A DNA stretch of 64,000 nucleotides from Clostridiales bacterium (lineage in GTDB: Bacteria > Bacillota > Clostridia > Saccharofermentanales > Saccharofermentanaceae), in assembly GCA_017509205.1 (NCBI GenBank), contig JAFWQF010000080.1, forward strand, positions 21,136 to 85,135, in the 5' to 3' direction. Below, piece after piece: positions 1-64,000 of the stretch; position 1 is the first letter of the stretch; each line of letters opens with the position of its first letter. Under the pieces are notes generated by a model. It did no database searches and was not told the origin of the DNA. It saw only the letters and a program-made list of their open reading frames with translations. The translations under genes were made by a program, and so were the position numbers.

Positions 1-2
1 CG

Positions 3-701
3 AGATTTGCGGTTATCTACTACGAGGGCAAAAAGCAGAGCGTTGCTGACTATTCGATAATCCCTTCAGTGGTCCTTTTCGATGAGTCGGCTCTCGAGAC
101 ACTTCCTCTTTATCAGAAGAAGGCTACCGTGCTCGATGCATTCTGCCACGCGATAGAATCCTACTGGTCGGTCAACAGCAATGACGAGAGCAAGGAATAT
201 TCGAAGAAGGCCGTAAGCGGCATCCTCGAAAACCTTGACGCTTATCTTGCAAACGACAAGAAGGCAAACCGCGAGATGATGACAGCTGCGCACTTTGCAG
301 GCAAGGCGATCAACATCACACAGACGACTGCGGGCCATGCGATGTGCTACAAAATAACAAGCCTCTACGGTGCAGCCCACGGACACGCTGCAGCTCTTGT
401 CGATACGAAGCTTTTCCCGTACATGGTTGCTCATACGAATGACTGTGTGGATCCCAGGGGAGAGGATTATCTCAAGAAGACATTCGCAGAGATCGCTTCC
501 ATGCTCGGATGCTGCAGTGCGGATGAGGCATGCAAAAAGCTCCAGAGCATCTTCGATTCATTGGAACTTGTTGTGCCTGAAGCAAAAGAAGAGGATTACA
601 ATGTTCTTAAGACATCTGTAAACCCCGTAAGACTCAAGAACAATCCGGTAAAGCTGACAGAAGAGAACATCGAAGCACTTTACCGTACAATACTGAAATA
701 A
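3..701 (+). CDS. Iron-containing alcohol dehydrogenase, phosphonoacetaldehyde reductase (HEP dehydrogenase)-like; 5' truncated by the window edge
   Basis: Frame is open from position 3. Fe-ADH motifs DAFCHAIESYWS and NITQTTAGHAMCY...HGHA; directly upstream of phosphonopyruvate decarboxylase. Confidence 0.8.
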   Translation, partial: RFAVIYYEGKKQSVADYSIIPSVVLFDESALETLPLYQKKATVLDAFCHAIESYWSVNSNDESKEYSKKAVSGILENLDAYLANDKKANREMMTAAHFAGKAINITQTTAGHAMCYKITSLYGAAHGHAAALVDTKLFPYMVAHTNDCVDPRGEDYLKKTFAEIASMLGCCSADEACKKLQSIFDSLELVVPEAKEEDYNVLKTSVNPVRLKNNPVKLTEENIEALYRTILK

Positions 702-719
702 AACAAAGGATGACGGACT

Positions 720-1844
720 ATGAAAGTTGAAAGCCTGATCGAAATCTTAGGATGTGACTTCTACACGGGAGTCCCGGATTCACAGCTCAAAGCTCTCTGT
801 AACTTCATGATGAGCAAGTACGGTATCGACAGCCACCATCACATGATCGCCGCTAACGAAGGCAACTGTGTGGCTCTGGCTGCAGGTTACCACATGGCGA
901 CCGGAAAGGTTCCTGCAGTTTATATGCAGAACTCCGGCGAGGGCAACATCATCAACCCACTTGCTTCTCTCGTAAACGACAAGGTATACGCTATCCCGAT
1001 GATCTTCATCGTCGGCTGGAGAGGCGAGCCCGGCACAAAGGACGAGCCCCAGCACGTTTACCAGGGCATCGTTACACGCACGCTCCTTGATGACATGGAC
1101 GTAAAGAATTTCGTCATCACGAAGGAGACGACAGAAGATGAGCTTAAGGCCGCCATGGCTGAGTTCGCACCGATCCTTGCAGCAGGCAAGCAGGTCGCTT
1201 TCGTAGTTTCCAAGGGCGCCCTCTCATTCGACGGCAAGGTTGATTACAAGAATTCCTACAGCCTCAACCGTGAGGAAGTCGTAGGACACATCGCAAAGGC
1301 TGCAGGCGAGGATCCGATCGTTTCCACGACGGGCAAGATCTCCCGCGAGCTTTTCGAATACAGGACCAACAACGGATTAAGCCACAAGTACGATTTCCTT
1401 ACGGTAGGATCCATGGGCCACTGCTCATCGATCGCTCTGGGAATTGCGATCAACAAGCCTGATCTCAAGGTATGGTGCATCGATGGTGACGGCGCTGCGC
1501 TGATGCACATGGGTGCCATGGCTGTCGTAGGCTCCAACAAGCCTTCCAACATGATCCACGTGGTAATCAACAACGGTGCTCACGAGACCGTCGGAGGCAT
1601 GCCCACGGTTGCATCCGATCCGGCAGTTGACCTTCCCGCCGTTGCAAAGGCTTGCGGTTATCCTTACACCGCATCCGTTGACAATCTTGAAGATCTTGAC
1701 AGGGAGCTCGCTGCCGCAAAGACACGCGGAACCCTTTCACTCATAGAAGTAAAATGTCAGGTAGGAGCAAGAGAAGACTTAGGCAGGCCTACAACGACCG
1801 CGCTTGAGAACAAGAACAATTTCATGGAGTACATCAATGGTTAA
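720..1844 (+). CDS. aepY: Phosphonopyruvate decarboxylase (TPP-dependent)
   Basis: FYTGVPDSQL, AANEGNCVALAAGY, YMQNSGEGN, FLTVGSMGH and the TPP-binding IDGDGAALMHMG...NNGAH motif. Confidence 0.93.
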   Translation: MKVESLIEILGCDFYTGVPDSQLKALCNFMMSKYGIDSHHHMIAANEGNCVALAAGYHMATGKVPAVYMQNSGEGNIINPLASLVNDKVYAIPMIFIVGWRGEPGTKDEPQHVYQGIVTRTLLDDMDVKNFVITKETTEDELKAAMAEFAPILAAGKQVAFVVSKGALSFDGKVDYKNSYSLNREEVVGHIAKAAGEDPIVSTTGKISRELFEYRTNNGLSHKYDFLTVGSMGHCSSIALGIAINKPDLKVWCIDGDGAALMHMGAMAVVGSNKPSNMIHVVINNGAHETVGGMPTVASDPAVDLPAVAKACGYPYTASVDNLEDLDRELAAAKTRGTLSLIEVKCQVGAREDLGRPTTTALENKNNFMEYING

Positions 1845-3138
1845 TCTCAATCTTTACATCGACCCGGGCACGGGTTCCATGCTTTTCACGGTACTTATCG
1901 GTGTTTTGAGCGCCGCTGTTTACGGAGCAAGGACTCTGTTCATCAGACTCCGCACGGGCGCAGGCAGAAAGGCTGACAAGAACAAGATCCCTCTCGTTAT
2001 CTATTCAGACAACAAGAGATACTGGAACACGTTTGAGCCCATCTGCGACGAGCTCGAAAAGCGCGGCCAGGACGCAGTCTTCATGACGGCTTCTCCTGAC
2101 GACCCGGCTCTTAAGAAAGAGTACAAGCACATCAAGACCGAGTTCATCGGCGAGGGCAACAAGTCCTTCACGAGACTCAACATGCTCAACGCAAGGCTCG
2201 TATTCTGCACGACACCGGGCCTCGACGTTCTCCAGTGGAAGAGATCGAGATCAGTTGAGTACTACACTCACATCATGCACGCTCCGAGAGATGCCGCATC
2301 CTACAGAATGTTCGAGCTCGACTACTTTGACTCGATCCTTTTCTCAGGCCAGGTACAGATCGACCAGATCAGGGAGCTTGAGGAACTGAGAGGACTCCCT
2401 GCAAAGGAACTCACACTCGTCGGCATCCCTTACATGGATGAGATGATGAAGCGCGCACAGGCTCTGCCTCCCGCACCCAAGACAGACAAGACAACAGTAC
2501 TCCTTGCACCTTCATGGGGTAAGTCATCGCTCCTCGTTAAGTACGGTTCCAATTTCATCAAGAACCTCTTAAAGACAGGCTATCACGTAATCATCAGACC
2601 TCACCCGCAGTCATTCACTGCAGATAAGGACGTAATCGAGAAGCTTATGGCTGAGTATCCGAACAGCGATGATCTCGAGTGGAACAGAGACAACGACAAC
2701 TTCGATGTTCTCAACCGTTCAGACATCATGATCTCCGACTTCTCAGGCGTCATGCTCGACTTCGCTTTCATCTTCAATAAGCCCGTCATTTATGCAGACA
2801 TCAATTTCGACAAGGGTCAGTACGACTACTACTTCCTCAAGGAAGAACCCTGGTCACTCACCATGCTCCCCAAGATCGGCATGGCTCTCACAATGGAGAA
2901 CGTTGAGAACGTTAAGGATCTCATTGAAGAGTGCCTTACGAACCCTAAGTTCAAGGAAACACGTGAGCAGGCAAGAGACGAGATCTGGCAGCACAGAGGC
3001 GAAGGCGCCGTACGCGTTGCTGATTATCTCTGCAACAAGCTCAAGGAACTTGAGGCTAAGGAAGCTGAAGAGATAAAGGCTGCCGAGTCCAAGGGCAAGA
3101 AGAAAAAGGCAAAAGTCGAGGCTGGGGCTAAGGCCTGA
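1837..3138 (+). CDS. CDP-glycerol:glycerophosphate transferase (TagF/TagB)-like protein with N-terminal membrane anchor
   Basis: Start moved to ATG 1837 (RBS GGAG, overlaps aepY stop). LLAPSWG, IIRPHP and SDIMISDFSGVMLDFAF...KPVI motifs; N-terminal YIDPGTGSMLF plus a hydrophobic helix. Confidence 0.75.
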   Translation: MVNLNLYIDPGTGSMLFTVLIGVLSAAVYGARTLFIRLRTGAGRKADKNKIPLVIYSDNKRYWNTFEPICDELEKRGQDAVFMTASPDDPALKKEYKHIKTEFIGEGNKSFTRLNMLNARLVFCTTPGLDVLQWKRSRSVEYYTHIMHAPRDAASYRMFELDYFDSILFSGQVQIDQIRELEELRGLPAKELTLVGIPYMDEMMKRAQALPPAPKTDKTTVLLAPSWGKSSLLVKYGSNFIKNLLKTGYHVIIRPHPQSFTADKDVIEKLMAEYPNSDDLEWNRDNDNFDVLNRSDIMISDFSGVMLDFAFIFNKPVIYADINFDKGQYDYYFLKEEPWSLTMLPKIGMALTMENVENVKDLIEECLTNPKFKETREQARDEIWQHRGEGAVRVADYLCNKLKELEAKEAEEIKAAESKGKKKKAKVEAGAKA

Positions 3139-3158
3139 GTCAGTTCCCGGGTTTCCAG

Positions 3159-3905
3159 ATGACAGATAAAAATGCACCTGTAACAAGAAAGCAGAGGGTC
3201 CTTGGAGTGATCCTCTGCATTCTCATTTTCGCCGTAGTAGGAGTGATCTCATATTTCATATGCAAGCCGATGCTCGAAATGAGCAAGGATCCGGCTGCTT
3301 TCCGAGCTTACATTGACGAGCAGGGAATAAAGGGCATCGCAATGCTTATGGCGGCCATGTTCCTGCAGGTCGTTGCGGCCGTCATTCCCGGCGGACCTTT
3401 TGAGATCGCCGCAGGATATGCTTTCGGTGTCTGGAAGGGCGCTCTCATCGCGGATGTAGCGATGACGCTGGGCAGCCTTTTCGTATTCCTTATGGTAAGA
3501 AGATTCGGCACAAAATTCGCCTGTCTGTTCGTCTCAAAAGAGAAACTCGATTCCGTTAAGTTCTTCCATTCTTCGGCAAGAAGAGACCTTCTGGCATTCG
3601 TATTCTTCCTGATACCGGGCACCCCGAAGGACATCTTCACGTATGTCATGGGCTTCACCGACATGAAGATCCCGATGTGGATATTCATCACTTTCGTGGG
3701 CAGATTCCCTGCGATCCTTCTTTCCGCGATGAGCGGCGATGCGATCGGCGAGAAGAAGTACACCACGTTCATCATCATGATCATCCTCATTGTCGTCGTC
3801 TGCATCGCAGGCAGCATCTTCTATGCCATCTGGAAAAAGAAGCACGACGAGAAGGAAGCAGCTGAAAAAGCCGCTGCCGGAGCTGATACCGAGGACAATA
3901 CCTGA
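3159..3905 (+). CDS. TVP38/TMEM64 (VTT/DedA superfamily) membrane protein
   Basis: Several TM helices; IPGGPFEIAAGYAFG and FLIPGTPKD...GRFP motifs. Confidence 0.85.
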   Translation: MTDKNAPVTRKQRVLGVILCILIFAVVGVISYFICKPMLEMSKDPAAFRAYIDEQGIKGIAMLMAAMFLQVVAAVIPGGPFEIAAGYAFGVWKGALIADVAMTLGSLFVFLMVRRFGTKFACLFVSKEKLDSVKFFHSSARRDLLAFVFFLIPGTPKDIFTYVMGFTDMKIPMWIFITFVGRFPAILLSAMSGDAIGEKKYTTFIIMIILIVVVCIAGSIFYAIWKKKHDEKEAAEKAAAGADTEDNT

Positions 3906-3910
3906 ATAAG

Positions 3911-4103
3911 TCTCTGTTATCTCCTCTCTTTTTGCTCAAACAGAGGAGCTTACAGGTAATTTTCCGTTATTTTGCCGCTGAGTACCTGTTACCTCCTCTC
4001 TTTTTGTTCAAATAGAGGAGCTTGCAGGTACTTTGTTGCTATTTTGCCGCTGAGTATCTGTTATCTCCTCTCTTTTGCATGAAACAGAGGAGCTTACAGG
4101 TAC
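3911..4103. repeat. Intergenic palindromic repeat, 3 copies, 72-bp period (locus A)
   Basis: CTGTTA(T/C)CTCCTCTC starts at 3914, 3986 and 4058. Unit is a hairpin GTACCTG..CTCCTCT-TTTT-loop-AAA-AGAGGAG..CAGGTA. Confidence 0.9.
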
Positions 4104-4195
4104 TTTATTGCGCGGTTTTCTTGTATAGCGCACAGAGCGGTAAATGAGTTATCCTATAAAAAAGAGACACCTCTGACCACACGGGAGGCATTCAT

Positions 4196-4795
4196 ATGGA
4201 CGCGAAGACATCAAAGATCATAAGCATCGGCAGATCTTTCGGCGCAGGCGGAAAGACCATCGGAAAGATGGTTGCTGAAGCGCTGAACATTCCCTATTAC
4301 GATTCAGAACTTTTAAAAGAGACCGCGAAGAACTGCGGTCTTTCAGAAAAATATCTCGCGAGCGTGGACGAGAAGGACATCACTGATGCGGCACTCTACA
4401 TGTCGGTCGGCTTCATGACTCCCACTTATACGTCAGTACGCCAGATAGCGGCAAATGCCCAGAGAGAGGTAATCCAGAAGATAGCTGAAGAAGGCCCCTG
4501 CGTCATCGTCGGGCGTCGCGCAAATGAGATTTTAAAAGACAGGAAGAACCTTGTAAGCGTATTTGTAACGGCCTCAGTCGAATACAGGACAAAGAGGATC
4601 ATGGAGCGCGAAGGCATAGATGAGAAGGCTGCGCGCAAGAAAGTTTTAAGAGCTGACAAGGAAAGAGCCGCATACTACAACCAGTTCGGCGGAGACAGCT
4701 GGGGATACGCCTCAACTTACGATCTCTGCATAAACACCGAGACCTTCGGAGATGAGAAGGCTGCCGAACTGATAGTGAAACTCGTTACAAACTGA
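4196..4795 (+). CDS. Cytidylate kinase-like family protein
   Basis: IISIGRSFGAGGKTIG P-loop variant, CVIVGR, YDLCINT. Confidence 0.85.
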   Translation: MDAKTSKIISIGRSFGAGGKTIGKMVAEALNIPYYDSELLKETAKNCGLSEKYLASVDEKDITDAALYMSVGFMTPTYTSVRQIAANAQREVIQKIAEEGPCVIVGRRANEILKDRKNLVSVFVTASVEYRTKRIMEREGIDEKAARKKVLRADKERAAYYNQFGGDSWGYASTYDLCINTETFGDEKAAELIVKLVTN

Positions 4796-4797
4796 GA

Positions 4798-6600
4798 TTA
4801 TTTGCTGATGAAATCCTTGAGGGCGTCGTTTCTCATGACGCTTCCCAAGAACTTGCCCTGGAACGCATCGCAGCCATAGCCTGAAAGTATCTCGAACTGA
4901 ATTTCCTCGCCAACGCCTGTGGCACAGACCCTGATATCAGTGTCGTGCATGAGGTCTATTGCTGATGCGGTGAGGATCCTGACGTCTGAATTGTTTGCGA
5001 GGTCCGATGTGAAATTGCCGTCGAGCTTGAGTACTGATACCGGCAGGAGCGGAATGGCATTGAATGAAGAATATCCGCGGCCAAAGTTGTCGAGTGCAAT
5101 CCTTACGCCTGTTCCGGCAAGCTCCTCGATGACGGAACGGATGCCTGAAAGCTCCGTGATAAGGCTCTCTTCGGGAAGATCCAGGATTATGTTCTTTATA
5201 TCGCAGTCAGATGCGGCAACGGTGCTCATGAACGAACGCACGAAGTTCTCTTCCTTGAGCTGGTTTGCGGAAATGTTGACTGACATGGTGAGCTTGGGAT
5301 TGATCTTGTTGATCTCCGATAATGTGTTCAGCGATTCGAGCATGGAGAACTTTCCGATGCGGCGCATGTAGCCGGTGTTCTCTGCAGCGGCGATGAAGAC
5401 CTGTGGACTTACGAAGACATCGTCCTTCTCGAATCTCATGAATGCCTCAAAGCCCAGAAGCTCGCGCTCTGAAGAATAGCAGGGCTGGTAGACCATGTAG
5501 ATGTCGCCGTTCCTGATCGCGTTGTCGAAAACGGCGGTGATGTCATCCTTTGTCATTCCGTCGAAGATATTGTCGCCGCTCAGCATCTGCTCGGACTTTG
5601 AAGAAGGTGTGCCGATCATGGCTTCTTCGGCTTTGGTTATGAGCTCACTCGCGTTCCTTGAATCCTGCGGATACATTGCAAAACCGTAGGAGATATTTAC
5701 GTTCATGGAATCCGAACCTGCTTCAAATGCCCTTGAAGCTTCTCTCGTGAGCTTGTCGGCGTATTTGTTGAGGTCCTTGAGCGGAAGCTTTCTTCTCTCA
5801 AGGATCAGGAAGTCGGAATCGACGATCCTTGCAACCATGTCTGAAGGGTCTGCCGCTTCGCGGATCTTGTGGGCCATGTTCTGGATGAAGAGATCCATTG
5901 AATTGTGGCCGATCCTTCGGGTTATCATCTCTGAATTGTCGAGTGCGAGATAGATCACGGTGAACGGACTGCATTCGCTGTCAGGAACCCTGGATTCACG
6001 CTGCGCATTGATGTCGTCGGCAATGAGACGCGAGATCCTTTCGGTGATCATGTCCCTGCTGGGGAGAGTGGTAAGAGGGTCGAGCGAGGATGCGATGTTG
6101 CGTCCGATAGCTTCCGTTACCTCAGTGCTCGAGCCTGATCTTTCGTGGCTTACGATAAGGCTCGTACGCTTGAACATTTCCTCTTCGAGTTCCTTGTTGA
6201 TTCGCCTGCCGCGCTCTTCACGCTGCTCCTTGGCGATCCTCGTGATCTTGGCAGCGACGCGCGTGATGTAATACTGCATGAGCAGGTTGACCATCATGGT
6301 GGTGAAAGCCATAGCTGCGAGGAAAGCGGCATTCTGGTTGCCGAACTTTAAGTACTCATACGTGTGGATGAGACACTGCATGAAGTTGAGAACGAAGGAA
6401 ATGTAGAAACCGAGTTTTCCGAGGAAAACATTCAGCATGAAGGAAAGCAGCATGAGGGATACGCCGATGAAGAATTTCGTTATCGTGCTGACCATCAGCT
6501 GGAGTGCGCACAGAGACAGGAAAAGGAACACGCCCGCGATAAGCACGGTCATGTAAGATGCGCCGGATTTGAAAAAGATCCTGTCTGTTTTTCTATCCAT
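4798..6600 (-). CDS. Membrane-anchored GGDEF-EAL protein, both domains degenerate
   Basis: N-terminal TM segments; DPLTTLPSR; VDSDF in place of GGDEF; EAF, DNFGRGYSS and ATGVG in the EAL domain. Confidence 0.85.
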   Translation of the reverse strand: MDRKTDRIFFKSGASYMTVLIAGVFLFLSLCALQLMVSTITKFFIGVSLMLLSFMLNVFLGKLGFYISFVLNFMQCLIHTYEYLKFGNQNAAFLAAMAFTTMMVNLLMQYYITRVAAKITRIAKEQREERGRRINKELEEEMFKRTSLIVSHERSGSSTEVTEAIGRNIASSLDPLTTLPSRDMITERISRLIADDINAQRESRVPDSECSPFTVIYLALDNSEMITRRIGHNSMDLFIQNMAHKIREAADPSDMVARIVDSDFLILERRKLPLKDLNKYADKLTREASRAFEAGSDSMNVNISYGFAMYPQDSRNASELITKAEEAMIGTPSSKSEQMLSGDNIFDGMTKDDITAVFDNAIRNGDIYMVYQPCYSSERELLGFEAFMRFEKDDVFVSPQVFIAAAENTGYMRRIGKFSMLESLNTLSEINKINPKLTMSVNISANQLKEENFVRSFMSTVAASDCDIKNIILDLPEESLITELSGIRSVIEELAGTGVRIALDNFGRGYSSFNAIPLLPVSVLKLDGNFTSDLANNSDVRILTASAIDLMHDTDIRVCATGVGEEIQFEILSGYGCDAFQGKFLGSVMRNDALKDFISK

Positions 6601-6664
6601 AAAAATATTATGCAGGGAACAGTGCTAATTATGTATTAAATATAAGTTAAATTTCTGGGACATT

Positions 6665-7279
6665 CTACGCGTCGGCAGCGCCGTCATCGGGTTCTTCGTC
6701 ACCGTCTTCGTATTCTCCCTCATCGAAATCACCGTCATCTTCATCAGGATCGACATTTTCCGCAGGAGCTGCGGGAGTAGGAAGATCAGCAGGCCTGGGG
6801 CTGATCTTAAAGCCGGAAAGATCGACTGAGGGTTTCTCGTTTTTCAGCGTCAGTGTCCATGAAGCCATGACATATCCTTTGTTGTCGGTGTCACAGAGGA
6901 CCATCGTGTATTCACCGTCTTCAAAGCCTGCGTAAGCGATCTTGAAAACATAATCCTCGTTTCCGGAATCGCGGTCTTCGAAATATGAGTAAGCTATTCC
7001 GGCATCATCGGCATCATCTTCGAGGACATAGTTTCCTTTTTCGCAGATGCCGAGCCAGGAATCCTCAGTTAAAGGAATGCTCTTATCGAGAGTGAAGATC
7101 AGTTCACCGTCTTCTTCTTTGTAACTGATAAGTTTTGCGTCCTTGCTGTCAGCAGCTTTGCCTGCAGGAACGGACACGTTGTTTCCAGCGCTGCCGTTGC
7201 CGTCAGGAGCCTTGCTGCCGCAAGCTGCAAACGACAGGGCCATAGCAAGAACCATAGTTAAAGACAGTATCTTCTTCAT
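6665..7279 (-). CDS. Hypothetical lipoprotein with acidic C-terminal tail
   Basis: Start moved to MKKILS (7279); lipobox SFAAC; Asp/Glu-rich tail. Confidence 0.7.
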   Translation of the reverse strand: MKKILSLTMVLAMALSFAACGSKAPDGNGSAGNNVSVPAGKAADSKDAKLISYKEEDGELIFTLDKSIPLTEDSWLGICEKGNYVLEDDADDAGIAYSYFEDRDSGNEDYVFKIAYAGFEDGEYTMVLCDTDNKGYVMASWTLTLKNEKPSVDLSGFKISPRPADLPTPAAPAENVDPDEDDGDFDEGEYEDGDEEPDDGAADA

Positions 7280-7353
7280 GATAAGCACGATTTTAACATC
7301 TATTTTTATAATTGTTGATATAATTGTTTTCGTAGCTAAAGTTTTGAAATGGC

Positions 7354-7381
7354 TGCAACATTATTGTCCGCTCATCTGTAT
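7354..7381 (+). promoter_or_regulatory. Putative ECF-sigma promoter (autoregulatory copy) TGCAAC-N16-CTGTAT
   Basis: Same motif and spacing at 10228 and 29499; TGCAAC resembles Firmicute ECF -35 elements. Confidence 0.65.
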
Positions 7382-7414
7382 TAAGGGCAGAAGCGGAAGA
7401 AAACGGGAGATGTT

Positions 7415-8077
7415 ATGGCATTCGGTTTATCGTTAAGATTTCCGCTTTGGACCTTTTTCTCTGCGCTGTTTGCGCAGGGCAGAAGCGACGGAAATACAGA
7501 CATAAGACCGGGTTCGGCAGCCGGTGAAGGCGAAGAGACCTTCGAAGGACCGGTTCAGTCCCGCGGCAACATGTCGCAGGATGAGATCGCCGCAATGGCG
7601 GAGGAAGTGCTGAACACAATGGGAGACGCGATCTTAAGGCTCGCTTTCTCCTATCTGCATAACAGGGAGGATGCCGAAGACATCCTTCAGGAGACGATGA
7701 TAAAGCTCGTCACCCAGACTCCGGTCTTCGAGAATGAGAAACACCGAAAGGCGTGGCTCATGACGGTTGCAGCGAACCTGTCGAAAAACAGGATCGAATA
7801 CAACAAGGTACGTGACACCGCGGAGCTCAACGAAGAGCTTGCCGGTGCAGAGGAAGAAGACAGGAATGTGAGCGATGACCTGTCTGCAATATGGAAAGCT
7901 GTCGAGCAGCTGCCCGTAAACCAGCGTGAAGCCATCCACCTGTTCTATCAGGAAGGATACAAGACCGCTGAGATCGCCGAGATCACGGGCCGTGCGGAGG
8001 CAACGGTGCGTTCCGACTTAAAGCGCGGACGCGACAAGCTCAAATCTATACTGAAGGAGGCAGACGACTTTGAGTAA
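7415..8077 (+). CDS. ECF RNA polymerase sigma-70 factor
   Basis: Region 2 DAEDILQETMIKL...WLMTVAAN; region 4 LPVNQREAIHLFY...EIAEITGRAEATVRSDLKRGR. True start may be 7571. Confidence 0.92.
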   Translation: MAFGLSLRFPLWTFFSALFAQGRSDGNTDIRPGSAAGEGEETFEGPVQSRGNMSQDEIAAMAEEVLNTMGDAILRLAFSYLHNREDAEDILQETMIKLVTQTPVFENEKHRKAWLMTVAANLSKNRIEYNKVRDTAELNEELAGAEEEDRNVSDDLSAIWKAVEQLPVNQREAIHLFYQEGYKTAEIAEITGRAEATVRSDLKRGRDKLKSILKEADDFE

Positions 8078-9029
8078 GTATAACGACTTCATGAGTCACG
8101 TCAGAGTTGACGACGAGATGCATCGCCGTATCATGGACGCTGTCTCCGAGGCTATCAAAGAGAATGCCGGTTCCAAGAATGAAACCGTGAATATCAAAGC
8201 TGAAGTTCAGCCTCTGAACAGCAATGCCAAGACCACTGCCGCAAAACCTGCGCGCAGATCGGTGATCCCGCTGATTAGAGGACTTTCGATCGCAGCCGCA
8301 GCCGTTCTCGTTGTGGGCGGAGCGATAATGCTGGCTTCAAGATCCGGCGGAACAAAGACCGCCTCAACACAGAGGAATAACTATGAAGCAGCCTTGGAAA
8401 CAACAGCGGCGGAGCAGATTGACGGCGTATGGGGCATAACCTCAGGCAACTCTTATAACGCGGATAAAAATAAGAAAACTGCGGGAGATGCCGAAACCGG
8501 CGGCAAGAAATCGTTAACTGGAAATATGGGAATAAAAGGCACCACGGCCGCAACGGTCGCAGGCGGTGTCGATTCAGATATTCCCCGTGCTGAAAACAAA
8601 GAAGAAGACGAAGGTGTCAGGGCGGCAAGTCCTTCGGAAGAGGCAGATACAAAAGATGCCAATGGAGACATCAGGGATTCTCTACCTTTCAAGGTCAAGT
8701 CTGTCGAAACCGGGGCATTTACCACGGATATCTCAATGACGGTCTATACCGGCACGAACGGTGAGAAGGCGGTCCTCTTAACCGCTAAAGAAGGCACTGA
8801 CATCGTGAAGGCATACTATCCTGATTTCGAGGGAATCCCCGCATCGCTCCAGACTGAAGGCGGACAGGAATTCAAGGCTATCGACACGTTCGCAGGAAGA
8901 AATGTTCTTGTGAAAAATGCCGGACCTTTCGATGCCGTGACATGGACTAAGAACGGGACAACATACATGCTGGAGTTTAACAGCAAAACCGATGCCCATG
9001 TCTTCATTTCCATCATGGACAAGATCTGA
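8070..9029 (+). CDS. Putative anti-sigma factor (single TM, extracytoplasmic C-terminal domain)
   Basis: Overlaps the sigma stop; one TM (GLSIAAAAVLVVGGAIML); long low-complexity linker; C-terminal WTKNGTTYML segment reminiscent of DUF4367. Confidence 0.7.
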   Translation: MSKYNDFMSHVRVDDEMHRRIMDAVSEAIKENAGSKNETVNIKAEVQPLNSNAKTTAAKPARRSVIPLIRGLSIAAAAVLVVGGAIMLASRSGGTKTASTQRNNYEAALETTAAEQIDGVWGITSGNSYNADKNKKTAGDAETGGKKSLTGNMGIKGTTAATVAGGVDSDIPRAENKEEDEGVRAASPSEEADTKDANGDIRDSLPFKVKSVETGAFTTDISMTVYTGTNGEKAVLLTAKEGTDIVKAYYPDFEGIPASLQTEGGQEFKAIDTFAGRNVLVKNAGPFDAVTWTKNGTTYMLEFNSKTDAHVFISIMDKI

Positions 9030-9122
9030 ACTTTATTAGAAAAAAATCTGCCCTTATAGTGTATAATCTGCTTAATACTAGTCGGGTGCCAGCCGGCTCC
9101 CGGAGAAAGGCAGAGTAATAGT

Positions 9123-9998
9123 ATGTTTTGTCCCATTTGTGGTAAAGAAAATCCCGAAGGTTCTACCTTCTGCGCCGGCTGCGGAAAGCCGATCGCAGGT
9201 CAGGCAGCACCTGCAGCAGCACCCGTAGCAGCTCCTGTAGCACCTCAGCCCGCTCCGCAGGCTCAGCCTCAGCAGCAGTATGCAGCACCCCAGCAGCAGT
9301 ATGCTCAGCCGCAGTACGCAGCTCCCCAGGCTCCCGTTGCACCCGCAGCACCTGCCAAGCCTTCTCCGATACTTCCTTTCGGACAGTTCTTCAAGTCACT
9401 TCTCACAGCAGCTTTCAAGCCTGTTACCGGCGCTGCTGACGAAGCAAAGAAGTACGATCACATCGGCAATTCACTTATCCTTTCCGCGATCGTTGTCGGT
9501 ATCCTTACAATCGCAAACTTCCTGCTCTACATCCTCAGAACGACCATCTACAACAGCTGGCCGAGGAATGCAGGTGACACATTCGTAAGGATCCTCAGGA
9601 ACTTCACTGGTTCACTCTTCGATTACGCGCTCATGACCTTCGGTTTTGCCGGCATAATGCTCGTTATCGGTCTCATCCTCAAGGAAAAGTGGTCTTTCTC
9701 AAGACTTCTTGCCATCACCAGCATGGCTGTATTCCCTTCTGAGGCTGTAAGAGTCCTGGTCATCAAGTTCTTCACCACAGTTCCGAGCAATGCAGATACA
9801 CTCTGGTACTACACGATGCTCAAGTACTTCCCGATCTCTTCAGTACTTTCCGCAGCAGCTACGATCTATGCTTTCATTCTCCTTTATGAGGGAATCACAC
9901 GCGAGACAAAGCTCGAAGGAAACAAGAAGGGTTTCATCTTTGCCATCGCATGGGTTGCACTCGAATTCGTATCTCACTACATCGGACTTATCTACTGA
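9123..9998 (+). CDS. Zinc-ribbon / Pro-Ala-Gln linker / multi-TM (YIP1-like) membrane protein
   Basis: CPICG...FCAGCG zinc ribbon, PQQQYA repeats, about 5 TM helices; TGTATAAT upstream. Confidence 0.75.
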   Translation: MFCPICGKENPEGSTFCAGCGKPIAGQAAPAAAPVAAPVAPQPAPQAQPQQQYAAPQQQYAQPQYAAPQAPVAPAAPAKPSPILPFGQFFKSLLTAAFKPVTGAADEAKKYDHIGNSLILSAIVVGILTIANFLLYILRTTIYNSWPRNAGDTFVRILRNFTGSLFDYALMTFGFAGIMLVIGLILKEKWSFSRLLAITSMAVFPSEAVRVLVIKFFTTVPSNADTLWYYTMLKYFPISSVLSAAATIYAFILLYEGITRETKLEGNKKGFIFAIAWVALEFVSHYIGLIY

Positions 9999-10021
9999 TA
10001 ACAAACGGAACATCCGTTCAC

Positions 10022-10049
10022 GGGGCTGCTTAAATGCAGCCCCTTTTTT
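10022..10049 (+). terminator. Rho-independent terminator
   Basis: GGGGCTGC-ttaaat-GCAGCCCC followed by TTTTTT. Confidence 0.9.
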
Positions 10050-10227
10050 GTGCCCGAATGTTAAATCAGTCTCTGTTTTCGTCTAAAAGTCTCATTTATT
10101 TGTTCAAAGTCTCATTTTCAGGCCAGTTTTTTGATTTTGCTTCAAGTCATCAACACATATGGTTTGCGCGATGCTATAGTCCGAATAATGGATATCATAC
10201 GAAACGAATCATTTATGGAATAATAAC

Positions 10228-10255
10228 TGCAACAAAATCGGAATCCGATCTGTAT
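10228..10255 (+). promoter_or_regulatory. Putative ECF-sigma promoter upstream of serpin, TGCAAC-N16-CTGTAT
   Basis: TGCAACAaaatcggaatccgatCTGTATatAGGGC versus TGCAACAttattgtccgctcatCTGTATtaAGGGC at the sigma gene. Confidence 0.65.
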
Positions 10256-10290
10256 ATAGGGCATGAAAACAAATTCGGAGGAATTCTGAG

Positions 10291-11589
10291 ATGAATAAAG
10301 AGATCAGAAAAAAGACCATGGCTGCCGGACTTACGGCACTGCTCCTCATGACGGGCTGCGCAGGAAAGACACCTGTTCAGACAGAACCCTTGAAGAACGA
10401 TCCTGCAGTAAAAGCAGAGATCAATCTCGATCAGGTTGCAACTCAGAAATTTAATGAGACAAAACTCAATGACGAGTACGGAAGATACAGCTTTGAGATG
10501 ATGCAGCAGATCGCCTCGAACGCAAAGAAGAATGCCAACGTCATGATATCTCCCGCATCGATCATGATGGCGCTCGACATGTGCGCTGCAGGCGCGAAGG
10601 GCGAGACCTTGAAGCAGCTTTCAGATCTTTTCGCGAAAGATACAGATCCGCTCCAGCAGCAGGCTTTCGCATCAGAAATGATGAAGAGGATCAATGCTTC
10701 ACAGAAGCTCAAATTCACATGCGCCAATGCCGTATGGAGCAACGACAAGCTCCTTGAAGGCAAGGTCAACACCACTTACATCGATTACATAAAGAAGACT
10801 TTCGGCGCCGAATTCCAGAACGTCAATTTCGGACCCACGACTCATAATGACATCAATAAGTGGGTGGATGACAAGACGAACCACATGATCCCTCATCTTT
10901 TAGACGAACCGCTCGATTCAACCGCAGCAATGGTGCTCGTAAATGCGATCCGTTTTGAGGCACAGTGGAAGAAGGGTTATGAGGATTCCCAGGTAACTAA
11001 GATGAAGTTCAGCGGAACGGACGGCGAGACGGATGTTCAGATGATGACGAGCATGGAAGAAGGTTATTTCTCGACCGAGAAGGCCACCGGCTTCATCAAG
11101 TACTATGAGGGCGAAGAGTATGCTTTCGTCGCGATTCTTCCAAACGACGCAAAGGCAAACGCAAATGATTTCATGAATTCATTTACTTACGCTGAATATA
11201 AGAAATTCATCGCAAGCCGCAGCAACGAGAAAGTAAGATCGCTTATGCCCGAGTTCAAGTCCGATTACGGCTCAGAGCTCAACAAGCAGCTGGTGAATAA
11301 GGGCGTAACGGATGCATTCAATCCCGACAAAGCAGACTTTACCGGCATTGCCAAATCCGAAAAGGGCAACATCTACATCTCCAAGGTAATCCACAAGACC
11401 CACATCGAGGTTGACCGCAAGGGAACAAAGGCAGCTGCAGCGACCGCAGTCACGATGAAGGTAGCAGGGGTCGCTCCGATGCAGGATGAGCCCAAGGAGG
11501 TTATCTGCGACAGACCTTACGTCTATGCGATAGTCGACACGGTGACGATGAATCCGGTCTTTATAGGAACGGTAAACAACGTTAAATGA
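10291..11589 (+). CDS. Serpin family lipoprotein (serine protease inhibitor)
   Basis: NVMISPASI, INKWVDDKTNHMI, LVNAIRFEAQW, hinge EVDRKGTKAAAATAV, DRPYVYAI; lipobox LMTGC. Confidence 0.93.
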   Translation: MNKEIRKKTMAAGLTALLLMTGCAGKTPVQTEPLKNDPAVKAEINLDQVATQKFNETKLNDEYGRYSFEMMQQIASNAKKNANVMISPASIMMALDMCAAGAKGETLKQLSDLFAKDTDPLQQQAFASEMMKRINASQKLKFTCANAVWSNDKLLEGKVNTTYIDYIKKTFGAEFQNVNFGPTTHNDINKWVDDKTNHMIPHLLDEPLDSTAAMVLVNAIRFEAQWKKGYEDSQVTKMKFSGTDGETDVQMMTSMEEGYFSTEKATGFIKYYEGEEYAFVAILPNDAKANANDFMNSFTYAEYKKFIASRSNEKVRSLMPEFKSDYGSELNKQLVNKGVTDAFNPDKADFTGIAKSEKGNIYISKVIHKTHIEVDRKGTKAAAATAVTMKVAGVAPMQDEPKEVICDRPYVYAIVDTVTMNPVFIGTVNNVK

Positions 11590-11598
11590 CACTGAAAC

Positions 11599-11630
11599 TT
11601 AAGGGGGCTTAGAAAAGCCCCCTTAAAATT
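11599..11630 (+). terminator. Rho-independent terminator (possibly bidirectional)
   Basis: TTAAGGGGGCTT-agaa-AAGCCCCCTTAA followed by an A/T tract. Confidence 0.8.
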
Positions 11631-11745
11631 TTTCCGAGAGCTGAAAATACCGCGGTTATGCCATTTTTTGTATATTTTTATTTTTTATTAGTTAGGATAT
11701 AATAACAGCGATAATCTCAAATGGTGGAATGGGCTTGTTATTGAA

Positions 11746-12774
11746 ATGAAAATACTGAGTGTCGCCATACCCTGCTACAACTCACAGGATTATATGGGCA
11801 ACGCAATCGAGTGTCTCCTTGAAGCAGGAGAAGATATAGACATTATCATCGTCGATGACGGTTCGACTGATGACACTGCACTTATCGCAGATAAATACGC
11901 TGAAAAATATCCCGACATAGTACGCGTCGTTCATAAGCCGAACGGCGGACACGGTTCGGCTGTAAACGCCGGCATTGAAAATGCACAGGGACTCTATTTC
12001 AAGGTCTTGGACAGTGACGACAGGCTTGATCCTGCAGTTCTTACCGAGGTAATGGATGCCTTAAGGTTCTACAACAAAGAAGAGGCACCTCTTGATATGC
12101 TCGTAACCAATTTCGTTTACGACAAGCTTGGAATCCCTGACTGCAAAAAGAAGGTCATGAGCTATGAAGGCGAGATCCCCGAGAAATTCGTATGCTCATG
12201 GGAACTCTGCAATTTCGGCAAGGGCGACTACCTGCTGATGCATTCGGTCATCTTCAGGACGCAGCTTCTCAGAGACTGCGGATTAAAGCTTCCCGAGCAT
12301 ACTTTCTACGTAGACAATCTCTATGTTTATGAGCCGCTCCTTAAAGTCGAGCGTATCTATTATCTCAACCGTAATCTCTACTATTATTTCATCGGCCGTG
12401 AGGACCAGTCGGTCAACGAGGCCATCATGATCAAGCGTGTAGACCAGCAGCTCAGGGTAAATTACCTGATGCTCGACTACTATCTCGCGAACAGGGATAC
12501 GATGTGTAAGAACAAGCGCCGCTTCGCTTACATGTACAACTACCTTGAGATCATCACCACCGTTTCGATCGTCCTTCTTATCCTTGACGGAAGCCCCGAG
12601 GCTTTGGCTAAGAGAAAGGATCTTCTCGATTATATCTACAAGCGCAGCAAGAGACTCTATGCGAAGTTCAAGCTTGGTGTCTGCGGAACGGTAATGACAC
12701 TGCCGGGCAAGACGGGAAGATTCGTTGCAGCTGAGTCCTACAAGCTTTTCCAGAAGTTCTACGGATTCAATTAA
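11746..12774 (+). CDS. Glycosyltransferase family 2
   Basis: LSVAIPCYNS, IIVDDGSTD, NGGHGSAVNAG, KVLDSDD. Confidence 0.9.
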   Translation: MKILSVAIPCYNSQDYMGNAIECLLEAGEDIDIIIVDDGSTDDTALIADKYAEKYPDIVRVVHKPNGGHGSAVNAGIENAQGLYFKVLDSDDRLDPAVLTEVMDALRFYNKEEAPLDMLVTNFVYDKLGIPDCKKKVMSYEGEIPEKFVCSWELCNFGKGDYLLMHSVIFRTQLLRDCGLKLPEHTFYVDNLYVYEPLLKVERIYYLNRNLYYYFIGREDQSVNEAIMIKRVDQQLRVNYLMLDYYLANRDTMCKNKRRFAYMYNYLEIITTVSIVLLILDGSPEALAKRKDLLDYIYKRSKRLYAKFKLGVCGTVMTLPGKTGRFVAAESYKLFQKFYGFN

Positions 12775-12793
12775 ATCAGCAGATGACTGTCAG

Positions 12794-14845
12794 TCATCTT
12801 ACTTCGCGGCCCTTTTTAAGTCTGACTTTGTTGTCGTACATCGCCTTATCAGCGCGTTTGTAAACATCAGTAACAGACTCTCCTTTTTCGTTTAATGCAG
12901 TGCCGCAGGCTATTACTACGCCGCCGTTAAGAAGTGCCTCCGCGTTATGATCCTCGATCTTTTTGATGAGCTCATGGATGTTCTCGTAGTCATCACCCTG
13001 TGAGATGACACAGAATTCATCGCCGCCGACGCGGAAGACAGGGCTGCGCTTGAAGGTTGTGCAGACGATCCGGCAAGCCTCCCTTATGTACTGGTCTCCT
13101 GCCTGATGTCCGAGCTTATCGTTAACATATTTCAAGTCGTTGATGTCGATGATGCTTATTGCAAACCTGGGGTTCTCGGTCTCTTTGACGGCGTACTCAA
13201 GACGGGCCTCTGCCTCGAGGTAAGCTCGCTTGTTCCTTACGCCTGTCATCGAATCGATGTTTGCCTGCTGCTGTGCTGCAAACAGACGGCGTGACAAATC
13301 TGCTTCCCTGAGGAGATCTTGTGCGCGGACAGCTTTCATTTCTTCGTCCACATCATTGACACCTATTATGAGTACGTTATCGTCATCCAATGCACGGGTA
13401 GCTCTCATTCTTACATAGAAAGGTTCGCCTTCCTTAGGCACGCGGTATGTCATCTCGAAGGCTCTTTTCATGTTGATCTGTTCGAGCAGTGTCTCACGCA
13501 CCATTGCTTTGGAGAACATCTCACGGTCCTCTTCACAGACAAGAGTATTTACTTCGACCTGGCAGGAATCAAAGAACTTGGGTCCGCGTCGTTTCTCAAA
13601 GAAGTTTCCGTGGTCATCCGTCCAATAGTTGATATAGTCCTCAGTATCGAGACGCACATAGAAGAGTTCGTCATACCCGTATGACAAAGCCTGGGCAATG
13701 TGATTGAAGATAACGGCATCTGCCTTGGCCTTCTCATATTCTTCCTTGGTTGATGCAACCTCACGCCTGACTTGCGCTATCTCAGTCGTATCGATAGCCA
13801 TTCCAAGCACGCAGATCCTGCCGAATATGTCAGTATACTTAAACTTTGTGGTTTGACGCTGTCTCTTATTTCCGGCTGCATCGCAAATATCCTCAATAAA
13901 GGAATATGGTTCGTCCATCGACATGACCATGCGGTCATCCTGAGCATGTCTTTTCGCGATCTCTTCATCAAAAAGATCTGCGTCGGTCAGGCCGACTACC
14001 TCTTCGGGGCTTTTCTTGCCTGCATACTCGGCAAAAGCCTGATTGCACGCAAGGTACATGCTTGTTTCCGGCTCTTTGGTAAAAGTCATGGCCGGCATGT
14101 TATCAAGCAGAGAAGATATGGTGTTCTTGAGTTCTACAACCTTTTGGCTTTCCTTAAGTTCGAGACGGTATTTTTCTTTCTCGTCATCGATTACATACGA
14201 CTTGACCAGGCTGGTTCCAAACATATATGCAATGGCGTAAAGAGGAAGATACGGGAACCACAGCTGAACCATAAGAAACAGCGCCATGATAAACCCGAAC
14301 AAGCTGACAGTGCGGTATCGGAGCTGACGGTCAACATCATGACCGGAAGCCTTGGAATACGCCACGAAGCAGTAAATAGATACAAAGACCAGGATGGCGA
14401 TCTGTAATGCAAGCAAAATGCTTCGAAGCGGCAGTGCCCGGTAAACGCTTTTTTCATCTACCGTAAACAGGACGGGCGTAAAAATGTTTACGACAGTTGC
14501 GAGCGTGATGACCGATGCGACGATGCGGCCTGTAAGCTTTAAAAGTTGGACAAACCTGCCTTTGGCATGGAGAAAGTAAAAAACACTGGCCGTCCATAAC
14601 AAAACGCCGAAGGCCATGACAACAAAGTAAACGGTAGTGACGGCAAACAGGAGCTGTGGCTGCTTATAGTATTCGACAATTCCCCAGAACAAGTCGACAA
14701 CATAGTAAGACAGCACAGTAAAAAGAAAACGCCTGTACATCTTCCATGTGTCGGCTTCAAACGATTTGTTGTAATCGATGATGATATTTCTGTTTTCTAT
14801 GATCAAAACCAGAATGGCTATCAGATCAATTGCAGCGTAATACAT
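12794..14845 (-). CDS. Membrane sensor / PAS / GGDEF diguanylate cyclase
   Basis: About 6-7 N-terminal TMs; PAS-like segments; DSMTGVRNK, DINDLKYVND, RVGGDEF intact. Confidence 0.9.
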   Translation of the reverse strand: MYYAAIDLIAILVLIIENRNIIIDYNKSFEADTWKMYRRFLFTVLSYYVVDLFWGIVEYYKQPQLLFAVTTVYFVVMAFGVLLWTASVFYFLHAKGRFVQLLKLTGRIVASVITLATVVNIFTPVLFTVDEKSVYRALPLRSILLALQIAILVFVSIYCFVAYSKASGHDVDRQLRYRTVSLFGFIMALFLMVQLWFPYLPLYAIAYMFGTSLVKSYVIDDEKEKYRLELKESQKVVELKNTISSLLDNMPAMTFTKEPETSMYLACNQAFAEYAGKKSPEEVVGLTDADLFDEEIAKRHAQDDRMVMSMDEPYSFIEDICDAAGNKRQRQTTKFKYTDIFGRICVLGMAIDTTEIAQVRREVASTKEEYEKAKADAVIFNHIAQALSYGYDELFYVRLDTEDYINYWTDDHGNFFEKRRGPKFFDSCQVEVNTLVCEEDREMFSKAMVRETLLEQINMKRAFEMTYRVPKEGEPFYVRMRATRALDDDNVLIIGVNDVDEEMKAVRAQDLLREADLSRRLFAAQQQANIDSMTGVRNKRAYLEAEARLEYAVKETENPRFAISIIDINDLKYVNDKLGHQAGDQYIREACRIVCTTFKRSPVFRVGGDEFCVISQGDDYENIHELIKKIEDHNAEALLNGGVVIACGTALNEKGESVTDVYKRADKAMYDNKVRLKKGREVR

Positions 14846-14986
14846 AAAATCCTCGTTTCTTGCTATGCGTCCTGATAATTCATTTTAAATATGCACGCAT
14901 ATTAAAGCTTTAAGAAAATATTAACTTTATTTTATAATTTTTCCGCACTTTGTGAAAACAAGACGGGAACAGCGGGTTCGGAGAGC

Positions 14987-15019
14987 AAAAAAAGAATGCC
15001 ACGGTAATCCGGAGCATTC
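14987..15019 (-). terminator. Terminator of the pnt operon
   Basis: Minus strand GAATGC..GCATTC stem followed by a run of seven T. Confidence 0.7.
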
Positions 15020-15047
15020 CTCTTTGTCTTTTGCTTAAGAACCGTTA

Positions 15048-16478
15048 TCAGTCGTTCTCGTACTCGACAACGAGCTGTGATACGGTCTGCTTTGCGTCGC
15101 CGTAGATCATGATGGTGTTGTCCATTGTGAACAGCGGGTTCTCGATGCCGGAGAAACCCGTACCCTGACCTCTCTTGAGGACGAATACCGTGCGTGCCTC
15201 GTAAGCGTTTACGATGGGCATTCCGTACAGAGGAGAAGACTCGTCGTTGATGGCAGCAGGGTTAACAACGTCGTTTGCACCGATGACGATGGCAACGTCG
15301 ACATTGCTCATCTGAGGGTTCATTTCATCGGATGTCTTGAGCTGTTCGTAAGGAACGTTAGCTTCAGCGAGGAGAACGTTCATGTGACCGGGCATACGTC
15401 CTGCAACCGGGTGGATGGCAAAGTTGACTTCGCATCCGTTGTCCATGAGAACGTCTGTGAGCTCCTTAACGGCGTGCTGAGCCTGAGCAACAGCCATACC
15501 GTAACCGGGGATGATGACTACGTTCTTTGCAGCCTCAAGGATGAGATAAGCATCCTCGACGGACATTGCCTTGGGCTCCTTGTGCTCGCCTGTTGCAGCA
15601 GCTGCCTTCTTCTTTGCTGTCTTGAAGAGGAGAGCTGCAAAGGTCTTGTTCATGGCCTTGCACATGATGAGCGTGAGGATGACGCCGGAAGCACCAACGA
15701 GGCATCCGGAAACGATGAGGACCGTATTGCTGATAGGGAATCCTGCGAATGCCGCAGCGAGACCAGAGAGAGCATTGAGGAATGAGATGATGACGGGCAT
15801 GTCACCGCCGCCGATCGTGATAACGAGTGTTACGCCGAGGACGAGGGATGCGAGTGTCGTGATGAGGATTCCTGCGAGGCCAAGGCCTGTTGAAGGTGAA
15901 GCAGTGTAGAGGATGATACCGATTACTGCGACAACGAGGATGATGGCATTGAGGATGTTCTTGCCGGGGATTACGATGTTCTTCTTGAACATCTTGAGGC
16001 CTGCAAGCTTAGCCCATGCGATAAGTGAACCTGTGAATGCGACTGCACCGATCACGATCGTAAGACCTAATGTGATGGATGTGAAAGCGTCGGTGCTGAT
16101 CCTGTCGGAACCGCCGCGGAGAGCACAGTACTGGGAGATTGCGACGAGCATTGATGAAAGGCCGCCGAAACCGTTGAAGAGAGCTACGAGCTGAGGCATT
16201 CCGGTCATCTCGACCTTCTTTGCCCAGATGAAGCCTACTACTGAACCTGCGATGACTGCGCAGCAGATGATGCCGTAGCCGATGAGACCGCCGTCGATTA
16301 CGTCCTGTGAGATGAGAACGGAAACGACAGCAACTGCCATACCGATTGAAGAAAGGAGGTTACCCTTACGTGCCGTGTCAGCCTTTCCGAGCTTCTTGAT
16401 GCCCATGATGAAGAGCACGGCGGAGATCATGTAGAGGATGATGCAGATGAAATCGTCCTTGATAGCGAGGAAATCCAT
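15048..16478 (-). CDS. pntB: NAD(P) transhydrogenase subunit beta
   Basis: MPQLVALFNGFGG, GGDMPV, PGYGMAVAQAQH, IHPVAGRMPGHMNVLLAEA, GANDVVNP. Confidence 0.97.
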   Translation of the reverse strand: MDFLAIKDDFICIILYMISAVLFIMGIKKLGKADTARKGNLLSSIGMAVAVVSVLISQDVIDGGLIGYGIICCAVIAGSVVGFIWAKKVEMTGMPQLVALFNGFGGLSSMLVAISQYCALRGGSDRISTDAFTSITLGLTIVIGAVAFTGSLIAWAKLAGLKMFKKNIVIPGKNILNAIILVVAVIGIILYTASPSTGLGLAGILITTLASLVLGVTLVITIGGGDMPVIISFLNALSGLAAAFAGFPISNTVLIVSGCLVGASGVILTLIMCKAMNKTFAALLFKTAKKKAAAATGEHKEPKAMSVEDAYLILEAAKNVVIIPGYGMAVAQAQHAVKELTDVLMDNGCEVNFAIHPVAGRMPGHMNVLLAEANVPYEQLKTSDEMNPQMSNVDVAIVIGANDVVNPAAINDESSPLYGMPIVNAYEARTVFVLKRGQGTGFSGIENPLFTMDNTIMIYGDAKQTVSQLVVEYEND

Positions 16479-16783
16479 TACTTCTTCTTACCCTCCTTTT
16501 TCTTGAACATTGCGAGCATTCTGTCGGTAACGAAGTAGCCGCCGATAACGTTGATCGTTGCGAAGAAGATCGCGATGCCGCCTAAGATCATTCCGAGGAC
16601 ATGGTTGTTTGCGCAGATGGCGCATGCAGCGATGGCACCAACGATGGTGATGCCGGAGATAGCGTTAGTACCGCTCATGAGAGGGGTGTGGAGCTGCGAA
16701 GGGACCTTTGAGATCAGTTCGACTCCGAGGTAAGCCGATATGATGAAAACGAATATCAGCAGCATGATGGTCTTGGAATCCAT
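16478..16783 (-). CDS. pntA: NAD(P) transhydrogenase subunit alpha, part 2 (membrane)
   Basis: LHTPLMSGTNAISGI, INVIGGYFVTDRMLAMFK. Confidence 0.95.
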   Translation of the reverse strand: MDSKTIMLLIFVFIISAYLGVELISKVPSQLHTPLMSGTNAISGITIVGAIAACAICANNHVLGMILGGIAIFFATINVIGGYFVTDRMLAMFKKKEGKKK

Positions 16784-16785
16784 TA

Positions 16786-17913
16786 TTATGCCTCCTTAAA
16801 TCTTTCGTGGATGATGGCGCCGTCTTTGGTAAGGAGGCAGCCCTTCATGATCTCGTCACCGAGATTGACTTCGAATTCCTTGCTCTCCTTGTTGTAGAAG
16901 TGAGTGAGGAAAGCGGAGATGTTGCCGGAGAGCATCTTGGATGCATCCCATGGTACCTGGCGCTGGAGTTCGTCACCCGGGAGAATGACTACGCCGTTAT
17001 CGGTAATGACTTCCTTGGTGGGATCAGAGCCCTCGACGTTACCGCCGGTGGATACAGCCATGTCGACAACGATCGTGCCGGGCTGCATGCGGTCAAGAAC
17101 ATCCTTCTTGATGAGGACGGGAGCCTTGCGGCCGAAGACCTTAGCCGTTGTGATGACGATGTTGGACTTCTCGCAGACCTTGGCCTGAGCTTCCTGCTGC
17201 TTTGCGATCTGCTCGGGTGTGAGCTCTTTTGCGTAGCCCTGAGCCGTCTGGCCCATTTCACCGAGGTCGATCTTAACGAAGTTTGCACCGAGGGACTTAA
17301 CCTGCTCTTCGACTACCGGACGGGTATCGAAAGCGTCAACTCTTGCACCGAGACGCTTAGCGGTTGCGATGGCCTGAAGACCCGCAACGCCTACGCCGAT
17401 GACGAATACTCTGGCAGGATTGATGGTACCTGCGGGGGTAACCATCATGGGGAGGATCTTGGGCATTCTTGCAGCTGCATTGAGGACAGCCACATAACCT
17501 GCGAGTGATGTCTGGGAAGACTGAACGTCCATCTTCTGGGCGAGAGTCGTTCTCGGGATCATCTCGAGAGATACTGCCTGGATATTGTTCTCTGCGAATT
17601 CATGGAGAAGGGCTTTCTCGTTGAAGGGGTCGAGGAAGCTGACATGGAGGGCACCGGCTTTAAGGCCTTTTGCTGTCTCCGGCTTAAGGATCCTGACAAC
17701 GATCTCGGCATCGTCCAGAGCTTCAGCTTCGCTCTTTACGATCTTAGCGCCGACAGCCTCGTATGCCGCGTCGTCAAATCCGCTCTTAGATCCGGCACCG
17801 CTTACGACCGTGAACTCAAATCCCATTCCGGAAAGCTTTTTGATGTCATCCGGTATGAGGGCCACACGTGTCTCGGCAGGCAGGGTTTCCTTGCACACCA
17901 AAACTTTCTTCAT
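16786..17913 (-). CDS. pntA: NAD(P) transhydrogenase subunit alpha, part 1 (NAD-binding)
   Basis: ETRVALIP, IPRTTLAQKMDV, GVGVAGLQAIATAKRLGA, DMAVSTGGNVEG. Confidence 0.95.
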   Translation of the reverse strand: MKKVLVCKETLPAETRVALIPDDIKKLSGMGFEFTVVSGAGSKSGFDDAAYEAVGAKIVKSEAEALDDAEIVVRILKPETAKGLKAGALHVSFLDPFNEKALLHEFAENNIQAVSLEMIPRTTLAQKMDVQSSQTSLAGYVAVLNAAARMPKILPMMVTPAGTINPARVFVIGVGVAGLQAIATAKRLGARVDAFDTRPVVEEQVKSLGANFVKIDLGEMGQTAQGYAKELTPEQIAKQQEAQAKVCEKSNIVITTAKVFGRKAPVLIKKDVLDRMQPGTIVVDMAVSTGGNVEGSDPTKEVITDNGVVILPGDELQRQVPWDASKMLSGNISAFLTHFYNKESKEFEVNLGDEIMKGCLLTKDGAIIHERFKEA

Positions 17914-17976
17914 TTGATTACCCCTCTTGAAACATAAAGTGAGCCTAAATAAATAATTCTTTAGGCGAATAAATTA

Positions 17977-18012
17977 TAAAACATCACCCTGCAATTGCAA
18001 AGTGATGTTTTA
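17977..18012 (-). terminator. Inverted repeat: likely terminator of the upstream gene, overlapping a candidate pnt promoter
   Basis: TAAAACATCAC...GTGATGTTTTA arms. Minus-strand TTGCAA (18000-17995) and TATAAT (17978-17973) with a 16-bp spacer lie within or overlap it. Confidence 0.55.
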
Positions 18013-18037
18013 AGAGGATTTCAACTGTTAAAGTCTC

Positions 18038-19540
18038 TCAGCTTTTCTTAAACCAGGTGTCCCTGATGTCTTCGTAAGCCTTCTTCGTATCGTCCCTGAA
18101 AGCCGTGTAGTCAGCGTAGTTCATCTTTGTTATCTCGGTGTATCTCGAAGGATTGAATGACCTGTCAACGCTGTCGAAGGTGACGGTGAGCTTATAGTCT
18201 TCCACGGGTGAGGTGAACTTGTCCGAGAGCTTCTTGAACCTGCCGGATGTCTCGAGGTTCTGCAGTGAGAGCTCATATGTGCCGCCCTTTTTCAGGAGTT
18301 TGCCTTCCAGGCTTAAGATCTCCGCATTGGAATCAAGGGTGAGTGTGTATCCGCCGCCCTTTCTGTCCCACTTGAACGAAAGAGCGCATGCAGCCTTTTT
18401 GCCGCCGCTGTTCGTAAGGTCGTAAGATGCCGCAAATGAAGCCTTGTAAGCCGTCCTGTCGTTCTGTCTCACATAGTAGGAAACGTCGATCTTGTCGCCC
18501 TCGGAGGACTTGAAAGCAAAGGAGATCTCTTCGCTGGTCTTAACGTTCTTTCCGAGATCGAGGCTCATCTCGTATGCGACGCGCGCACCCTTGCTGTTTC
18601 TGCCGTCGGTGTCAACGTCGATCCTTGCGATGTGCTTGCCGGAATTGGTGATGTAGATCCAGACGGTCATGTCGCCGTCGTAGTCCTTGACTGAACGCTT
18701 GAAGCTGTCGAGCCTGCCGTAGAAATCGTCGACCATGTCGTCGGCGTCCTTGATGCCGTAGTCGGAATTGGAGAAGCTCTTGAGAAGGAATGCTTCAAGA
18801 TCCCTGTCGTGCTTAGCCGCGGAGACAAACTGTGAGACCGCGTCAGAGAGGGATTTTCTGTCGAAATCGAGCGTGATGACGCTGCAGTTTACCTGCTGGC
18901 CGCCCGTTGCGATCCTATCGGAACCCTTGGTGATGCGGGCATTGTCCAGAAGGGAGGAGACGAGGAGCCTCTCATAGTTTCTGAGAAGCTTTGAATAATC
19001 TCTTGAAAGCTCTTTGTCGCCCGAAACGGTCTTGTTCAGCCTTAAGAGATATTCGTAAAGGTTCTTGTCGACCTTTATCTTTTCCTCTTCGGTATTCTCG
19101 GGATCGAAGATCGATCTCGGAAGGTTGTTCTGAAGTCTCCTGACCGAAATGCCGTAGGCTTTTTTGCCGATCTGGGGCGATTCAAGACTGAAGTCCGTTC
19201 CGTTGAAAGCAGTCTTGAAGGTGGCCTGTGTGTCCCTGCCTTCCTTGATCTTTCCCGAAGCTGCGAACCTCATGTGCGAAAAGTCGGTGTAAACCTTCAG
19301 CTCTGCATTGGCGTCCCTGCCTGAAACAGGAGCGAGGCTGCCGTTTACGGTTACCGAACCGCCGTTTAAGAGGCGCCTTGTGTAATCGACAAGAGTGATC
19401 CCGGATGCATCCCTTACGGTGTTGGCCAGAGCGCTCTCGACCATGCTCCTCGGGTTGCCTGCCGAATTAACGCACAGGATAACTATCAGAAGAAAAACGC
19501 AGACAGCTGCTGCACCTGCAATAATACCCTTCTTTTTCAT
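18038..19540 (-). CDS. Hypothetical membrane-anchored extracellular protein
   Basis: 500-aa ORF; N-terminal KKK plus hydrophobic helix; no motif recognised. Confidence 0.7.
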   Translation of the reverse strand: MKKKGIIAGAAAVCVFLLIVILCVNSAGNPRSMVESALANTVRDASGITLVDYTRRLLNGGSVTVNGSLAPVSGRDANAELKVYTDFSHMRFAASGKIKEGRDTQATFKTAFNGTDFSLESPQIGKKAYGISVRRLQNNLPRSIFDPENTEEEKIKVDKNLYEYLLRLNKTVSGDKELSRDYSKLLRNYERLLVSSLLDNARITKGSDRIATGGQQVNCSVITLDFDRKSLSDAVSQFVSAAKHDRDLEAFLLKSFSNSDYGIKDADDMVDDFYGRLDSFKRSVKDYDGDMTVWIYITNSGKHIARIDVDTDGRNSKGARVAYEMSLDLGKNVKTSEEISFAFKSSEGDKIDVSYYVRQNDRTAYKASFAASYDLTNSGGKKAACALSFKWDRKGGGYTLTLDSNAEILSLEGKLLKKGGTYELSLQNLETSGRFKKLSDKFTSPVEDYKLTVTFDSVDRSFNPSRYTEITKMNYADYTAFRDDTKKAYEDIRDTWFKKS

Positions 19541-19686
19541 CGTATCTTTCCCCCGGAATATGCGTGAAAATCAAGAAAATTATAACAGATTGTGAAACTG
19601 CTTGGGAAAAGCCCCATTATTATATTTTTAATATTAAGGCTGCCGTGCTATAATCCTTTTTGTAAAAAATTCAAAGGGGACCTTTT

Positions 19687-21081
19687 ATGGCACTTTTCGG
19701 AAAGAAAAAGCAGGACGAGAATTCAGAGAACAAGAAGCCCGAATCAGCACCTCAGTCCAAGGAGATGGACATAATCCTCCAGGCACGTCAGGAGGAAGAG
19801 GAAGCGCGTCAGGCCAGGATCGCGGAGCGTGAGGCCGAGCAGGAGAAATACAAGAGCGAGCTTCAGTCCGACATCGAAAAAGCTTCATCAGCTGCGAAGG
19901 AAGTTCTCGGAATGTATCCTGCAAGAACAGGCGAAGAGCGTTTCTTCATGCTCGTTGAGACTCATGTCTATACCGAAATGGAAAACGCCGACGACGAGAT
20001 CGTAAAGGGTATCCTCCGCGGAAAGATCAGAAAGGGCCAGGAGATCCTCGTTCTTTCAGGTCTCGATTCAATGAACATAGTAACGGTCAACGCAATCCGC
20101 AACGACGACCGTGAGGTCATCGAGGAAGCATGCGACGAGATCGTCGAGCTCGAACTTTCGAAGGGTGATTTCAAGGATCCCGATTCCCCGGATGAGCAGA
20201 ACGAAGCAAGGATCATGACATATGCGGTTCTCACGAACCCGCCTGAAGAGGCAGGCCGTTCCGAAGGCATCAGACTTCCCGCAATGCTCTGCGAATTCTC
20301 AAGATTCCCGGGCGATCAGGAATTCTTCGGCCAGCTGATGAATGCCGCAATGACATCCGAGTTTTCAGTTCCCGCAAAGATCGCAGGCGGCAGCTCAAGC
20401 CAGAGAAGAGTGTCTTTTGCCGGCATGCGCGGCGAGAATTCAAACGGCAAGCCGATGCTCCCCGCGTTCACTTCAATCAAGGCATTTGAGAAGCACAAGG
20501 CCATGCTCGCAAAGGCAGGCGGTTTCAACAGTGCCATCCAGCTCGATTTCTCACAGATCTGCGGTATCGCAAGAGACGAGAATCACGGCGGTGCGGTCAT
20601 CGATCCGCTCGGCCCCGTAATCTTCGCGCTCCCCAAGGAAGTGCTCGATACGGCAGTTAAGACTGTTCAGTTCCACGCTCTTTTCGGTGAGAACAAGATC
20701 GCTGAGACGATCGTTCCCGCAGAGGGACCCAGCCAGCCGCAGCAGAGACTCAGGGAATACAACGTAAACAATCCCGTTAAGCTCGGTGATTACACCTACA
20801 TCGAGGAAGCGGTAAAGAGATATGCAGGCAAGAGCGCTGACATCGCAAAGCTCTGCATGGTCGTAATTACGGCAAGGGACGATGAGAACGAGAAGTCTTA
20901 TGTGTGCATTCTCGACTGCCCTCAGGAGAAGTTCAACATGCACTGCAAGGAGATCGAGAGACTTGTAAGGCCTTATCTGAAGACGATCAGCAAGATCCAG
21001 TTCCGCCCTTACGACAAGGCGCAGTTCAGCGACGAGTTCTTCTCCAGATATCCCTGGACATACAACAAACTCGGATTCTGA
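19687..21081 (+). CDS. SseB-family protein with an N-terminal EF-Tu domain-II-like segment
   Basis: KPMLPAFTS and GAVIDPLG are SseB-like; C-terminal region resembles SseB_C; FMLVE...GKIRKGQEILV segment. Confidence 0.55.
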   Translation: MALFGKKKQDENSENKKPESAPQSKEMDIILQARQEEEEARQARIAEREAEQEKYKSELQSDIEKASSAAKEVLGMYPARTGEERFFMLVETHVYTEMENADDEIVKGILRGKIRKGQEILVLSGLDSMNIVTVNAIRNDDREVIEEACDEIVELELSKGDFKDPDSPDEQNEARIMTYAVLTNPPEEAGRSEGIRLPAMLCEFSRFPGDQEFFGQLMNAAMTSEFSVPAKIAGGSSSQRRVSFAGMRGENSNGKPMLPAFTSIKAFEKHKAMLAKAGGFNSAIQLDFSQICGIARDENHGGAVIDPLGPVIFALPKEVLDTAVKTVQFHALFGENKIAETIVPAEGPSQPQQRLREYNVNNPVKLGDYTYIEEAVKRYAGKSADIAKLCMVVITARDDENEKSYVCILDCPQEKFNMHCKEIERLVRPYLKTISKIQFRPYDKAQFSDEFFSRYPWTYNKLGF

Positions 21082-21245
21082 TGCGGGATACCCGTGTGTC
21101 ACTCCGGAGCTGTCCCCGCGGGCAGTACGGTTAACACAGAATCCGTTAAAAATTCACAACTTAAATAAACATTAACTTGTTTCCGCGTGATACAATTTCT
21201 GCGGGATAGATCTATATTGCTTATTTTTCTTTATGAGGGCTGGTA

Positions 21246-24200
21246 ATGCTTCAAATTAAAGATATCCGTAAGGAATACAAGACAGGAAATCTTGTACAGA
21301 AGGCGCTTGACGGCGTTTCGTTAAATCTGCGCGACAATGAATTCGTGGCGATCCTGGGACCTTCGGGCTCTGGCAAGACCACGCTCTTAAACATCATCGG
21401 CGGTCTGGACCGCTACGATTCCGGCGATGTGATAATCAACGGCGTTTCCACGAAGAAATACAGGGACAGGGACTGGGATGCTTACCGCAACCACACGATA
21501 GGCTTTGTTTTCCAGAGCTACAATCTGATCCCTCACCAGACGGTCCTCGCAAATGTCGAGCTCGCGCTCACCATATCCGGCATCAGCGGCAAGCAGAGGC
21601 GCGAAAAGGCTTTGGCAGCGCTCGATAAGGTCGGCCTCAGGGAGCAGGCCCACAAGAAGCCTAACCAGATGTCAGGCGGCCAGATGCAGCGTGTTGCCAT
21701 CGCAAGAGCACTGGTAAATGACCCTGATATCCTTTTGGCTGACGAGCCGACAGGCGCGCTCGATTCAGATACCAGCGTACAGGTCATGGACCTGCTTAAG
21801 GAAGTCGCCAAGGACAGGCTCGTCGTCATGGTCACCCACAACCCCGAGCTCGCAATGGAATACGCGACCAGGATCGTAAAGGTCAAAGACGGAAAGATCA
21901 TAGGTGACACCGATCCTTACAAAGTCGAGGAATCGGTTCTCCAGGCTCCGGTACACAGGCGTCTCGGCAAGGCCTCGATGAACTTTTTCACCGCGCTCGC
22001 ATTAAGCTTCAACAACCTTCTCACCAAGAAAACCAGAACCATTCTGGTTGCTTTTGCAGGCTCGATCGGCATCATCGGCATCGCGCTGATCATGTCGCTT
22101 TCAAACGGCGTCAACAAGTATATCGACGACACGGAGAAGAAGACCCTGTCGCAGTACCCGATCCAGATAGAGAAGTCGGCGATCTCGCTGATGCAGCTCA
22201 TGATGGTCAGCACTGACACCTGGAAACCCGGTGAACCCGGAACGGTCACGGAGGTCCCGAGCGTCAGCCAGATCCTTTCGACGGTCAAGACCAACGACCT
22301 CATTTCGCTCAAGAACCATTTCGATACAAAGGCGCCCGAGATCTACGACCTTACGAACGGCATCGAGTACAAGTATTCTCTGCAGCCGCAGATCTTTGAC
22401 TACGACAGCAAGAGCGGAGACTTCAGGCAGGTCAATCCGAACGAGGACTTCGCATCCATGGGCATGCAGTCTTCGAGCATGTTTACGTCCGCATATTCGA
22501 TGAACGTCTTTTTCGAGCTGCCTGAGAAAGACGATCTCTACATTAACCAGTACGAGGTCAAGTGCGGAAGATGGCCCGAGAATTCAAACGAGGCTGTTCT
22601 CGTACTCAACCAGAGCGGCACCGTCAGCGATTACATCATCTATGTTTTCGGCCTCAGGGACAGAAAAGAACTCGACCGCATGATCACCGACTTTTCGAAC
22701 GGCAAGAAGGTCTCTTCCGATCAGGAACGCTACACCTGGAAGTACGAAGCTTTCATGGGCAAGATCTTCAAGGTCGTTCCGGCTTATCAGTTCTACAAGT
22801 ACGACAGTACCCACGACATCTATTCCGACATGAGAAAGGACAAGGACTTCATGAAGCCCGTCCTTAACGAAGCGCGCGAACTCAAGATCGTAGGCATAAT
22901 CCAGCCCAATGAAGGCGAGGACATCCAGATGCTGAGCTCCGGCATCTATTACGGAAAGAATCTCGTTGAAGAGCTCAGGGCCGTATCAGAGGATGCCGAC
23001 GTCGTAAAGGCGCAGCTTAAGAACCGTGACGTGAATGTCTTGACCGGCATCAGGTTTGACGAGGAGAACAAGGACTTTGACATGGGCGACATGTTCACGG
23101 TCGATGAGGATAAGATGAAGGACGCCTTCAAGTTTGATCAGGACAAGCTCAAGATCGACAAGAAGAAACTGGGTGACCTCGGCAACCTCGATCTTGGCAA
23201 GGAACTTGCAAACGTAATGCCCAAGATGTCTTCAAAGGACATGTCGGGTCTGCTGAAAAACATTAAGCTCGAGGTTAACCAGGACGAGCTCGGCAAACTG
23301 CTGAACGACGTAATGAACGGCTATCTCAAGTATGCCGCAAAGAACCCCAAAACGAATTATGCCAACATGCCTGAAGCATTCAGGAATTACATGAATTCCG
23401 CTGAAGGCAAGGCCTTGATCCGTGAGCAGATAATGAAGATCATCAAGGACAGCATCGGAGACGTATCGCAGAAGGCAGTCAAAAAGGCTGAGACTGCGAT
23501 CATGGACGGCTTTGCCGAGTATGCCGGCAAGCACGGATGGGATCTTTCGACAGGCAACATTACCCAGTACATGGCGCAGTATCTGAGCTCCGACGAGGGA
23601 AGGAAACTCGCGCAGAAGCAGTTCAATTCCGTGACGGACGAGATAATCGGAAACGTAAAGATAACTGACAAGCAGATGTCGGCTTTCGTAAAAGCCCTGA
23701 TGAACGGTTACCAGAAATATGCAGATACGCATGACGCTCCCGATCCGAAGCTGCTCGCGAAGTCATTTGCCGCATACGCACAGAGCAAGGAAGGTTCCAA
23801 GCTCATCACCAACGGTGCGAAAAAGGCCGTGAATACCGATGCGATAATGAAGCAGGTTGCCAAGAACGCCAACTCATATTCCCAGTCGATGGGAAAACAG
23901 ATGGGCAAGGCCATGGAAGGCATCTTCAAGAAGATCGGTGCCCAGATCGGAAAGAATATCACTACCGCAATGAAGAACACGTTCTCCAATCTCGGAGACG
24001 CCTTCCTCTTTGATAAAGACGCGATGGCTGCCGCATTCAAGATGAACATGGACGAGTCCCAGCTCGAGTCGTTCATGGCAGAGATGATGGGCGGCAACAC
24101 GACTTCAGCCGAATCGAATCTTGCGTCTTTCGGTTACCGTGCAGCTGATGATCTCAGTTCGATAACGATCTACCCGAAGGATTTCGAGAGCAAGGACCAG

Positions 24201-24737
24201 ATCGTCAAGATAATCGAGGACTATAACAAGTCCGTAGAGAATCAGAAGAATGAAGACGATGAAGACAAGGCGATCTCCTATACCGATATCGTCGGCGCGC
24301 TCATGAAATCGGTTACCAAGATCGTCAACACGATCTCCTACGTGCTCATTGCATTTGTTGCGATCTCGCTCGTGGTCTCATCCATCATGATCGGCGTTAT
24401 CACATATATCAGCGTTCTCGAGCGCCGTAAGGAGATAGGCATCCTGCGTGCCATGGGTGCATCGAAGATGAATGTTGCACAGGTGTTCAACGCAGAGACG
24501 GTCATCACCGGTTTTCTTGCGGGAATCCTCGGAGTAGGCATTTCGCTGATACTTCTGATACCCGGAAACTATCTGATCCACACGATCGGAGATACTGAAG
24601 CGGTTAATGCCGCGCTGCCGCCTCTTGCTGCCTTTGCGCTGATCTTCCTGAGCATCATCCTGACGCTCATCGGAGGCATCATCCCTTCGAAGACGGCATC
24701 CAAGCAGGATCCTGTTACTGCCCTCAGGAGCGAGTGA
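21246..24737 (+). CDS. ABC transporter, fused ATPase + FtsX/MacB-type permease with large extracytoplasmic domain
   Basis: GPSGSGKTT, MSGGQMQR, LLADEP, VTH; SVLERRKEIGILRAMGAS; 1 + 3 TM topology. Confidence 0.93.
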   Translation: MLQIKDIRKEYKTGNLVQKALDGVSLNLRDNEFVAILGPSGSGKTTLLNIIGGLDRYDSGDVIINGVSTKKYRDRDWDAYRNHTIGFVFQSYNLIPHQTVLANVELALTISGISGKQRREKALAALDKVGLREQAHKKPNQMSGGQMQRVAIARALVNDPDILLADEPTGALDSDTSVQVMDLLKEVAKDRLVVMVTHNPELAMEYATRIVKVKDGKIIGDTDPYKVEESVLQAPVHRRLGKASMNFFTALALSFNNLLTKKTRTILVAFAGSIGIIGIALIMSLSNGVNKYIDDTEKKTLSQYPIQIEKSAISLMQLMMVSTDTWKPGEPGTVTEVPSVSQILSTVKTNDLISLKNHFDTKAPEIYDLTNGIEYKYSLQPQIFDYDSKSGDFRQVNPNEDFASMGMQSSSMFTSAYSMNVFFELPEKDDLYINQYEVKCGRWPENSNEAVLVLNQSGTVSDYIIYVFGLRDRKELDRMITDFSNGKKVSSDQERYTWKYEAFMGKIFKVVPAYQFYKYDSTHDIYSDMRKDKDFMKPVLNEARELKIVGIIQPNEGEDIQMLSSGIYYGKNLVEELRAVSEDADVVKAQLKNRDVNVLTGIRFDEENKDFDMGDMFTVDEDKMKDAFKFDQDKLKIDKKKLGDLGNLDLGKELANVMPKMSSKDMSGLLKNIKLEVNQDELGKLLNDVMNGYLKYAAKNPKTNYANMPEAFRNYMNSAEGKALIREQIMKIIKDSIGDVSQKAVKKAETAIMDGFAEYAGKHGWDLSTGNITQYMAQYLSSDEGRKLAQKQFNSVTDEIIGNVKITDKQMSAFVKALMNGYQKYADTHDAPDPKLLAKSFAAYAQSKEGSKLITNGAKKAVNTDAIMKQVAKNANSYSQSMGKQMGKAMEGIFKKIGAQIGKNITTAMKNTFSNLGDAFLFDKDAMAAAFKMNMDESQLESFMAEMMGGNTTSAESNLASFGYRAADDLSSITIYPKDFESKDQIVKIIEDYNKSVENQKNEDDEDKAISYTDIVGALMKSVTKIVNTISYVLIAFVAISLVVSSIMIGVITYISVLERRKEIGILRAMGASKMNVAQVFNAETVITGFLAGILGVGISLILLIPGNYLIHTIGDTEAVNAALPPLAAFALIFLSIILTLIGGIIPSKTASKQDPVTALRSE

Positions 24738-24787
24738 TATTTGTTATCCTCGCTTAAGTCCTCTATAACAATGTTAAATTGGAAAAA

Positions 24788-26473
24788 TCAGATCCCGTAG
24801 TTCTCTTTTAGCTCGGTCTTGCGCGCATACATGCGGTCATCCGCAAGACGCTCTGCAACTACGAGGCTCGCGCCGCTTCCGCTTTCATAGACTGCCATGC
24901 CGCAGGGGATAAGGAGCGGGATCTCGGGCTTCTCGGTCTTGTTATATTCATCGATGTAGTTTTCGAAAAGCTTTAAGGCCTCATTGTAGTTGGCTTCGAC
25001 ATCCTGGCCTGTCATTATGGCCATGAATTCATCGCCGCCGGTCCTGAAGCACCATGTGCCCGGGAAGTTTCCAAAGGTTGCCTTTATCGCGTCAGATGCC
25101 GCCACGATGCGTCTGTCGCCTTCGAGGTGGCCGTGTCTGTCGTTTACTTTCTTCAGGTCGTTTACGTCGAACTGGACGATTACGCATGTGCCTGATTCAC
25201 CGTTCTGAAGAACTTCCTCGCACTCGTTGAATGCCAGACGGTTGGAAAGACCGGTAAGGCCGTCGACTCTCGCAAGCCTGGCCTGGATGTCGGATTCCAT
25301 GCTCTTGCGGTTTGTTTCGATGAGGGAAGTGGTCTCATAGATCAGAAGGACTATGAAGAAAATGGTAAGTCCGATCCTGGTGGCAGCAGCGGTGTCATCG
25401 ACCCAGCCGGGCACATAATAGCGGATGACATCTATGATTCCGGTTATGAACAGGATGCCGAAACCGAACAGCATGTAGCGGTACCGGTTGTCCCGTTCCT
25501 TGTCGAGTTTCAGCTCACGGATGAACATGAAGACGATGAATCCTATTCCGATGCCGATTATCGTGTGTGCCAGTATCAGCAGATTGTGGAAATCGGTTAT
25601 TCCGAATATGAGGACTATGAGGCAGAGGATGAAGTTGCCCGTAACGAGCCACAGGATTATCTTTACCAGGTGCGAGTTCAGGTTCTCCGTCATGGCGGCG
25701 AAGAAGATCATAGCGGGCGCAGGCAGGAGAACAAGGCAGAAATGTTCCATCAGCCTGATGATGGCAGGGTTGCCCGTTACCAGAAACATTATGTGCGTCC
25801 CCGAATGCGTGTATAGCGCGAGTATTATCGTCATCGTGCCGAGGGCGACCGTCTCTATCATCTTGAGAGGCCGCTTGTTCTGGAACATGCCGAAACCGAC
25901 GAGCAGAACGCCCAGGAACAGTGCAGAGAAGCTTAAGATGAACTTCCAGAAGTTCTTGTACAGGATGCCTTTGAAATACTGGGCACCGCTCTCTGCGTGG
26001 AGGCCGCGGAAGGATGTCCATTCGCCTTTGAGTAGTGATTCATACTCGATCGTAAGTCTCTTGGATCCCTCAAACTCCGGAACGTTGACTACGTGGATGT
26101 ATTCTCCGTAGTACTTGCCGTAGATCCTTAAGAGCTTCGGATGGAAATCGTAGATGAGCATTTCATCAAGATAGATCTTGAATGTGAGATTGTTCGTGGT
26201 GAAGCAGAGGTCAGCTCCGTTGAACGTTGACCAGTCGATATCCCTGTACATTGAAATGGTATTTGCCGGATCGAAAACGGGGCTTTCGGGATCAGCCGCC
26301 TCATCCTGTCTTACGTTGCCGCTCGCGCCGCCGTTGTAGAACCAGTTATCGGTAACCGGGCGGTTTGGGGTGTAAACATTTCCGTCAGGGATGCTGAATA
26401 TAAAGAGCAGCCCCAGCAGGACTGTGGCTATAAGGACTATGGCAAGATTGACATAAGCAAATGATTTATTCAT
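24788..26473 (-). CDS. Multi-TM GGDEF diguanylate cyclase
   Basis: N-terminal TM, extracellular domain, about 6-7 TMs; DGLTGLSNR, DVNDLKKVND, RTGGDEF. Confidence 0.9.
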   Translation of the reverse strand: MNKSFAYVNLAIVLIATVLLGLLFIFSIPDGNVYTPNRPVTDNWFYNGGASGNVRQDEAADPESPVFDPANTISMYRDIDWSTFNGADLCFTTNNLTFKIYLDEMLIYDFHPKLLRIYGKYYGEYIHVVNVPEFEGSKRLTIEYESLLKGEWTSFRGLHAESGAQYFKGILYKNFWKFILSFSALFLGVLLVGFGMFQNKRPLKMIETVALGTMTIILALYTHSGTHIMFLVTGNPAIIRLMEHFCLVLLPAPAMIFFAAMTENLNSHLVKIILWLVTGNFILCLIVLIFGITDFHNLLILAHTIIGIGIGFIVFMFIRELKLDKERDNRYRYMLFGFGILFITGIIDVIRYYVPGWVDDTAAATRIGLTIFFIVLLIYETTSLIETNRKSMESDIQARLARVDGLTGLSNRLAFNECEEVLQNGESGTCVIVQFDVNDLKKVNDRHGHLEGDRRIVAASDAIKATFGNFPGTWCFRTGGDEFMAIMTGQDVEANYNEALKLFENYIDEYNKTEKPEIPLLIPCGMAVYESGSGASLVVAERLADDRMYARKTELKENYGI

Positions 26474-26546
26474 TGGCAGTCCGCCTGATCGAAGTTCCCT
26501 TTAATTACCCATATAAGTATATCACGCGGCGCACTAACATTCATTG

Positions 26547-26593
26547 TTGACAAACGGGAATAAAACTGTAAAATTGAAAACGATTTTCAATTT
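26547..26593 (+). promoter_or_regulatory. Sigma-A promoter overlapped by a Fur/Zur-type operator
   Basis: TTGACA 26547-52, TAAAAT 26569-74; perfect inverted repeat AAATTGAAAA-CGA-TTTTCAATTT at 26571-93. Confidence 0.75.
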
Positions 26594-26609
26594 CAAATGG
26601 GAGACGATC

Positions 26610-27569
26610 ATGTTGAAGAAGATTATTTCAGCTGTTTTGGGTATGGCTCTCGTATTCAGTGCCGCAGGCTGCTCACAGACTTCACGTACCTCTTCAAAGG
26701 ACCTGAAGGTTGTATGCGCGACCGCGCCGCTCTACGACTGGACGAAAAACATAACGGAAGGCACTGACAGCACGGACCTTTCGCTCATCATAGGAAACGG
26801 CACGGATCTTCATTCATTCCAGCCTTCCGCTTCTGACATCATCTCGATCAAGAGCGCTGACGTGCTCATCTATGTCGGCGGCGAGTCAGACGGATGGATC
26901 AGGGACGCTCTCAAGGAAACGGTAAACAAGAACCAGCAGGTAGTCTGCCTTATGGATGTTCTCAAGGACTCGGTCGTAGAAGAGGAAGTCGTTGAAGGCA
27001 TGCAGGGCGAAGACGAAGAAGAGGGCGAGGGAGAAGAGGAAGGTCCGGAGTACGACGAGCACGTCTGGATGTCCTTGAGGCTCACACGCAAATCCTGCAA
27101 GGCGATAGAAGAAGCACTCGAAAAGGTATCTTCAAAAGATGCTGCGAAATACAAGGCAAATCTTGAAAGCTACGATGCAAAACTTTCAGCACTCGACAAA
27201 CAGTACGAAGAGATGGTGAAAGGCGCAAGGCTCAACACCATGATCGTGCCTGACAGATATCCTTTCAGGTATCTCGCTGAAGACTACAAGCTCAAATACA
27301 GCGCAGCATTCGTGGGCTGTTCGGCTGAGACGGAAGCTTCATTCGAGACTGTTAAATTTCTCGCCGACAAGGTTAAAGAGCTTGATCCCAAGGCTGTCCT
27401 CATCATCGAAAACTCTGACGGAAAGCTCGCAAAAACAGTTCTTGAAACTGCCGGAAAGAGCGATGTAAAGATCGAGGTGCTTGATTCTATGCAGTCATGC
27501 GGCAAGGATCTTGATTATCTTAAGACCATGACGGGCAATCTCGAAAAGCTCAAGGCAGCGCTTTCGTAA
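26610..27569 (+). CDS. Metal ABC transporter substrate-binding lipoprotein (ZnuA/AdcA/TroA family)
   Basis: Start moved to ATG 26610; lipobox AAGC; DLHSFQPS and DEHVWMS metal-ligand motifs; acidic loop. Confidence 0.9.
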   Translation: MLKKIISAVLGMALVFSAAGCSQTSRTSSKDLKVVCATAPLYDWTKNITEGTDSTDLSLIIGNGTDLHSFQPSASDIISIKSADVLIYVGGESDGWIRDALKETVNKNQQVVCLMDVLKDSVVEEEVVEGMQGEDEEEGEGEEEGPEYDEHVWMSLRLTRKSCKAIEEALEKVSSKDAAKYKANLESYDAKLSALDKQYEEMVKGARLNTMIVPDRYPFRYLAEDYKLKYSAAFVGCSAETEASFETVKFLADKVKELDPKAVLIIENSDGKLAKTVLETAGKSDVKIEVLDSMQSCGKDLDYLKTMTGNLEKLKAALS

Positions 27570-27612
27570 GGCAGTTGTTAAAACCGCTGTTTTTGGACTT
27601 GAAAACCATTCG

Positions 27613-27796
27613 GTACCTGTTACCTCCTCTCTTTTGATCAAAACAGAGGAGCTAATAGAGAATATGCCTTGGATTTGGCTTACAGTACCTGTTATCTCCT
27701 CTCTTTTTGAAAAAACAGAGGAGCTAATAGAGAATATGCCTTGAATTTGGCTTCCAGTACCTGTTACCTCCTCTCTTTTTGAAAAAACAGAGGAGC
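27613..27796. repeat. Intergenic palindromic repeat, 3 copies, 72-bp period (locus B)
   Basis: GTACCTGTTA starts at 27613, 27685 and 27757; same core as locus A; lies between convergent genes. Confidence 0.9.
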
Positions 27797-27822
27797 TTTT
27801 GGAGACTGGATTATGGCGATGA

Positions 27823-28368
27823 TTATATGTTCTTCAGGATGACGGAGTAATTTCCGTCATCTTTCATTTCCATCACCATGTAGGTCCTGGGAGAGCCGCC
27901 CCTCGGAAGTGAGATGCTGCCGGGATTTAATACCCTGATGCCGGCCTGGGCATAGGGATCTGCTTCTTTATAGCACTTGGAATAGGAGTCTACCGCGTCA
28001 CCCCAGTTGTCATAGGGCACGTGAGTGTGACCGAAAAGAGCAATGTCGCATTCGTTGGTCGCCGCCTCAATGCAAAGCCCCGTGAGGTCGTAATTCACGT
28101 ATTCATTGTGTCCGTGGCAGCAGTAGAATCTGTGGCCTTTGAGCGGGAAGACCGCCCTGTCTCTGAGTTCTTCCGAGCCTGAATATCTGTCGCAGTTGCC
28201 CTTTATGAAAACGCACGGGGTCTTGGGCGCGCCGGCCCACAAGGCGACTGTTCTTTCCGCGTCTTCTATGTCGCCTAAATGGATGAGCATGTCAGGCTTT
28301 TCGCGGTCTATCGCGATCTTCAGGTTGCCGTTCATGCGGTGCGAATCACTGACAATAAGTATCTTCAT
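27823..28368 (-). CDS. YfcE-family metallophosphoesterase
   Basis: Start moved to MKILIVSDSH; HLGD, KGNCD, HGH, FGHTH, LNPGS. Confidence 0.92.
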   Translation of the reverse strand: MKILIVSDSHRMNGNLKIAIDREKPDMLIHLGDIEDAERTVALWAGAPKTPCVFIKGNCDRYSGSEELRDRAVFPLKGHRFYCCHGHNEYVNYDLTGLCIEAATNECDIALFGHTHVPYDNWGDAVDSYSKCYKEADPYAQAGIRVLNPGSISLPRGGSPRTYMVMEMKDDGNYSVILKNI

Positions 28369-29435
28369 AAGAAATAGTAATCTACATCCCAGCCCGGAAT
28401 GCAAGGGGTATGGCGCATGAAGAGACGGTAGTCATCTCTTATCGCAAAGACTTTTTCGGGTATCTCGAAAAGATCCGCGCTCTTGTGATAGCACGCGATC
28501 TTCATCTGCGGCTTGAGGCTGGTGATGGTGTTCTTTGCGCCTTCGATGGCCTCAATCTCGCTGCCTTCCACATCGAACTTTATGAATCCCGCAATCTTAC
28601 TGTCTTCAAAAGAATCGACGGTGACTTTGGCAATCTCGCGGCCGGTATTTACAGCGGCAGCTCTCGTTCCTCTGCCTCTCGAGGCGGTGATCATGGCGGT
28701 GCCGCAGGTATCTGAAATGAGCGCGTTCACGCAGGTAACGGGGAGCGCAAGAGAGTCTGCACATTCAGTAAGCTTCTTATATGAATGGCGTTCGGGTTCG
28801 ACTGCCGTTGCAGAAGAAAACTCAGGGAACATATTAGTAAAGCGAAGGATCGTGTCGCCTCTGTAGGCGCCCAGATCGATGAACGAGCTTCCCTTTTCGA
28901 ACGGTCCCAGTATGCCGTCTGCTTCATCGGGCGTGACTTCGCAGTCACGCAGATATTCAAGACGGCCTGAAAGCTTGTAATTTACTAGATCCCTGAAGCA
29001 CTTTTTTGAAGTTTCGTCAGCGAGTCTTGAATAGACATCCGCGAGACGGTCTTCGTTTGCCTTTACGAATTCCATGTCAAAGACTTCGCCGCCGCAGACG
29101 GGAACGTCAGGCGCGTAGAGCTCGTGTTTTTCTTCTATGGAATATACATACGAGAGAACATCCGGAAGGGGAGAGCCGAATGCGACGAGAACAATGAAAT
29201 CTGAAAGACGGGATGAGACATTTTCAAAAGATTCAACATTAAAGCCTCTGAATACGCGGCCTTCCCTTACGAAGCCGGGGCTCGCGAAAATGCCTGAAAC
29301 AAGGTGTCCCAGAGAGCGCTTTTCGAGTTCGTCGATTATCTTGTCGGCACCGTCGCCGGTTCCGTAGATGACGAGAGGTCTTTGCTGTTCGTTAAGATAA
29401 GACCACAGATCTTTTGTTATTTCACAGAATTCCAT
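28365..29435 (-). CDS. FkbM-family SAM-dependent methyltransferase
   Basis: Start moved to MEFCEI (29435); FIDLGAYRGD, VEP, IKFDVEGSE, IACYH. Confidence 0.85.
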   Translation of the reverse strand: MEFCEITKDLWSYLNEQQRPLVIYGTGDGADKIIDELEKRSLGHLVSGIFASPGFVREGRVFRGFNVESFENVSSRLSDFIVLVAFGSPLPDVLSYVYSIEEKHELYAPDVPVCGGEVFDMEFVKANEDRLADVYSRLADETSKKCFRDLVNYKLSGRLEYLRDCEVTPDEADGILGPFEKGSSFIDLGAYRGDTILRFTNMFPEFSSATAVEPERHSYKKLTECADSLALPVTCVNALISDTCGTAMITASRGRGTRAAAVNTGREIAKVTVDSFEDSKIAGFIKFDVEGSEIEAIEGAKNTITSLKPQMKIACYHKSADLFEIPEKVFAIRDDYRLFMRHTPCIPGWDVDYYFL

Positions 29436-29498
29436 TGCATGAAATATACCATATCCTGAAGGCTTATCAGAGGAGTTTGCAAAATTCCTGAAACGGGG

Positions 29499-29526
29499 TG
29501 CAACATTTGCCGGTGCTATACTGTAT
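29499..29526 (+). promoter_or_regulatory. Putative ECF-sigma promoter upstream of the DUF4349 gene, TGCAAC-N16-CTGTAT
   Basis: TGCAACAtttgccggtgctataCTGTATttAG; third identically spaced copy. Confidence 0.65.
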
Positions 29527-29564
29527 TTAGTGTGTAAGCTCAATCACAAATGGAGGAATTAGAT

Positions 29565-30716
29565 ATGAAATCCAAGAAAATTGCATTGATAATCATTGCG
29601 GCGTTTACTTCGCTGTCTATGTTCGCGGGATGTGCAAAAGCTGCAGACACACAGGAAGCCAGGCAAACAGTTGCCGCATATTATGGAGAAGCCGAGAGCG
29701 CAGACAGTGACGGCGCGTGGGCCGATGAATCCAATATGGCAAAAGGAAAGGCAACCCTGGGAGTCAACTCGGGATCGCAATCAGCATCCAAGAGGACTAT
29801 CACCGCTGAAACAACTGCTGCAGCACCGGCTGAAGCAGGCACGGGAAATCAGGGCTCTAACCAGTCACAGTCGCAGACGAATGTCGATCCCGAAAAGGGA
29901 AGACTCCTTATCAGGACAGTTACGATGGCTGCAGAAACCAAGGAGTTCGAAAGCGCGCGCCAGTCTATTGAGGACAAGGTAAAGGAGCTCGGCGGCTACA
30001 TCGAGAATTCCGGCGTAAGCGGAACAGGCAAGACAGGAAGTCTCAGAAGAGCAAATTTCAGGATCAGGGTTCCCGCTGACAAACTCGACGAGCTTATCTC
30101 CACCGTAGGCTCAGGCTGCACGGTTACAAGCACAAGCGAGAGCACATCTGACGTTACTCTCAACTATGTTGACACAAAGGCAAAGCTCGAATCTCTCAGA
30201 GTTGAGCAGAAGCAGCTCACGGAACTCTTAAGCCAGGCCAAGGACCTTGATTCCATCATCGTTCTTCAGGACAGACTTACACAGATCAGATATCAGATCG
30301 AAAGCGCAGAGTCCACGCTCCGTGTTCTCGAGAACCAGGTTTCATACTCAACACTTACCCTCAACATCAGGGAAGTCATGGAGATCAAGCCTCAGGAAGA
30401 ACCTCATGTTGAGTCATACGGTGAGAAGGTCTCAAGAACATTCAAGGAATCACTCCATAACATCGGCGAGTTCTTCAAGGGTCTCTTCCTCGTACTCGTT
30501 GCAGTATCACCGGTAATCGTTCCCATGATCGTAATCACGGTAGTCGCACTTGTGATCGTACTCAGCGTAGTTAAGAAGAAGAGAAAGAAGAGAGCAGCTG
30601 AGATCGCTGAAAAGGAAGCTCAGTATCGCGCAAGGCTTCAGGCACAGGCAAATGCACAGGCTCCTGTACAGGCACAGCCCAAGACCGAAGAAAAGAAAGA
30701 CGAAGAGAAGAAGTAA
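29565..30716 (+). CDS. DUF4349-like lipoprotein with a C-terminal TM
   Basis: Lipobox FAGC; RLLIRTVTM, GGYIENS, RVPADKLD, DVTLNYVD, QVSYSTLTL; C-terminal TM. Confidence 0.8.
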   Translation: MKSKKIALIIIAAFTSLSMFAGCAKAADTQEARQTVAAYYGEAESADSDGAWADESNMAKGKATLGVNSGSQSASKRTITAETTAAAPAEAGTGNQGSNQSQSQTNVDPEKGRLLIRTVTMAAETKEFESARQSIEDKVKELGGYIENSGVSGTGKTGSLRRANFRIRVPADKLDELISTVGSGCTVTSTSESTSDVTLNYVDTKAKLESLRVEQKQLTELLSQAKDLDSIIVLQDRLTQIRYQIESAESTLRVLENQVSYSTLTLNIREVMEIKPQEEPHVESYGEKVSRTFKESLHNIGEFFKGLFLVLVAVSPVIVPMIVITVVALVIVLSVVKKKRKKRAAEIAEKEAQYRARLQAQANAQAPVQAQPKTEEKKDEEKK

Positions 30717-31415
30717 TCAGTTTTTGAAAAGCTTAACTGAATAATCACACTCGGCTGCGAAGCTCTCCCACTTCAAGGGATCTCCGCAGCCGATTTCATC
30801 ATAGACCGCGCAGGTCAGAAAACCGCCGTTTCTGGCACCTGATGCGGCAGCTGCCACGTCATCATAGACGAGCGTCTGGGAAGGTGTTATTGAACCGCCC
30901 ATGGCATTCACGTAATTCAGTACTTTTATGAAGATGTCCGGTGAAGATTTGTCGATCTTTTCACCGACGTCTTCGAGCGTAATGACCGCATCGAACATCT
31001 GAAGGATGTTGTTGCTGACAAGCGCTGAAACCGCGTTGTTTCTTGTAAGCGCAGTTGCAACGCCCAGCTTGAAGCCGAGCTTTTTCGCTTCTTCAAGATA
31101 GGGAAGAACGTTGGGTTTTAACTTAACCTCGTTCTTGTAAAAACCGATGACCATCTTGTCCCATTCGGCGATTATCTCTTCAGGAGACAAAGGTATCCTG
31201 TATCTCTGCTGTGTATAAGCGGCCGCTTTGTCTATCGAGGCGCGCTTTACGAAGTCGGTGTAATCAGGCGTTACCTCATATCCGTAACGGCCCAGAAAAT
31301 CTATGTCGACCTCGTTCCATACGTTCATGGAATCAAGGAGCGTGCCGTCCAGATCAAAGATCAGGAGCTTTACGCCTTTGGTCTTGAGTTCTTTGAGAGA
31401 AGGATAATCAGACAT
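30717..31415 (-). CDS. HAD-family hydrolase/phosphatase
   Basis: IFDLDGTLLDS, GVAT, KSSPDIF, VYDD. Confidence 0.9.
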   Translation of the reverse strand: MSDYPSLKELKTKGVKLLIFDLDGTLLDSMNVWNEVDIDFLGRYGYEVTPDYTDFVKRASIDKAAAYTQQRYRIPLSPEEIIAEWDKMVIGFYKNEVKLKPNVLPYLEEAKKLGFKLGVATALTRNNAVSALVSNNILQMFDAVITLEDVGEKIDKSSPDIFIKVLNYVNAMGGSITPSQTLVYDDVAAAASGARNGGFLTCAVYDEIGCGDPLKWESFAAECDYSVKLFKN

Positions 31416-32038
31416 CAGTGCATGAAATCGAGCTTGCCCTTAAGGTTTGCGAGGGCAGCCTCTTTCTTCTCCTGGAATGTCTTCTTGTTGTTCTCGATGA
31501 GATTGTTTCCGTATGAATCGATGGATACGATCAAAGGTCCGAACTTCTCGGCCTTGAGCTTCCACATTGCCTCAGGCATGCCGAGGTCGAGCCATTCAAC
31601 GCCTTCTACGTCAACGCATTCCTCAGCTGCGACTACGGCGCATCCGCCCGGGAAGATCGTATGGATCGCACAGTTGTCGATGCATCCCTGAGTCGTCTTG
31701 GGACCCATTCCGCCCTTGCCGATGATGATCTTCGCGCCCGTGGCCTTGAGGAATTCAGCCTGCGCCTTTTCCATTCTCATGGAAGTAGTGGGGCCTACGC
31801 TGATTACCTTGTACTTGTCGGGCTCACCCTCGGCAGAGATCTTTTTCATGATCGGGCCCGCGTGGAAGATGGCCTTGCCCTTGAGGTCAACGGGTGATTC
31901 CTTACCGCCTACGACGACCCTGATGTGTACGTCGTCACGGCCTGTGGTGATGTCGCCCGTGAGATAGATTACGTCGCCGATATGTACCTTCCTGATGTCT
32001 TCGTCAGACACGGGAGTTGTGAAATAGAATGTGCTCAT
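31415..32038 (-). CDS. ttdB: L(+)-tartrate dehydratase subunit beta (class I fumarase C-terminal family)
   Basis: GDVIYLTG, AIFHAGPI, SVGPTTSMRME, GPLIVSIDSYGNNL. Confidence 0.85.
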   Translation of the reverse strand: MSTFYFTTPVSDEDIRKVHIGDVIYLTGDITTGRDDVHIRVVVGGKESPVDLKGKAIFHAGPIMKKISAEGEPDKYKVISVGPTTSMRMEKAQAEFLKATGAKIIIGKGGMGPKTTQGCIDNCAIHTIFPGGCAVVAAEECVDVEGVEWLDLGMPEAMWKLKAEKFGPLIVSIDSYGNNLIENNKKTFQEKKEAALANLKGKLDFMH

Positions 32039-32937
32039 AAAGTGACTCCTTTGTGTGTGAAGAAATCATAGGTGAAGTCGGGATTGATCCTGATGCCGGC
32101 CCTTCTGTGAGCCCAGCATGCTGTCGAAAGTCCCATTGCAAGCGTAGCGGGATGTCTTGAAGCCTGTTCGATGTTAACGCCCATGACTGAGAGCTTTCCG
32201 CCGAATCCGCCGGGACCGAGGCCGATGGAGTTGAGGCCATCCTCGAAATCCTTTTCCATCTGTGCGGCCTTGGGATTCTCATTGTGTGATCCGACCGGGC
32301 GGAGCAGAGCCTTCTTGGAAAGCTTTGCTGCAACTTCAGCGGAGCCTGCGATGCCGATGCCTACGAGGCAGGGAGGGCAGGCATTTACGCCGTATGTGGT
32401 CATCTGGTCAAAGACTGCTTTTGCGATGCCGTCGTAACCTTCGATGGGCATGAGTACTTTAGCCATGCCGGGGAGTGAGCATCCTCCGCCTGCCATGTAG
32501 AAATACAGTTCGAGTTGGTCGCTCCCCTGAACGAGTTCCCAGTCGATCCAGGGTACCTTATGTCCAACGTTGTTTCCTGTGTTTACCTCATCGAAAACCT
32601 CGACTGCGTTGTGTCTTAAAGGTGCCCTTACGGTTGCCTTCTTGACTGCGTCAACGAGTGCAGGTTCGATTTCATCGAGGTAGGGGAACTTTGTTCCGAC
32701 TCTCGCGAAGAACTGGGGGATACCCGTATCCTGGCATGAAGGTCTGCCGAGCTTGTCAGCCATCTCCATGTTCTTTTTCATTACATCATATATCTCGGGA
32801 GCAAAGCCTTCGTTCTCGGTCTCGGCCATTTCGGAAAGCCTTTTGCGGACATCGTCCGGAAGGTGTCCCGCGGCATGGCAGATAAAAGAAGAGACGAGTT
32901 CTGAAAGGCGCTCTTCTGAAGCTTTATCGTATGACAT
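32035..32937 (-). CDS. ttdA: L(+)-tartrate dehydratase subunit alpha (class I fumarase N-terminal family)
   Basis: CQDTG, PLRHNAVE, YMAGGGCSLPG, NACPP, STACWAHRR. Confidence 0.85.
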   Translation of the reverse strand: MSYDKASEERLSELVSSFICHAAGHLPDDVRKRLSEMAETENEGFAPEIYDVMKKNMEMADKLGRPSCQDTGIPQFFARVGTKFPYLDEIEPALVDAVKKATVRAPLRHNAVEVFDEVNTGNNVGHKVPWIDWELVQGSDQLELYFYMAGGGCSLPGMAKVLMPIEGYDGIAKAVFDQMTTYGVNACPPCLVGIGIAGSAEVAAKLSKKALLRPVGSHNENPKAAQMEKDFEDGLNSIGLGPGGFGGKLSVMGVNIEQASRHPATLAMGLSTACWAHRRAGIRINPDFTYDFFTHKGVTL

Positions 32938-33078
32938 TGAGTTATCCTCCGTGGATTATTTCGTACCTATTATAGCAACAGCGGCAGGATGTTGTGGGGG
33001 TGTAATTCGTAAAAGAATTTTTCTATAATTAAATGTAACGAAAAGCGACTGCCTGATGACTAAGAGGGAGGTGACGTG

Positions 33079-33966
33079 ATGAAGAGCCTGCTTATGAAAA
33101 GAGCCGAATATGAGTGCGGTGTCTGGATCAAGAACTGCACTGCATCTGATGCGCCGCGTCTGGCTTCCGAAGTCTATCCCGCCGACGTAAAGATCGATGA
33201 GGACGTTAACTGGTCAGGCGATCCGCTTAATCTCACGCTCGATTATTACCGCCCGTTCAATGTCGAAAGTTCTAAGGAATGCTTCCTCCTGATACACGGC
33301 GGAGCATTTGTCTACGGAACTAAGGTCCTGGATAAATGTTTCGGCATGCATCTTGCAAGGAACTCCGGCATCCCCGTTGCCAACATGGATTACACGCTGA
33401 TGCCCAAGGCAGGTCTTTCAAAGATCCTATGCCAGATCTTCAGCTGCATGAATTTCCTGACCGCAAAATACGGAATAGAAAAATTCCATCTTACCGGTGA
33501 TTCCGCAGGCGGATATTTAGCGCTCCTTTCTGCTCTGGCGGCAAGGAACAGCCATATCGCACACGATCTCTGGATATTCGAAAAGCTTAAGGGACAGGTT
33601 GTCTCGACAAGCCCTGTATGCGGCGGTTTCAGGCAGCATCCCAAGGGTTTCCCGGGAATATTTTTCGAGGAGAATGCCACGGGCAGCTCAAAGGACAAAA
33701 AGAAACTTCCCGATTATGTTTACGATCTGACGAAGATCGCGGGACACGACACGGATCTGAAGGTCTGCCTCATAACAGGTGAGGATGATTTCCTTCGTGA
33801 AGACAACAGGGTAATGAAAGATTTCTTCAAAGAGCCTCTGTTCTACGATGCGCTCAATGAAGGCGAGCTTCACATGCACCATGTTTTCCCGATAGCGCAT
33901 CCCGAGTGGCCGCAGTCGCAGAAGGCGATACAGCTCATCTCGGATAATGCGACGAGAAGGCTCTGA
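33079..33966 (+). CDS. Alpha/beta hydrolase (HSL-like esterase)
   Basis: IHGGAF oxyanion motif, GDSAGG nucleophile, late HHVF. Confidence 0.88.
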   Translation: MKSLLMKRAEYECGVWIKNCTASDAPRLASEVYPADVKIDEDVNWSGDPLNLTLDYYRPFNVESSKECFLLIHGGAFVYGTKVLDKCFGMHLARNSGIPVANMDYTLMPKAGLSKILCQIFSCMNFLTAKYGIEKFHLTGDSAGGYLALLSALAARNSHIAHDLWIFEKLKGQVVSTSPVCGGFRQHPKGFPGIFFEENATGSSKDKKKLPDYVYDLTKIAGHDTDLKVCLITGEDDFLREDNRVMKDFFKEPLFYDALNEGELHMHHVFPIAHPEWPQSQKAIQLISDNATRRL

Positions 33967-33968
33967 TC

Positions 33969-34649
33969 TCAGGCCTTATTGGTCTTTGTCTTTACGTGAG
34001 TTTGGTCGTAAGTCTTGTTTATAAGCTTTGAGATTGGCTTATAAACAAAGAACGTTACAAAGCCTACAACTGTTCCTTTGATCAGATTGAAAGGCACGAA
34101 TACCGCAAGAAGAAGTGAAACAGTATCCTTTACGAGCGGATTTACCTTTGCGCTCATTGCAATGACCTGTTCGATCGGTAAGCTGAATGCCTTCGCATAG
34201 AAGGGAAGATTGATGAAATAGTTTACCGGAACGGATGCAGCAGAAAGAACGACAGTTGCAATTACCATTGAAATTGCAGCGCCCTTCTTTGTGCGGACTT
34301 TGCGGTAGATGAGTCCGGCAGTCAGAACGAATATTGAACCTGTCAGGAAGTTTGAAAGCTCGCCGACACCCATCGTTCCTGAAGCAGGGAGATGGAGAAG
34401 GTTCTTGATCAGTTCGATCACGACACCCCAGACAGGGCCCAGAGCGAATGTTCCGATCAGTACCGGGATCTCAGAGAAATCGAACTTGAGAAAATCCGGG
34501 AACGGCAGGAGCAGCAATGAAGGTGCTACCTCGAGATACATGAGAATGGCTGCCATTGCGGAAAGAATTGCACATGATGCAATGCGGCGGATCATGATCT
34601 TGCGCGCAACGCGGGAATCCGCCTTAACGGCTAACTGGGTTTCAGACAT
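33969..34649 (-). CDS. ribU: ECF transporter S component, riboflavin (RibU-like)
   Basis: FLKFDFSEIP, ELIKNLL, GVGELSNF, PFNLIKG; directly under an FMN riboswitch; start moved to MSETQ. Confidence 0.85.
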   Translation of the reverse strand: MSETQLAVKADSRVARKIMIRRIASCAILSAMAAILMYLEVAPSLLLLPFPDFLKFDFSEIPVLIGTFALGPVWGVVIELIKNLLHLPASGTMGVGELSNFLTGSIFVLTAGLIYRKVRTKKGAAISMVIATVVLSAASVPVNYFINLPFYAKAFSLPIEQVIAMSAKVNPLVKDTVSLLLAVFVPFNLIKGTVVGFVTFFVYKPISKLINKTYDQTHVKTKTNKA

Positions 34650-34660
34650 AGAAAATACAC

Positions 34661-34798
34661 TTCCTCTCATCCGGACTTTACCGTCGGCCGCAGAATCTCA
34701 CTGCGTCAATCCTGCATTCAAGTTAATTTACAGGACTTGCGGACTTCCCTACCCAAGGGTCACCGCCGGTCGGAGAATCGCACTCCGCCTTGGACGGC
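34661..34798 (-). ncRNA. FMN riboswitch (RFN element)
   Basis: Minus strand AGGCGGAGTGCGATTCTCCGACCGGCGGT...AGTCCGCAAG...GTGAGATTCTGCGGCCGACGGTAAAGTCCGGATGAGAGGA matches the RFN consensus; TTTACA-16-TATAAT promoter just upstream. Confidence 0.93.
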
Positions 34799-34838
34799 TT
34801 AATTATACGCTGAAGAAGTGGTTTGTAAAGAGCTTAGA

Positions 34839-36524
34839 TCAGTCTTCCTGAAATTCGTCTTTCGGCTTGTTGTAGAAGATCTTGTCAACGAACGCGAAGC
34901 ATACGAGCAGGCCGTGGCTGAAGAACTTGAAGCACTTGTAACCCAAAGCTCTTCCGGCAGCGGAATCCTGGCCTCCGTCAGGATTTTCGATGACAAGCCT
35001 GTCGAAATTCGTCTCCTTCATGTCACTGCCGAGGATGCTGCCGAGCGTGGAGTGCTCATCGTTCTCGATTATCGTGAATTCGAGCTTGCTGACCATGCCG
35101 CAGAATTCGCTCCAGGGCTGCGTCGAAAAAGACATGTGGACATCGGTTCCGGAGATCGCGGGTTCCCTTGTTATCGTGAACCTGACTCTGCCGTTGCCCA
35201 TTCTCTTGAGCTTGAGATTATAAACGCTGTCACTGTGATTGGAGACGAAGGACTCGATCGGGTCGGTCGCAAATTCGGTGAAGACGTCTCTCCAGCGGTC
35301 GAACGGATGCGCGTAATCGCGGTCCATGAGCAGGTCGACCCTGGCCTTTGCGAGCTCTTCGCGGATGGATGCCTGGACCTTTTTGTCGCCGTATTCATAG
35401 GCCTTTTCGATCCTCTTATTGATCGCGTAGTCAGCTTCGAGCATGACCGCATAACGCCTGATGCGCTGGTTCGGGAGTTCGGCAAGAGCCTTTCCCAGCC
35501 TTAACGCACAGTCGGCAAAGTCACAACCAAGGTCGCCGTTCTCGAAATAGAACTTGGTCTCGTCGTAGAGCTTGATGTAAGTCTGGAACGCGAGCGGCGG
35601 ATTGGGGAGTACGTACTGTCCCTTCATGAACATGTCCGCGATCTTGTATTTGGCCTCGACTATGTTGAAGTTGGAAGCGACCGAGAAATAGAAGAAGGCC
35701 TTCTCGTAATCGGGCTTTCCGTCGATCCTTCCGTAATAGTAGATGTATCCCAGGGTGTTTGCGGCATAGCCGAAACTGAACTTGCGCCAGAGAACTTCAA
35801 GGAGCTTTGCGGACAGGGCGAAGTCGCACTTGTAGACCGCGTTGCCTCCATAGCAGCCGTAAGCCTTGGCCTTGAGAGCCTCAAATACCTGCTTCTCGCA
35901 GAGGTCATCGGTGAACATCCTAAAGAGCGCCTTTATGTCATCGGGCGCGTCATTGAGCAGGAGGTTATTGTCCCAGTGATTGATGAAAGCCGTCTTCTGA
36001 GGGACGGTGTATCTTCTCTCGGTAACGGGAAGATCCTTGTCCTCGAGGAACAGGTCGATCATGTTTATCATGGAATCGAGATCCAAGTAGCGCGAAAGCG
36101 GAAGAGGCTTGTAGAGCTTCTTGTCGAGATCTGAATGAGCTATTACTGCGAGGATCGTGACCAGAACATCATCCTCGTTCATGGGCAGCGACGGAACTTC
36201 GATCGCGGTCATCGCATCGGGATCGGGTCCGAAAAGGTCGTCTAAGCACAGATTGTGGAAGAAATAGACGATCACCGGATACCACCAGTCGAAGATGAAG
36301 TCATCGAGCGGAACGTTGTCTTCTTCAAAATGGGTGAGGGCAGTCCTTAAGTCCTCGAGCTGCATCGGATAATCGACCTCGCACTGGACGTCGAATCCGT
36401 CAGTGGGGTATGCGTCGTCAGCGGTGCCGCCCACCAGCTCGAACCAGCCTATGTCATAGCGGCAGAAGTCTATAAGCTTCTGCTGGGTGACGAATATGTA
36501 AGGCTTGCTCTTGTTCTTGCTCAT
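34839..36524 (-). CDS. Sel1-like repeat protein
   Basis: AANTLGYIYYYG...DYEKAFFYF and EAKYKIADMFMKG; flanking regions not recognised. Confidence 0.75.
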   Translation of the reverse strand: MSKNKSKPYIFVTQQKLIDFCRYDIGWFELVGGTADDAYPTDGFDVQCEVDYPMQLEDLRTALTHFEEDNVPLDDFIFDWWYPVIVYFFHNLCLDDLFGPDPDAMTAIEVPSLPMNEDDVLVTILAVIAHSDLDKKLYKPLPLSRYLDLDSMINMIDLFLEDKDLPVTERRYTVPQKTAFINHWDNNLLLNDAPDDIKALFRMFTDDLCEKQVFEALKAKAYGCYGGNAVYKCDFALSAKLLEVLWRKFSFGYAANTLGYIYYYGRIDGKPDYEKAFFYFSVASNFNIVEAKYKIADMFMKGQYVLPNPPLAFQTYIKLYDETKFYFENGDLGCDFADCALRLGKALAELPNQRIRRYAVMLEADYAINKRIEKAYEYGDKKVQASIREELAKARVDLLMDRDYAHPFDRWRDVFTEFATDPIESFVSNHSDSVYNLKLKRMGNGRVRFTITREPAISGTDVHMSFSTQPWSEFCGMVSKLEFTIIENDEHSTLGSILGSDMKETNFDRLVIENPDGGQDSAAGRALGYKCFKFFSHGLLVCFAFVDKIFYNKPKDEFQED

Positions 36525-36707
36525 TTACCGCTATGTAAAGCAGAGATCTGCTTTCTCCTAAATAAATTATAGAGCGTATTTTAACATATGACACAGATGA
36601 TTGTCGGACAAGATTTCCGGCATATGTCGAAATGACTATTGTTTATTCGACCGGAACAATTTATAGTATTTACGCTTATTGCAAGAATAAAGTTCAGGAG
36701 AAAAGTC

Positions 36708-37436
36708 ATGCTGGAACTTCAGAATATATGCTTTCACGCCGATGACAAGGACATCCTCAAGAACATAAACCTTAAGATCGACGACAAGTTCGTCGCGATC
36801 ACCGGTCCCAACGGAAGCGGAAAATCAACACTTTTAAAGGTCATCATGGGCATAATCACGCCCACTTCGGGAAGGATCATCTTCGATGGCCAAGACATCA
36901 CCGACCTCCCGATCTACGAGCGCGCGAACATGGGCATCAGCTTTGCCTTCCAGACGCCCGTAAGATTTAAGGGCATCCGCGTAAGGGACATTCTCTCGAT
37001 CGCTGAAGGCAAAGAGGTCAAGATGGGAACCTATCTTAGGGCCGTAGGTCTTTGTCCCAAGGATTACTTAGACCGCGAGATCAATGACACGCTTTCGGGC
37101 GGTGAGATGAAGAGAATAGAGATCGCGACCGCTGCCGCAAGAGGCGGAAAGATGAGCCTTTTCGACGAGCCTGAGGCCGGAATCGACCTCTGGAGCTTCC
37201 AGAACCTCATCCAGGTCTTCGAAAACTTAAGAGACGTAACCAACGGCAACATCATGATCATCTCTCACCAGGAGAGGATCCTTGAGATCTCCGACAAGAT
37301 CATCTATCTCAAGGATGGCGTCGTCGACAGGTACGATGACAGCGCAAAGATCATGGAAGAACTCGGCATGACGCATCACGTCAACCGCAAGGGATGCCTG
37401 ATCGCCGGAGCACAGGGGGTACACTGCAATGGATGA
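36708..37436 (+). CDS. SufC-like ABC ATPase
   Basis: Start moved to ATG 36708; GPNGSGKST, LSGGEMKRIE, FDEPEAGID; overlaps the sufB/D-like gene. Confidence 0.85.
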   Translation: MLELQNICFHADDKDILKNINLKIDDKFVAITGPNGSGKSTLLKVIMGIITPTSGRIIFDGQDITDLPIYERANMGISFAFQTPVRFKGIRVRDILSIAEGKEVKMGTYLRAVGLCPKDYLDREINDTLSGGEMKRIEIATAAARGGKMSLFDEPEAGIDLWSFQNLIQVFENLRDVTNGNIMIISHQERILEISDKIIYLKDGVVDRYDDSAKIMEELGMTHHVNRKGCLIAGAQGVHCNG

Positions 37437-38346
37437 TCTCGAGAAAAGGATCTTAAAGGATATCGCGGAGCTCGATTCGCTCCCGGTCGGAGCTTTCAAC
37501 ATAAGGAACAACGGCGCGAGTGAGGCAAGGAACTCGACCGCGAACATCGACATCGAATCGCGTGAGGACGGCCAGGGCATCAACATCTATGTCAAGGACG
37601 GCACGAAGAACGAGTCCTGCCACATCCCGGTCATCATCAGCAAGTCCGGCCACAAGGAGACCGTTTACAACGAATTCTTCATCGGCGAGAACTGCGACGT
37701 CACGATCGTTGCGGGCTGCGGCATCAGCAACTGCGGCGGACATGACAGCCAGCACGACGGCGTTCATTCCTTCCATGTCGGAAAGAACTCACGCGTCAAA
37801 TACGTCGAAAAGCATTACGGCGAGGGCACCGGAACCGGCAAGAGGCTCATGAACCCCACGACTGAAGTAGAGCTCATGGAAGGCGCTACCATGGACATGG
37901 ACACTTCCCAGATCGCCGGAATCAACGATACACGCCGCATCACGAAGGCTACGGTTGGCCCCGGCGCGACACTTCTGCTGCATGACAAGATCCTCACGAA
38001 TCTTGACCAGACCGCAGCAGCCGAGATGATCATCTCATTAGACGGCGATGACTCAAAGTGCGACATCGTAAGCCGCGGCGTTGCAAAAGACAATTCAAAG
38101 CAGGATGTCATCATCGACATCTCAGGCAATGCAAAGTGCAGCGGCCATGCCGAGTGCGACTCCATCATCATGGACCACGGCATCATCATTGCAACGCCTA
38201 AGCTTGCAGCCACCAATGTTGACGCTTCACTGATCCATGAGGCCGCCATCGGAAAGATTGCGGGCGAGCAGATCACAAAGCTCATGACTCTCGGCCTCAA
38301 CGAGCAGCAGGCTGAGCAGAAGATCATAGAAGGGTTCCTCAGATAA
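37429..38346 (+). CDS. SufB/SufD-family Fe-S assembly protein (short form)
   Basis: IVAGCGI, VKYVEKHYG, GHAECDSII, LIHEAAIGKIAGEQITKLMTLGL...IIEGFL. Confidence 0.88.
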   Translation: MDDLEKRILKDIAELDSLPVGAFNIRNNGASEARNSTANIDIESREDGQGINIYVKDGTKNESCHIPVIISKSGHKETVYNEFFIGENCDVTIVAGCGISNCGGHDSQHDGVHSFHVGKNSRVKYVEKHYGEGTGTGKRLMNPTTEVELMEGATMDMDTSQIAGINDTRRITKATVGPGATLLLHDKILTNLDQTAAAEMIISLDGDDSKCDIVSRGVAKDNSKQDVIIDISGNAKCSGHAECDSIIMDHGIIIATPKLAATNVDASLIHEAAIGKIAGEQITKLMTLGLNEQQAEQKIIEGFLR

Positions 38347-38349
38347 GCA

Positions 38350-39219
38350 ATGCCTGAAAAGAAACCCAAGATCGGCCTCGTTCTGGAAGGCGGCGGAATG
38401 AAATGCGCGTACGGTGCGGGCATTCTTGACTGCTTTCTCGAGGCAGGGATCGAATTCGATTACTGCATAGGAGTTTCCGCAGGCTCCGGAAACGGCATGA
38501 GCTTCTTGGCAAAACAGCACGGAAGAAACCTGAGGTTTTATACGGAGCACACGAGCGATCCAAGATATTTCGGCCTTAAGCCTCTCATCGACGAGGGCGG
38601 GATATTCGGGATCGGATACATCTATAACGAGCTTTCGACGTCAATTGGAAAAGACCCGCTGGACTATGAGACGTTTGCCGCCAATCCCTGTGATTTCGAA
38701 GTCGTGGCGACCGATGCCGCGACGGGCAAAGCTGTATATTTTCAGAAATCCGACATCGAAAAAGACGACTACAGGGTCATCATGTGCTCGGCGTGTCTGC
38801 CTGCGGTCAGTAAGCCCGTGCAGTTCAGGGGCAGATACTATTTCGACGGCGGCGTCGCTGATTCCATTCCCTGTGACAGGGCTTTCGAAAAGGGATGCGA
38901 CAAGATAGTCGTCATCACATCCAAGCCCAGGGATTTTTTCAAAGAACCCGAGAGCTTCAAAGCGGCATACACCAAGGTCCTCAAGGACTGGCCCGAAACG
39001 ATAAAGGCAGTGGACAACAGGCATCTGACTTACCGCGAGGCGCAGAGGAAGATGTTCGGTTATGAGGCAAGGGGAACCGCGTTCCTATACTGCATGAGCA
39101 GGCCGATCAGGTCCTCGACTTACAACATGAACAGGAACACCGCGCAGGAGATGTACGATCTGGGCCGCAGGGACTATGTTTCCTCGCTTTCAGACCTGCA
39201 GAAATTTCTCAAAGTTTAA
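38350..39219 (+). CDS. Patatin-like phospholipase
   Basis: LVLEGGGMK, GVSAG, DGG. Confidence 0.92.
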   Translation: MPEKKPKIGLVLEGGGMKCAYGAGILDCFLEAGIEFDYCIGVSAGSGNGMSFLAKQHGRNLRFYTEHTSDPRYFGLKPLIDEGGIFGIGYIYNELSTSIGKDPLDYETFAANPCDFEVVATDAATGKAVYFQKSDIEKDDYRVIMCSACLPAVSKPVQFRGRYYFDGGVADSIPCDRAFEKGCDKIVVITSKPRDFFKEPESFKAAYTKVLKDWPETIKAVDNRHLTYREAQRKMFGYEARGTAFLYCMSRPIRSSTYNMNRNTAQEMYDLGRRDYVSSLSDLQKFLKV

Positions 39220-39293
39220 TTACAATTCATCCCGTTTGTGATAACATTGGATGTATACCTTTCAGGCATTTTTATTACATCGGGAGAGTTACC

Positions 39294-40304
39294 ATGGGAC
39301 TTAATTTCCGCAAATCCATCACACTTCTTAAAGGCGTAAAGCTTAACCTCAGCAAGTCTGGTCCGTCACTTTCATTCGGAAGATCAGGACTTCGCCAGTC
39401 CATCAACCTCAAGGGACAGGCACGCACTTCCGTGGGCATTCCCGGTACGGGCATTTACTATACAAAGAGCACCAACGTTAAGACACTTGCCAAGAAGGGC
39501 AAGGAGAAGCTCGATGAGCTGACTTCCAAGAAGAAGGGCAAGGGTGAGGAGCAGGCAGCTCTTCCCGCAGCAGCAGGCGCTGCAGCAACCGCAAAGGGCG
39601 CAAAGACAACAAAGGCAGCACCCGCAGTCAATCCCGATCTCGAGAAGAACCAGCAGCTCGTTGCAGAGTTTGAGGAGAGGATCGAAGCGGTCAAGTCAGT
39701 ACACAAGCAGAGCGACGGATACATCGACTGGGAACTCATCAAGAAGGGCGCAGGCAACAACAAGGAGCTCATTCCTTTCGCTGAGAGCGTTCTCGAGGGC
39801 AACATCGATTCCTACTTCAAGGTCATTGCAGAGGCAGGTCCGTTTGACGATCTTCTCGAATACGGTTCATCTTTCGAGGTCGGCACAGACGATCCTTCAA
39901 TGCTCGAGATCGAGTTCCGCGTAATGAGCGATCAGGTAATCCCTGAGAACAAGCTCTCCCTCAAGGCTGACGGATCTCTCGTCGAGAAGCCTTTCACAAA
40001 GACAGAATACTATGAACTCGTTCAGGACTACGTTGCGAGCACGATCCTCCGTGTTGCACGCGACTCCTTCGCACTTCTCCCGATCCAGAAGGTCATCATC
40101 CACGCGGTAGATTTCAAGCTCAACACAGCTACCGGAAATGAGGACGAGATCACCATCGTTTCAGTCAAGATCAAGCGTGACGCGCTCATGACCATCAACT
40201 TTGAGAGGATCGATCCTTCTGACTGTCTCGGAGGCTTTGAGATCAACGAGAAGTTCAAGAAGACCAGCGGTTATGCTCCCGTAGACAGGCTTCTCCCTGA
40301 TTAA
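39294..40304 (+). CDS. DUF4236-domain protein
   Basis: N-terminal FRKSI...LNLSKSG...GIPGTGIYY; uncharacterised C-terminal domain. Confidence 0.75.
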   Translation: MGLNFRKSITLLKGVKLNLSKSGPSLSFGRSGLRQSINLKGQARTSVGIPGTGIYYTKSTNVKTLAKKGKEKLDELTSKKKGKGEEQAALPAAAGAAATAKGAKTTKAAPAVNPDLEKNQQLVAEFEERIEAVKSVHKQSDGYIDWELIKKGAGNNKELIPFAESVLEGNIDSYFKVIAEAGPFDDLLEYGSSFEVGTDDPSMLEIEFRVMSDQVIPENKLSLKADGSLVEKPFTKTEYYELVQDYVASTILRVARDSFALLPIQKVIIHAVDFKLNTATGNEDEITIVSVKIKRDALMTINFERIDPSDCLGGFEINEKFKKTSGYAPVDRLLPD

Positions 40305-40418
40305 CGCAATATTAAGTAACTGATAACTTTTAACAAATTGAGGTTCGTTTCAATTGTGATAAACAGGACCGCATATTAGAATAACCTTAACTATTACGGG
40401 CAGTTTAAGAGGTGACTG

Positions 40419-43400
40419 ATGGTAAGACGCAAGCGGGTCGCGATACTTGTCGGTCAGGGTGACGAGTATTATCAGGCCGAATTCATCTGCGGTTTTGAGA
40501 AGCAGGCTTTCAGCTTTGACTGGGACGTCTGCGTCTTTTCCATGTACCAGAAGTACCAGAGCAGCACCGCGCGTGAGCAGGGCGAAGCTTCGATATTCTC
40601 CCTCGTTCCCTATGAAGACTTTGACGGCATAATCCTCATGCTCGATACCATCCAGACGCCGGGTCTTGCGGACGCTGTGGAGGAAGCCGCTCATAAGAGA
40701 GCAAAGTGTCCCGTTATCTCAGTAGACAAAAAGAGCAAGTATTTCCATTCGATCTTCCCGGATCACTATAAAGGCGTGAAGTATCTTGTAAGCCACCTCA
40801 TCGAGAAGCACGGCTTCAAGGACATCGCTTTCCTGACAGGCAAGGCATGGCATCCCTATTCCAAGCAGAGGATGCAGGCCTATAAGGATGCGATGGCTGA
40901 GCACGGCCTGACGATACAACCAAACCGCCAGTTCTACGGTGATTTCTGGTATACGAGCGGTGAGAACCTGGGCGACCGTCTTGCCAGGAACAGGGACGAT
41001 CTGCCAGAAGCCATCGCATGTGCCAATGACTGCATGGCAATAGGTGTCTGCAAGGGCCTTACCCAAAACGGCATCAGAGTCCCCGAGGACATCGCTGTAG
41101 TAGGATACGATTCAAACGAGGAAGGCCGTCTTTCTCCCGTTCCGATCACTTCCGTGAGGCTCCCCGCCGCGGAATTCGGAAAATATGCCGCCGAAGCGAT
41201 ATCTGCAATGTCCGAAGGCAAAGAACCCGAACCGTTCTCTTCACCGGTAATCGAGTTCACGGGCAAGAGCTGCGGATGCGAGATGGATCCGAAGGACCTG
41301 GCTCCTGCACTCCGCCCGGTATGGGATACCAACATTTCGAGCAACAGTGTTTTTTCGAACTTCAACCATTTAGAAGACGATATCCTTTCAAAGAGCGATC
41401 TTTACGGCGTCGTCAGCACGCTTTTCACATATGTATACCAGTTAAGGGAATTCGAGAGCTTCAGTCTCTGCATCAATGACGCATGGGACCACTACGGAAC
41501 GAATGCCGAAGAGAGCGTTTTGGACGACGGTTCCGTAATTCCGAGGACCGATTCCAGCGAAAAGCACATTGGTCCTGATTTCCTCGCGGATCCCGGAAAG
41601 TTCTTCCCTATGAAGATGGCGGAAGTCATGAGCTGCAGGCCCGAAAAGCTTAACCGTGACAGGATCTCCCTTGAAAGCTTCTTTGACAGGGACAGCCTCA
41701 TTCCGAGGCTCGATGAGGACAGGCCTTCTCCTGAGGCATTCATTTTCACGCCCCTGCATTTCGATCACAGATGCTACGGATATGCTGTGATCTCGTTTAC
41801 TGAGCCTTCCTCTTACAAGGAGAACTACAGGATCTGGCTCAGAGGCGTAATGAGAGGCCTTGAGACGTTAAGACGCGAGATCGTCCTGAAGAGGAAGAAT
41901 GAGATCCTCGAATCCAATCTCATCAGAGACCCGCTGACAGGTCTGTATAATTACAGAGGCTTTAACCAGAAGGCCGAAGGAATTCTTGCCATGTACATGG
42001 GCAAGAAGATCACGACGATCGGTGCGGTTGCCGCTGACCTGAGAAACCTTGCTGACATAAATTCCAAAGACGGCAGACTTGCAGGCGACAAGGCGATCAT
42101 CCACCTCGGAAGGTTCATGCAGGAAGCATTCCCGGAAGGCTATGTTTTCTCGTTCGGAAACGGCGAGATCATCGTCATCGACAACCTGACGGATGACAGC
42201 AAGAAGAGAGTGGAGGAGGCCGTTGCCGGCGTCCGCGAAAAGCTGTCCGCGTATACCACATATCAGAACTACAGCGTGCCGCTCGACATCTATTTCGGAT
42301 ATGCCGAAGGAAAGCCTGAAGACAGGAACGATTTCGAGAGGATCGCGAGCATCGCGGTAACCAACAAGAACGCATACAAGCTCCGCATCAGAAGCCTAGG
42401 AGAGAATACCTCCGAAGTGGACAACAAGAAGCAGGCTGACCTGGTCAATGAGATCCTTGACCAGAACAAGATCAACTATCACTTCCAGCCGATCGTTGAC
42501 GCTCACACCGGTGACATCTTTGCTTACGAGGCGCTGATGAGAGCCGATGTAACCCCGTACATCCAGCCGCCCGTCGTGCTCAAATACGCAGGCCTTTTCG
42601 GAAGGCTTTACGACGTTGAGGCAGCCACGTTCAGGAACATCCTCAATATCATCGACACCAGGACGGATGAATTTGCTGAAGGCTCAAAGGTCTTTATCAA
42701 CAGCATTCCCGGACAGCACCTGAAGGGTGATGACTTGGAAAACCTCGTTACCATGACCAAGCGTCTCGGCAACAGGATCGTTGTTGAATTCACGGAGCAG
42801 GATGAGATCGCCGGGGATGAGCTCGCATATCTGAAAAAGAGTTACAGCGACATGGGCGTCGACATCGCGATCGACGACTACGGAACCGGATATTCAAACG
42901 TCAGCAACCTGTTGAACTACATGCCGAAATACCTCAAGATCGACAGATCCCTCATCTCGGAGATCCAGACATCCACGCAGAAACAGCACTTCGTCAGGGA
43001 GATCATATCCTTCTCACACGAGAACGGCATTCAGGTCCTTGCAGAAGGCGTTGAGACACAGGAAGAATTGGCCGCTTCGATCCACCTGGGCGTCGATCTG
43101 ATCCAGGGATACTATACCGCCAGACCTTCCGCCAAGATCGTCAGTGAGATCGATACGGGCATCAGGGATGAGATCCTCAGGTATAACCGCCTTGAAAAAG
43201 ACGAGCACAACAAGAGCGTCTACGTTGCGGGCAGGGAGGCGAGAGTCCAGCTTCAGAGCCTTATCTCCGGCGATACCAAGAGCATCAGGGTCACCAACGG
43301 CGAGGTTACTTTCAGAGACATCACGATCACGGGCATTCCCGGAGTCACATCATCGATCTGCCTGAACATCGATGACGGTTACAGCGGACGCATAATGCTC

Positions 43401-44282
43401 GAGAACGTTTACTTCTCAGGCAAGGACAGGAAAGCTGCGGTCGTCATTGGTGAGAACTGCGACATAACGCTCGTTCTCAAGGGTGAGAACATCATGGACG
43501 GCGGAGGCATCCTCGTGCCCGAGACTTCAAAACTCGTAATCGAGGGCGACGGCAACCTTAACATTACGGTCAACGACATCGAGGCTTTCGGCATCGGCAA
43601 CGGTCCGAGCGCAAAGGCCGGAAGCATTACCTTCGATCAGGACGGAACGGTCGAAGTCTCTCTCAATGCTTCAAGAGGCATATGCATCGGAGGCGGCTTC
43701 GGAGCTGATCTCACGTTCAAGAGGGGAAGGTATTTCCTCAAGATGTCCGGCCAGCAGGGTATCGGCATCGGTACGATCACCGGTGATTTCGCGCCTGTCG
43801 TTACCAACTGCCTGATCAACCTTTCATCCAACATGATGACCTCTGTCGGCATCGGTTCGCTGGAAGGCAATCTGGACATGAAGATAGAGCATATCGCGTT
43901 CATCTCTGATTCCAGGGGCAATGACGTTTCGGTTTTCGGAAACATCAGAAGAGGCAAATCGAAGATCAACATCTACAGCGTCACTCTTCAGAGCAAGTTC
44001 AGCGCGTCGAACGGCATAATGTTCGGTTCGCTCGACTGTTCGCCTTCTGACATTCATCTTGAATATTCGACGGTAAGGGCTGAATGCGACGGACGTCAGG
44101 TCTCGCTGTTCAGAGGAACCCAGACGAGTTCCGTGCTTTCGCTCACCGAATGCAGCATCGACGGAAAGATCGAATCTTCCGAGAAGCCCCCGCTCGATCT
44201 TGATGCAATGGATTTCAAGCACAGCAAAGTCGGTGTCATGATCGACATCAACGGCGAGGCGAAATACCGTAATTCCTACTGA
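40419..44282 (+). CDS. LacI-type ligand-binding domain / degenerate GGDEF / EAL / C-terminal repeat domain protein
   Basis: DGII, IAFLTG, ANDCMAIG, VPEDIAVVGYD; DPLTGLYN with FGNGE; EAL, DDYGTGYS, AEGVET, QGYY. Confidence 0.88.
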   Translation: MVRRKRVAILVGQGDEYYQAEFICGFEKQAFSFDWDVCVFSMYQKYQSSTAREQGEASIFSLVPYEDFDGIILMLDTIQTPGLADAVEEAAHKRAKCPVISVDKKSKYFHSIFPDHYKGVKYLVSHLIEKHGFKDIAFLTGKAWHPYSKQRMQAYKDAMAEHGLTIQPNRQFYGDFWYTSGENLGDRLARNRDDLPEAIACANDCMAIGVCKGLTQNGIRVPEDIAVVGYDSNEEGRLSPVPITSVRLPAAEFGKYAAEAISAMSEGKEPEPFSSPVIEFTGKSCGCEMDPKDLAPALRPVWDTNISSNSVFSNFNHLEDDILSKSDLYGVVSTLFTYVYQLREFESFSLCINDAWDHYGTNAEESVLDDGSVIPRTDSSEKHIGPDFLADPGKFFPMKMAEVMSCRPEKLNRDRISLESFFDRDSLIPRLDEDRPSPEAFIFTPLHFDHRCYGYAVISFTEPSSYKENYRIWLRGVMRGLETLRREIVLKRKNEILESNLIRDPLTGLYNYRGFNQKAEGILAMYMGKKITTIGAVAADLRNLADINSKDGRLAGDKAIIHLGRFMQEAFPEGYVFSFGNGEIIVIDNLTDDSKKRVEEAVAGVREKLSAYTTYQNYSVPLDIYFGYAEGKPEDRNDFERIASIAVTNKNAYKLRIRSLGENTSEVDNKKQADLVNEILDQNKINYHFQPIVDAHTGDIFAYEALMRADVTPYIQPPVVLKYAGLFGRLYDVEAATFRNILNIIDTRTDEFAEGSKVFINSIPGQHLKGDDLENLVTMTKRLGNRIVVEFTEQDEIAGDELAYLKKSYSDMGVDIAIDDYGTGYSNVSNLLNYMPKYLKIDRSLISEIQTSTQKQHFVREIISFSHENGIQVLAEGVETQEELAASIHLGVDLIQGYYTARPSAKIVSEIDTGIRDEILRYNRLEKDEHNKSVYVAGREARVQLQSLISGDTKSIRVTNGEVTFRDITITGIPGVTSSICLNIDDGYSGRIMLENVYFSGKDRKAAVVIGENCDITLVLKGENIMDGGGILVPETSKLVIEGDGNLNITVNDIEAFGIGNGPSAKAGSITFDQDGTVEVSLNASRGICIGGGFGADLTFKRGRYFLKMSGQQGIGIGTITGDFAPVVTNCLINLSSNMMTSVGIGSLEGNLDMKIEHIAFISDSRGNDVSVFGNIRRGKSKINIYSVTLQSKFSASNGIMFGSLDCSPSDIHLEYSTVRAECDGRQVSLFRGTQTSSVLSLTECSIDGKIESSEKPPLDLDAMDFKHSKVGVMIDINGEAKYRNSY

Positions 44283-44291
44283 GTTTTAATA

Positions 44292-45059
44292 TCAATCCTT
44301 GAGATCGATGAAGACCGGACAGTGATCCGATCCCATTACGTCGCTCATCATGTTGGATTCTTTGATATCAGGGAGAAGTCCTTTGGTAGCGAAGAAATAG
44401 TCTATCCTCCAGCCTACATTCCTTGATCTTGCTGCTGTCTTGTAAGACCACCAGGTGTAGCATTCCGGCTTGTCGGGATAGAGCATCCTGAAAGTGTCAG
44501 TAAGGCCTGCTTCCGCGAAATGGTCCATGTAGACGCGCTCCTCGGGAAGGAAGCCTGATATCTTTGAATTTGCCTTGGGGTTGGAAAGGTCGATCTCTTT
44601 ATGTGCGGTGTTAACGTCGCCGCAGCAGATGACCTCGCGTCCCTTTGATTCCAATTCTCTTACGCGGTCAAGGAAGCAGTCGTAGAACCTGAGCTTGAAC
44701 TTGACGAAATCGTCGCCCCTTCCGCCGTTTGGGAAGTAGATGTTGAACAGTACGAATTTGCCGAAATCCGCGCAGATCGTTCTTCCTTCGTGATCGAACT
44801 CATCCGTTCCGAGGCCGAACGTGACGTCTTTGGGCTCGATCCTTGAATAGAGCGCGGTGCCGGAATAGCCCTTGCGCTCAGCGGAATAAAACCAGCTCTT
44901 GTAGCCTTCGAGTTCCGTTATCTCAGGCCCTAGCTGATCGATCTGGGCCTTGGTCTCCTGAATGCCGATGATGTCGGCGTTCATTGCCTTTACGGAATCC
45001 GCAAAGCCTTTTCCCGCCACTGCCCTGATGCCGTTTACATTCCAGCTTACTATTCTCAT
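44292..45059 (-). CDS. xth: Exodeoxyribonuclease III (AP endonuclease)
   Basis: SWNVNGIRA, QETK, GYSG, GDVNTAH, GWRIDYF, SDHCPV. Confidence 0.95.
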   Translation of the reverse strand: MRIVSWNVNGIRAVAGKGFADSVKAMNADIIGIQETKAQIDQLGPEITELEGYKSWFYSAERKGYSGTALYSRIEPKDVTFGLGTDEFDHEGRTICADFGKFVLFNIYFPNGGRGDDFVKFKLRFYDCFLDRVRELESKGREVICCGDVNTAHKEIDLSNPKANSKISGFLPEERVYMDHFAEAGLTDTFRMLYPDKPECYTWWSYKTAARSRNVGWRIDYFFATKGLLPDIKESNMMSDVMGSDHCPVFIDLKD

Positions 45060-45122
45060 ATGATGCCTCGTGTTCTATAATTTATGCGTGTATTTTACCC
45101 TAAAAAGAGAGGCGCACCAACA

Positions 45123-45980
45123 GTGGCAAAACTGCTCGTGACAGTATCAGGCGGAACGGTCTCATCGTCAGTCAGAGACGGTCTTGTAATGCTCGAAAAT
45201 GAGTCTCCTGCAGCTTCCTATCTTAAGAAAAAGGCGGCGGAGATAGAATTCATAGCGCCCGCGAACTACTCATCCGAAAACGCGCGACCCGAGGATTACA
45301 GAGACGTTCTCAAGGCCGTGTCGGAGGCTGCCTCAAAGAGCCGTCCTGACGGCATCCTGATCCTTCACGGAACCGATACTATGGCATATTTTGCACAGCT
45401 TGCGGTAAGGGCTCTGAGCCACATGGGTATCCCTTTCGTGATCACGGGCTCGAAGATCCCGCCTGACAGCGAAGGAACGGATGCTTTCAAGAACATAGAT
45501 TATGCCGTGGAGCAGGTCACCGGAGGCAGCAGCGGTGTTGTCTTTACGACGCACGACGGCATTCAGACGATAATTCCTGCAGGCAAGGTCACGTCTCCTG
45601 ATATCTACGGGGATTACGGCATCTGGCCTGACAGCGCTGATACTGATTTTGCTTCTGACAAGTACAAAGAGGCGGCAGAAGCGTTTTTCGCCGCTGAAAA
45701 GCTCCACAGGATACAGGTCATACCGGCCGCGCCAACGCCCGGAATCCTCGATGAAGGATTCGACACGGTGCTCATCACCTGCCACCATTCGGGAACCGCT
45801 GACGTCAAGCTCGTTCCCAAGGTCAGGAAATGGCACGCAAAGGGCATCAGGTGTTTCATGGCCCCGGTTCCCAGGAATTCAAACATCTACGAAAGCCGCG
45901 CAATGCTCGAGGCGGCAGGATGCATCGCCCTGCCCGGAATGCCTCCCGAAGGCGCGTGGGCGCAGGCTCTCATCACATGA
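45123..45980 (+). CDS. L-asparaginase type I family protein
   Basis: Start moved to GTG 45123; SGGTV, HGTDTMAY, TGSKIP. Confidence 0.8.
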   Translation: MAKLLVTVSGGTVSSSVRDGLVMLENESPAASYLKKKAAEIEFIAPANYSSENARPEDYRDVLKAVSEAASKSRPDGILILHGTDTMAYFAQLAVRALSHMGIPFVITGSKIPPDSEGTDAFKNIDYAVEQVTGGSSGVVFTTHDGIQTIIPAGKVTSPDIYGDYGIWPDSADTDFASDKYKEAAEAFFAAEKLHRIQVIPAAPTPGILDEGFDTVLITCHHSGTADVKLVPKVRKWHAKGIRCFMAPVPRNSNIYESRAMLEAAGCIALPGMPPEGAWAQALIT

Positions 45981-46588
45981 ACAAAGGCCGCTGCCTTGAA
46001 AATCCCCCTTCGATAGACGGAAGTTTCGGCGGAAGCCAGATGTGGGTTTCCGAAAAGCTCATGCAGGAATGCGGCTGCGGCATCATTGCAGGACTCGATG
46101 CTGTTTTGAGATATGAGGGTCTGGCTGAACTATCCAGGGAAGAATACCTTAAGAGGTTTGACGAGGCGGCCCGCTATATCAGACCGATCGTTCTTTCGCG
46201 CGATCCCGAAAAACCGAAGAGCTTCGGGGTGAGCACGGCGGGCTTTAAAAGAGGCATCAGGAAATATGCTGCTTCACGCGGCCTTGGCATCAGGGTCAAG
46301 GGCTTTATCTTCGATTACGAGAACAAGGTCAGGCATTATCTTTCTTTGGGAGTGCCTGTTGCCGCGCTTATCGCGGCTCCCCTGAAGAACGTCACCCTGG
46401 TCAACTGCAACGGGGCCGGCAGCAGCATAGGTTTTCACTGGGTCACATGCACCGGGATAGACGATAAGCACCTTGAGGTGTCATCCTGGGGCGGAAAGCA
46501 CACGATAGAGCTGACGGATCTCGACAGGGCCTCCGCGGGAGTCAGGTTTTACGCGGTGCTTCCTTTGAAATTGCAAGAAAGTCCCTGA
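45977..46588 (+). CDS. Hypothetical protein, possible papain/C39-like Cys peptidase fold
   Basis: ATGA overlap with the asparaginase stop; GGSQxW...GCGIIA, FHWV and SSWG pattern. Confidence 0.45.
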   Translation: MNKGRCLENPPSIDGSFGGSQMWVSEKLMQECGCGIIAGLDAVLRYEGLAELSREEYLKRFDEAARYIRPIVLSRDPEKPKSFGVSTAGFKRGIRKYAASRGLGIRVKGFIFDYENKVRHYLSLGVPVAALIAAPLKNVTLVNCNGAGSSIGFHWVTCTGIDDKHLEVSSWGGKHTIELTDLDRASAGVRFYAVLPLKLQESP

Positions 46589-46599
46589 TGTAATAATAT
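46571..46599 (+). promoter_or_regulatory. Possible sigma-A promoter for the ACP-KS-KR-flavoprotein cluster
   Basis: TTGCAA 46571-76, 17-bp spacer, TAATAT 46594-99. Confidence 0.4.
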
Positions 46600-46633
46600 T
46601 ATTTAGTTTAGAAAGCGTTTGGAGGAATTCTTC

Positions 46634-46879
46634 ATGAATGAGGAAATTGCAGCAAAGATAAAGAAGATGCTCGTTGAGAGACTCAGGATCCCTGAGGATG
46701 AGCTTGAATATGATTCAGAACTCTTCGGAGAGGACATAGGACTTGATTCCATCGATTCCATCGAGATCATCGTAGGTCTCGAGGATCTGTTCGGAGTTGA
46801 CATGTCCGGTTCCGGCAAAGAGAACTTCCAGTCCATCAGGACACTTACCCAGTACGTAGAAGAACATAAAGAGGACTGA
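46634..46879 (+). CDS. Acyl carrier protein, aryl-polyene/type II PKS-like
   Basis: LFGEDIGLDSIDSIE with the phosphopantetheine Ser; RBS GGAGG. Confidence 0.88.
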   Translation: MNEEIAAKIKKMLVERLRIPEDELEYDSELFGEDIGLDSIDSIEIIVGLEDLFGVDMSGSGKENFQSIRTLTQYVEEHKED

Positions 46880-46880
46880 T

Positions 46881-49136
46881 ATGTCTGACAGCATCAAAAG
46901 ATGTGTCGTTACGGGCCTTGGCCTCGTATGCGCGTTAGGTGACGATGCCGCTTCATGTGCGGCATCTGCTTTTTCAGGAAAGAGCGGTATCGAAGACGTT
47001 AAGTCCTTCGGCACCGCAACCTGCTATTCGCACAAGGGAGCTGAAGTGGCTCTCACCGATGAGGAGCTCTGCAGCGAAAAGTACGACAGAACGACTCTGC
47101 TCTGCATAAAGGCGGCAGGCGAAGCCCTCGCTGATTCAGGCCTGGACCTCGAAAAGGAAGACCGCAGGAAGATCGGCGTCATCCTCGGCACCTGCATCGG
47201 CGGCGCAGCAAGCATCGACAAATACTATACGGACAGCTTTGAGGGCAAAGAGACTTGTAAGGATGACATCCTGAGGATGCCTGCTTCCGCCATCGCAAAC
47301 AACGTCGCGGGCCATTTCGGTCTGGACGGCATCACGGCAAACATCGTAAACGCATGTGCTGCAGGCACGATGAGCCTCGCTGGCGCATGTGACATGATCA
47401 GGTCCGGCAAGGCAGACGTCTTTGTCGCCGGTGGCTGCGACAGCTTTTCATCGCTCGCATACGCGGGATTCCATGCGCTTCACGCACTGTCTGAAGACGC
47501 GTGCTCACCCTTTAATCACAGCAACGGCATCACGATCGGCGAAGGCTCGGGCGTTCTCATTATAGAGAGCTACGAGCACGCAGTTGCAAGAGACGCAAAG
47601 ATCTACTGCGACGTTCTTGGTGCAGGCGTAAGCTCTGACGCTTACCACATCACGGCTCCGAGACCTGACGGTGAAGGACAGATGAGCGCGATCAGACGCG
47701 CGGCCTACAACTCGGGTGTTGATCTTTCGGAGATCGATTACATAAACGCACACGGAACGGGCACTTCCAAGAACGATGAGGCGGAATTCCTCTCGCTCAA
47801 GACGCTTTTCGGAAACAGGCCCGAACTGGCAGTAAGCTCCACGAAGTCGATGAACGGACACTGCTTAGGTGCCGCAGGATCGATCGAGGCGGTGCTGACC
47901 ATCGAGGCAATGAAGCGCGGAGAAGTTCCTCCCACGATCGGTTACAGCGCGGAGGACATTGAAGCCCTCAAGGAGAAGTCCGGCGGGATCGGTTTCGTCG
48001 CAAACGAAAAGCAGGCAAAAGAGCTTAATGTCTGCATGTCTAACTCTTTCGCGTTCGGAGGCAACAACGCGAGCATCGTTTTCTCTAAGGAGCCGCGTGA
48101 TGTAAAGGGCATCAGCAATACCGCCCCGATCTACATCACCGGTGTCGGCAAGGTTACGGGCACAAAAGATGAAGGAGCTTCAGATTACAGGGCCGACGTA
48201 AGCCCCGAAGTATTCAAAAAGCATGAGGTAAAGTCCGCGTTCCTCAGAAAGCTCGACAGGTTCAGCGACCTTGTCCTCCTGAGCGGAATAGAGGCACTTT
48301 CTGATGCAGGCATAAAAGTAGATGACACCAATGCTGACGATATCGGAATCGTCATCGGAACTTCAGACGGCCCCATCACGGAGATCGTCAATTTCCAGAA
48401 GCTCGTCATCGAGAAGGGAATCGAGAACGGAAGCGCGTTTATGTTCCCCAACACCGTATATAACGCGGCAGGCGGATACCTCTCGATCTTCACGGGCATC
48501 AGGGGCTACAACATAACGATTGCAAACGGTTTCCAGGCGGGTCTTCAGAGCGTCATGTACGCATGTGATGCGATCCGCAGGGGAGACGAGAACATAATGC
48601 TCGCAACAGGCGCAGACGAGCTGACCGATATCGAGCATGATCTCTATGAGAACGCGGGATATCTGGGAGACGGCGTAGTGCTTGGCGAAGGCGCAGTCAC
48701 GCTGATCCTTGAGTCCGCAGAAAGCGCTGCTAAACGCGGAAGCAAGAAGTATGCGCAGATAGCAGGTTATGCCACGGCAAGACATTCCGTTCCTTACGGG
48801 ATCGCAGGCGGAACCGGCGAAGCACTCGTCAGGGCCATTGAAGAGGCGATCGCCGATGCGGGCATTTCAGCAGAAGACATTTCCGTGCTCTACGGATTCG
48901 CGAACGGTCTCAAGCCGCTCGATGACATCCTCGGAGATGCTGTTTCGAAGATCTGGAAGAACGGCATTGAGATAAGGAACGTCAGGGAAGATTCCGGCGA
49001 GGCAAGGGCGGCTTCAGCAGCTCTTTCACTTGCTCGCGCGGCAGAAGACATGAAAGATTCCGGAAGTGAATACATGATGGCGGTAAGCTTCGGCGCAGGC
49101 GGAATCTATTCCGCGGCAGTCCTCAAGAAAGCATAA
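46881..49136 (+). CDS. Fused ketosynthase + non-catalytic KS-like (chain-length-factor-like) protein
   Basis: Domain 1: NACAAG, NAHGTGT, GHCLGAAG, FAFGGNNA. Domain 2: KS-like fold (LRKLDRFS, FPNTVYNAAGG) lacking the Cys/His/His triad. Confidence 0.85.
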   Translation: MSDSIKRCVVTGLGLVCALGDDAASCAASAFSGKSGIEDVKSFGTATCYSHKGAEVALTDEELCSEKYDRTTLLCIKAAGEALADSGLDLEKEDRRKIGVILGTCIGGAASIDKYYTDSFEGKETCKDDILRMPASAIANNVAGHFGLDGITANIVNACAAGTMSLAGACDMIRSGKADVFVAGGCDSFSSLAYAGFHALHALSEDACSPFNHSNGITIGEGSGVLIIESYEHAVARDAKIYCDVLGAGVSSDAYHITAPRPDGEGQMSAIRRAAYNSGVDLSEIDYINAHGTGTSKNDEAEFLSLKTLFGNRPELAVSSTKSMNGHCLGAAGSIEAVLTIEAMKRGEVPPTIGYSAEDIEALKEKSGGIGFVANEKQAKELNVCMSNSFAFGGNNASIVFSKEPRDVKGISNTAPIYITGVGKVTGTKDEGASDYRADVSPEVFKKHEVKSAFLRKLDRFSDLVLLSGIEALSDAGIKVDDTNADDIGIVIGTSDGPITEIVNFQKLVIEKGIENGSAFMFPNTVYNAAGGYLSIFTGIRGYNITIANGFQAGLQSVMYACDAIRRGDENIMLATGADELTDIEHDLYENAGYLGDGVVLGEGAVTLILESAESAAKRGSKKYAQIAGYATARHSVPYGIAGGTGEALVRAIEEAIADAGISAEDISVLYGFANGLKPLDDILGDAVSKIWKNGIEIRNVREDSGEARAASAALSLARAAEDMKDSGSEYMMAVSFGAGGIYSAAVLKKA

Positions 49137-49150
49137 ACGGAGAGACAAAG

Positions 49151-49885
49151 ATGGGTAAGACGGCACTGGTAACGGGCGCTTCACGCGGCATCGGCAAAGC
49201 GATCGCCTTAAGACTCGCAAAAGACGGCTACGACATAGCGGTCAACTACAACAGCAATCAGGAAGCGGCGGAAAAGACCGCTGAAGAGATAGCAGGACTC
49301 GGCGTCACGGCAAAGATCTACAAGGCCGACACATCGAAGATCGATGAGGTCAAGGCGATGTTCAAGGAGATCAGGAAGGATTTCGGCGGTCTTGATGTTC
49401 TCGTAAACAACGCGGGCGTTGTAGATGACGCTTATCTTCTTATGGTCAATCAGGCTTCGCTCGAAAAGAGTCTCGCGATCAACATCCAGGGTTACATCAA
49501 CTGCGCCCAGCAGGCGGCACTTCGCATGGCGGGAGCCGGAAAAGGAGTTATCATCAATGTCTCATCGGTAAGCTCTGTTATCGCGGTAGAGGGTCAGACC
49601 GTTTACAGCGCCACCAAGGGTGCCGTAAACTCCATGACCGCAACGATGGCCAAGGAGCTCGCTCCGCGCGGGATCCGCGTAAATGCGGTCGCTCCGGGAT
49701 TCATCGGAACGGACATGCTCAAGTCCATCCCTGAAGACCTCGCGGAAAAATACATCGAATCGATCCCCATGAAGAAGTTTGGAACGGCTGAGGACGTTGC
49801 AAATGTCGTCTCAAGCCTTTGCTCGGACGGTTTCTCATACATGACAGGCCAGGTCCTGATCCTTGACGGAGGACTGTCGCTCTGA
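49151..49885 (+). CDS. FabG-like ketoreductase (SDR), second copy
   Basis: TGASRGIG, NNAG, YSATK, NAVAPG. Confidence 0.9.
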   Translation: MGKTALVTGASRGIGKAIALRLAKDGYDIAVNYNSNQEAAEKTAEEIAGLGVTAKIYKADTSKIDEVKAMFKEIRKDFGGLDVLVNNAGVVDDAYLLMVNQASLEKSLAINIQGYINCAQQAALRMAGAGKGVIINVSSVSSVIAVEGQTVYSATKGAVNSMTATMAKELAPRGIRVNAVAPGFIGTDMLKSIPEDLAEKYIESIPMKKFGTAEDVANVVSSLCSDGFSYMTGQVLILDGGLSL

Positions 49886-49896
49886 CAGATACTTTA

Positions 49897-50625
49897 ATGA
49901 AGATACTTATATTAAACGGCAGCCCCAAATGTGACAGAAGCAACACGATAAGGATTGCGAACGCTTTTACCGAAGGATTCCCCGAAGGAACCGAAGTAAA
50001 GAAGATCGATCTTTACGAAAAGGACATCAGGCCCTGCAAAGGGTGCTTTTCGTGCTGGAAGAGCAAGGAGGGCACATGTGTCATAAAGGACGACATGCCT
50101 GAGATCATCGCCGCCATCAGGGAAGCTGACATAATTATCGAGAGCTATCCGCTCTATTTCTACGGAATGCCTTCGCAGATGAAGGCCATGACCGACAGAT
50201 GCCTTCAGCTCGTAATGCCTTACATGGGCGACAAGAGCGAGTCTGAGACCACTTTCAACGAAATGCGCGATCCGGAGATGCGCGAAAAGAAGATGGTCCT
50301 CATCAGCTCATGCGGCTATGTAGAGACAGAGCCCGTCTATCCCGCGCTCCTTGCGCAGTACGACCTGATCTGCGGAAAGGGCAACTACACCGCGATCCTC
50401 TGCCCCGAGGGCGAGATCTTCGTTACCGGCAAGGCAAAGCGCCAGCAGGACGTTTACCTTGAGAGCATCAGGGCGGCAGGCGCTGAATACGCGGCAAACT
50501 TCTGCCTTTCAGACGAGACGCTCCGCAAGATCGCGATCCCGATGCTGTCGCCTTTGAGCTTCAGCACGATCACCAAGGCTCACTGGAAAGACGGCCACTG
50601 GACCGAGAGGGATCTCGAGATCTGA
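49897..50625 (+). CDS. Flavodoxin-fold NAD(P)H:FMN reductase / iron-sulfur flavoprotein-like
   Basis: ILNGSPK, PCKGCFSCW...C..KDD, YPLYFYG. Confidence 0.82.
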   Translation: MKILILNGSPKCDRSNTIRIANAFTEGFPEGTEVKKIDLYEKDIRPCKGCFSCWKSKEGTCVIKDDMPEIIAAIREADIIIESYPLYFYGMPSQMKAMTDRCLQLVMPYMGDKSESETTFNEMRDPEMREKKMVLISSCGYVETEPVYPALLAQYDLICGKGNYTAILCPEGEIFVTGKAKRQQDVYLESIRAAGAEYAANFCLSDETLRKIAIPMLSPLSFSTITKAHWKDGHWTERDLEI

Positions 50626-50633
50626 ATTTTCCG

Positions 50634-50755
50634 TCCCCTGTTATGTCCTATCTTTTCACTAAAACAGAGGACCAAACAGAGGATATTGTCCGATTTTGGT
50701 TGAAATCCCCTGTTAAGTCCTCACTTTTCGTCAAAACGGAGGACCAAACAGGGGA
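50634..50755. repeat. Diverged intergenic palindromic repeat, 2 copies, 72-bp period (locus C)
   Basis: TCCCCTGTTA starts at 50634 and 50706; arms TCCCCTGTT/AACAGGGGA and GTCCTC/GAGGAC. Confidence 0.8.
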
Positions 50756-50780
50756 CGAGTATCATTTTTCCTTTATAAAT

Positions 50781-50841
50781 TTGACATTATTCTTTATCAC
50801 GGATATACTTTGACAATCAAACTATTGGTTTGTCAAAGTAT
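50781..50841 (+). promoter_or_regulatory. fab operon sigma-A promoter with a FabT-like operator
   Basis: TTGACA-17-TATACT (50781-50809); TTTGA-caa-TCAAA at 50809-21, inside a 12-bp perfect inverted repeat ATACTTTGACAA...TTGTCAAAGTAT. Confidence 0.75.
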
Positions 50842-50861
50842 TTTCACGGAAGGAAATCCAA

Positions 50862-51836
50862 ATGACCGGAAAAATTATCGGTTTAGGTTCATACCTGCCC
50901 GCCAAGGTTTTATCCAATGACGATCTTTCCAAGATCGTTGAGACGAACGACGAGTGGATCACCGAGAGAACGGGAATCAAGGAGAGAAGGATATCAGATC
51001 CTCTGACCGACAAGCCCTCTCAGATGGTAGTCAAAGCAGCCCGTCAGGCTGTAGAAGACGCCGGGATCGACCCGAAAGACATCGATCTCATCATTACCGC
51101 AACGACAACGTCGGATCTCATGTTCCCGACGCTTTCATGCGTTATCCACAAGGAACTCGGCGTAAGCGAGGAGTGCGGAACGTTCGATGTTAACTCCGCA
51201 TGCCCCGGCTGGATCGCCGCATATAACGCTGCCCAGGGCTTTATTCAGACCTGCAATGCAAAGCTCGCTCTCATTGCGGGAGTTGAATGCACATCCAACT
51301 TCGTAAACTGGGAAGACAGAGGCCAGTGCATCCTTTTCGGTGACGGCGCAGGTGCTGCCGTCTTAAGGGCTGAGGAAGGCAAGCCGAACCAGTTCATCAT
51401 GAGATCATCCGGCAGGAGAATGAACTTCCTGCACTGCGACAACGCAAGACAGCCCGCACGTATGAACGAGGAAGGTTTTGAGGACCTCACCAAGTTCAAC
51501 ATGGACGGCCGCGAGGTATTCAAGTTTGCGATTACGGAAGTCCCGAAGATCATCAGGGACCTTTCCGCTAAATATGAATTTGCGCTTGAAGATATTGACT
51601 GGTTCGTTCTGCATCAGGCGAACGCAAGGATCATCGAGGCAACTGCCAAGAAGCTCAAAGTGAGCCTGGATAAGTTCCCGATGAACATCATGCATACGGG
51701 AAACACATCTTCCGCGAGCATTCCGGTGCTTCTCAAGGAGATGAAGGACAAGGGACAGCTCGAAAGAGGCATGAAGATCGTTTTTGCGAGCTTCGGAGGC
51801 GGCCTCACTTGGGATGCCAACTATATTGAATACTGA
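50862..51836 (+). CDS. fabH: 3-oxoacyl-ACP synthase III
   Basis: FDVNSAC, LFGDGAGA, HQAN, GNTSSAS. Confidence 0.95.
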   Translation: MTGKIIGLGSYLPAKVLSNDDLSKIVETNDEWITERTGIKERRISDPLTDKPSQMVVKAARQAVEDAGIDPKDIDLIITATTTSDLMFPTLSCVIHKELGVSEECGTFDVNSACPGWIAAYNAAQGFIQTCNAKLALIAGVECTSNFVNWEDRGQCILFGDGAGAAVLRAEEGKPNQFIMRSSGRRMNFLHCDNARQPARMNEEGFEDLTKFNMDGREVFKFAITEVPKIIRDLSAKYEFALEDIDWFVLHQANARIIEATAKKLKVSLDKFPMNIMHTGNTSSASIPVLLKEMKDKGQLERGMKIVFASFGGGLTWDANYIEY

Positions 51837-51857
51837 TCTTGGCAAAGGAGATTGATC

Positions 51858-52790
51858 ATGACCAGAATTACGGATCTTATCGGAATCAAGTACCCCATCT
51901 TCCAGGGCGGAATGGCATGGGTCGCAGACTGGCATATCGCTGCAGCAGTTTCTGAAGCAGGTGGACTCGGCATCATCGGTGTCGGCGGCGCTGACGAGAA
52001 CTGGCTCCGCGAACAGATCAAGTTATGCCGTGAGGCTACTAACAAGCCGTTCGGCGTAAACCTCATGCTCATGAATCCCAGAGCACCCGAGATTGCAAAG
52101 GTAATCGCAGAGGAGAAGGTTAAGGTCGTTACGACCGGCGCAGGTTCTCCGGAAAAATACATGGAGATGTGGAAGGAAGCAGGAATTATCGTCGTTCCCG
52201 TTACTGCAGGCGTTGCTCTTGCAAAGAGAATGGAGCAGTGCGGTGCTGACGCCGTGATCGCTGAGGGCACAGAGTCCGGCGGACACATCGGCGAAGCTAC
52301 GACGATGACACTCGTTCCCCAGGTAGTTGACGCTGTTTCCATCCCCGTCATAGCAGCAGGCGGTATCGCAGACGGCAGAGGCGTTGCAGCGGCATTTATG
52401 CTCGGTGCTGAAGGCGTTCAGTGCGGTACCGTTTTCTGCGCATGTGATGAGGTCAACGTTCACCCGAACTACAAGGACATGGTCGTCAGGGCAAAGGACA
52501 ACTCCACAAGAGTTACGGGCAGATCCTACGGTCATCCCGTAAGACAGATCAGAAACGCTCTTTCCAACAAGTATCTTGAGATGGAGCAGAGCGGCGTAAC
52601 CTTCGAAGAACTCGAGGGACTCACGGTAGGAAGTCTCCGCAAGGCAGTCGTTGAAGGCGACACCAAGCAGGGCACTTTCATGGCAGGACAGATCGCAGGT
52701 CTCATTAAGGAGGTCAGACCTGCAAAGGTCATCATCGAATCAATGTTCGAAGAGGCTGACAAACTCCTTGGAAGGAAGATTGAAGCATAA
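51858..52790 (+). CDS. fabK: Enoyl-ACP reductase FabK
   Basis: PIFQGGMAW, EGTESGGHIG, AAGGIADGRG, MAGQIAG; start moved to ATG 51858. Confidence 0.93.
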   Translation: MTRITDLIGIKYPIFQGGMAWVADWHIAAAVSEAGGLGIIGVGGADENWLREQIKLCREATNKPFGVNLMLMNPRAPEIAKVIAEEKVKVVTTGAGSPEKYMEMWKEAGIIVVPVTAGVALAKRMEQCGADAVIAEGTESGGHIGEATTMTLVPQVVDAVSIPVIAAGGIADGRGVAAAFMLGAEGVQCGTVFCACDEVNVHPNYKDMVVRAKDNSTRVTGRSYGHPVRQIRNALSNKYLEMEQSGVTFEELEGLTVGSLRKAVVEGDTKQGTFMAGQIAGLIKEVRPAKVIIESMFEEADKLLGRKIEA

Positions 52791-53707
52791 TGAAGATCGC
52801 ATTTTGTTATCCGGGACAGGGTGTCCAGCAGGTAGGAATGGCCGAGGCTTTCGTAAAGTCTGACGCACGTTACCAGGAGATGGTCGACGCTGCTTCAAAG
52901 GCTTCAGGCATCGACATGAACAAGCTCCTTTTCGAACCCAACGAAGACATCAACATCACTGAAAATACGCAGCCCGCGCTTGTTACCGCATGCTGCATCA
53001 TCACAGAAGCTCTTCTTAAGGCAGGCGTTAAGCCTGAAGTCACAGCAGGTCTTTCACTCGGTGAATACTGCAGCCTTTATGTTGCAGGCGCCCTGAACTT
53101 TGAGGATGCCGTAAGGCTCACGAGGATCAGGGGAAGGCTAATGTCTTCAGAGGTTCCCGCAGGCGAAGGCTCCATGGCTGCGATCATCGGTCTTAAGCAG
53201 GAAGAAGTTGAGAGCGTTACCAACACGATCGAAAACGTATGGCCCGCAAACTTCAACTGCCCCGGACAGATCGTCATCACGGGCAAGAAGGAAGCCGTAA
53301 GAGAGGCTATGCCCAAGCTCGAGGAAGCAGGCGCAGTCAAGGTTGTTGAACTCAACGTTTCAGGACCTTTCCATTCACCTCTTCTCAAGGGAGCAGGCGA
53401 AAAGCTCGGCAAGGAACTTGAAAACGTTGAACTCGGCGATCTTAAGATCCCTTATTTCGCAAACGCAAATGCTTCGAAGATCACAGACAAAGCTCAGATC
53501 AAGGATCTTCTCAAGGAGCAGGTATATAGCCCCGTTAAGTGGGAGCAGACCCTTTACGAGCTCGAAAAGATGGGTGTTGACACCATCGTTGAAGTAGGCC
53601 CCGGAAGGACCATCGCAGGCTTTGTCAGAAAGACTGTCCCTTCGATAAAAGTAATCGGTGTTTCAACACCTGAAGACATAGAGAAATTACTCGAGAAAAT
53701 CGGCTGA
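52790..53707 (+). CDS. fabD: Malonyl-CoA:ACP transacylase
   Basis: PGQG, TQPA, GLSLGEY, SGPFHS. Confidence 0.95.
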   Translation: MKIAFCYPGQGVQQVGMAEAFVKSDARYQEMVDAASKASGIDMNKLLFEPNEDINITENTQPALVTACCIITEALLKAGVKPEVTAGLSLGEYCSLYVAGALNFEDAVRLTRIRGRLMSSEVPAGEGSMAAIIGLKQEEVESVTNTIENVWPANFNCPGQIVITGKKEAVREAMPKLEEAGAVKVVELNVSGPFHSPLLKGAGEKLGKELENVELGDLKIPYFANANASKITDKAQIKDLLKEQVYSPVKWEQTLYELEKMGVDTIVEVGPGRTIAGFVRKTVPSIKVIGVSTPEDIEKLLEKIG

Positions 53708-53722
53708 TACAGGAGGAAAACC

Positions 53723-54469
53723 ATGTCAGAGAATATTAGAAAAACAGCAATCGTAACAGGTGCTTCAAGAGGTATCGGCAAGGCCATCGCCCTGAAGCTC
53801 GCAAAGAGCGGATACAACATCGCGATCGTTGACGCATGCCCTCTCGAAAACAGCAAGGCTGCTGAAGACGAGGTAAAGGCACTTGGCGTTGACGCAAAGG
53901 CATATCAGTGCAACGTTGCTGATTTCGCTGCAGTTGAAGAGACTGTTAAGCAGATCAATGACGATTTCGGCGGCATCTACATCCTCGTAAACAACGCCGG
54001 CATCACAAGAGACGGACTCCTCATCAAGATGAGCGAGGAGAACTTCGACGCGGTCATCAACGTTAACCTCAAGGGTACGTTCAACTTCATCAAGCACGTT
54101 ACGCCCATCATGATGAAGAAGAGAGAAGGAAGAGTCGTAAGCATTTCTTCCATCGTAGGCATCGAGGGCCAGGCAGGACAGGTCAACTACTCCGCTTCAA
54201 AGGCAGGCGTCATCGGCATCACAAAGTCATGCGCAAGAGAGTTCGCTTCAAGGAACATCACCTTCAACGCGATCGCTCCCGGATATGTTGAGACACCCAT
54301 GACTGCCGTTCTTACGGACAAGCAGAAGGAAGCCATCTTCGAGATGATCCCTCTCAAGAGATACGGACAGCCTGAGGATATCGCTAACGCAGTTAATTTC
54401 CTGTGCTCTGATGATGCTTCATACATCACGGGTCAGGTCCTTTCCGTTGACGGCGGAATGCACATGTAA
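53723..54469 (+). CDS. fabG: 3-oxoacyl-ACP reductase
   Basis: TGASRGIG, NNAGITRD, GQVNYSASKAG. Confidence 0.95.
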   Translation: MSENIRKTAIVTGASRGIGKAIALKLAKSGYNIAIVDACPLENSKAAEDEVKALGVDAKAYQCNVADFAAVEETVKQINDDFGGIYILVNNAGITRDGLLIKMSEENFDAVINVNLKGTFNFIKHVTPIMMKKREGRVVSISSIVGIEGQAGQVNYSASKAGVIGITKSCAREFASRNITFNAIAPGYVETPMTAVLTDKQKEAIFEMIPLKRYGQPEDIANAVNFLCSDDASYITGQVLSVDGGMHM

Positions 54470-54487
54470 TCAAGGGAGAAAAAGCAA

Positions 54488-55717
54488 ATGGCAAACAGAG
54501 TCGTAATAACCGGAATGGGTGCTATCACACCTCTCGGAAACAACGTTGAGACTTTCTGGGAAGGTCTTAAAAAGGGAAAGGCAGCCACCGGCCCGATCAC
54601 AAAGTACGATACGAGCAATTCCAAGATCAAGCTCGCATGCGAAGTCAAGGATTTCAATCCCCAGGACTACATGGATTTCAAGACGATGAAGCGTATGGAG
54701 CCGTTTGCCCATTTCGCTGTCGCTGCCGCAAAGGAAGCAATCGAGCAGTCCGGAATCAACATGGAGAATGAGGATCCTTACAGAGTAGGCGTTATCGTAA
54801 GCTCCGGAATCGGATCACTCCAGGCTCACGAAAGAGAGCAGGTAAGATACGAGAAGTCAGGAAAGATCGCTCCTATGTACATCCCGATGATGATCGCCAA
54901 CATGGCATCTGCAAACATCGCCATCATGTACGGAATGAAGGGCATCAATACCTGCGTCGTTACAGCATGCGCAACAGGCGCTCACTCCATCGGTGACGCT
55001 TTCAAGGCTGTTAAGTACGGCGATGCTGACATCATGGTTACCGGCGGATGCGAAGCTTCCGTCTGCAAGACAGGTGTTCAGGGATTTGCAGCTCTCACGG
55101 CTCTTTCCACAAACGAGGATCCCGAGACTGCTTCAAGACCGTTCGACAAGAACCGTGACGGTTTCGTCATCGGCGAAGGTTCAGGCGTTCTCGTTCTCGA
55201 GAACTATGACCACGCAGTTGCAAGAGGCGCAAACATCTTAGCTGAGCTCGTAGGCTACGGCGCAACATGCGACGCATACCACATCACATCACCCGCAGAG
55301 GACGGATCCGGTGCAGGCGAAGCAATGATCATCGCAATGAAGGAAGCAGGCATCAAGCCTTCCGACATCGATTACATCAACGCTCACGGAACATCAACAC
55401 ACCACAACGACCTTTTCGAGACACGTGCCATGAAGTACGCGTTCAAGGAAGACATCAAGAACATCTCGATCAACTCCACAAAGTCCATGATCGGCCACGT
55501 ATTGGGCGGTGCAGGCGGAGTTGAGCTCATCACATGCGTAAAGGCTATCCAGGACGGATTTGTTCACGTTACAGCAGGCTCCAAGGAGAGCGAGGGTGAG
55601 ATGGATCTCGACTACACATTCTTCGAACCCAAGAACCGCGACATCACTTACGCAATGACAAACAACCTGGGATTCGGCGGACACAACGCTTCCCTGATCG
55701 TAAAGAAGTTCGTATAA
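54488..55717 (+). CDS. fabF: 3-oxoacyl-ACP synthase II
   Basis: TACATG, NAHGTST, KSMIGH, GFGGHNA. Confidence 0.95.
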   Translation: MANRVVITGMGAITPLGNNVETFWEGLKKGKAATGPITKYDTSNSKIKLACEVKDFNPQDYMDFKTMKRMEPFAHFAVAAAKEAIEQSGINMENEDPYRVGVIVSSGIGSLQAHEREQVRYEKSGKIAPMYIPMMIANMASANIAIMYGMKGINTCVVTACATGAHSIGDAFKAVKYGDADIMVTGGCEASVCKTGVQGFAALTALSTNEDPETASRPFDKNRDGFVIGEGSGVLVLENYDHAVARGANILAELVGYGATCDAYHITSPAEDGSGAGEAMIIAMKEAGIKPSDIDYINAHGTSTHHNDLFETRAMKYAFKEDIKNISINSTKSMIGHVLGGAGGVELITCVKAIQDGFVHVTAGSKESEGEMDLDYTFFEPKNRDITYAMTNNLGFGGHNASLIVKKFV

Positions 55718-55735
55718 GTCGGGGAGGTCAATTCA

Positions 55736-56239
55736 ATGGCAGATAAGAACACCCGCACGGGCCTTACGCTTGAAGAGATGACAGCCCTCATCAAGGCGGT
55801 TTCTGAGTCAAACATCGACAGCTTTGATTACAAGGAAGGCGAGTTCTCGATCACCCTTCACACGGGCAGGAGCGGAATCCTGACTTCTGCTGCAAACGCA
55901 GCAAGCGCAGGCGCTTTCACCGGCGTATCGATGGCTGAGCTCAACAAGGCAATGTCACTTGCAGCTGATGCAACGAGCGGCGCAGACAGTGAAGAAGACG
56001 ATGACGCTTTCATCATCAAGTCACCCCTCGTAGGTACTTTCTATGCCGCACCCGCAGCTGACGCAAAGCCTTTCGTAAAGATCGGCGACCGCGTAAAGAA
56101 GGGACAGGTCCTCGCCATCGTTGAAGCAATGAAGATGATGAACGAGATCGAATCCGACTGCGACGGCACGATTTCTGAGATAATGGTTACAAACGGTTCG
56201 CCTGTTGAATACGGACAGCCGCTTTTCAGAATAAGCTAA
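55736..56239 (+). CDS. accB: Biotin carboxyl carrier protein
   Basis: [17 protein letters not shown]. Confidence 0.95.
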
Positions 56240-56257
56240 TACAAAGGAGAACCAGTC

Positions 56258-56707
56258 ATGGCAAATTCACTCGACACAATCGGAATCATGAAGATCATTC
56301 CGCACAGGCATCCTTTCCTCCTCATCGACAAGGTTGAGGACTACGTACCCGGCGAGTATGCCATCGCTTATAAGAATTTCACATACGATGAGTATTTCTT
56401 CAGAGGACACTTCCCTGAATATCCCATCGTTCCGGGCGTCCTCACCGTTGAGGCTCTTGCACAGTGCGGTGCAGTCTGCATCCTCGCTCAGGAGGAATTC
56501 AAGGGCAGGATCGCTCTTTTCGCAGGCGTAGACAAATGCAAGTTCAAGGGTTCCATCGTTCCCGGCGACCAGGTAAGACTTGAGACAAGGATCACCGCAA
56601 TGAAGAACACATTCGGCATCGGTGAGGCAGTCGCAACAGTCAACGGAAACGTTGTCGTAAAGGCTACCCTCAAGTTCGCGATCCTTCCCAAGGGCGCTGA
56701 GATCTAA
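56258..56707 (+). CDS. fabZ: 3-hydroxyacyl-ACP dehydratase
   Basis: PHRHPFLLID, GHFP...PGVLTVEALAQ. Confidence 0.95.
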   Translation: MANSLDTIGIMKIIPHRHPFLLIDKVEDYVPGEYAIAYKNFTYDEYFFRGHFPEYPIVPGVLTVEALAQCGAVCILAQEEFKGRIALFAGVDKCKFKGSIVPGDQVRLETRITAMKNTFGIGEAVATVNGNVVVKATLKFAILPKGAEI

Positions 56708-56715
56708 GGCATCTT

Positions 56716-58059
56716 ATGATAAAGAAAGTCCTGATAGCCAACAGGGGCGAGATTGCGGTCCGCATCATCAGAGCGTGCCGCGAGATGGGCATCGAGACAG
56801 TCGCGGTATGTTCCGAGGCTGACAGAAATGCCCTTCATGCAATGCTTGCGGATCAGACGATCTGCATCGGTCCCGCACCTTCATCAGAGAGCTATCTGAA
56901 TATCGGCCGCATCATAAGCGCCACGATGACATCGGGCGCTGACGCAATACATCCGGGCTTCGGATTCCTTTCCGAGGACTCAAGGTTCGCAAGGATCTGC
57001 GAGCGCTGCAACATCACGTTCATCGGTCCCTCTTCTGAAATGATTGCAGCTTCGGGCAACAAGGCCCAGGCAAAGAAGACCATGATCGACGCAGGCGTTC
57101 CTACGATTCCCGGAAGCGCTGAAGCAGCACAGACAGTCGAAGACGGATTGAGGCTCGCGGACATCGCGACATATCCCGTCATGATCAAGGCAGCTTTGGG
57201 CGGCGGCGGAAAAGGCATGCGTGTCGCAAGGTCGAAAGACGTTTTCACGCAGGCTTTCCAGACCGCGCAGCAGGAGGCGAAGAATGCCTTCGGCGACGGC
57301 TCTATGTATATCGAGCACTACGTCGAACACCCCAAGCACATCGAGGTTCAGATCCTCGCTGACAAGTTCGGCAACGTCGTTCACTTGGGCGAGCGTGACT
57401 GCTCGATCCAGAGAAACCACCAGAAGCTTGTTGAGGAAACACCCTGCGAATCCCTTTCAGAAGAGAAGCGCAAGGCTATCTGCGAAGCTGCAGTTAAGGC
57501 TGCAAAGGCAGTAAATTACGAGAACGCGGGAACCGTTGAGTTTCTCCTGGAGCCCTCCGGAAATTTCTATTTCATGGAGATGAACACGAGGATCCAGGTA
57601 GAGCACCCGATCACCGAATGGGTAACGGGAATCGACCTCATCAAAGAGCAGATAAAGATCGCATCAGGCGAGCCTTTAGGCTTCACGCAGGATGACGTTA
57701 AGATCAAGGGCCACTCCATCGAAGTGCGCATCAATGCCGAAGACGCAGAGCACAAGTTCAGACCGTGCCCCGGCAAGATCGAGCTTGCATACCTTCCGGG
57801 CGGTCAGGGAGTCAGGATCGATTCCGCGGTCTACAGCGGCCTTGAGATCCCTCCGTTCTACGATTCAATGCTCGCAAAGCTCTCAGTATGGGCACCCACA
57901 CGTGAAGAGGCCATCAAGAAGGCACAGTCGGCTTTGGGCGAAGTGATCCTGACAGGCATCAAGACCAACATCGACTATCAGTACGGGATCATCACGAGCC
58001 CCGAATTTATTGCCGGAAACACGGACATTGACTTCATCGAAAAGTTCTCTAGAAAATAA
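56716..58059 (+). CDS. accC: Biotin carboxylase
   Basis: ANRGEIA, GGGGKGMR, RDCSIQR, EMNTRIQVEH. Confidence 0.96.
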   Translation: MIKKVLIANRGEIAVRIIRACREMGIETVAVCSEADRNALHAMLADQTICIGPAPSSESYLNIGRIISATMTSGADAIHPGFGFLSEDSRFARICERCNITFIGPSSEMIAASGNKAQAKKTMIDAGVPTIPGSAEAAQTVEDGLRLADIATYPVMIKAALGGGGKGMRVARSKDVFTQAFQTAQQEAKNAFGDGSMYIEHYVEHPKHIEVQILADKFGNVVHLGERDCSIQRNHQKLVEETPCESLSEEKRKAICEAAVKAAKAVNYENAGTVEFLLEPSGNFYFMEMNTRIQVEHPITEWVTGIDLIKEQIKIASGEPLGFTQDDVKIKGHSIEVRINAEDAEHKFRPCPGKIELAYLPGGQGVRIDSAVYSGLEIPPFYDSMLAKLSVWAPTREEAIKKAQSALGEVILTGIKTNIDYQYGIITSPEFIAGNTDIDFIEKFSRK

Positions 58060-58077
58060 CACCGGGGTAACTCAGGT

Positions 58078-59772
58078 ATGGAATTAAGATATTTATTCAA
58101 GAAGACGCAGTCTGCCTCGGGTCCTGAAACCCCGAGAAATGAGGAAAACGCTCCCCAGACACCGCAGGGCCTTTTTCACAAGTGCGCCAAATGCGGTGAG
58201 ACGATCTTCTCCGAAGAACTCAAAAGAAACCTTTTCGTATGCCCGCAGTGCGGCGGTTATTTCCGCATGTATGCAGGAACGAGGATAGACAACATCCTTG
58301 ATGACGGTTCGTTCGAGGAATGGGACAGCGACATCAAAGAACTTAATCCTTTGGGTACTCCCGGTTACGAAGACAAGCTAGAAAGACTCCGCGACAAGAC
58401 ATCACTCGATGAGGCTGTCGTAACGGGAAAGGGCCTCGTAAACGGCCATCCCGCATGCCTCGGCGTAATGGACTGCCGCTTCATGATGGCTTCCATGGGA
58501 AGCGTCGTAGGCGAGAAGATCACCAGGATGTTCGAGCGCGCAACCGAAGAAAAGCTGCCCGTCATCATCTTCACCGCATCGGGCGGAGCGAGGATGCAGG
58601 AAGGCATCGTGTCACTCATGCAGATGGCCAAGACGTCAGCTGCGATCAAGAAGCATTCCGATGCGGGACTTCTTTATGTTACGGTCCTGACAGATCCCAC
58701 CACGGGCGGCGTTACCGCGAGCTTTGCGATGCTCGGCGACATCATCCTTGCAGAACCCGGTGCTCTCATCGGTTTCGCAGGCCCCAGGGTCATCGAGCAG
58801 ACAATAGGACAGAAGCTCCCTGAGGGTTTCCAGCGTTCAGAATTCCTGTTAGAGCACGGCTTTGTTGACGACATAGTCACAAGGACCGACATGAAGGATT
58901 ATCTTACTGACATTTTGAAGTTCCACGAGAACAAGGGTGCCTTCAAGGCTGAAAAGAGCGAAAAGATCAAGCTCCCGAAGTCTTCAGGAAAGCTTACCCC
59001 CTGGGACAAGGTCATGATCTCAAGAGGCAAGGACAGACCCGTTGCCGAAGACTACATCAGAGAGCTTTTCCCTGATTTCACCGAATTCCACGGCGACAGG
59101 TTCGTGAAGGACGACAAGGCCGTAATGGGCGGCATCGCCACATTCGCGGGCAGGGCTGTCACGGTCATCGCCGAGTCAAAAGGCCACGATACAAAAGAGA
59201 ACATCGAGCGCAATTTCGGCATGCCGTCACCTGACGGTTACCGCAAGGCGCTGCGTCTCATGAAGCAGGCCGAGAAGTTCGGCCGCCCAGTCATCTGCTT
59301 TGTTGACACTCCGGGCGCATACTGCGGACTCGAGGCAGAGGAAAGAGGTCAGGGCGAGGCGATCGCGAGAAACCTTTACGAGATGAGTTCTCTCAAGGTT
59401 CCCGTTCTTTCGATCATAATCAGCGAGGCAGGCTCAGGCGGAGCACTGGCAGTCGCGGTATCAGACGAGGTCTGGATGCTCGAGAACGCGATCTACGCGA
59501 TCCTTTCACCCGAAGGCTACGCAAGCATCCTCTGGAAGGATTCCAAGCGTGCTTCGGAGGCTGCCGCCGAGATGAAGCTGACCGCAAAGGACATGAAGGA
59601 TAACCGCATTATCGAAAAGATCATTGCGGAGCCCGAGAATCTTTGCAAAGATAATATAGATGTCGTTGTTGCACAGCTCCGGGACGGAATATCCGGTTTC
59701 ATCGGAAGCAACATCGACTTTGACGGAGAGGAACTCACGAAAAAGAGGTACGACAGATACCGGAGTTACTGA
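58078..59772 (+). CDS. accDA: Fused acetyl-CoA carboxyltransferase beta-alpha (AccD-AccA)
   Basis: Zinc finger CAKC...CPQC, SGGARMQEG, GFAGPRVIEQT, then FVDTPGAYCG, GSGGALA. Confidence 0.93.
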   Translation: MELRYLFKKTQSASGPETPRNEENAPQTPQGLFHKCAKCGETIFSEELKRNLFVCPQCGGYFRMYAGTRIDNILDDGSFEEWDSDIKELNPLGTPGYEDKLERLRDKTSLDEAVVTGKGLVNGHPACLGVMDCRFMMASMGSVVGEKITRMFERATEEKLPVIIFTASGGARMQEGIVSLMQMAKTSAAIKKHSDAGLLYVTVLTDPTTGGVTASFAMLGDIILAEPGALIGFAGPRVIEQTIGQKLPEGFQRSEFLLEHGFVDDIVTRTDMKDYLTDILKFHENKGAFKAEKSEKIKLPKSSGKLTPWDKVMISRGKDRPVAEDYIRELFPDFTEFHGDRFVKDDKAVMGGIATFAGRAVTVIAESKGHDTKENIERNFGMPSPDGYRKALRLMKQAEKFGRPVICFVDTPGAYCGLEAEERGQGEAIARNLYEMSSLKVPVLSIIISEAGSGGALAVAVSDEVWMLENAIYAILSPEGYASILWKDSKRASEAAAEMKLTAKDMKDNRIIEKIIAEPENLCKDNIDVVVAQLRDGISGFIGSNIDFDGEELTKKRYDRYRSY

Positions 59773-62072
59773 TGGATATTGACCTTGCACTCAAAAAGAT
59801 GCCGCTCGAAGATAAGGCAGGACTGCTCTGCGGACGGTCGCCGTTTTCGATAGGAGGCATTGAGTGCGAAGGGGTAACCATCCCGGTCCTTTATATCCAG
59901 GACGGCGGAACGGGCATCAATTTCGAGCAGCTCTTCCAGGACCGTCAGAACGGTGAAGCCGAAGGCTTTTCGGCAGAAGAGATCCGCCGCGTCATTACGC
60001 TTTTCCACCATGAAACCGAACTTTCGGTTCACGAAAAGGAACTGAGGGAGAAGATCTCCCAAAGACTCACTGAGATCAAAGGCAATATCTCATCCGCGCC
60101 CGGCTGTTATCCGCCGGGTATTCTGCTTGGCGCCACGTGGGATGCGAAGACCGTGCATGAGACCGCTCTTGCCCTGGGCATGGAAGCTCAGGCCTATAAG
60201 ATCGGCGTGCTTTTGGGCACTCCCAACTGCAATCTCTTGAGAGACCCCAGGAACGGAAGGTTCTTCGAAGGATATTCCGAGGACCCGCTCCTTGCCAAAA
60301 CGCTCGCTCCCGAAATGTGCAGAGGCGTTGAGGAATCAGGCGTTGCCTCGAATGCCAAGCATTTCGCATGCAACAATCTTGAGATCAACCGCGTCGGCAT
60401 AGATGAGAAGATACCTGAAAGAGCAATAGAAGAACTCTATCTGCCCGCTTTTAGAGAGTGCGCGAAAGTCTCATCAGTCTTCATGTCGGCATATGTTTCC
60501 ATCAACGGCACAAAATGCACGGAGAACAAATGGCTCTTAACGGATGTTCTTCGCACCCGCTGGGGTTTTAAAGGCACCGTCGTCACTGACTGGGCGGCAT
60601 GCACCGGAAGAGCAGGCGACTCGCTTGCGGCAGGAAACGACCTTTTCATGCCGGGTCCATGGGATCATGCGGATATCGTTGCCGCGGTAAAGGGCGGACG
60701 CGTATCTGAAGAAAGGCTCAACGAGGCCTGCCGAAGAGTGCTTGAACTCATAGACCGCCATGCCGGAATAGTACTTCCCGAAGGATTTACCGATGAGGAG
60801 TATGTCTCCAAAGGCCGGAAGGCTGCATACGATGCGGCCGTTGAAGGCATCGTGATGCTGATAAACAAAGACAGTGCATTCCCTCTTAAAGAAGGCGGCG
60901 ATACCGTCTTCTTCGGAAAAGCGCAGGGAAGATTCAGGGATTACGGCACGGGAAGCGCGCAGGTATTTACCGACAGAACCACCGTCCTGCCTGATGAATT
61001 AAGGCGCATTCCGGGGTTTGAGAATGTACTTTTCGATGACATTGAAGCGTTCAGAAAAGGCGGGACTGCGATCGTCATTGAGACGGTCGAGTCGAGCGAA
61101 GGAGCGGACAGAACGGATCTTGGGCTTTCAGAAGAGACCCGCCTGATCCTGGACAGGCTTCTAGTGGACCGCGGAAACGGCAGGATCTGCCTGATCCTCA
61201 ATACTCCCGGCCCTGTCATTCTCGGTGAATACAAGGAAAAACTCGACGGCCTCTTTGCCGTGTTCTATCCGGGCATGGAGGGCGGACGCGCGATGGCTGA
61301 CATCCTGACAGGAACAGTCAGTCCTTCAGGGCATCTGCCTGTGACCTTCCCGGAAAGAACGGAAGACATCCCGTCATACCTCTGCTATCCCGACAGCTTC
61401 AGCTGCGTTTACGGCGAGGGCATCTATGCGGGCTACAGAGGCTATCAGAAGAGAAAGATCAGGCCGGCTTTCCCGTTCGGATACGGTCTGACATACACGG
61501 TTTTCGAAATTACGGGCATGACCTCGAAAGTCAATGACGGTAAGGTATGTAACACTGTTACCGTCAGAAATTCAGGCAAAAGAGCGGGCAAAGTGACGCT
61601 CCAGATCTATTCCCGCAAGGTGTGCCCTGACGTGCCCCGTCCGGAGAATGAACTTCGCGCGTTCGGAAAGTATTTCCTGGAAGCGGGGGAGAGCAAAACA
61701 GTCGAGATTCCCTTTGACAGCAGTGAACTCAGCTATTACGATGCCGACCGCGGCTCGTTCCTGCTCGAGGAAGGCGCTTATGAGATCAGGTGCGGCTTTG
61801 ACTGTGAGGATCTGCCTGTTTCTTCGGTAATAAGGATAGACGACGGTTCACCGGAGCTTAAATGCGGTGTTTCCTGGCCCTGTGGCAGGATAGCAGTGCA
61901 TCCTGAACTTGAAGCTGCCCTAAAAAAAGATGCCGAAGCTAATGGAGACGACTGGGGACTCTATCTTTCGGACTGCATTTACATGCCTTTCAAGCCTGTC
62001 AGGGACATTTTCCCGGATGCCGGATCTTATGAGGGATTCATTTCGGCATGCCGTGATTTTCGCCACCAGTAA
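59772..62072 (+). CDS. Glycoside hydrolase family 3 (beta-glucosidase-like) with Fn3-like C-terminus
   Basis: GRFFEGYSEDP, KHFACN, VVTDW, PFGYGLTY; no signal peptide seen. Confidence 0.9.
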   Translation: MDIDLALKKMPLEDKAGLLCGRSPFSIGGIECEGVTIPVLYIQDGGTGINFEQLFQDRQNGEAEGFSAEEIRRVITLFHHETELSVHEKELREKISQRLTEIKGNISSAPGCYPPGILLGATWDAKTVHETALALGMEAQAYKIGVLLGTPNCNLLRDPRNGRFFEGYSEDPLLAKTLAPEMCRGVEESGVASNAKHFACNNLEINRVGIDEKIPERAIEELYLPAFRECAKVSSVFMSAYVSINGTKCTENKWLLTDVLRTRWGFKGTVVTDWAACTGRAGDSLAAGNDLFMPGPWDHADIVAAVKGGRVSEERLNEACRRVLELIDRHAGIVLPEGFTDEEYVSKGRKAAYDAAVEGIVMLINKDSAFPLKEGGDTVFFGKAQGRFRDYGTGSAQVFTDRTTVLPDELRRIPGFENVLFDDIEAFRKGGTAIVIETVESSEGADRTDLGLSEETRLILDRLLVDRGNGRICLILNTPGPVILGEYKEKLDGLFAVFYPGMEGGRAMADILTGTVSPSGHLPVTFPERTEDIPSYLCYPDSFSCVYGEGIYAGYRGYQKRKIRPAFPFGYGLTYTVFEITGMTSKVNDGKVCNTVTVRNSGKRAGKVTLQIYSRKVCPDVPRPENELRAFGKYFLEAGESKTVEIPFDSSELSYYDADRGSFLLEEGAYEIRCGFDCEDLPVSSVIRIDDGSPELKCGVSWPCGRIAVHPELEAALKKDAEANGDDWGLYLSDCIYMPFKPVRDIFPDAGSYEGFISACRDFRHQ

Positions 62073-62144
62073 ACAAAATAATGCGAAATTCCTTTTTGTA
62101 GTGTATATTATATTATTGCAAAATTCTCGAAAGGATCGTTTCTG

Positions 62145-63251
62145 ATGAGCCAATATGACTTCCTGATCGTCGGCGCAGGCCTTTACGGCGCTTCTTTTGC
62201 GCGTCTTGCGACAGACGGCGGGTATAAGTGCCTTGTCATTGACAGGCGCGCACAGGTAGCCGGCAACGTCTATACGGAAAACGTCGGCGGCATCAACGTC
62301 CACAAATACGGCGCACACATCTTTCACACGAGCGACAGGGAAGTTTGGGACTTCGCGAACAGATTCGCCGAATTCAACCGTTACACAAACACGGTAGTGG
62401 CTAATTACAAGGGCGAGATCTACTCCATGCCCTTCAACATGTATACGTTCAACAAGATGTGGGGTGTCATCACTCCCGAAGAGGCAAGGAAGAAGCTCGA
62501 TGAGCAGATTGCTTCCGTAAAGATCGATGAGCCCAAGAACCTTGAAGAGCAGGCTCTCTCACTGATCGGCCCCGACATCTACACAAAACTCATCAAGGGC
62601 TATACCGAGAAGCAGTGGGGAAGGAAAGCAACTGAGCTCCCTGCCTTCATCATCAAGAGACTTCCGGTAAGGCTCACATACAACAACAACTATTTCAACG
62701 ACAGCTTCCAGGGAATCCCCGTCGGAGGCTATACCAAGTGGATCGAGAACATGCTCGAAGGCATTGAGGTCAGGACCGGCGTTGATTTCCTCGAAAACAG
62801 GGAAGAGCTCTCTGCTCTGGCAGATAAGATCATCTATTCCGGCATGATCGACGAGTACTACGGATACAGCCTGGGAACACTCGAATACAGGAGCCTCAGG
62901 TTTGAGACCGAGTACATGCCTGACGTTGACGATTATCAGGGCAATGCCGTCGTCAACTACACTGATGCCGAGACACCTTACACGAGGATCATCGAGCACA
63001 AGCATTTCGAATTCGGAACCGGAAAGGGAACCGCGGTCACACGCGAGTATCCGGCTGAGTGGAAGAAGGGTGACGAGCCATACTACCCGCTCAACAACGA
63101 CAGGAACAACGACCTTTACCGCAAGTATCAGGAACTCGCATCGAAAGATGAGAAGGTCTGGTTCGGCGGAAGGCTCGGAAAATACAAGTACTACGACATG
63201 GACGACACCATCGCCGATGCCGCAGCCGACTATAAAAAGATCACGGAGTAA
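62145..63251 (+). CDS. glf: UDP-galactopyranose mutase
   Basis: IVGAGLYG, HKYGAHIFHT, EPYYP, GRLGKYKYYDMD. Confidence 0.96.
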   Translation: MSQYDFLIVGAGLYGASFARLATDGGYKCLVIDRRAQVAGNVYTENVGGINVHKYGAHIFHTSDREVWDFANRFAEFNRYTNTVVANYKGEIYSMPFNMYTFNKMWGVITPEEARKKLDEQIASVKIDEPKNLEEQALSLIGPDIYTKLIKGYTEKQWGRKATELPAFIIKRLPVRLTYNNNYFNDSFQGIPVGGYTKWIENMLEGIEVRTGVDFLENREELSALADKIIYSGMIDEYYGYSLGTLEYRSLRFETEYMPDVDDYQGNAVVNYTDAETPYTRIIEHKHFEFGTGKGTAVTREYPAEWKKGDEPYYPLNNDRNNDLYRKYQELASKDEKVWFGGRLGKYKYYDMDDTIADAAADYKKITE

Positions 63252-63255
63252 AAGA

Positions 63256-64000
63256 ATGAAGGCATTTAAGAAACTTGTTATAGGAATCGTTGCAGCGGCA
63301 GTAATGATGTCCTCAACCGTTACGGCATTAGCTGACGAGACGACAGCTGCTTCACAGCCCGACGGCACAACGGCTGCCACGACAGGTGAGTCGACCACGT
63401 CAACATTCGACATTTCAAAGCTTAGCTTTGACACCATGTACGGCAATCAGGTCATCGATTACCTCAATCACCAGTATGAATACAACGGAGAGAAGATCCC
63501 GCTTACGGAATCCAACTACTATTTCCTCCTTACATTCCTGCAGCTCAGCCAGTATGCGGCTTACGGCTACTATCCGGCAACAAGCGCAGGCTACCTCGAT
63601 CTCGCTGCAACATACGGCGAAGGCGAAGAGAAGAAGACATACGGCGATTATTTCGTAGAGCAGGCTGAGGATTATCTCCACAGCACATACATCTTCGTAG
63701 AGCGCGCAAAGGCCGCAGGCATGAAGCTTACCGACGAAGACAAGAAGTCCATCGAAGATGAGATCAAAGAGAGAACAGAGCAGCAGGCTAAGCCCGCAGG
63801 CGTTTCACTCGAAGTCATCCTCCAGCTCTATTTCGGCCCCGGATTCACCGAACAGGCTTACCGTTCCCTCCTTGAGAACGCTACACTCGCAGGCAAGTAT
63901 CAGGAGAAGTACGTAAAGGATTACAAGATCCCTGAAGACAAGCTCATGGTACCCAACATCAGATATGCTCTCTTCTATGCACCCGGTGCAACTGCAACCG
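63256..64000 (+). CDS. Secreted SurA/PrsA-like foldase, 3' truncated
   Basis: Frame open to the window end (not in the ORF track); signal peptide MKAFKK...ALA; RAKAAGMKLTDED helical chaperone pattern. PPIase domain not visible. Confidence 0.55.
   Translation, partial: MKAFKKLVIGIVAAAVMMSSTVTALADETTAASQPDGTTAATTGESTTSTFDISKLSFDTMYGNQVIDYLNHQYEYNGEKIPLTESNYYFLLTFLQLSQYAAYGYYPATSAGYLDLAATYGEGEEKKTYGDYFVEQAEDYLHSTYIFVERAKAAGMKLTDEDKKSIEDEIKERTEQQAKPAGVSLEVILQLYFGPGFTEQAYRSLLENATLAGKYQEKYVKDYKIPEDKLMVPNIRYALFYAPGATAT

Follow-up and report, generated by a model that had tools for sequence, protein, structure and literature searches.

We analyzed a 64-kb stretch of DNA (hereafter the window) and focused on four intact open reading frames at 46634-50625 on its forward strand. 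In order, they encode an ACP, a fusion of two ketosynthase-type domains (KS-KS'), a 3-ketoacyl-ACP reductase (KR) and a flavoprotein, with gaps of 1, 14 and 11 bp. A first-pass annotation had described a tightly spaced set of an ACP, a 751-aa double KS, a second FabG and a CxxCxxC flavoprotein, and all four genes were as described. Profile matches revealed no dehydratase (DH), ligase, PPTase or acyltransferase within the block; the annotation had already remarked on the missing dehydratase, starter ligase and transferase, and the PPTase is absent as well. Upstream lie an asparaginase-N-like gene (45084-45980) and a gene for a 203-aa Cys/His protein (45977-46588), also on the forward strand. 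This pair (45084..46588) adjoins the block but lies outside the presence/absence unit, as in three genus-mates (G153, G053 and G636) it is followed directly by fabH. Among 61 genomes of the genus, the Cys/His protein was found in 33 and the flavoprotein in 27.

Downstream of the block, Pfam and NCBIfam matches delineated a housekeeping type II FAS/ACC operon on the same strand (50862..59772). It comprises fabH (50862-51836), fabK (51852-52790), fabD (52790-53707), fabG (53723-54469), fabF (54488-55717), accB (55736-56239), fabZ (56258-56707), accC (56716-58059) and accDA (58078-59772). FabK (TIGR03151), FabD (TIGR00128) and FabG (TIGR01830) scored above their equivalog cut-offs. This operon presumably supplies the block with FabD, FabZ and malonyl-CoA. 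The 236-bp gap upstream of fabH contains a promoter-like site on the forward strand (TTGACA-17-TATACT, 50781..50809), which is a consensus match only, at 11 of 12 positions. This stretch is kept in the block-less genus-mate G153, with 84% identity over 219 bp running into fabH.

The 751-aa fusion (46881-49136, forward strand) joins an active-type KS to a triad-less KS-fold domain. Domain 1 (residues 1-405; 46881..48095) is FabF-like. It scored 468 bits against the FabF model TIGR03150 (cut-off 493.75), shares 34% identity with the housekeeping FabF of the window and carries C159, H291, K322 and H327. The triad and the Lys are retained in 108-109 of 110 fused relatives, and domain 1 is predicted to be a catalytically competent FabF-like ketosynthase. 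Domain 2 (residues ~417-751; 48129..49136) is CLF-like, and its matches to PF00109 (E = 1e-19) and to FabF in the PDB (E = 3e-28) identify it as a genuine but shortened KS fold. In a three-way alignment, F551, F673 and E707 occupy its triad positions and R702 replaces the Lys. These residues fall within the strings TIANGF, LYGFANG and SGEARAA, which the annotation had cited for the lack of a triad in domain 2 (it placed a Cys-His-His triad in domain 1), and the alignment agrees. The triad-equivalent sites of domain 2 are variable across the fused family.

An AlphaFold2 model of the 751-aa chain (pTM 0.91, pLDDT 87) had as its best whole-chain Foldseek match the PfaC KS-CLF didomain (6RIW, E = 4e-46, TMq 0.80). 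The best PDB sequence matches were both chains (B and C) of the anammox KS/CLF-like FabF heterodimer 9S5H; they gave the top match for domain 1 (292 bits) and ranked with the leading ones for domain 2 (93 bits). Among solved structures, domain 1 was nearer FabF (264-292 bits) than the polyene KS Iga11 (186 bits). The model thus portrays the protein as a single-chain pseudo-heterodimer, in which an active FabF-type KS is predicted to pack on a dead CLF-type KS fold. The covalent KS-CLF-type pair proposed earlier is upheld by the active domain 1, the dead domain 2 and this predicted packing. The uninterrupted fusion recurs in 13 sampled genus-mates and in ~105 divergent cluster representatives (of the best 150 at 50% identity), which excludes chance or an assembly artefact.

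The ACP (81 aa; 46634..46879, forward strand) starts at an ATG after GGAGG, matches PF00550 at 41 bits and has its Ser within LDSIDS. The genome encodes a separate housekeeping AcpP, 29% identical to this ACP, whose gene lies on another contig in the context pgsA-acpP-rnc-smc. A suggested resemblance to aryl-polyene ACPs was not confirmed, as the best matches were generic ACP models, all below cut-offs. The KR (244 aa; 49151..49885, forward strand) is a FabG-like SDR with a YSATK motif. It scored 254 bits against TIGR01830, under the cut-off of 298, and is 41% identical to the window's housekeeping FabG.

The flavoprotein (242 aa; 49897..50625, forward strand) is a flavodoxin-like FMN protein matching PF03358 (FMN_red) and PF02525 (Flavodoxin_2). 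Seven Cys are invariant in 8/8 orthologues, as is the motif C47-x2-C50-x2-C53-x7-C61, whose CX2CX2CX7C spacing matches that of the Isf cluster motif. The protein was present in every context examined of this fused-KS clade and was not found in the cyl-like sister-clade loci examined (a Priestia plasmid and G474). An Isf/FLR-like flavoprotein is the constant feature of the window's KS-CLF clade. Its best solved relative by sequence was the flavone reductase FLR (7D38, E = 2e-6), which makes it a candidate ene/enoyl reductase. Several observations count against this assignment. The match to FLR, at 30 bits, is weak and covers only the N-terminal 140 residues; Foldseek returned generic azoreductases and quinone reductases (TM ~0.54); and enoyl-ACP reductases of flavodoxin fold are not known. 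FLR (PDB 7D38-7D3B), from gut Clostridia, is an FMN ene-reductase that hydrogenates carbonyl-conjugated C=C bonds (PMC7862272). It shares the flavodoxin-like FMN domain and an N-terminal Cys-rich stretch with the block flavoprotein. However, residues 1-140 alone align, the substrate-binding C-terminal tail of FLR is not conserved, and the putative substrate here is enoyl-ACP.

Together the four genes make up a single conserved unit, on which purifying selection acts. Their dN/dS values ranged from 0.00 to 0.12 (ACP, 0.00-0.03; domain 1, 0.06-0.10; KR, ~0.05) and the dead domain gave 0.11-0.13, comparable to the values of FabF and FabG. These values indicate that the block is functional. All block reading frames were intact in 13/13 sampled genus-mates. 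Roughly half of the genus-mates lack the block, and G153, G053 and G636 carry the locus but not the block, which is a clean presence/absence unit within its genus. Eight independent contexts had the order AT-ACP-KSKS-KR-DH-(PPTase)-flavoprotein. In the KS tree, the genus blocks were monophyletic (100/100) and nested within the full-cassette clade (99/98), with the cyl-like loci as the outgroup clade. The block descends, in reduced form, from a mobile cassette comprising a PlsC-type acyltransferase, ACP, KS-CLF, KR, FabZ-like DH and flavoprotein, sometimes also with an Sfp-type PPTase; given the KS phylogeny, a reduced derivative of a 6-7-gene cassette is a better description than the "minimal cluster" of the first-pass annotation. 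The parent, a lipid-building cassette so far uncharacterised, belongs to Clostridia of the gut and rumen. In most relatives the cassette stands alone, distant from any fab operon, and has its own acyltransferase. In Eubacterium eligens, the flavoprotein gene lies in an operon with ACP, KSKS, KR, FabZ, FabD, AccD/A and PlsX; that operon has no FabK or FabI, and operons of this type have no fabH. The annotation had also proposed that the block borrows FabD, FabZ and ACC. Since the DH, acyltransferase and PPTase missing here are present in the nearest relatives, borrowing is the simplest reading.

We propose, at somewhat less than an even chance, that the block encodes a private FAS-like reducing chain synthase working on its own ACP, with the flavoprotein as a putative ene-reductase. 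In this scheme, a host PPTase would convert the dedicated ACP to the holo form and the neighbouring FabD would malonylate it. The KS-CLF would prime itself by decarboxylating malonyl-ACP, like KS/CLF pairs and the anammox amxFabF heterodimer, and then elongate the chain, whose length the dead domain would set through the shape it gives the acyl tunnel. The dedicated KR would reduce the 3-keto group and, because the cassette's own DH was lost here, the housekeeping FabZ would dehydrate. The Isf/FLR-like flavoprotein, with FMN and probably [4Fe-4S], would then reduce the enoyl double bond, possibly using low-potential electrons. This would yield an acyl chain, mostly saturated and defined in length, for a membrane lipid; in the ancestral cassette the PlsC-type acyltransferase would install it, and here host acyltransferases would take it over. 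Reducing chemistry is favored by the constancy of the flavoprotein in the clade, its absence from the cyl-like clade, the invariant Cys motif, the E. eligens operon with the flavoprotein and without FabK/FabI, and FLR as the nearest solved sequence relative. Against it, the window's block has no off-loading enzyme, and FabK, FabG and FabF are already next door, which leaves the need for a second reducing core unexplained.

The polyene suggested by the first-pass annotation would arise if KS-CLF, KR and borrowed FabZ iterated without enoyl reduction, as a highly reducing type II PKS making a polyene lipid or pigment; the flavoprotein would then serve in tailoring or protective redox. The fused KS is indeed homologous to the ~800-aa KS of cyl-like clusters (32-35% identity over ~90% of the length), and Pfam models of both the ApeI-like and the FabA type match the cassette DH. 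In its proposed form, the granadaene pathway makes its polyene with KS, KR and DH and no ER (PMC6985545), and the KS proteins in polyene-type clusters of Limosilactobacillus reuteri are long, at 798 and 688 aa (PMC6498181). However, we found nothing specific to a polyene. The flavoprotein, whose nearest solved sequence relative is an ene-reductase, always accompanies the window's clade and is missing from the cyl-like one; in E. eligens the genes are linked with PlsX, FabD and ACC, as a primary FAS would be; domain 1 is nearer FabF than Iga11; and the 64-kb window has no starter-unit ligase, glycosyltransferase, exporter or amino-acid-conjugating enzyme. We therefore consider a polyene unlikely, and less likely than the product of a FAS-like reducing synthase. 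Somewhat less probable still is a FabH-independent booster of ordinary FAS, in which KS-CLF would decarboxylate malonyl-ACP to acetyl- or short acyl-ACP and these straight-chain primers would feed the neighbouring FAS, with no new product. The block does lie directly upstream of fabH, the best PDB match by sequence, the amxFabF heterodimer, initiates in this manner and prefers short chains, and fabH is missing from E. eligens-type operons. Yet primer supply alone needs no dedicated ACP, KR or flavoprotein, the relatives mostly stand far from fab operons with their own acyltransferase, and close genus-mates dispense with the block.

By analogy with FabX or PUFA-synthase logic, the flavoprotein might instead act as a dehydrogenase/isomerase or selective ER in an anaerobic route to mono- or polyunsaturated or otherwise modified chains, which we judge improbable. 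KS-CLF, KR, a FabA/FabZ-fold DH, a flavin protein, an Sfp-type PPTase and a PlsC-type acyltransferase parallel the domains of PUFA synthases, PfaC is the best structural match, the FLR reaction is reversible, and FabX is itself an FMN and [4Fe-4S] enzyme. Nevertheless, the flavoprotein shares no fold with the TIM-barrel proteins FabX, FabK and PfaD, and the cassette DH scores as an ordinary FabZ (NF000582, 118 bits), its FabA matches being only weak. The least credible reading, already disfavoured, is a decaying remnant functionless in this genome. The loss of the acyltransferase, DH and PPTase of the relatives and the absence of the block from about half of the genus-mates would fit decay, but the intact reading frames, kept catalytic residues, low dN/dS (0.00-0.12) and tight operon-like spacing do not.

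Single-chain KS-CLF proteins are already known and so are not new here; the ketosynthases of PfaC, of cyl/granadaene-like clusters and of L. reuteri (FunB/PksB) are also long or fused, so that a fusion is nothing exceptional in such systems, at odds with the rarity implied earlier. Aryl-polyene (Ape) and ishigamide-type highly reducing type II PKSs likewise combine a KS and a non-catalytic CLF with a KR and FabZ/ApeI-fold DHs, and iterate on a discrete ACP. There the KS is not joined to the CLF, the gene sets also include starter-unit enzymes, a second KS, two ACPs and export genes, and the hosts are Gram-negative bacteria or actinomycetes; the ishigamide-type Iga11 (6KXD) matched domain 1 more weakly than FabFs did. 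The cyl/granadaene-type and L. reuteri fun/pks systems are also Gram-positive, type II and FAS-like, with an ACP, FabG-like KR and FabZ-like DH. In the two cyl-like loci examined, the fused KS has 809 and 804 aa and a GcvT-like gene is added; CylE, ABC and glycosyltransferase genes are further members of the published cyl operon, and none of these cyl-type tailoring genes occurs in the 64-kb window. For FunB (798 aa) and PksB (688 aa) the comparison used length and annotation alone, and no flavoprotein appears in the gene tables of L. reuteri (PMC6498181). The anammox ladderane Cluster I pair amxFabF2/amxFabFmut (9S5H/9S5I) resembles the block in pairing two FabF-derived proteins, one an active KS and the other dead, in a setting that is fatty-acid-like and not of the aromatic-PKS kind, and it decarboxylates malonyl-ACP (bioRxiv 10.64898/2026.05.19.726425). 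In contrast to the fusion, it is encoded by two separate genes with the dead partner upstream, in a different phylum, with radical-SAM enzymes and no reported flavoprotein. PfaC of bacterial PUFA synthases (6RIW) is likewise one chain, in which a triad-less CLF comes after the active KS and packs with it as a pseudo-dimer. PfaC is 18% identical to the 751-aa fusion in this match and belongs to a megasynthase that has DH domains downstream, whereas the fusion is free-standing in a dissociated (type II) system with a discrete ACP, KR and flavoprotein.

The block comprises four genes on the same strand, separated by gaps of 1, 14 and 11 bp. They encode an 81-aa ACP (46634-46879, +; PF00550), with GGAGG 5' of its ATG, a 751-aa KS-CLF fusion (46881-49136, +), a 244-aa SDR (KR; 49151-49885, +) and a 242-aa flavodoxin-like protein (49897-50625, +). 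Domain 1 of the fusion (residues 1-405) scored 468.2 bits against TIGR03150, under the equivalog cut-off of 493.75, and shares 34% identity with the window's own FabF. It carries the triad C159, H291 and H327 plus K322, and the triad and Lys were retained in 108-109 of 110 sequences in an alignment of divergent fused relatives. Domain 2 (residues ~417-751) is a shortened KS fold, matching PF00109 with an E value of 1e-19 and solved FabFs with an E value of 3e-28. The first-pass annotation had claimed that no triad is present in this domain. A three-way alignment with FabF confirmed the claim at the sites that the annotation had quoted, since F551 occupies the Cys position and F673 and E707 the two His positions. 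R702 stands at the Lys position. Across the 110 fused relatives, the equivalent positions of domain 2 were variable, and Cys was not among the common residues there. The presence of a conserved CLF-type Gln was considered and rejected: Gln occurs at or next to the Cys-equivalent position in 25 of the 110 family members. In the window fusion, a Gln lies one residue past this position (NGFQAG). By sequence, the best solved relatives were both chains of the anammox amxFabF2/amxFabFmut heterodimer (9S5H), which its authors describe as a KS/CLF-like pair decarboxylating malonyl-ACP (bioRxiv 10.64898/2026.05.19.726425).

An AlphaFold2 model of the fusion, built on a 27-sequence alignment, had a pLDDT of 87 and a pTM of 0.91. 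Its top whole-chain Foldseek match was the PfaC KS-CLF didomain (6RIW; E 4e-46, query-normalised TM 0.80), and single FabF chains spanned only half of the model (TMq ~0.50). Because the whole chain matches 6RIW and single FabF chains match only half, the two halves are predicted to pack as a KS/CLF pseudo-dimer. The intramolecular pairing for which the first-pass annotation had proposed a structure prediction was thus recovered in silico. Pairs of the KS/CLF class are characterised by an active half with the triad, a KS-fold half without it, a thiolase-type dimer interface, control of chain length by the partner and priming through malonyl-ACP decarboxylation. The first two features are present in the fusion, and the model supports the third; as modelled, the block qualifies as encoding a covalent KS/CLF-type pair.

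We searched domain 2 alone, profile-free, against 1.84 billion cluster representatives and obtained 11,157 matches. Among the best 150, about 105 proteins were 730-870 aa long and matched in their C-terminal half. This recurrent architecture excludes an assembly artefact, a risk that had been raised in the first-pass annotation. A word-indexed search with the whole fusion, restricted to the 8,000 best candidates, gave 7,251 matches. Every one of the 120 listed shared 58% identity or more, and those with a name were from Saccharofermentans, Oscillospiraceae and Butyrivibrio sp. AE2032. When genomes were searched with domain 2, 13 of the 39 species sampled from the window's genus had the fusion. 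No other genus sampled in the order had it, and a wider sample of 400 genomes from the phylum added one more. Back-translated whole-protein patterns run against genome contigs retrieved mostly ordinary FabF genes, with a true fusion only at one locus (L015). When plasmids were searched with domain 2 by tblastn, E. eligens, Priestia and Bacillus were among the matches listed and L. reuteri was not.

Gene order was the same in all 13 block-bearing genus-mates. It runs from DUF4236, GGDEF-EAL, a phosphatase-family gene, an asparaginase-like gene and the gene of a 203-aa Cys/His protein into ACP, fusion, KR and flavoprotein, and then into fabH and the remaining operon. In three genus-mates (G153, G053 and G636), the asparaginase-like and Cys/His pair is followed directly by fabH, without the block. 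Because the pair runs straight into fabH in these genomes, the four genes are exactly the presence/absence unit, and the limits that the first-pass annotation had set for the cluster (46634-50625) were correct. Remnants of the block genes were looked for in G153 and none was found; gain and loss are therefore indistinguishable at that node. At the G153 locus (L134, contig C2), the position of the block is filled by AT-rich sequence in which CGTATGTAC-containing units repeat. It accounts for ~370 of the 468 bp that separate the Cys/His gene from fabH.

The pair itself lies at 45084-46588 of the window, where the asparaginase-N-like gene (298 aa) and the gene of the 203-aa protein share an ATGA overlap. 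The latter shows a GCG...HW Cys/His pattern and a weak match to Peptidase_C39_2 (E 0.04). The pair is found directly 5' of the fab operon across the genus, whether the block is present or not, and evolves fast, with 37-48% identity where FabK has ~95%. We rejected a tailoring or off-loading role for the two genes, since genus-mates without the block keep the pair as well.

A gap of 236 bp, containing a promoter-like TTGACA-17-TATACT (a consensus match only), separates the flavoprotein gene from fabH. On its 3' side lies a complete clostridial-type FAS/ACC operon, with fabH, fabK, fabD, fabG, fabF, accB, fabZ, accC and a fused accDA. The true FabF is encoded separately from the fusion, at 54488-55717. 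AccD and AccA form a single 564-aa protein (58078-59772) with zinc ribbon, Carboxyl_trans and ACCA domains. The operon in the window has no acpP; the gene of the housekeeping AcpP, which shares 29% identity with the block ACP, lies elsewhere in the genome, within pgsA-acpP-rnc-smc. The same genome encodes two more small ACPs, on contigs C16 (49733) and C72 (15822), at loci L004 and L007. The neighbours of one are a MarR-type regulator and a 326-aa diacylglycerol-kinase-like protein; the other is flanked by a 422-aa acyltransferase and a DegV-like protein. Both appear to be further modules dedicated to lipids.

In eight unrelated genomic neighbourhoods outside the genus, the cassette is fuller and comprises PlsC-type acyltransferase, ACP, fusion, KR, FabZ/ApeI-fold dehydratase and flavoprotein. 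An Sfp-type PPTase is present in five of the eight, and several continue with a TetR gene and a patatin-like phospholipase or with an AMP-binding ligase. The divergent TetR regulator and the phospholipase lie 3' of the cassette at loci L116 (5659-7181), L138 (7706-9191) and L139 (7721-9269); the ligase is convergent, likewise 3', at L117 (13234-14904), L118 (12857-14551) and L140 (8047-9714). Such neighbours may point to lipid remodelling that yields a lyso-lipid acceptor, or to starter-acid loading. A FAS-like version is found on the 627-kb megaplasmid of E. eligens (L110; NC_012780.1, record 223399-231141), with ACP, fusion, KR, FabZ, FabD, AccD, AccA, a flavodoxin-family protein and PlsX. 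Neither fabH nor a known ER gene occurs within this operon. A cyl-like version, on a Priestia plasmid and in genome G474, consists of FabD, FabG, ACP, FabZ and a fusion of ~805 aa. A GcvT-like gene is also present at the Priestia locus.

In a maximum-likelihood tree of the fused proteins, the genus blocks were monophyletic (100/100) and nested in the acyltransferase-cassette clade as sister to L116 (99/98). The E. eligens type came next and the cyl-like type was the outgroup. By this nested position the window block is a reduced derivative, whose acyltransferase, dehydratase and PPTase were lost after it settled beside the fab operon. Such a loss gives an evolutionary basis to the idea, put forward in the first-pass annotation, that the block borrows FabZ and FabD from the adjacent operon.

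The fourth protein of the block matches FMN_red and Flavodoxin_2. Its C47-x2-C50-x2-C53-x7-C61 and three further Cys were invariant in all eight orthologues. Isf-type iron-sulfur flavoproteins combine a flavodoxin-like FMN domain with a compact CX2CX2CX4-7C motif that binds [4Fe-4S], and the Cys spacing of the block protein marks a candidate site of this kind. We know of no flavodoxin-fold enoyl-ACP reductase. The best solved relative by sequence was 7D38 (E 2e-6, residues 1-140 including the Cys stretch). The entry is FLR, a flavone reductase from Flavonifractor plautii; this FMN ene-reductase hydrogenates a C=C bond conjugated to a carbonyl (PMC7862272). The link is weak: homology in FLR-type ene-reductases extends over the FMN domain and the C-terminal substrate-binding tail, and the N-terminal 140 residues are the only part of the flavoprotein aligning to FLR. 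The AF2 model had a pLDDT of 74; Foldseek returned generic azo- and quinone reductases at a TM of ~0.54, which does not discriminate functions, and the FLR chain was absent among the 50 matches listed. A homologue search retrieved 364 proteins at E <= 1e-10. The 120 listed were all at least 55% identical, and the cassette was found in 3 of 3 contexts sampled from them. The flavoprotein was absent from the cyl-like loci examined (Priestia plasmid and G474), and it is the component that sets this clade apart from the polyene-type cyl-like clusters.

What the first-pass annotation had observed was confirmed; its interpretation, a fixed KS-CLF pair making a specialised lipid or polyene with borrowed enzymes, held only in part. 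The reading that we tentatively favour is FAS-like. FabD would malonylate the block ACP, and the KS-CLF would self-prime by decarboxylation and then elongate, with domain 2 shaping the tunnel. The block KR would reduce the 3-keto group, FabZ would dehydrate and the flavoprotein would reduce the enoyl bond. We would expect a mostly saturated chain of defined length as the product, destined for a membrane lipid. We prefer this scheme to a polyene product because the flavoprotein is constant in the clade and absent from the cyl-like relatives, because PlsX, FabD and ACC are built into the E. eligens operon, where no other ER is encoded, and because the nearest characterised homologue of the flavoprotein is an ene-reductase. 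Its weaknesses are the weak link to FLR, the lack of a known flavodoxin-fold enoyl-ACP reductase and the presence of FabK in the genome. A polyene is in our view rather unlikely.

The block might also serve as a primer module that bypasses FabH, which we consider unlikely, or provide a route to unsaturated fatty acids, which appears improbable. All four genes are under purifying selection, and that the block is a decaying remnant is highly improbable given the dN/dS values computed between the window and two genus-mates. These were 0.00-0.03 for the ACP, 0.09-0.12 for the fusion (0.11-0.13 for domain 2 alone), ~0.05 for the KR and 0.08-0.11 for the flavoprotein, and 0.03-0.11 for FabF and FabG as comparison genes.

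Beyond the FAS-like reading itself, a bolder proposal is possible, although we consider it less likely than not. The flavoprotein may represent a new enoyl-ACP reductase class (flavodoxin-fold, FMN plus [4Fe-4S], possibly ferredoxin-linked) and, with the KS-CLF replacing FabH and FabF, may form an alternative type II FAS of anaerobic Clostridia, which in the window stands alongside the canonical FabH/FabF/FabK. Should the reading hold, Clostridia of gut and rumen have a small, transferable module for building lipids, and two of its steps depart from textbook type II FAS: a covalent KS-CLF does both priming and elongation, and an Isf/FLR-like flavoprotein does the last reduction. The window shows the module stripped to four indispensable genes, and the chain that it makes may end up as a defined membrane lipid in organisms abundant in gut and rumen. 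An enoyl-reductase class of this new kind would bear on the use of FabI/FabK inhibitors and on the reducing-power balance of anaerobes. With the CLF-type domain, engineers would have a natural means of setting chain length through a single gene. Natural controls exist in the same genus, with the block present or absent, including the cultured relative Butyrivibrio sp. AE2032, and the E. eligens operon lends itself well to asking whether such a system can serve as the sole FAS of a cell.

Comparison with known systems set the block apart from PUFA synthases, cyl and Ape clusters and canonical FabF. In PUFA synthases, the KS-CLF lies inside the multidomain PfaC with tandem FabA-like DHs, alongside PfaA, PfaB and PfaD; the window protein, in contrast, stops after the CLF domain at 751 aa, its neighbours are discrete type II genes, and TIGR02813 and TIGR02814 gave weak partial matches only. 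The cyl/granadaene-type clusters have genes for a CylE-type N-acyltransferase, CylF (GcvT-like), an ABC exporter and a glycosyltransferase, none of which was found around the block in the window. Ape clusters contain separate ApeO and ApeC, a second KS (ApeR), two ACPs, the ApeI and ApeP DHs, starter enzymes and export genes, whereas the block has only ACP, fused KS, KR and flavoprotein. Canonical FabF is homodimeric and ~410 aa long; the window KS is instead fused to a second domain, and domain 1 falls below the TIGR03150 cut-off. The celluxanthene system, a type I iterative PKS, was rejected as a relative, and apparent mentions of CylI in the NaPDoS2 paper proved to refer to cylindrocyclophane. 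As the first-pass annotation had stated, KS and CLF are normally separate subunits in aryl-polyene systems; the same goes for ishigamide systems. A single-chain KS-CLF is nevertheless not new. Precedents are PfaC (6RIW), termed a 'KS-CLF didomain' in the PUFA-synthase literature, the ~800-aa fused KS of the cyl-like clusters examined and, judged only by length and annotation as published, two proteins from polyene-type clusters of L. reuteri that are annotated as ketosynthases, FunB (798 aa) and PksB (688 aa; PMC6498181). Literature searches found no paper on a characterised version of the cassette. Set against these systems, the block is a type II FAS/PKS-like cassette that combines a fused KS-CLF with an Isf/FLR-like flavoprotein and that, in the window, is reduced to a minimal set of four genes next to the canonical FAS.
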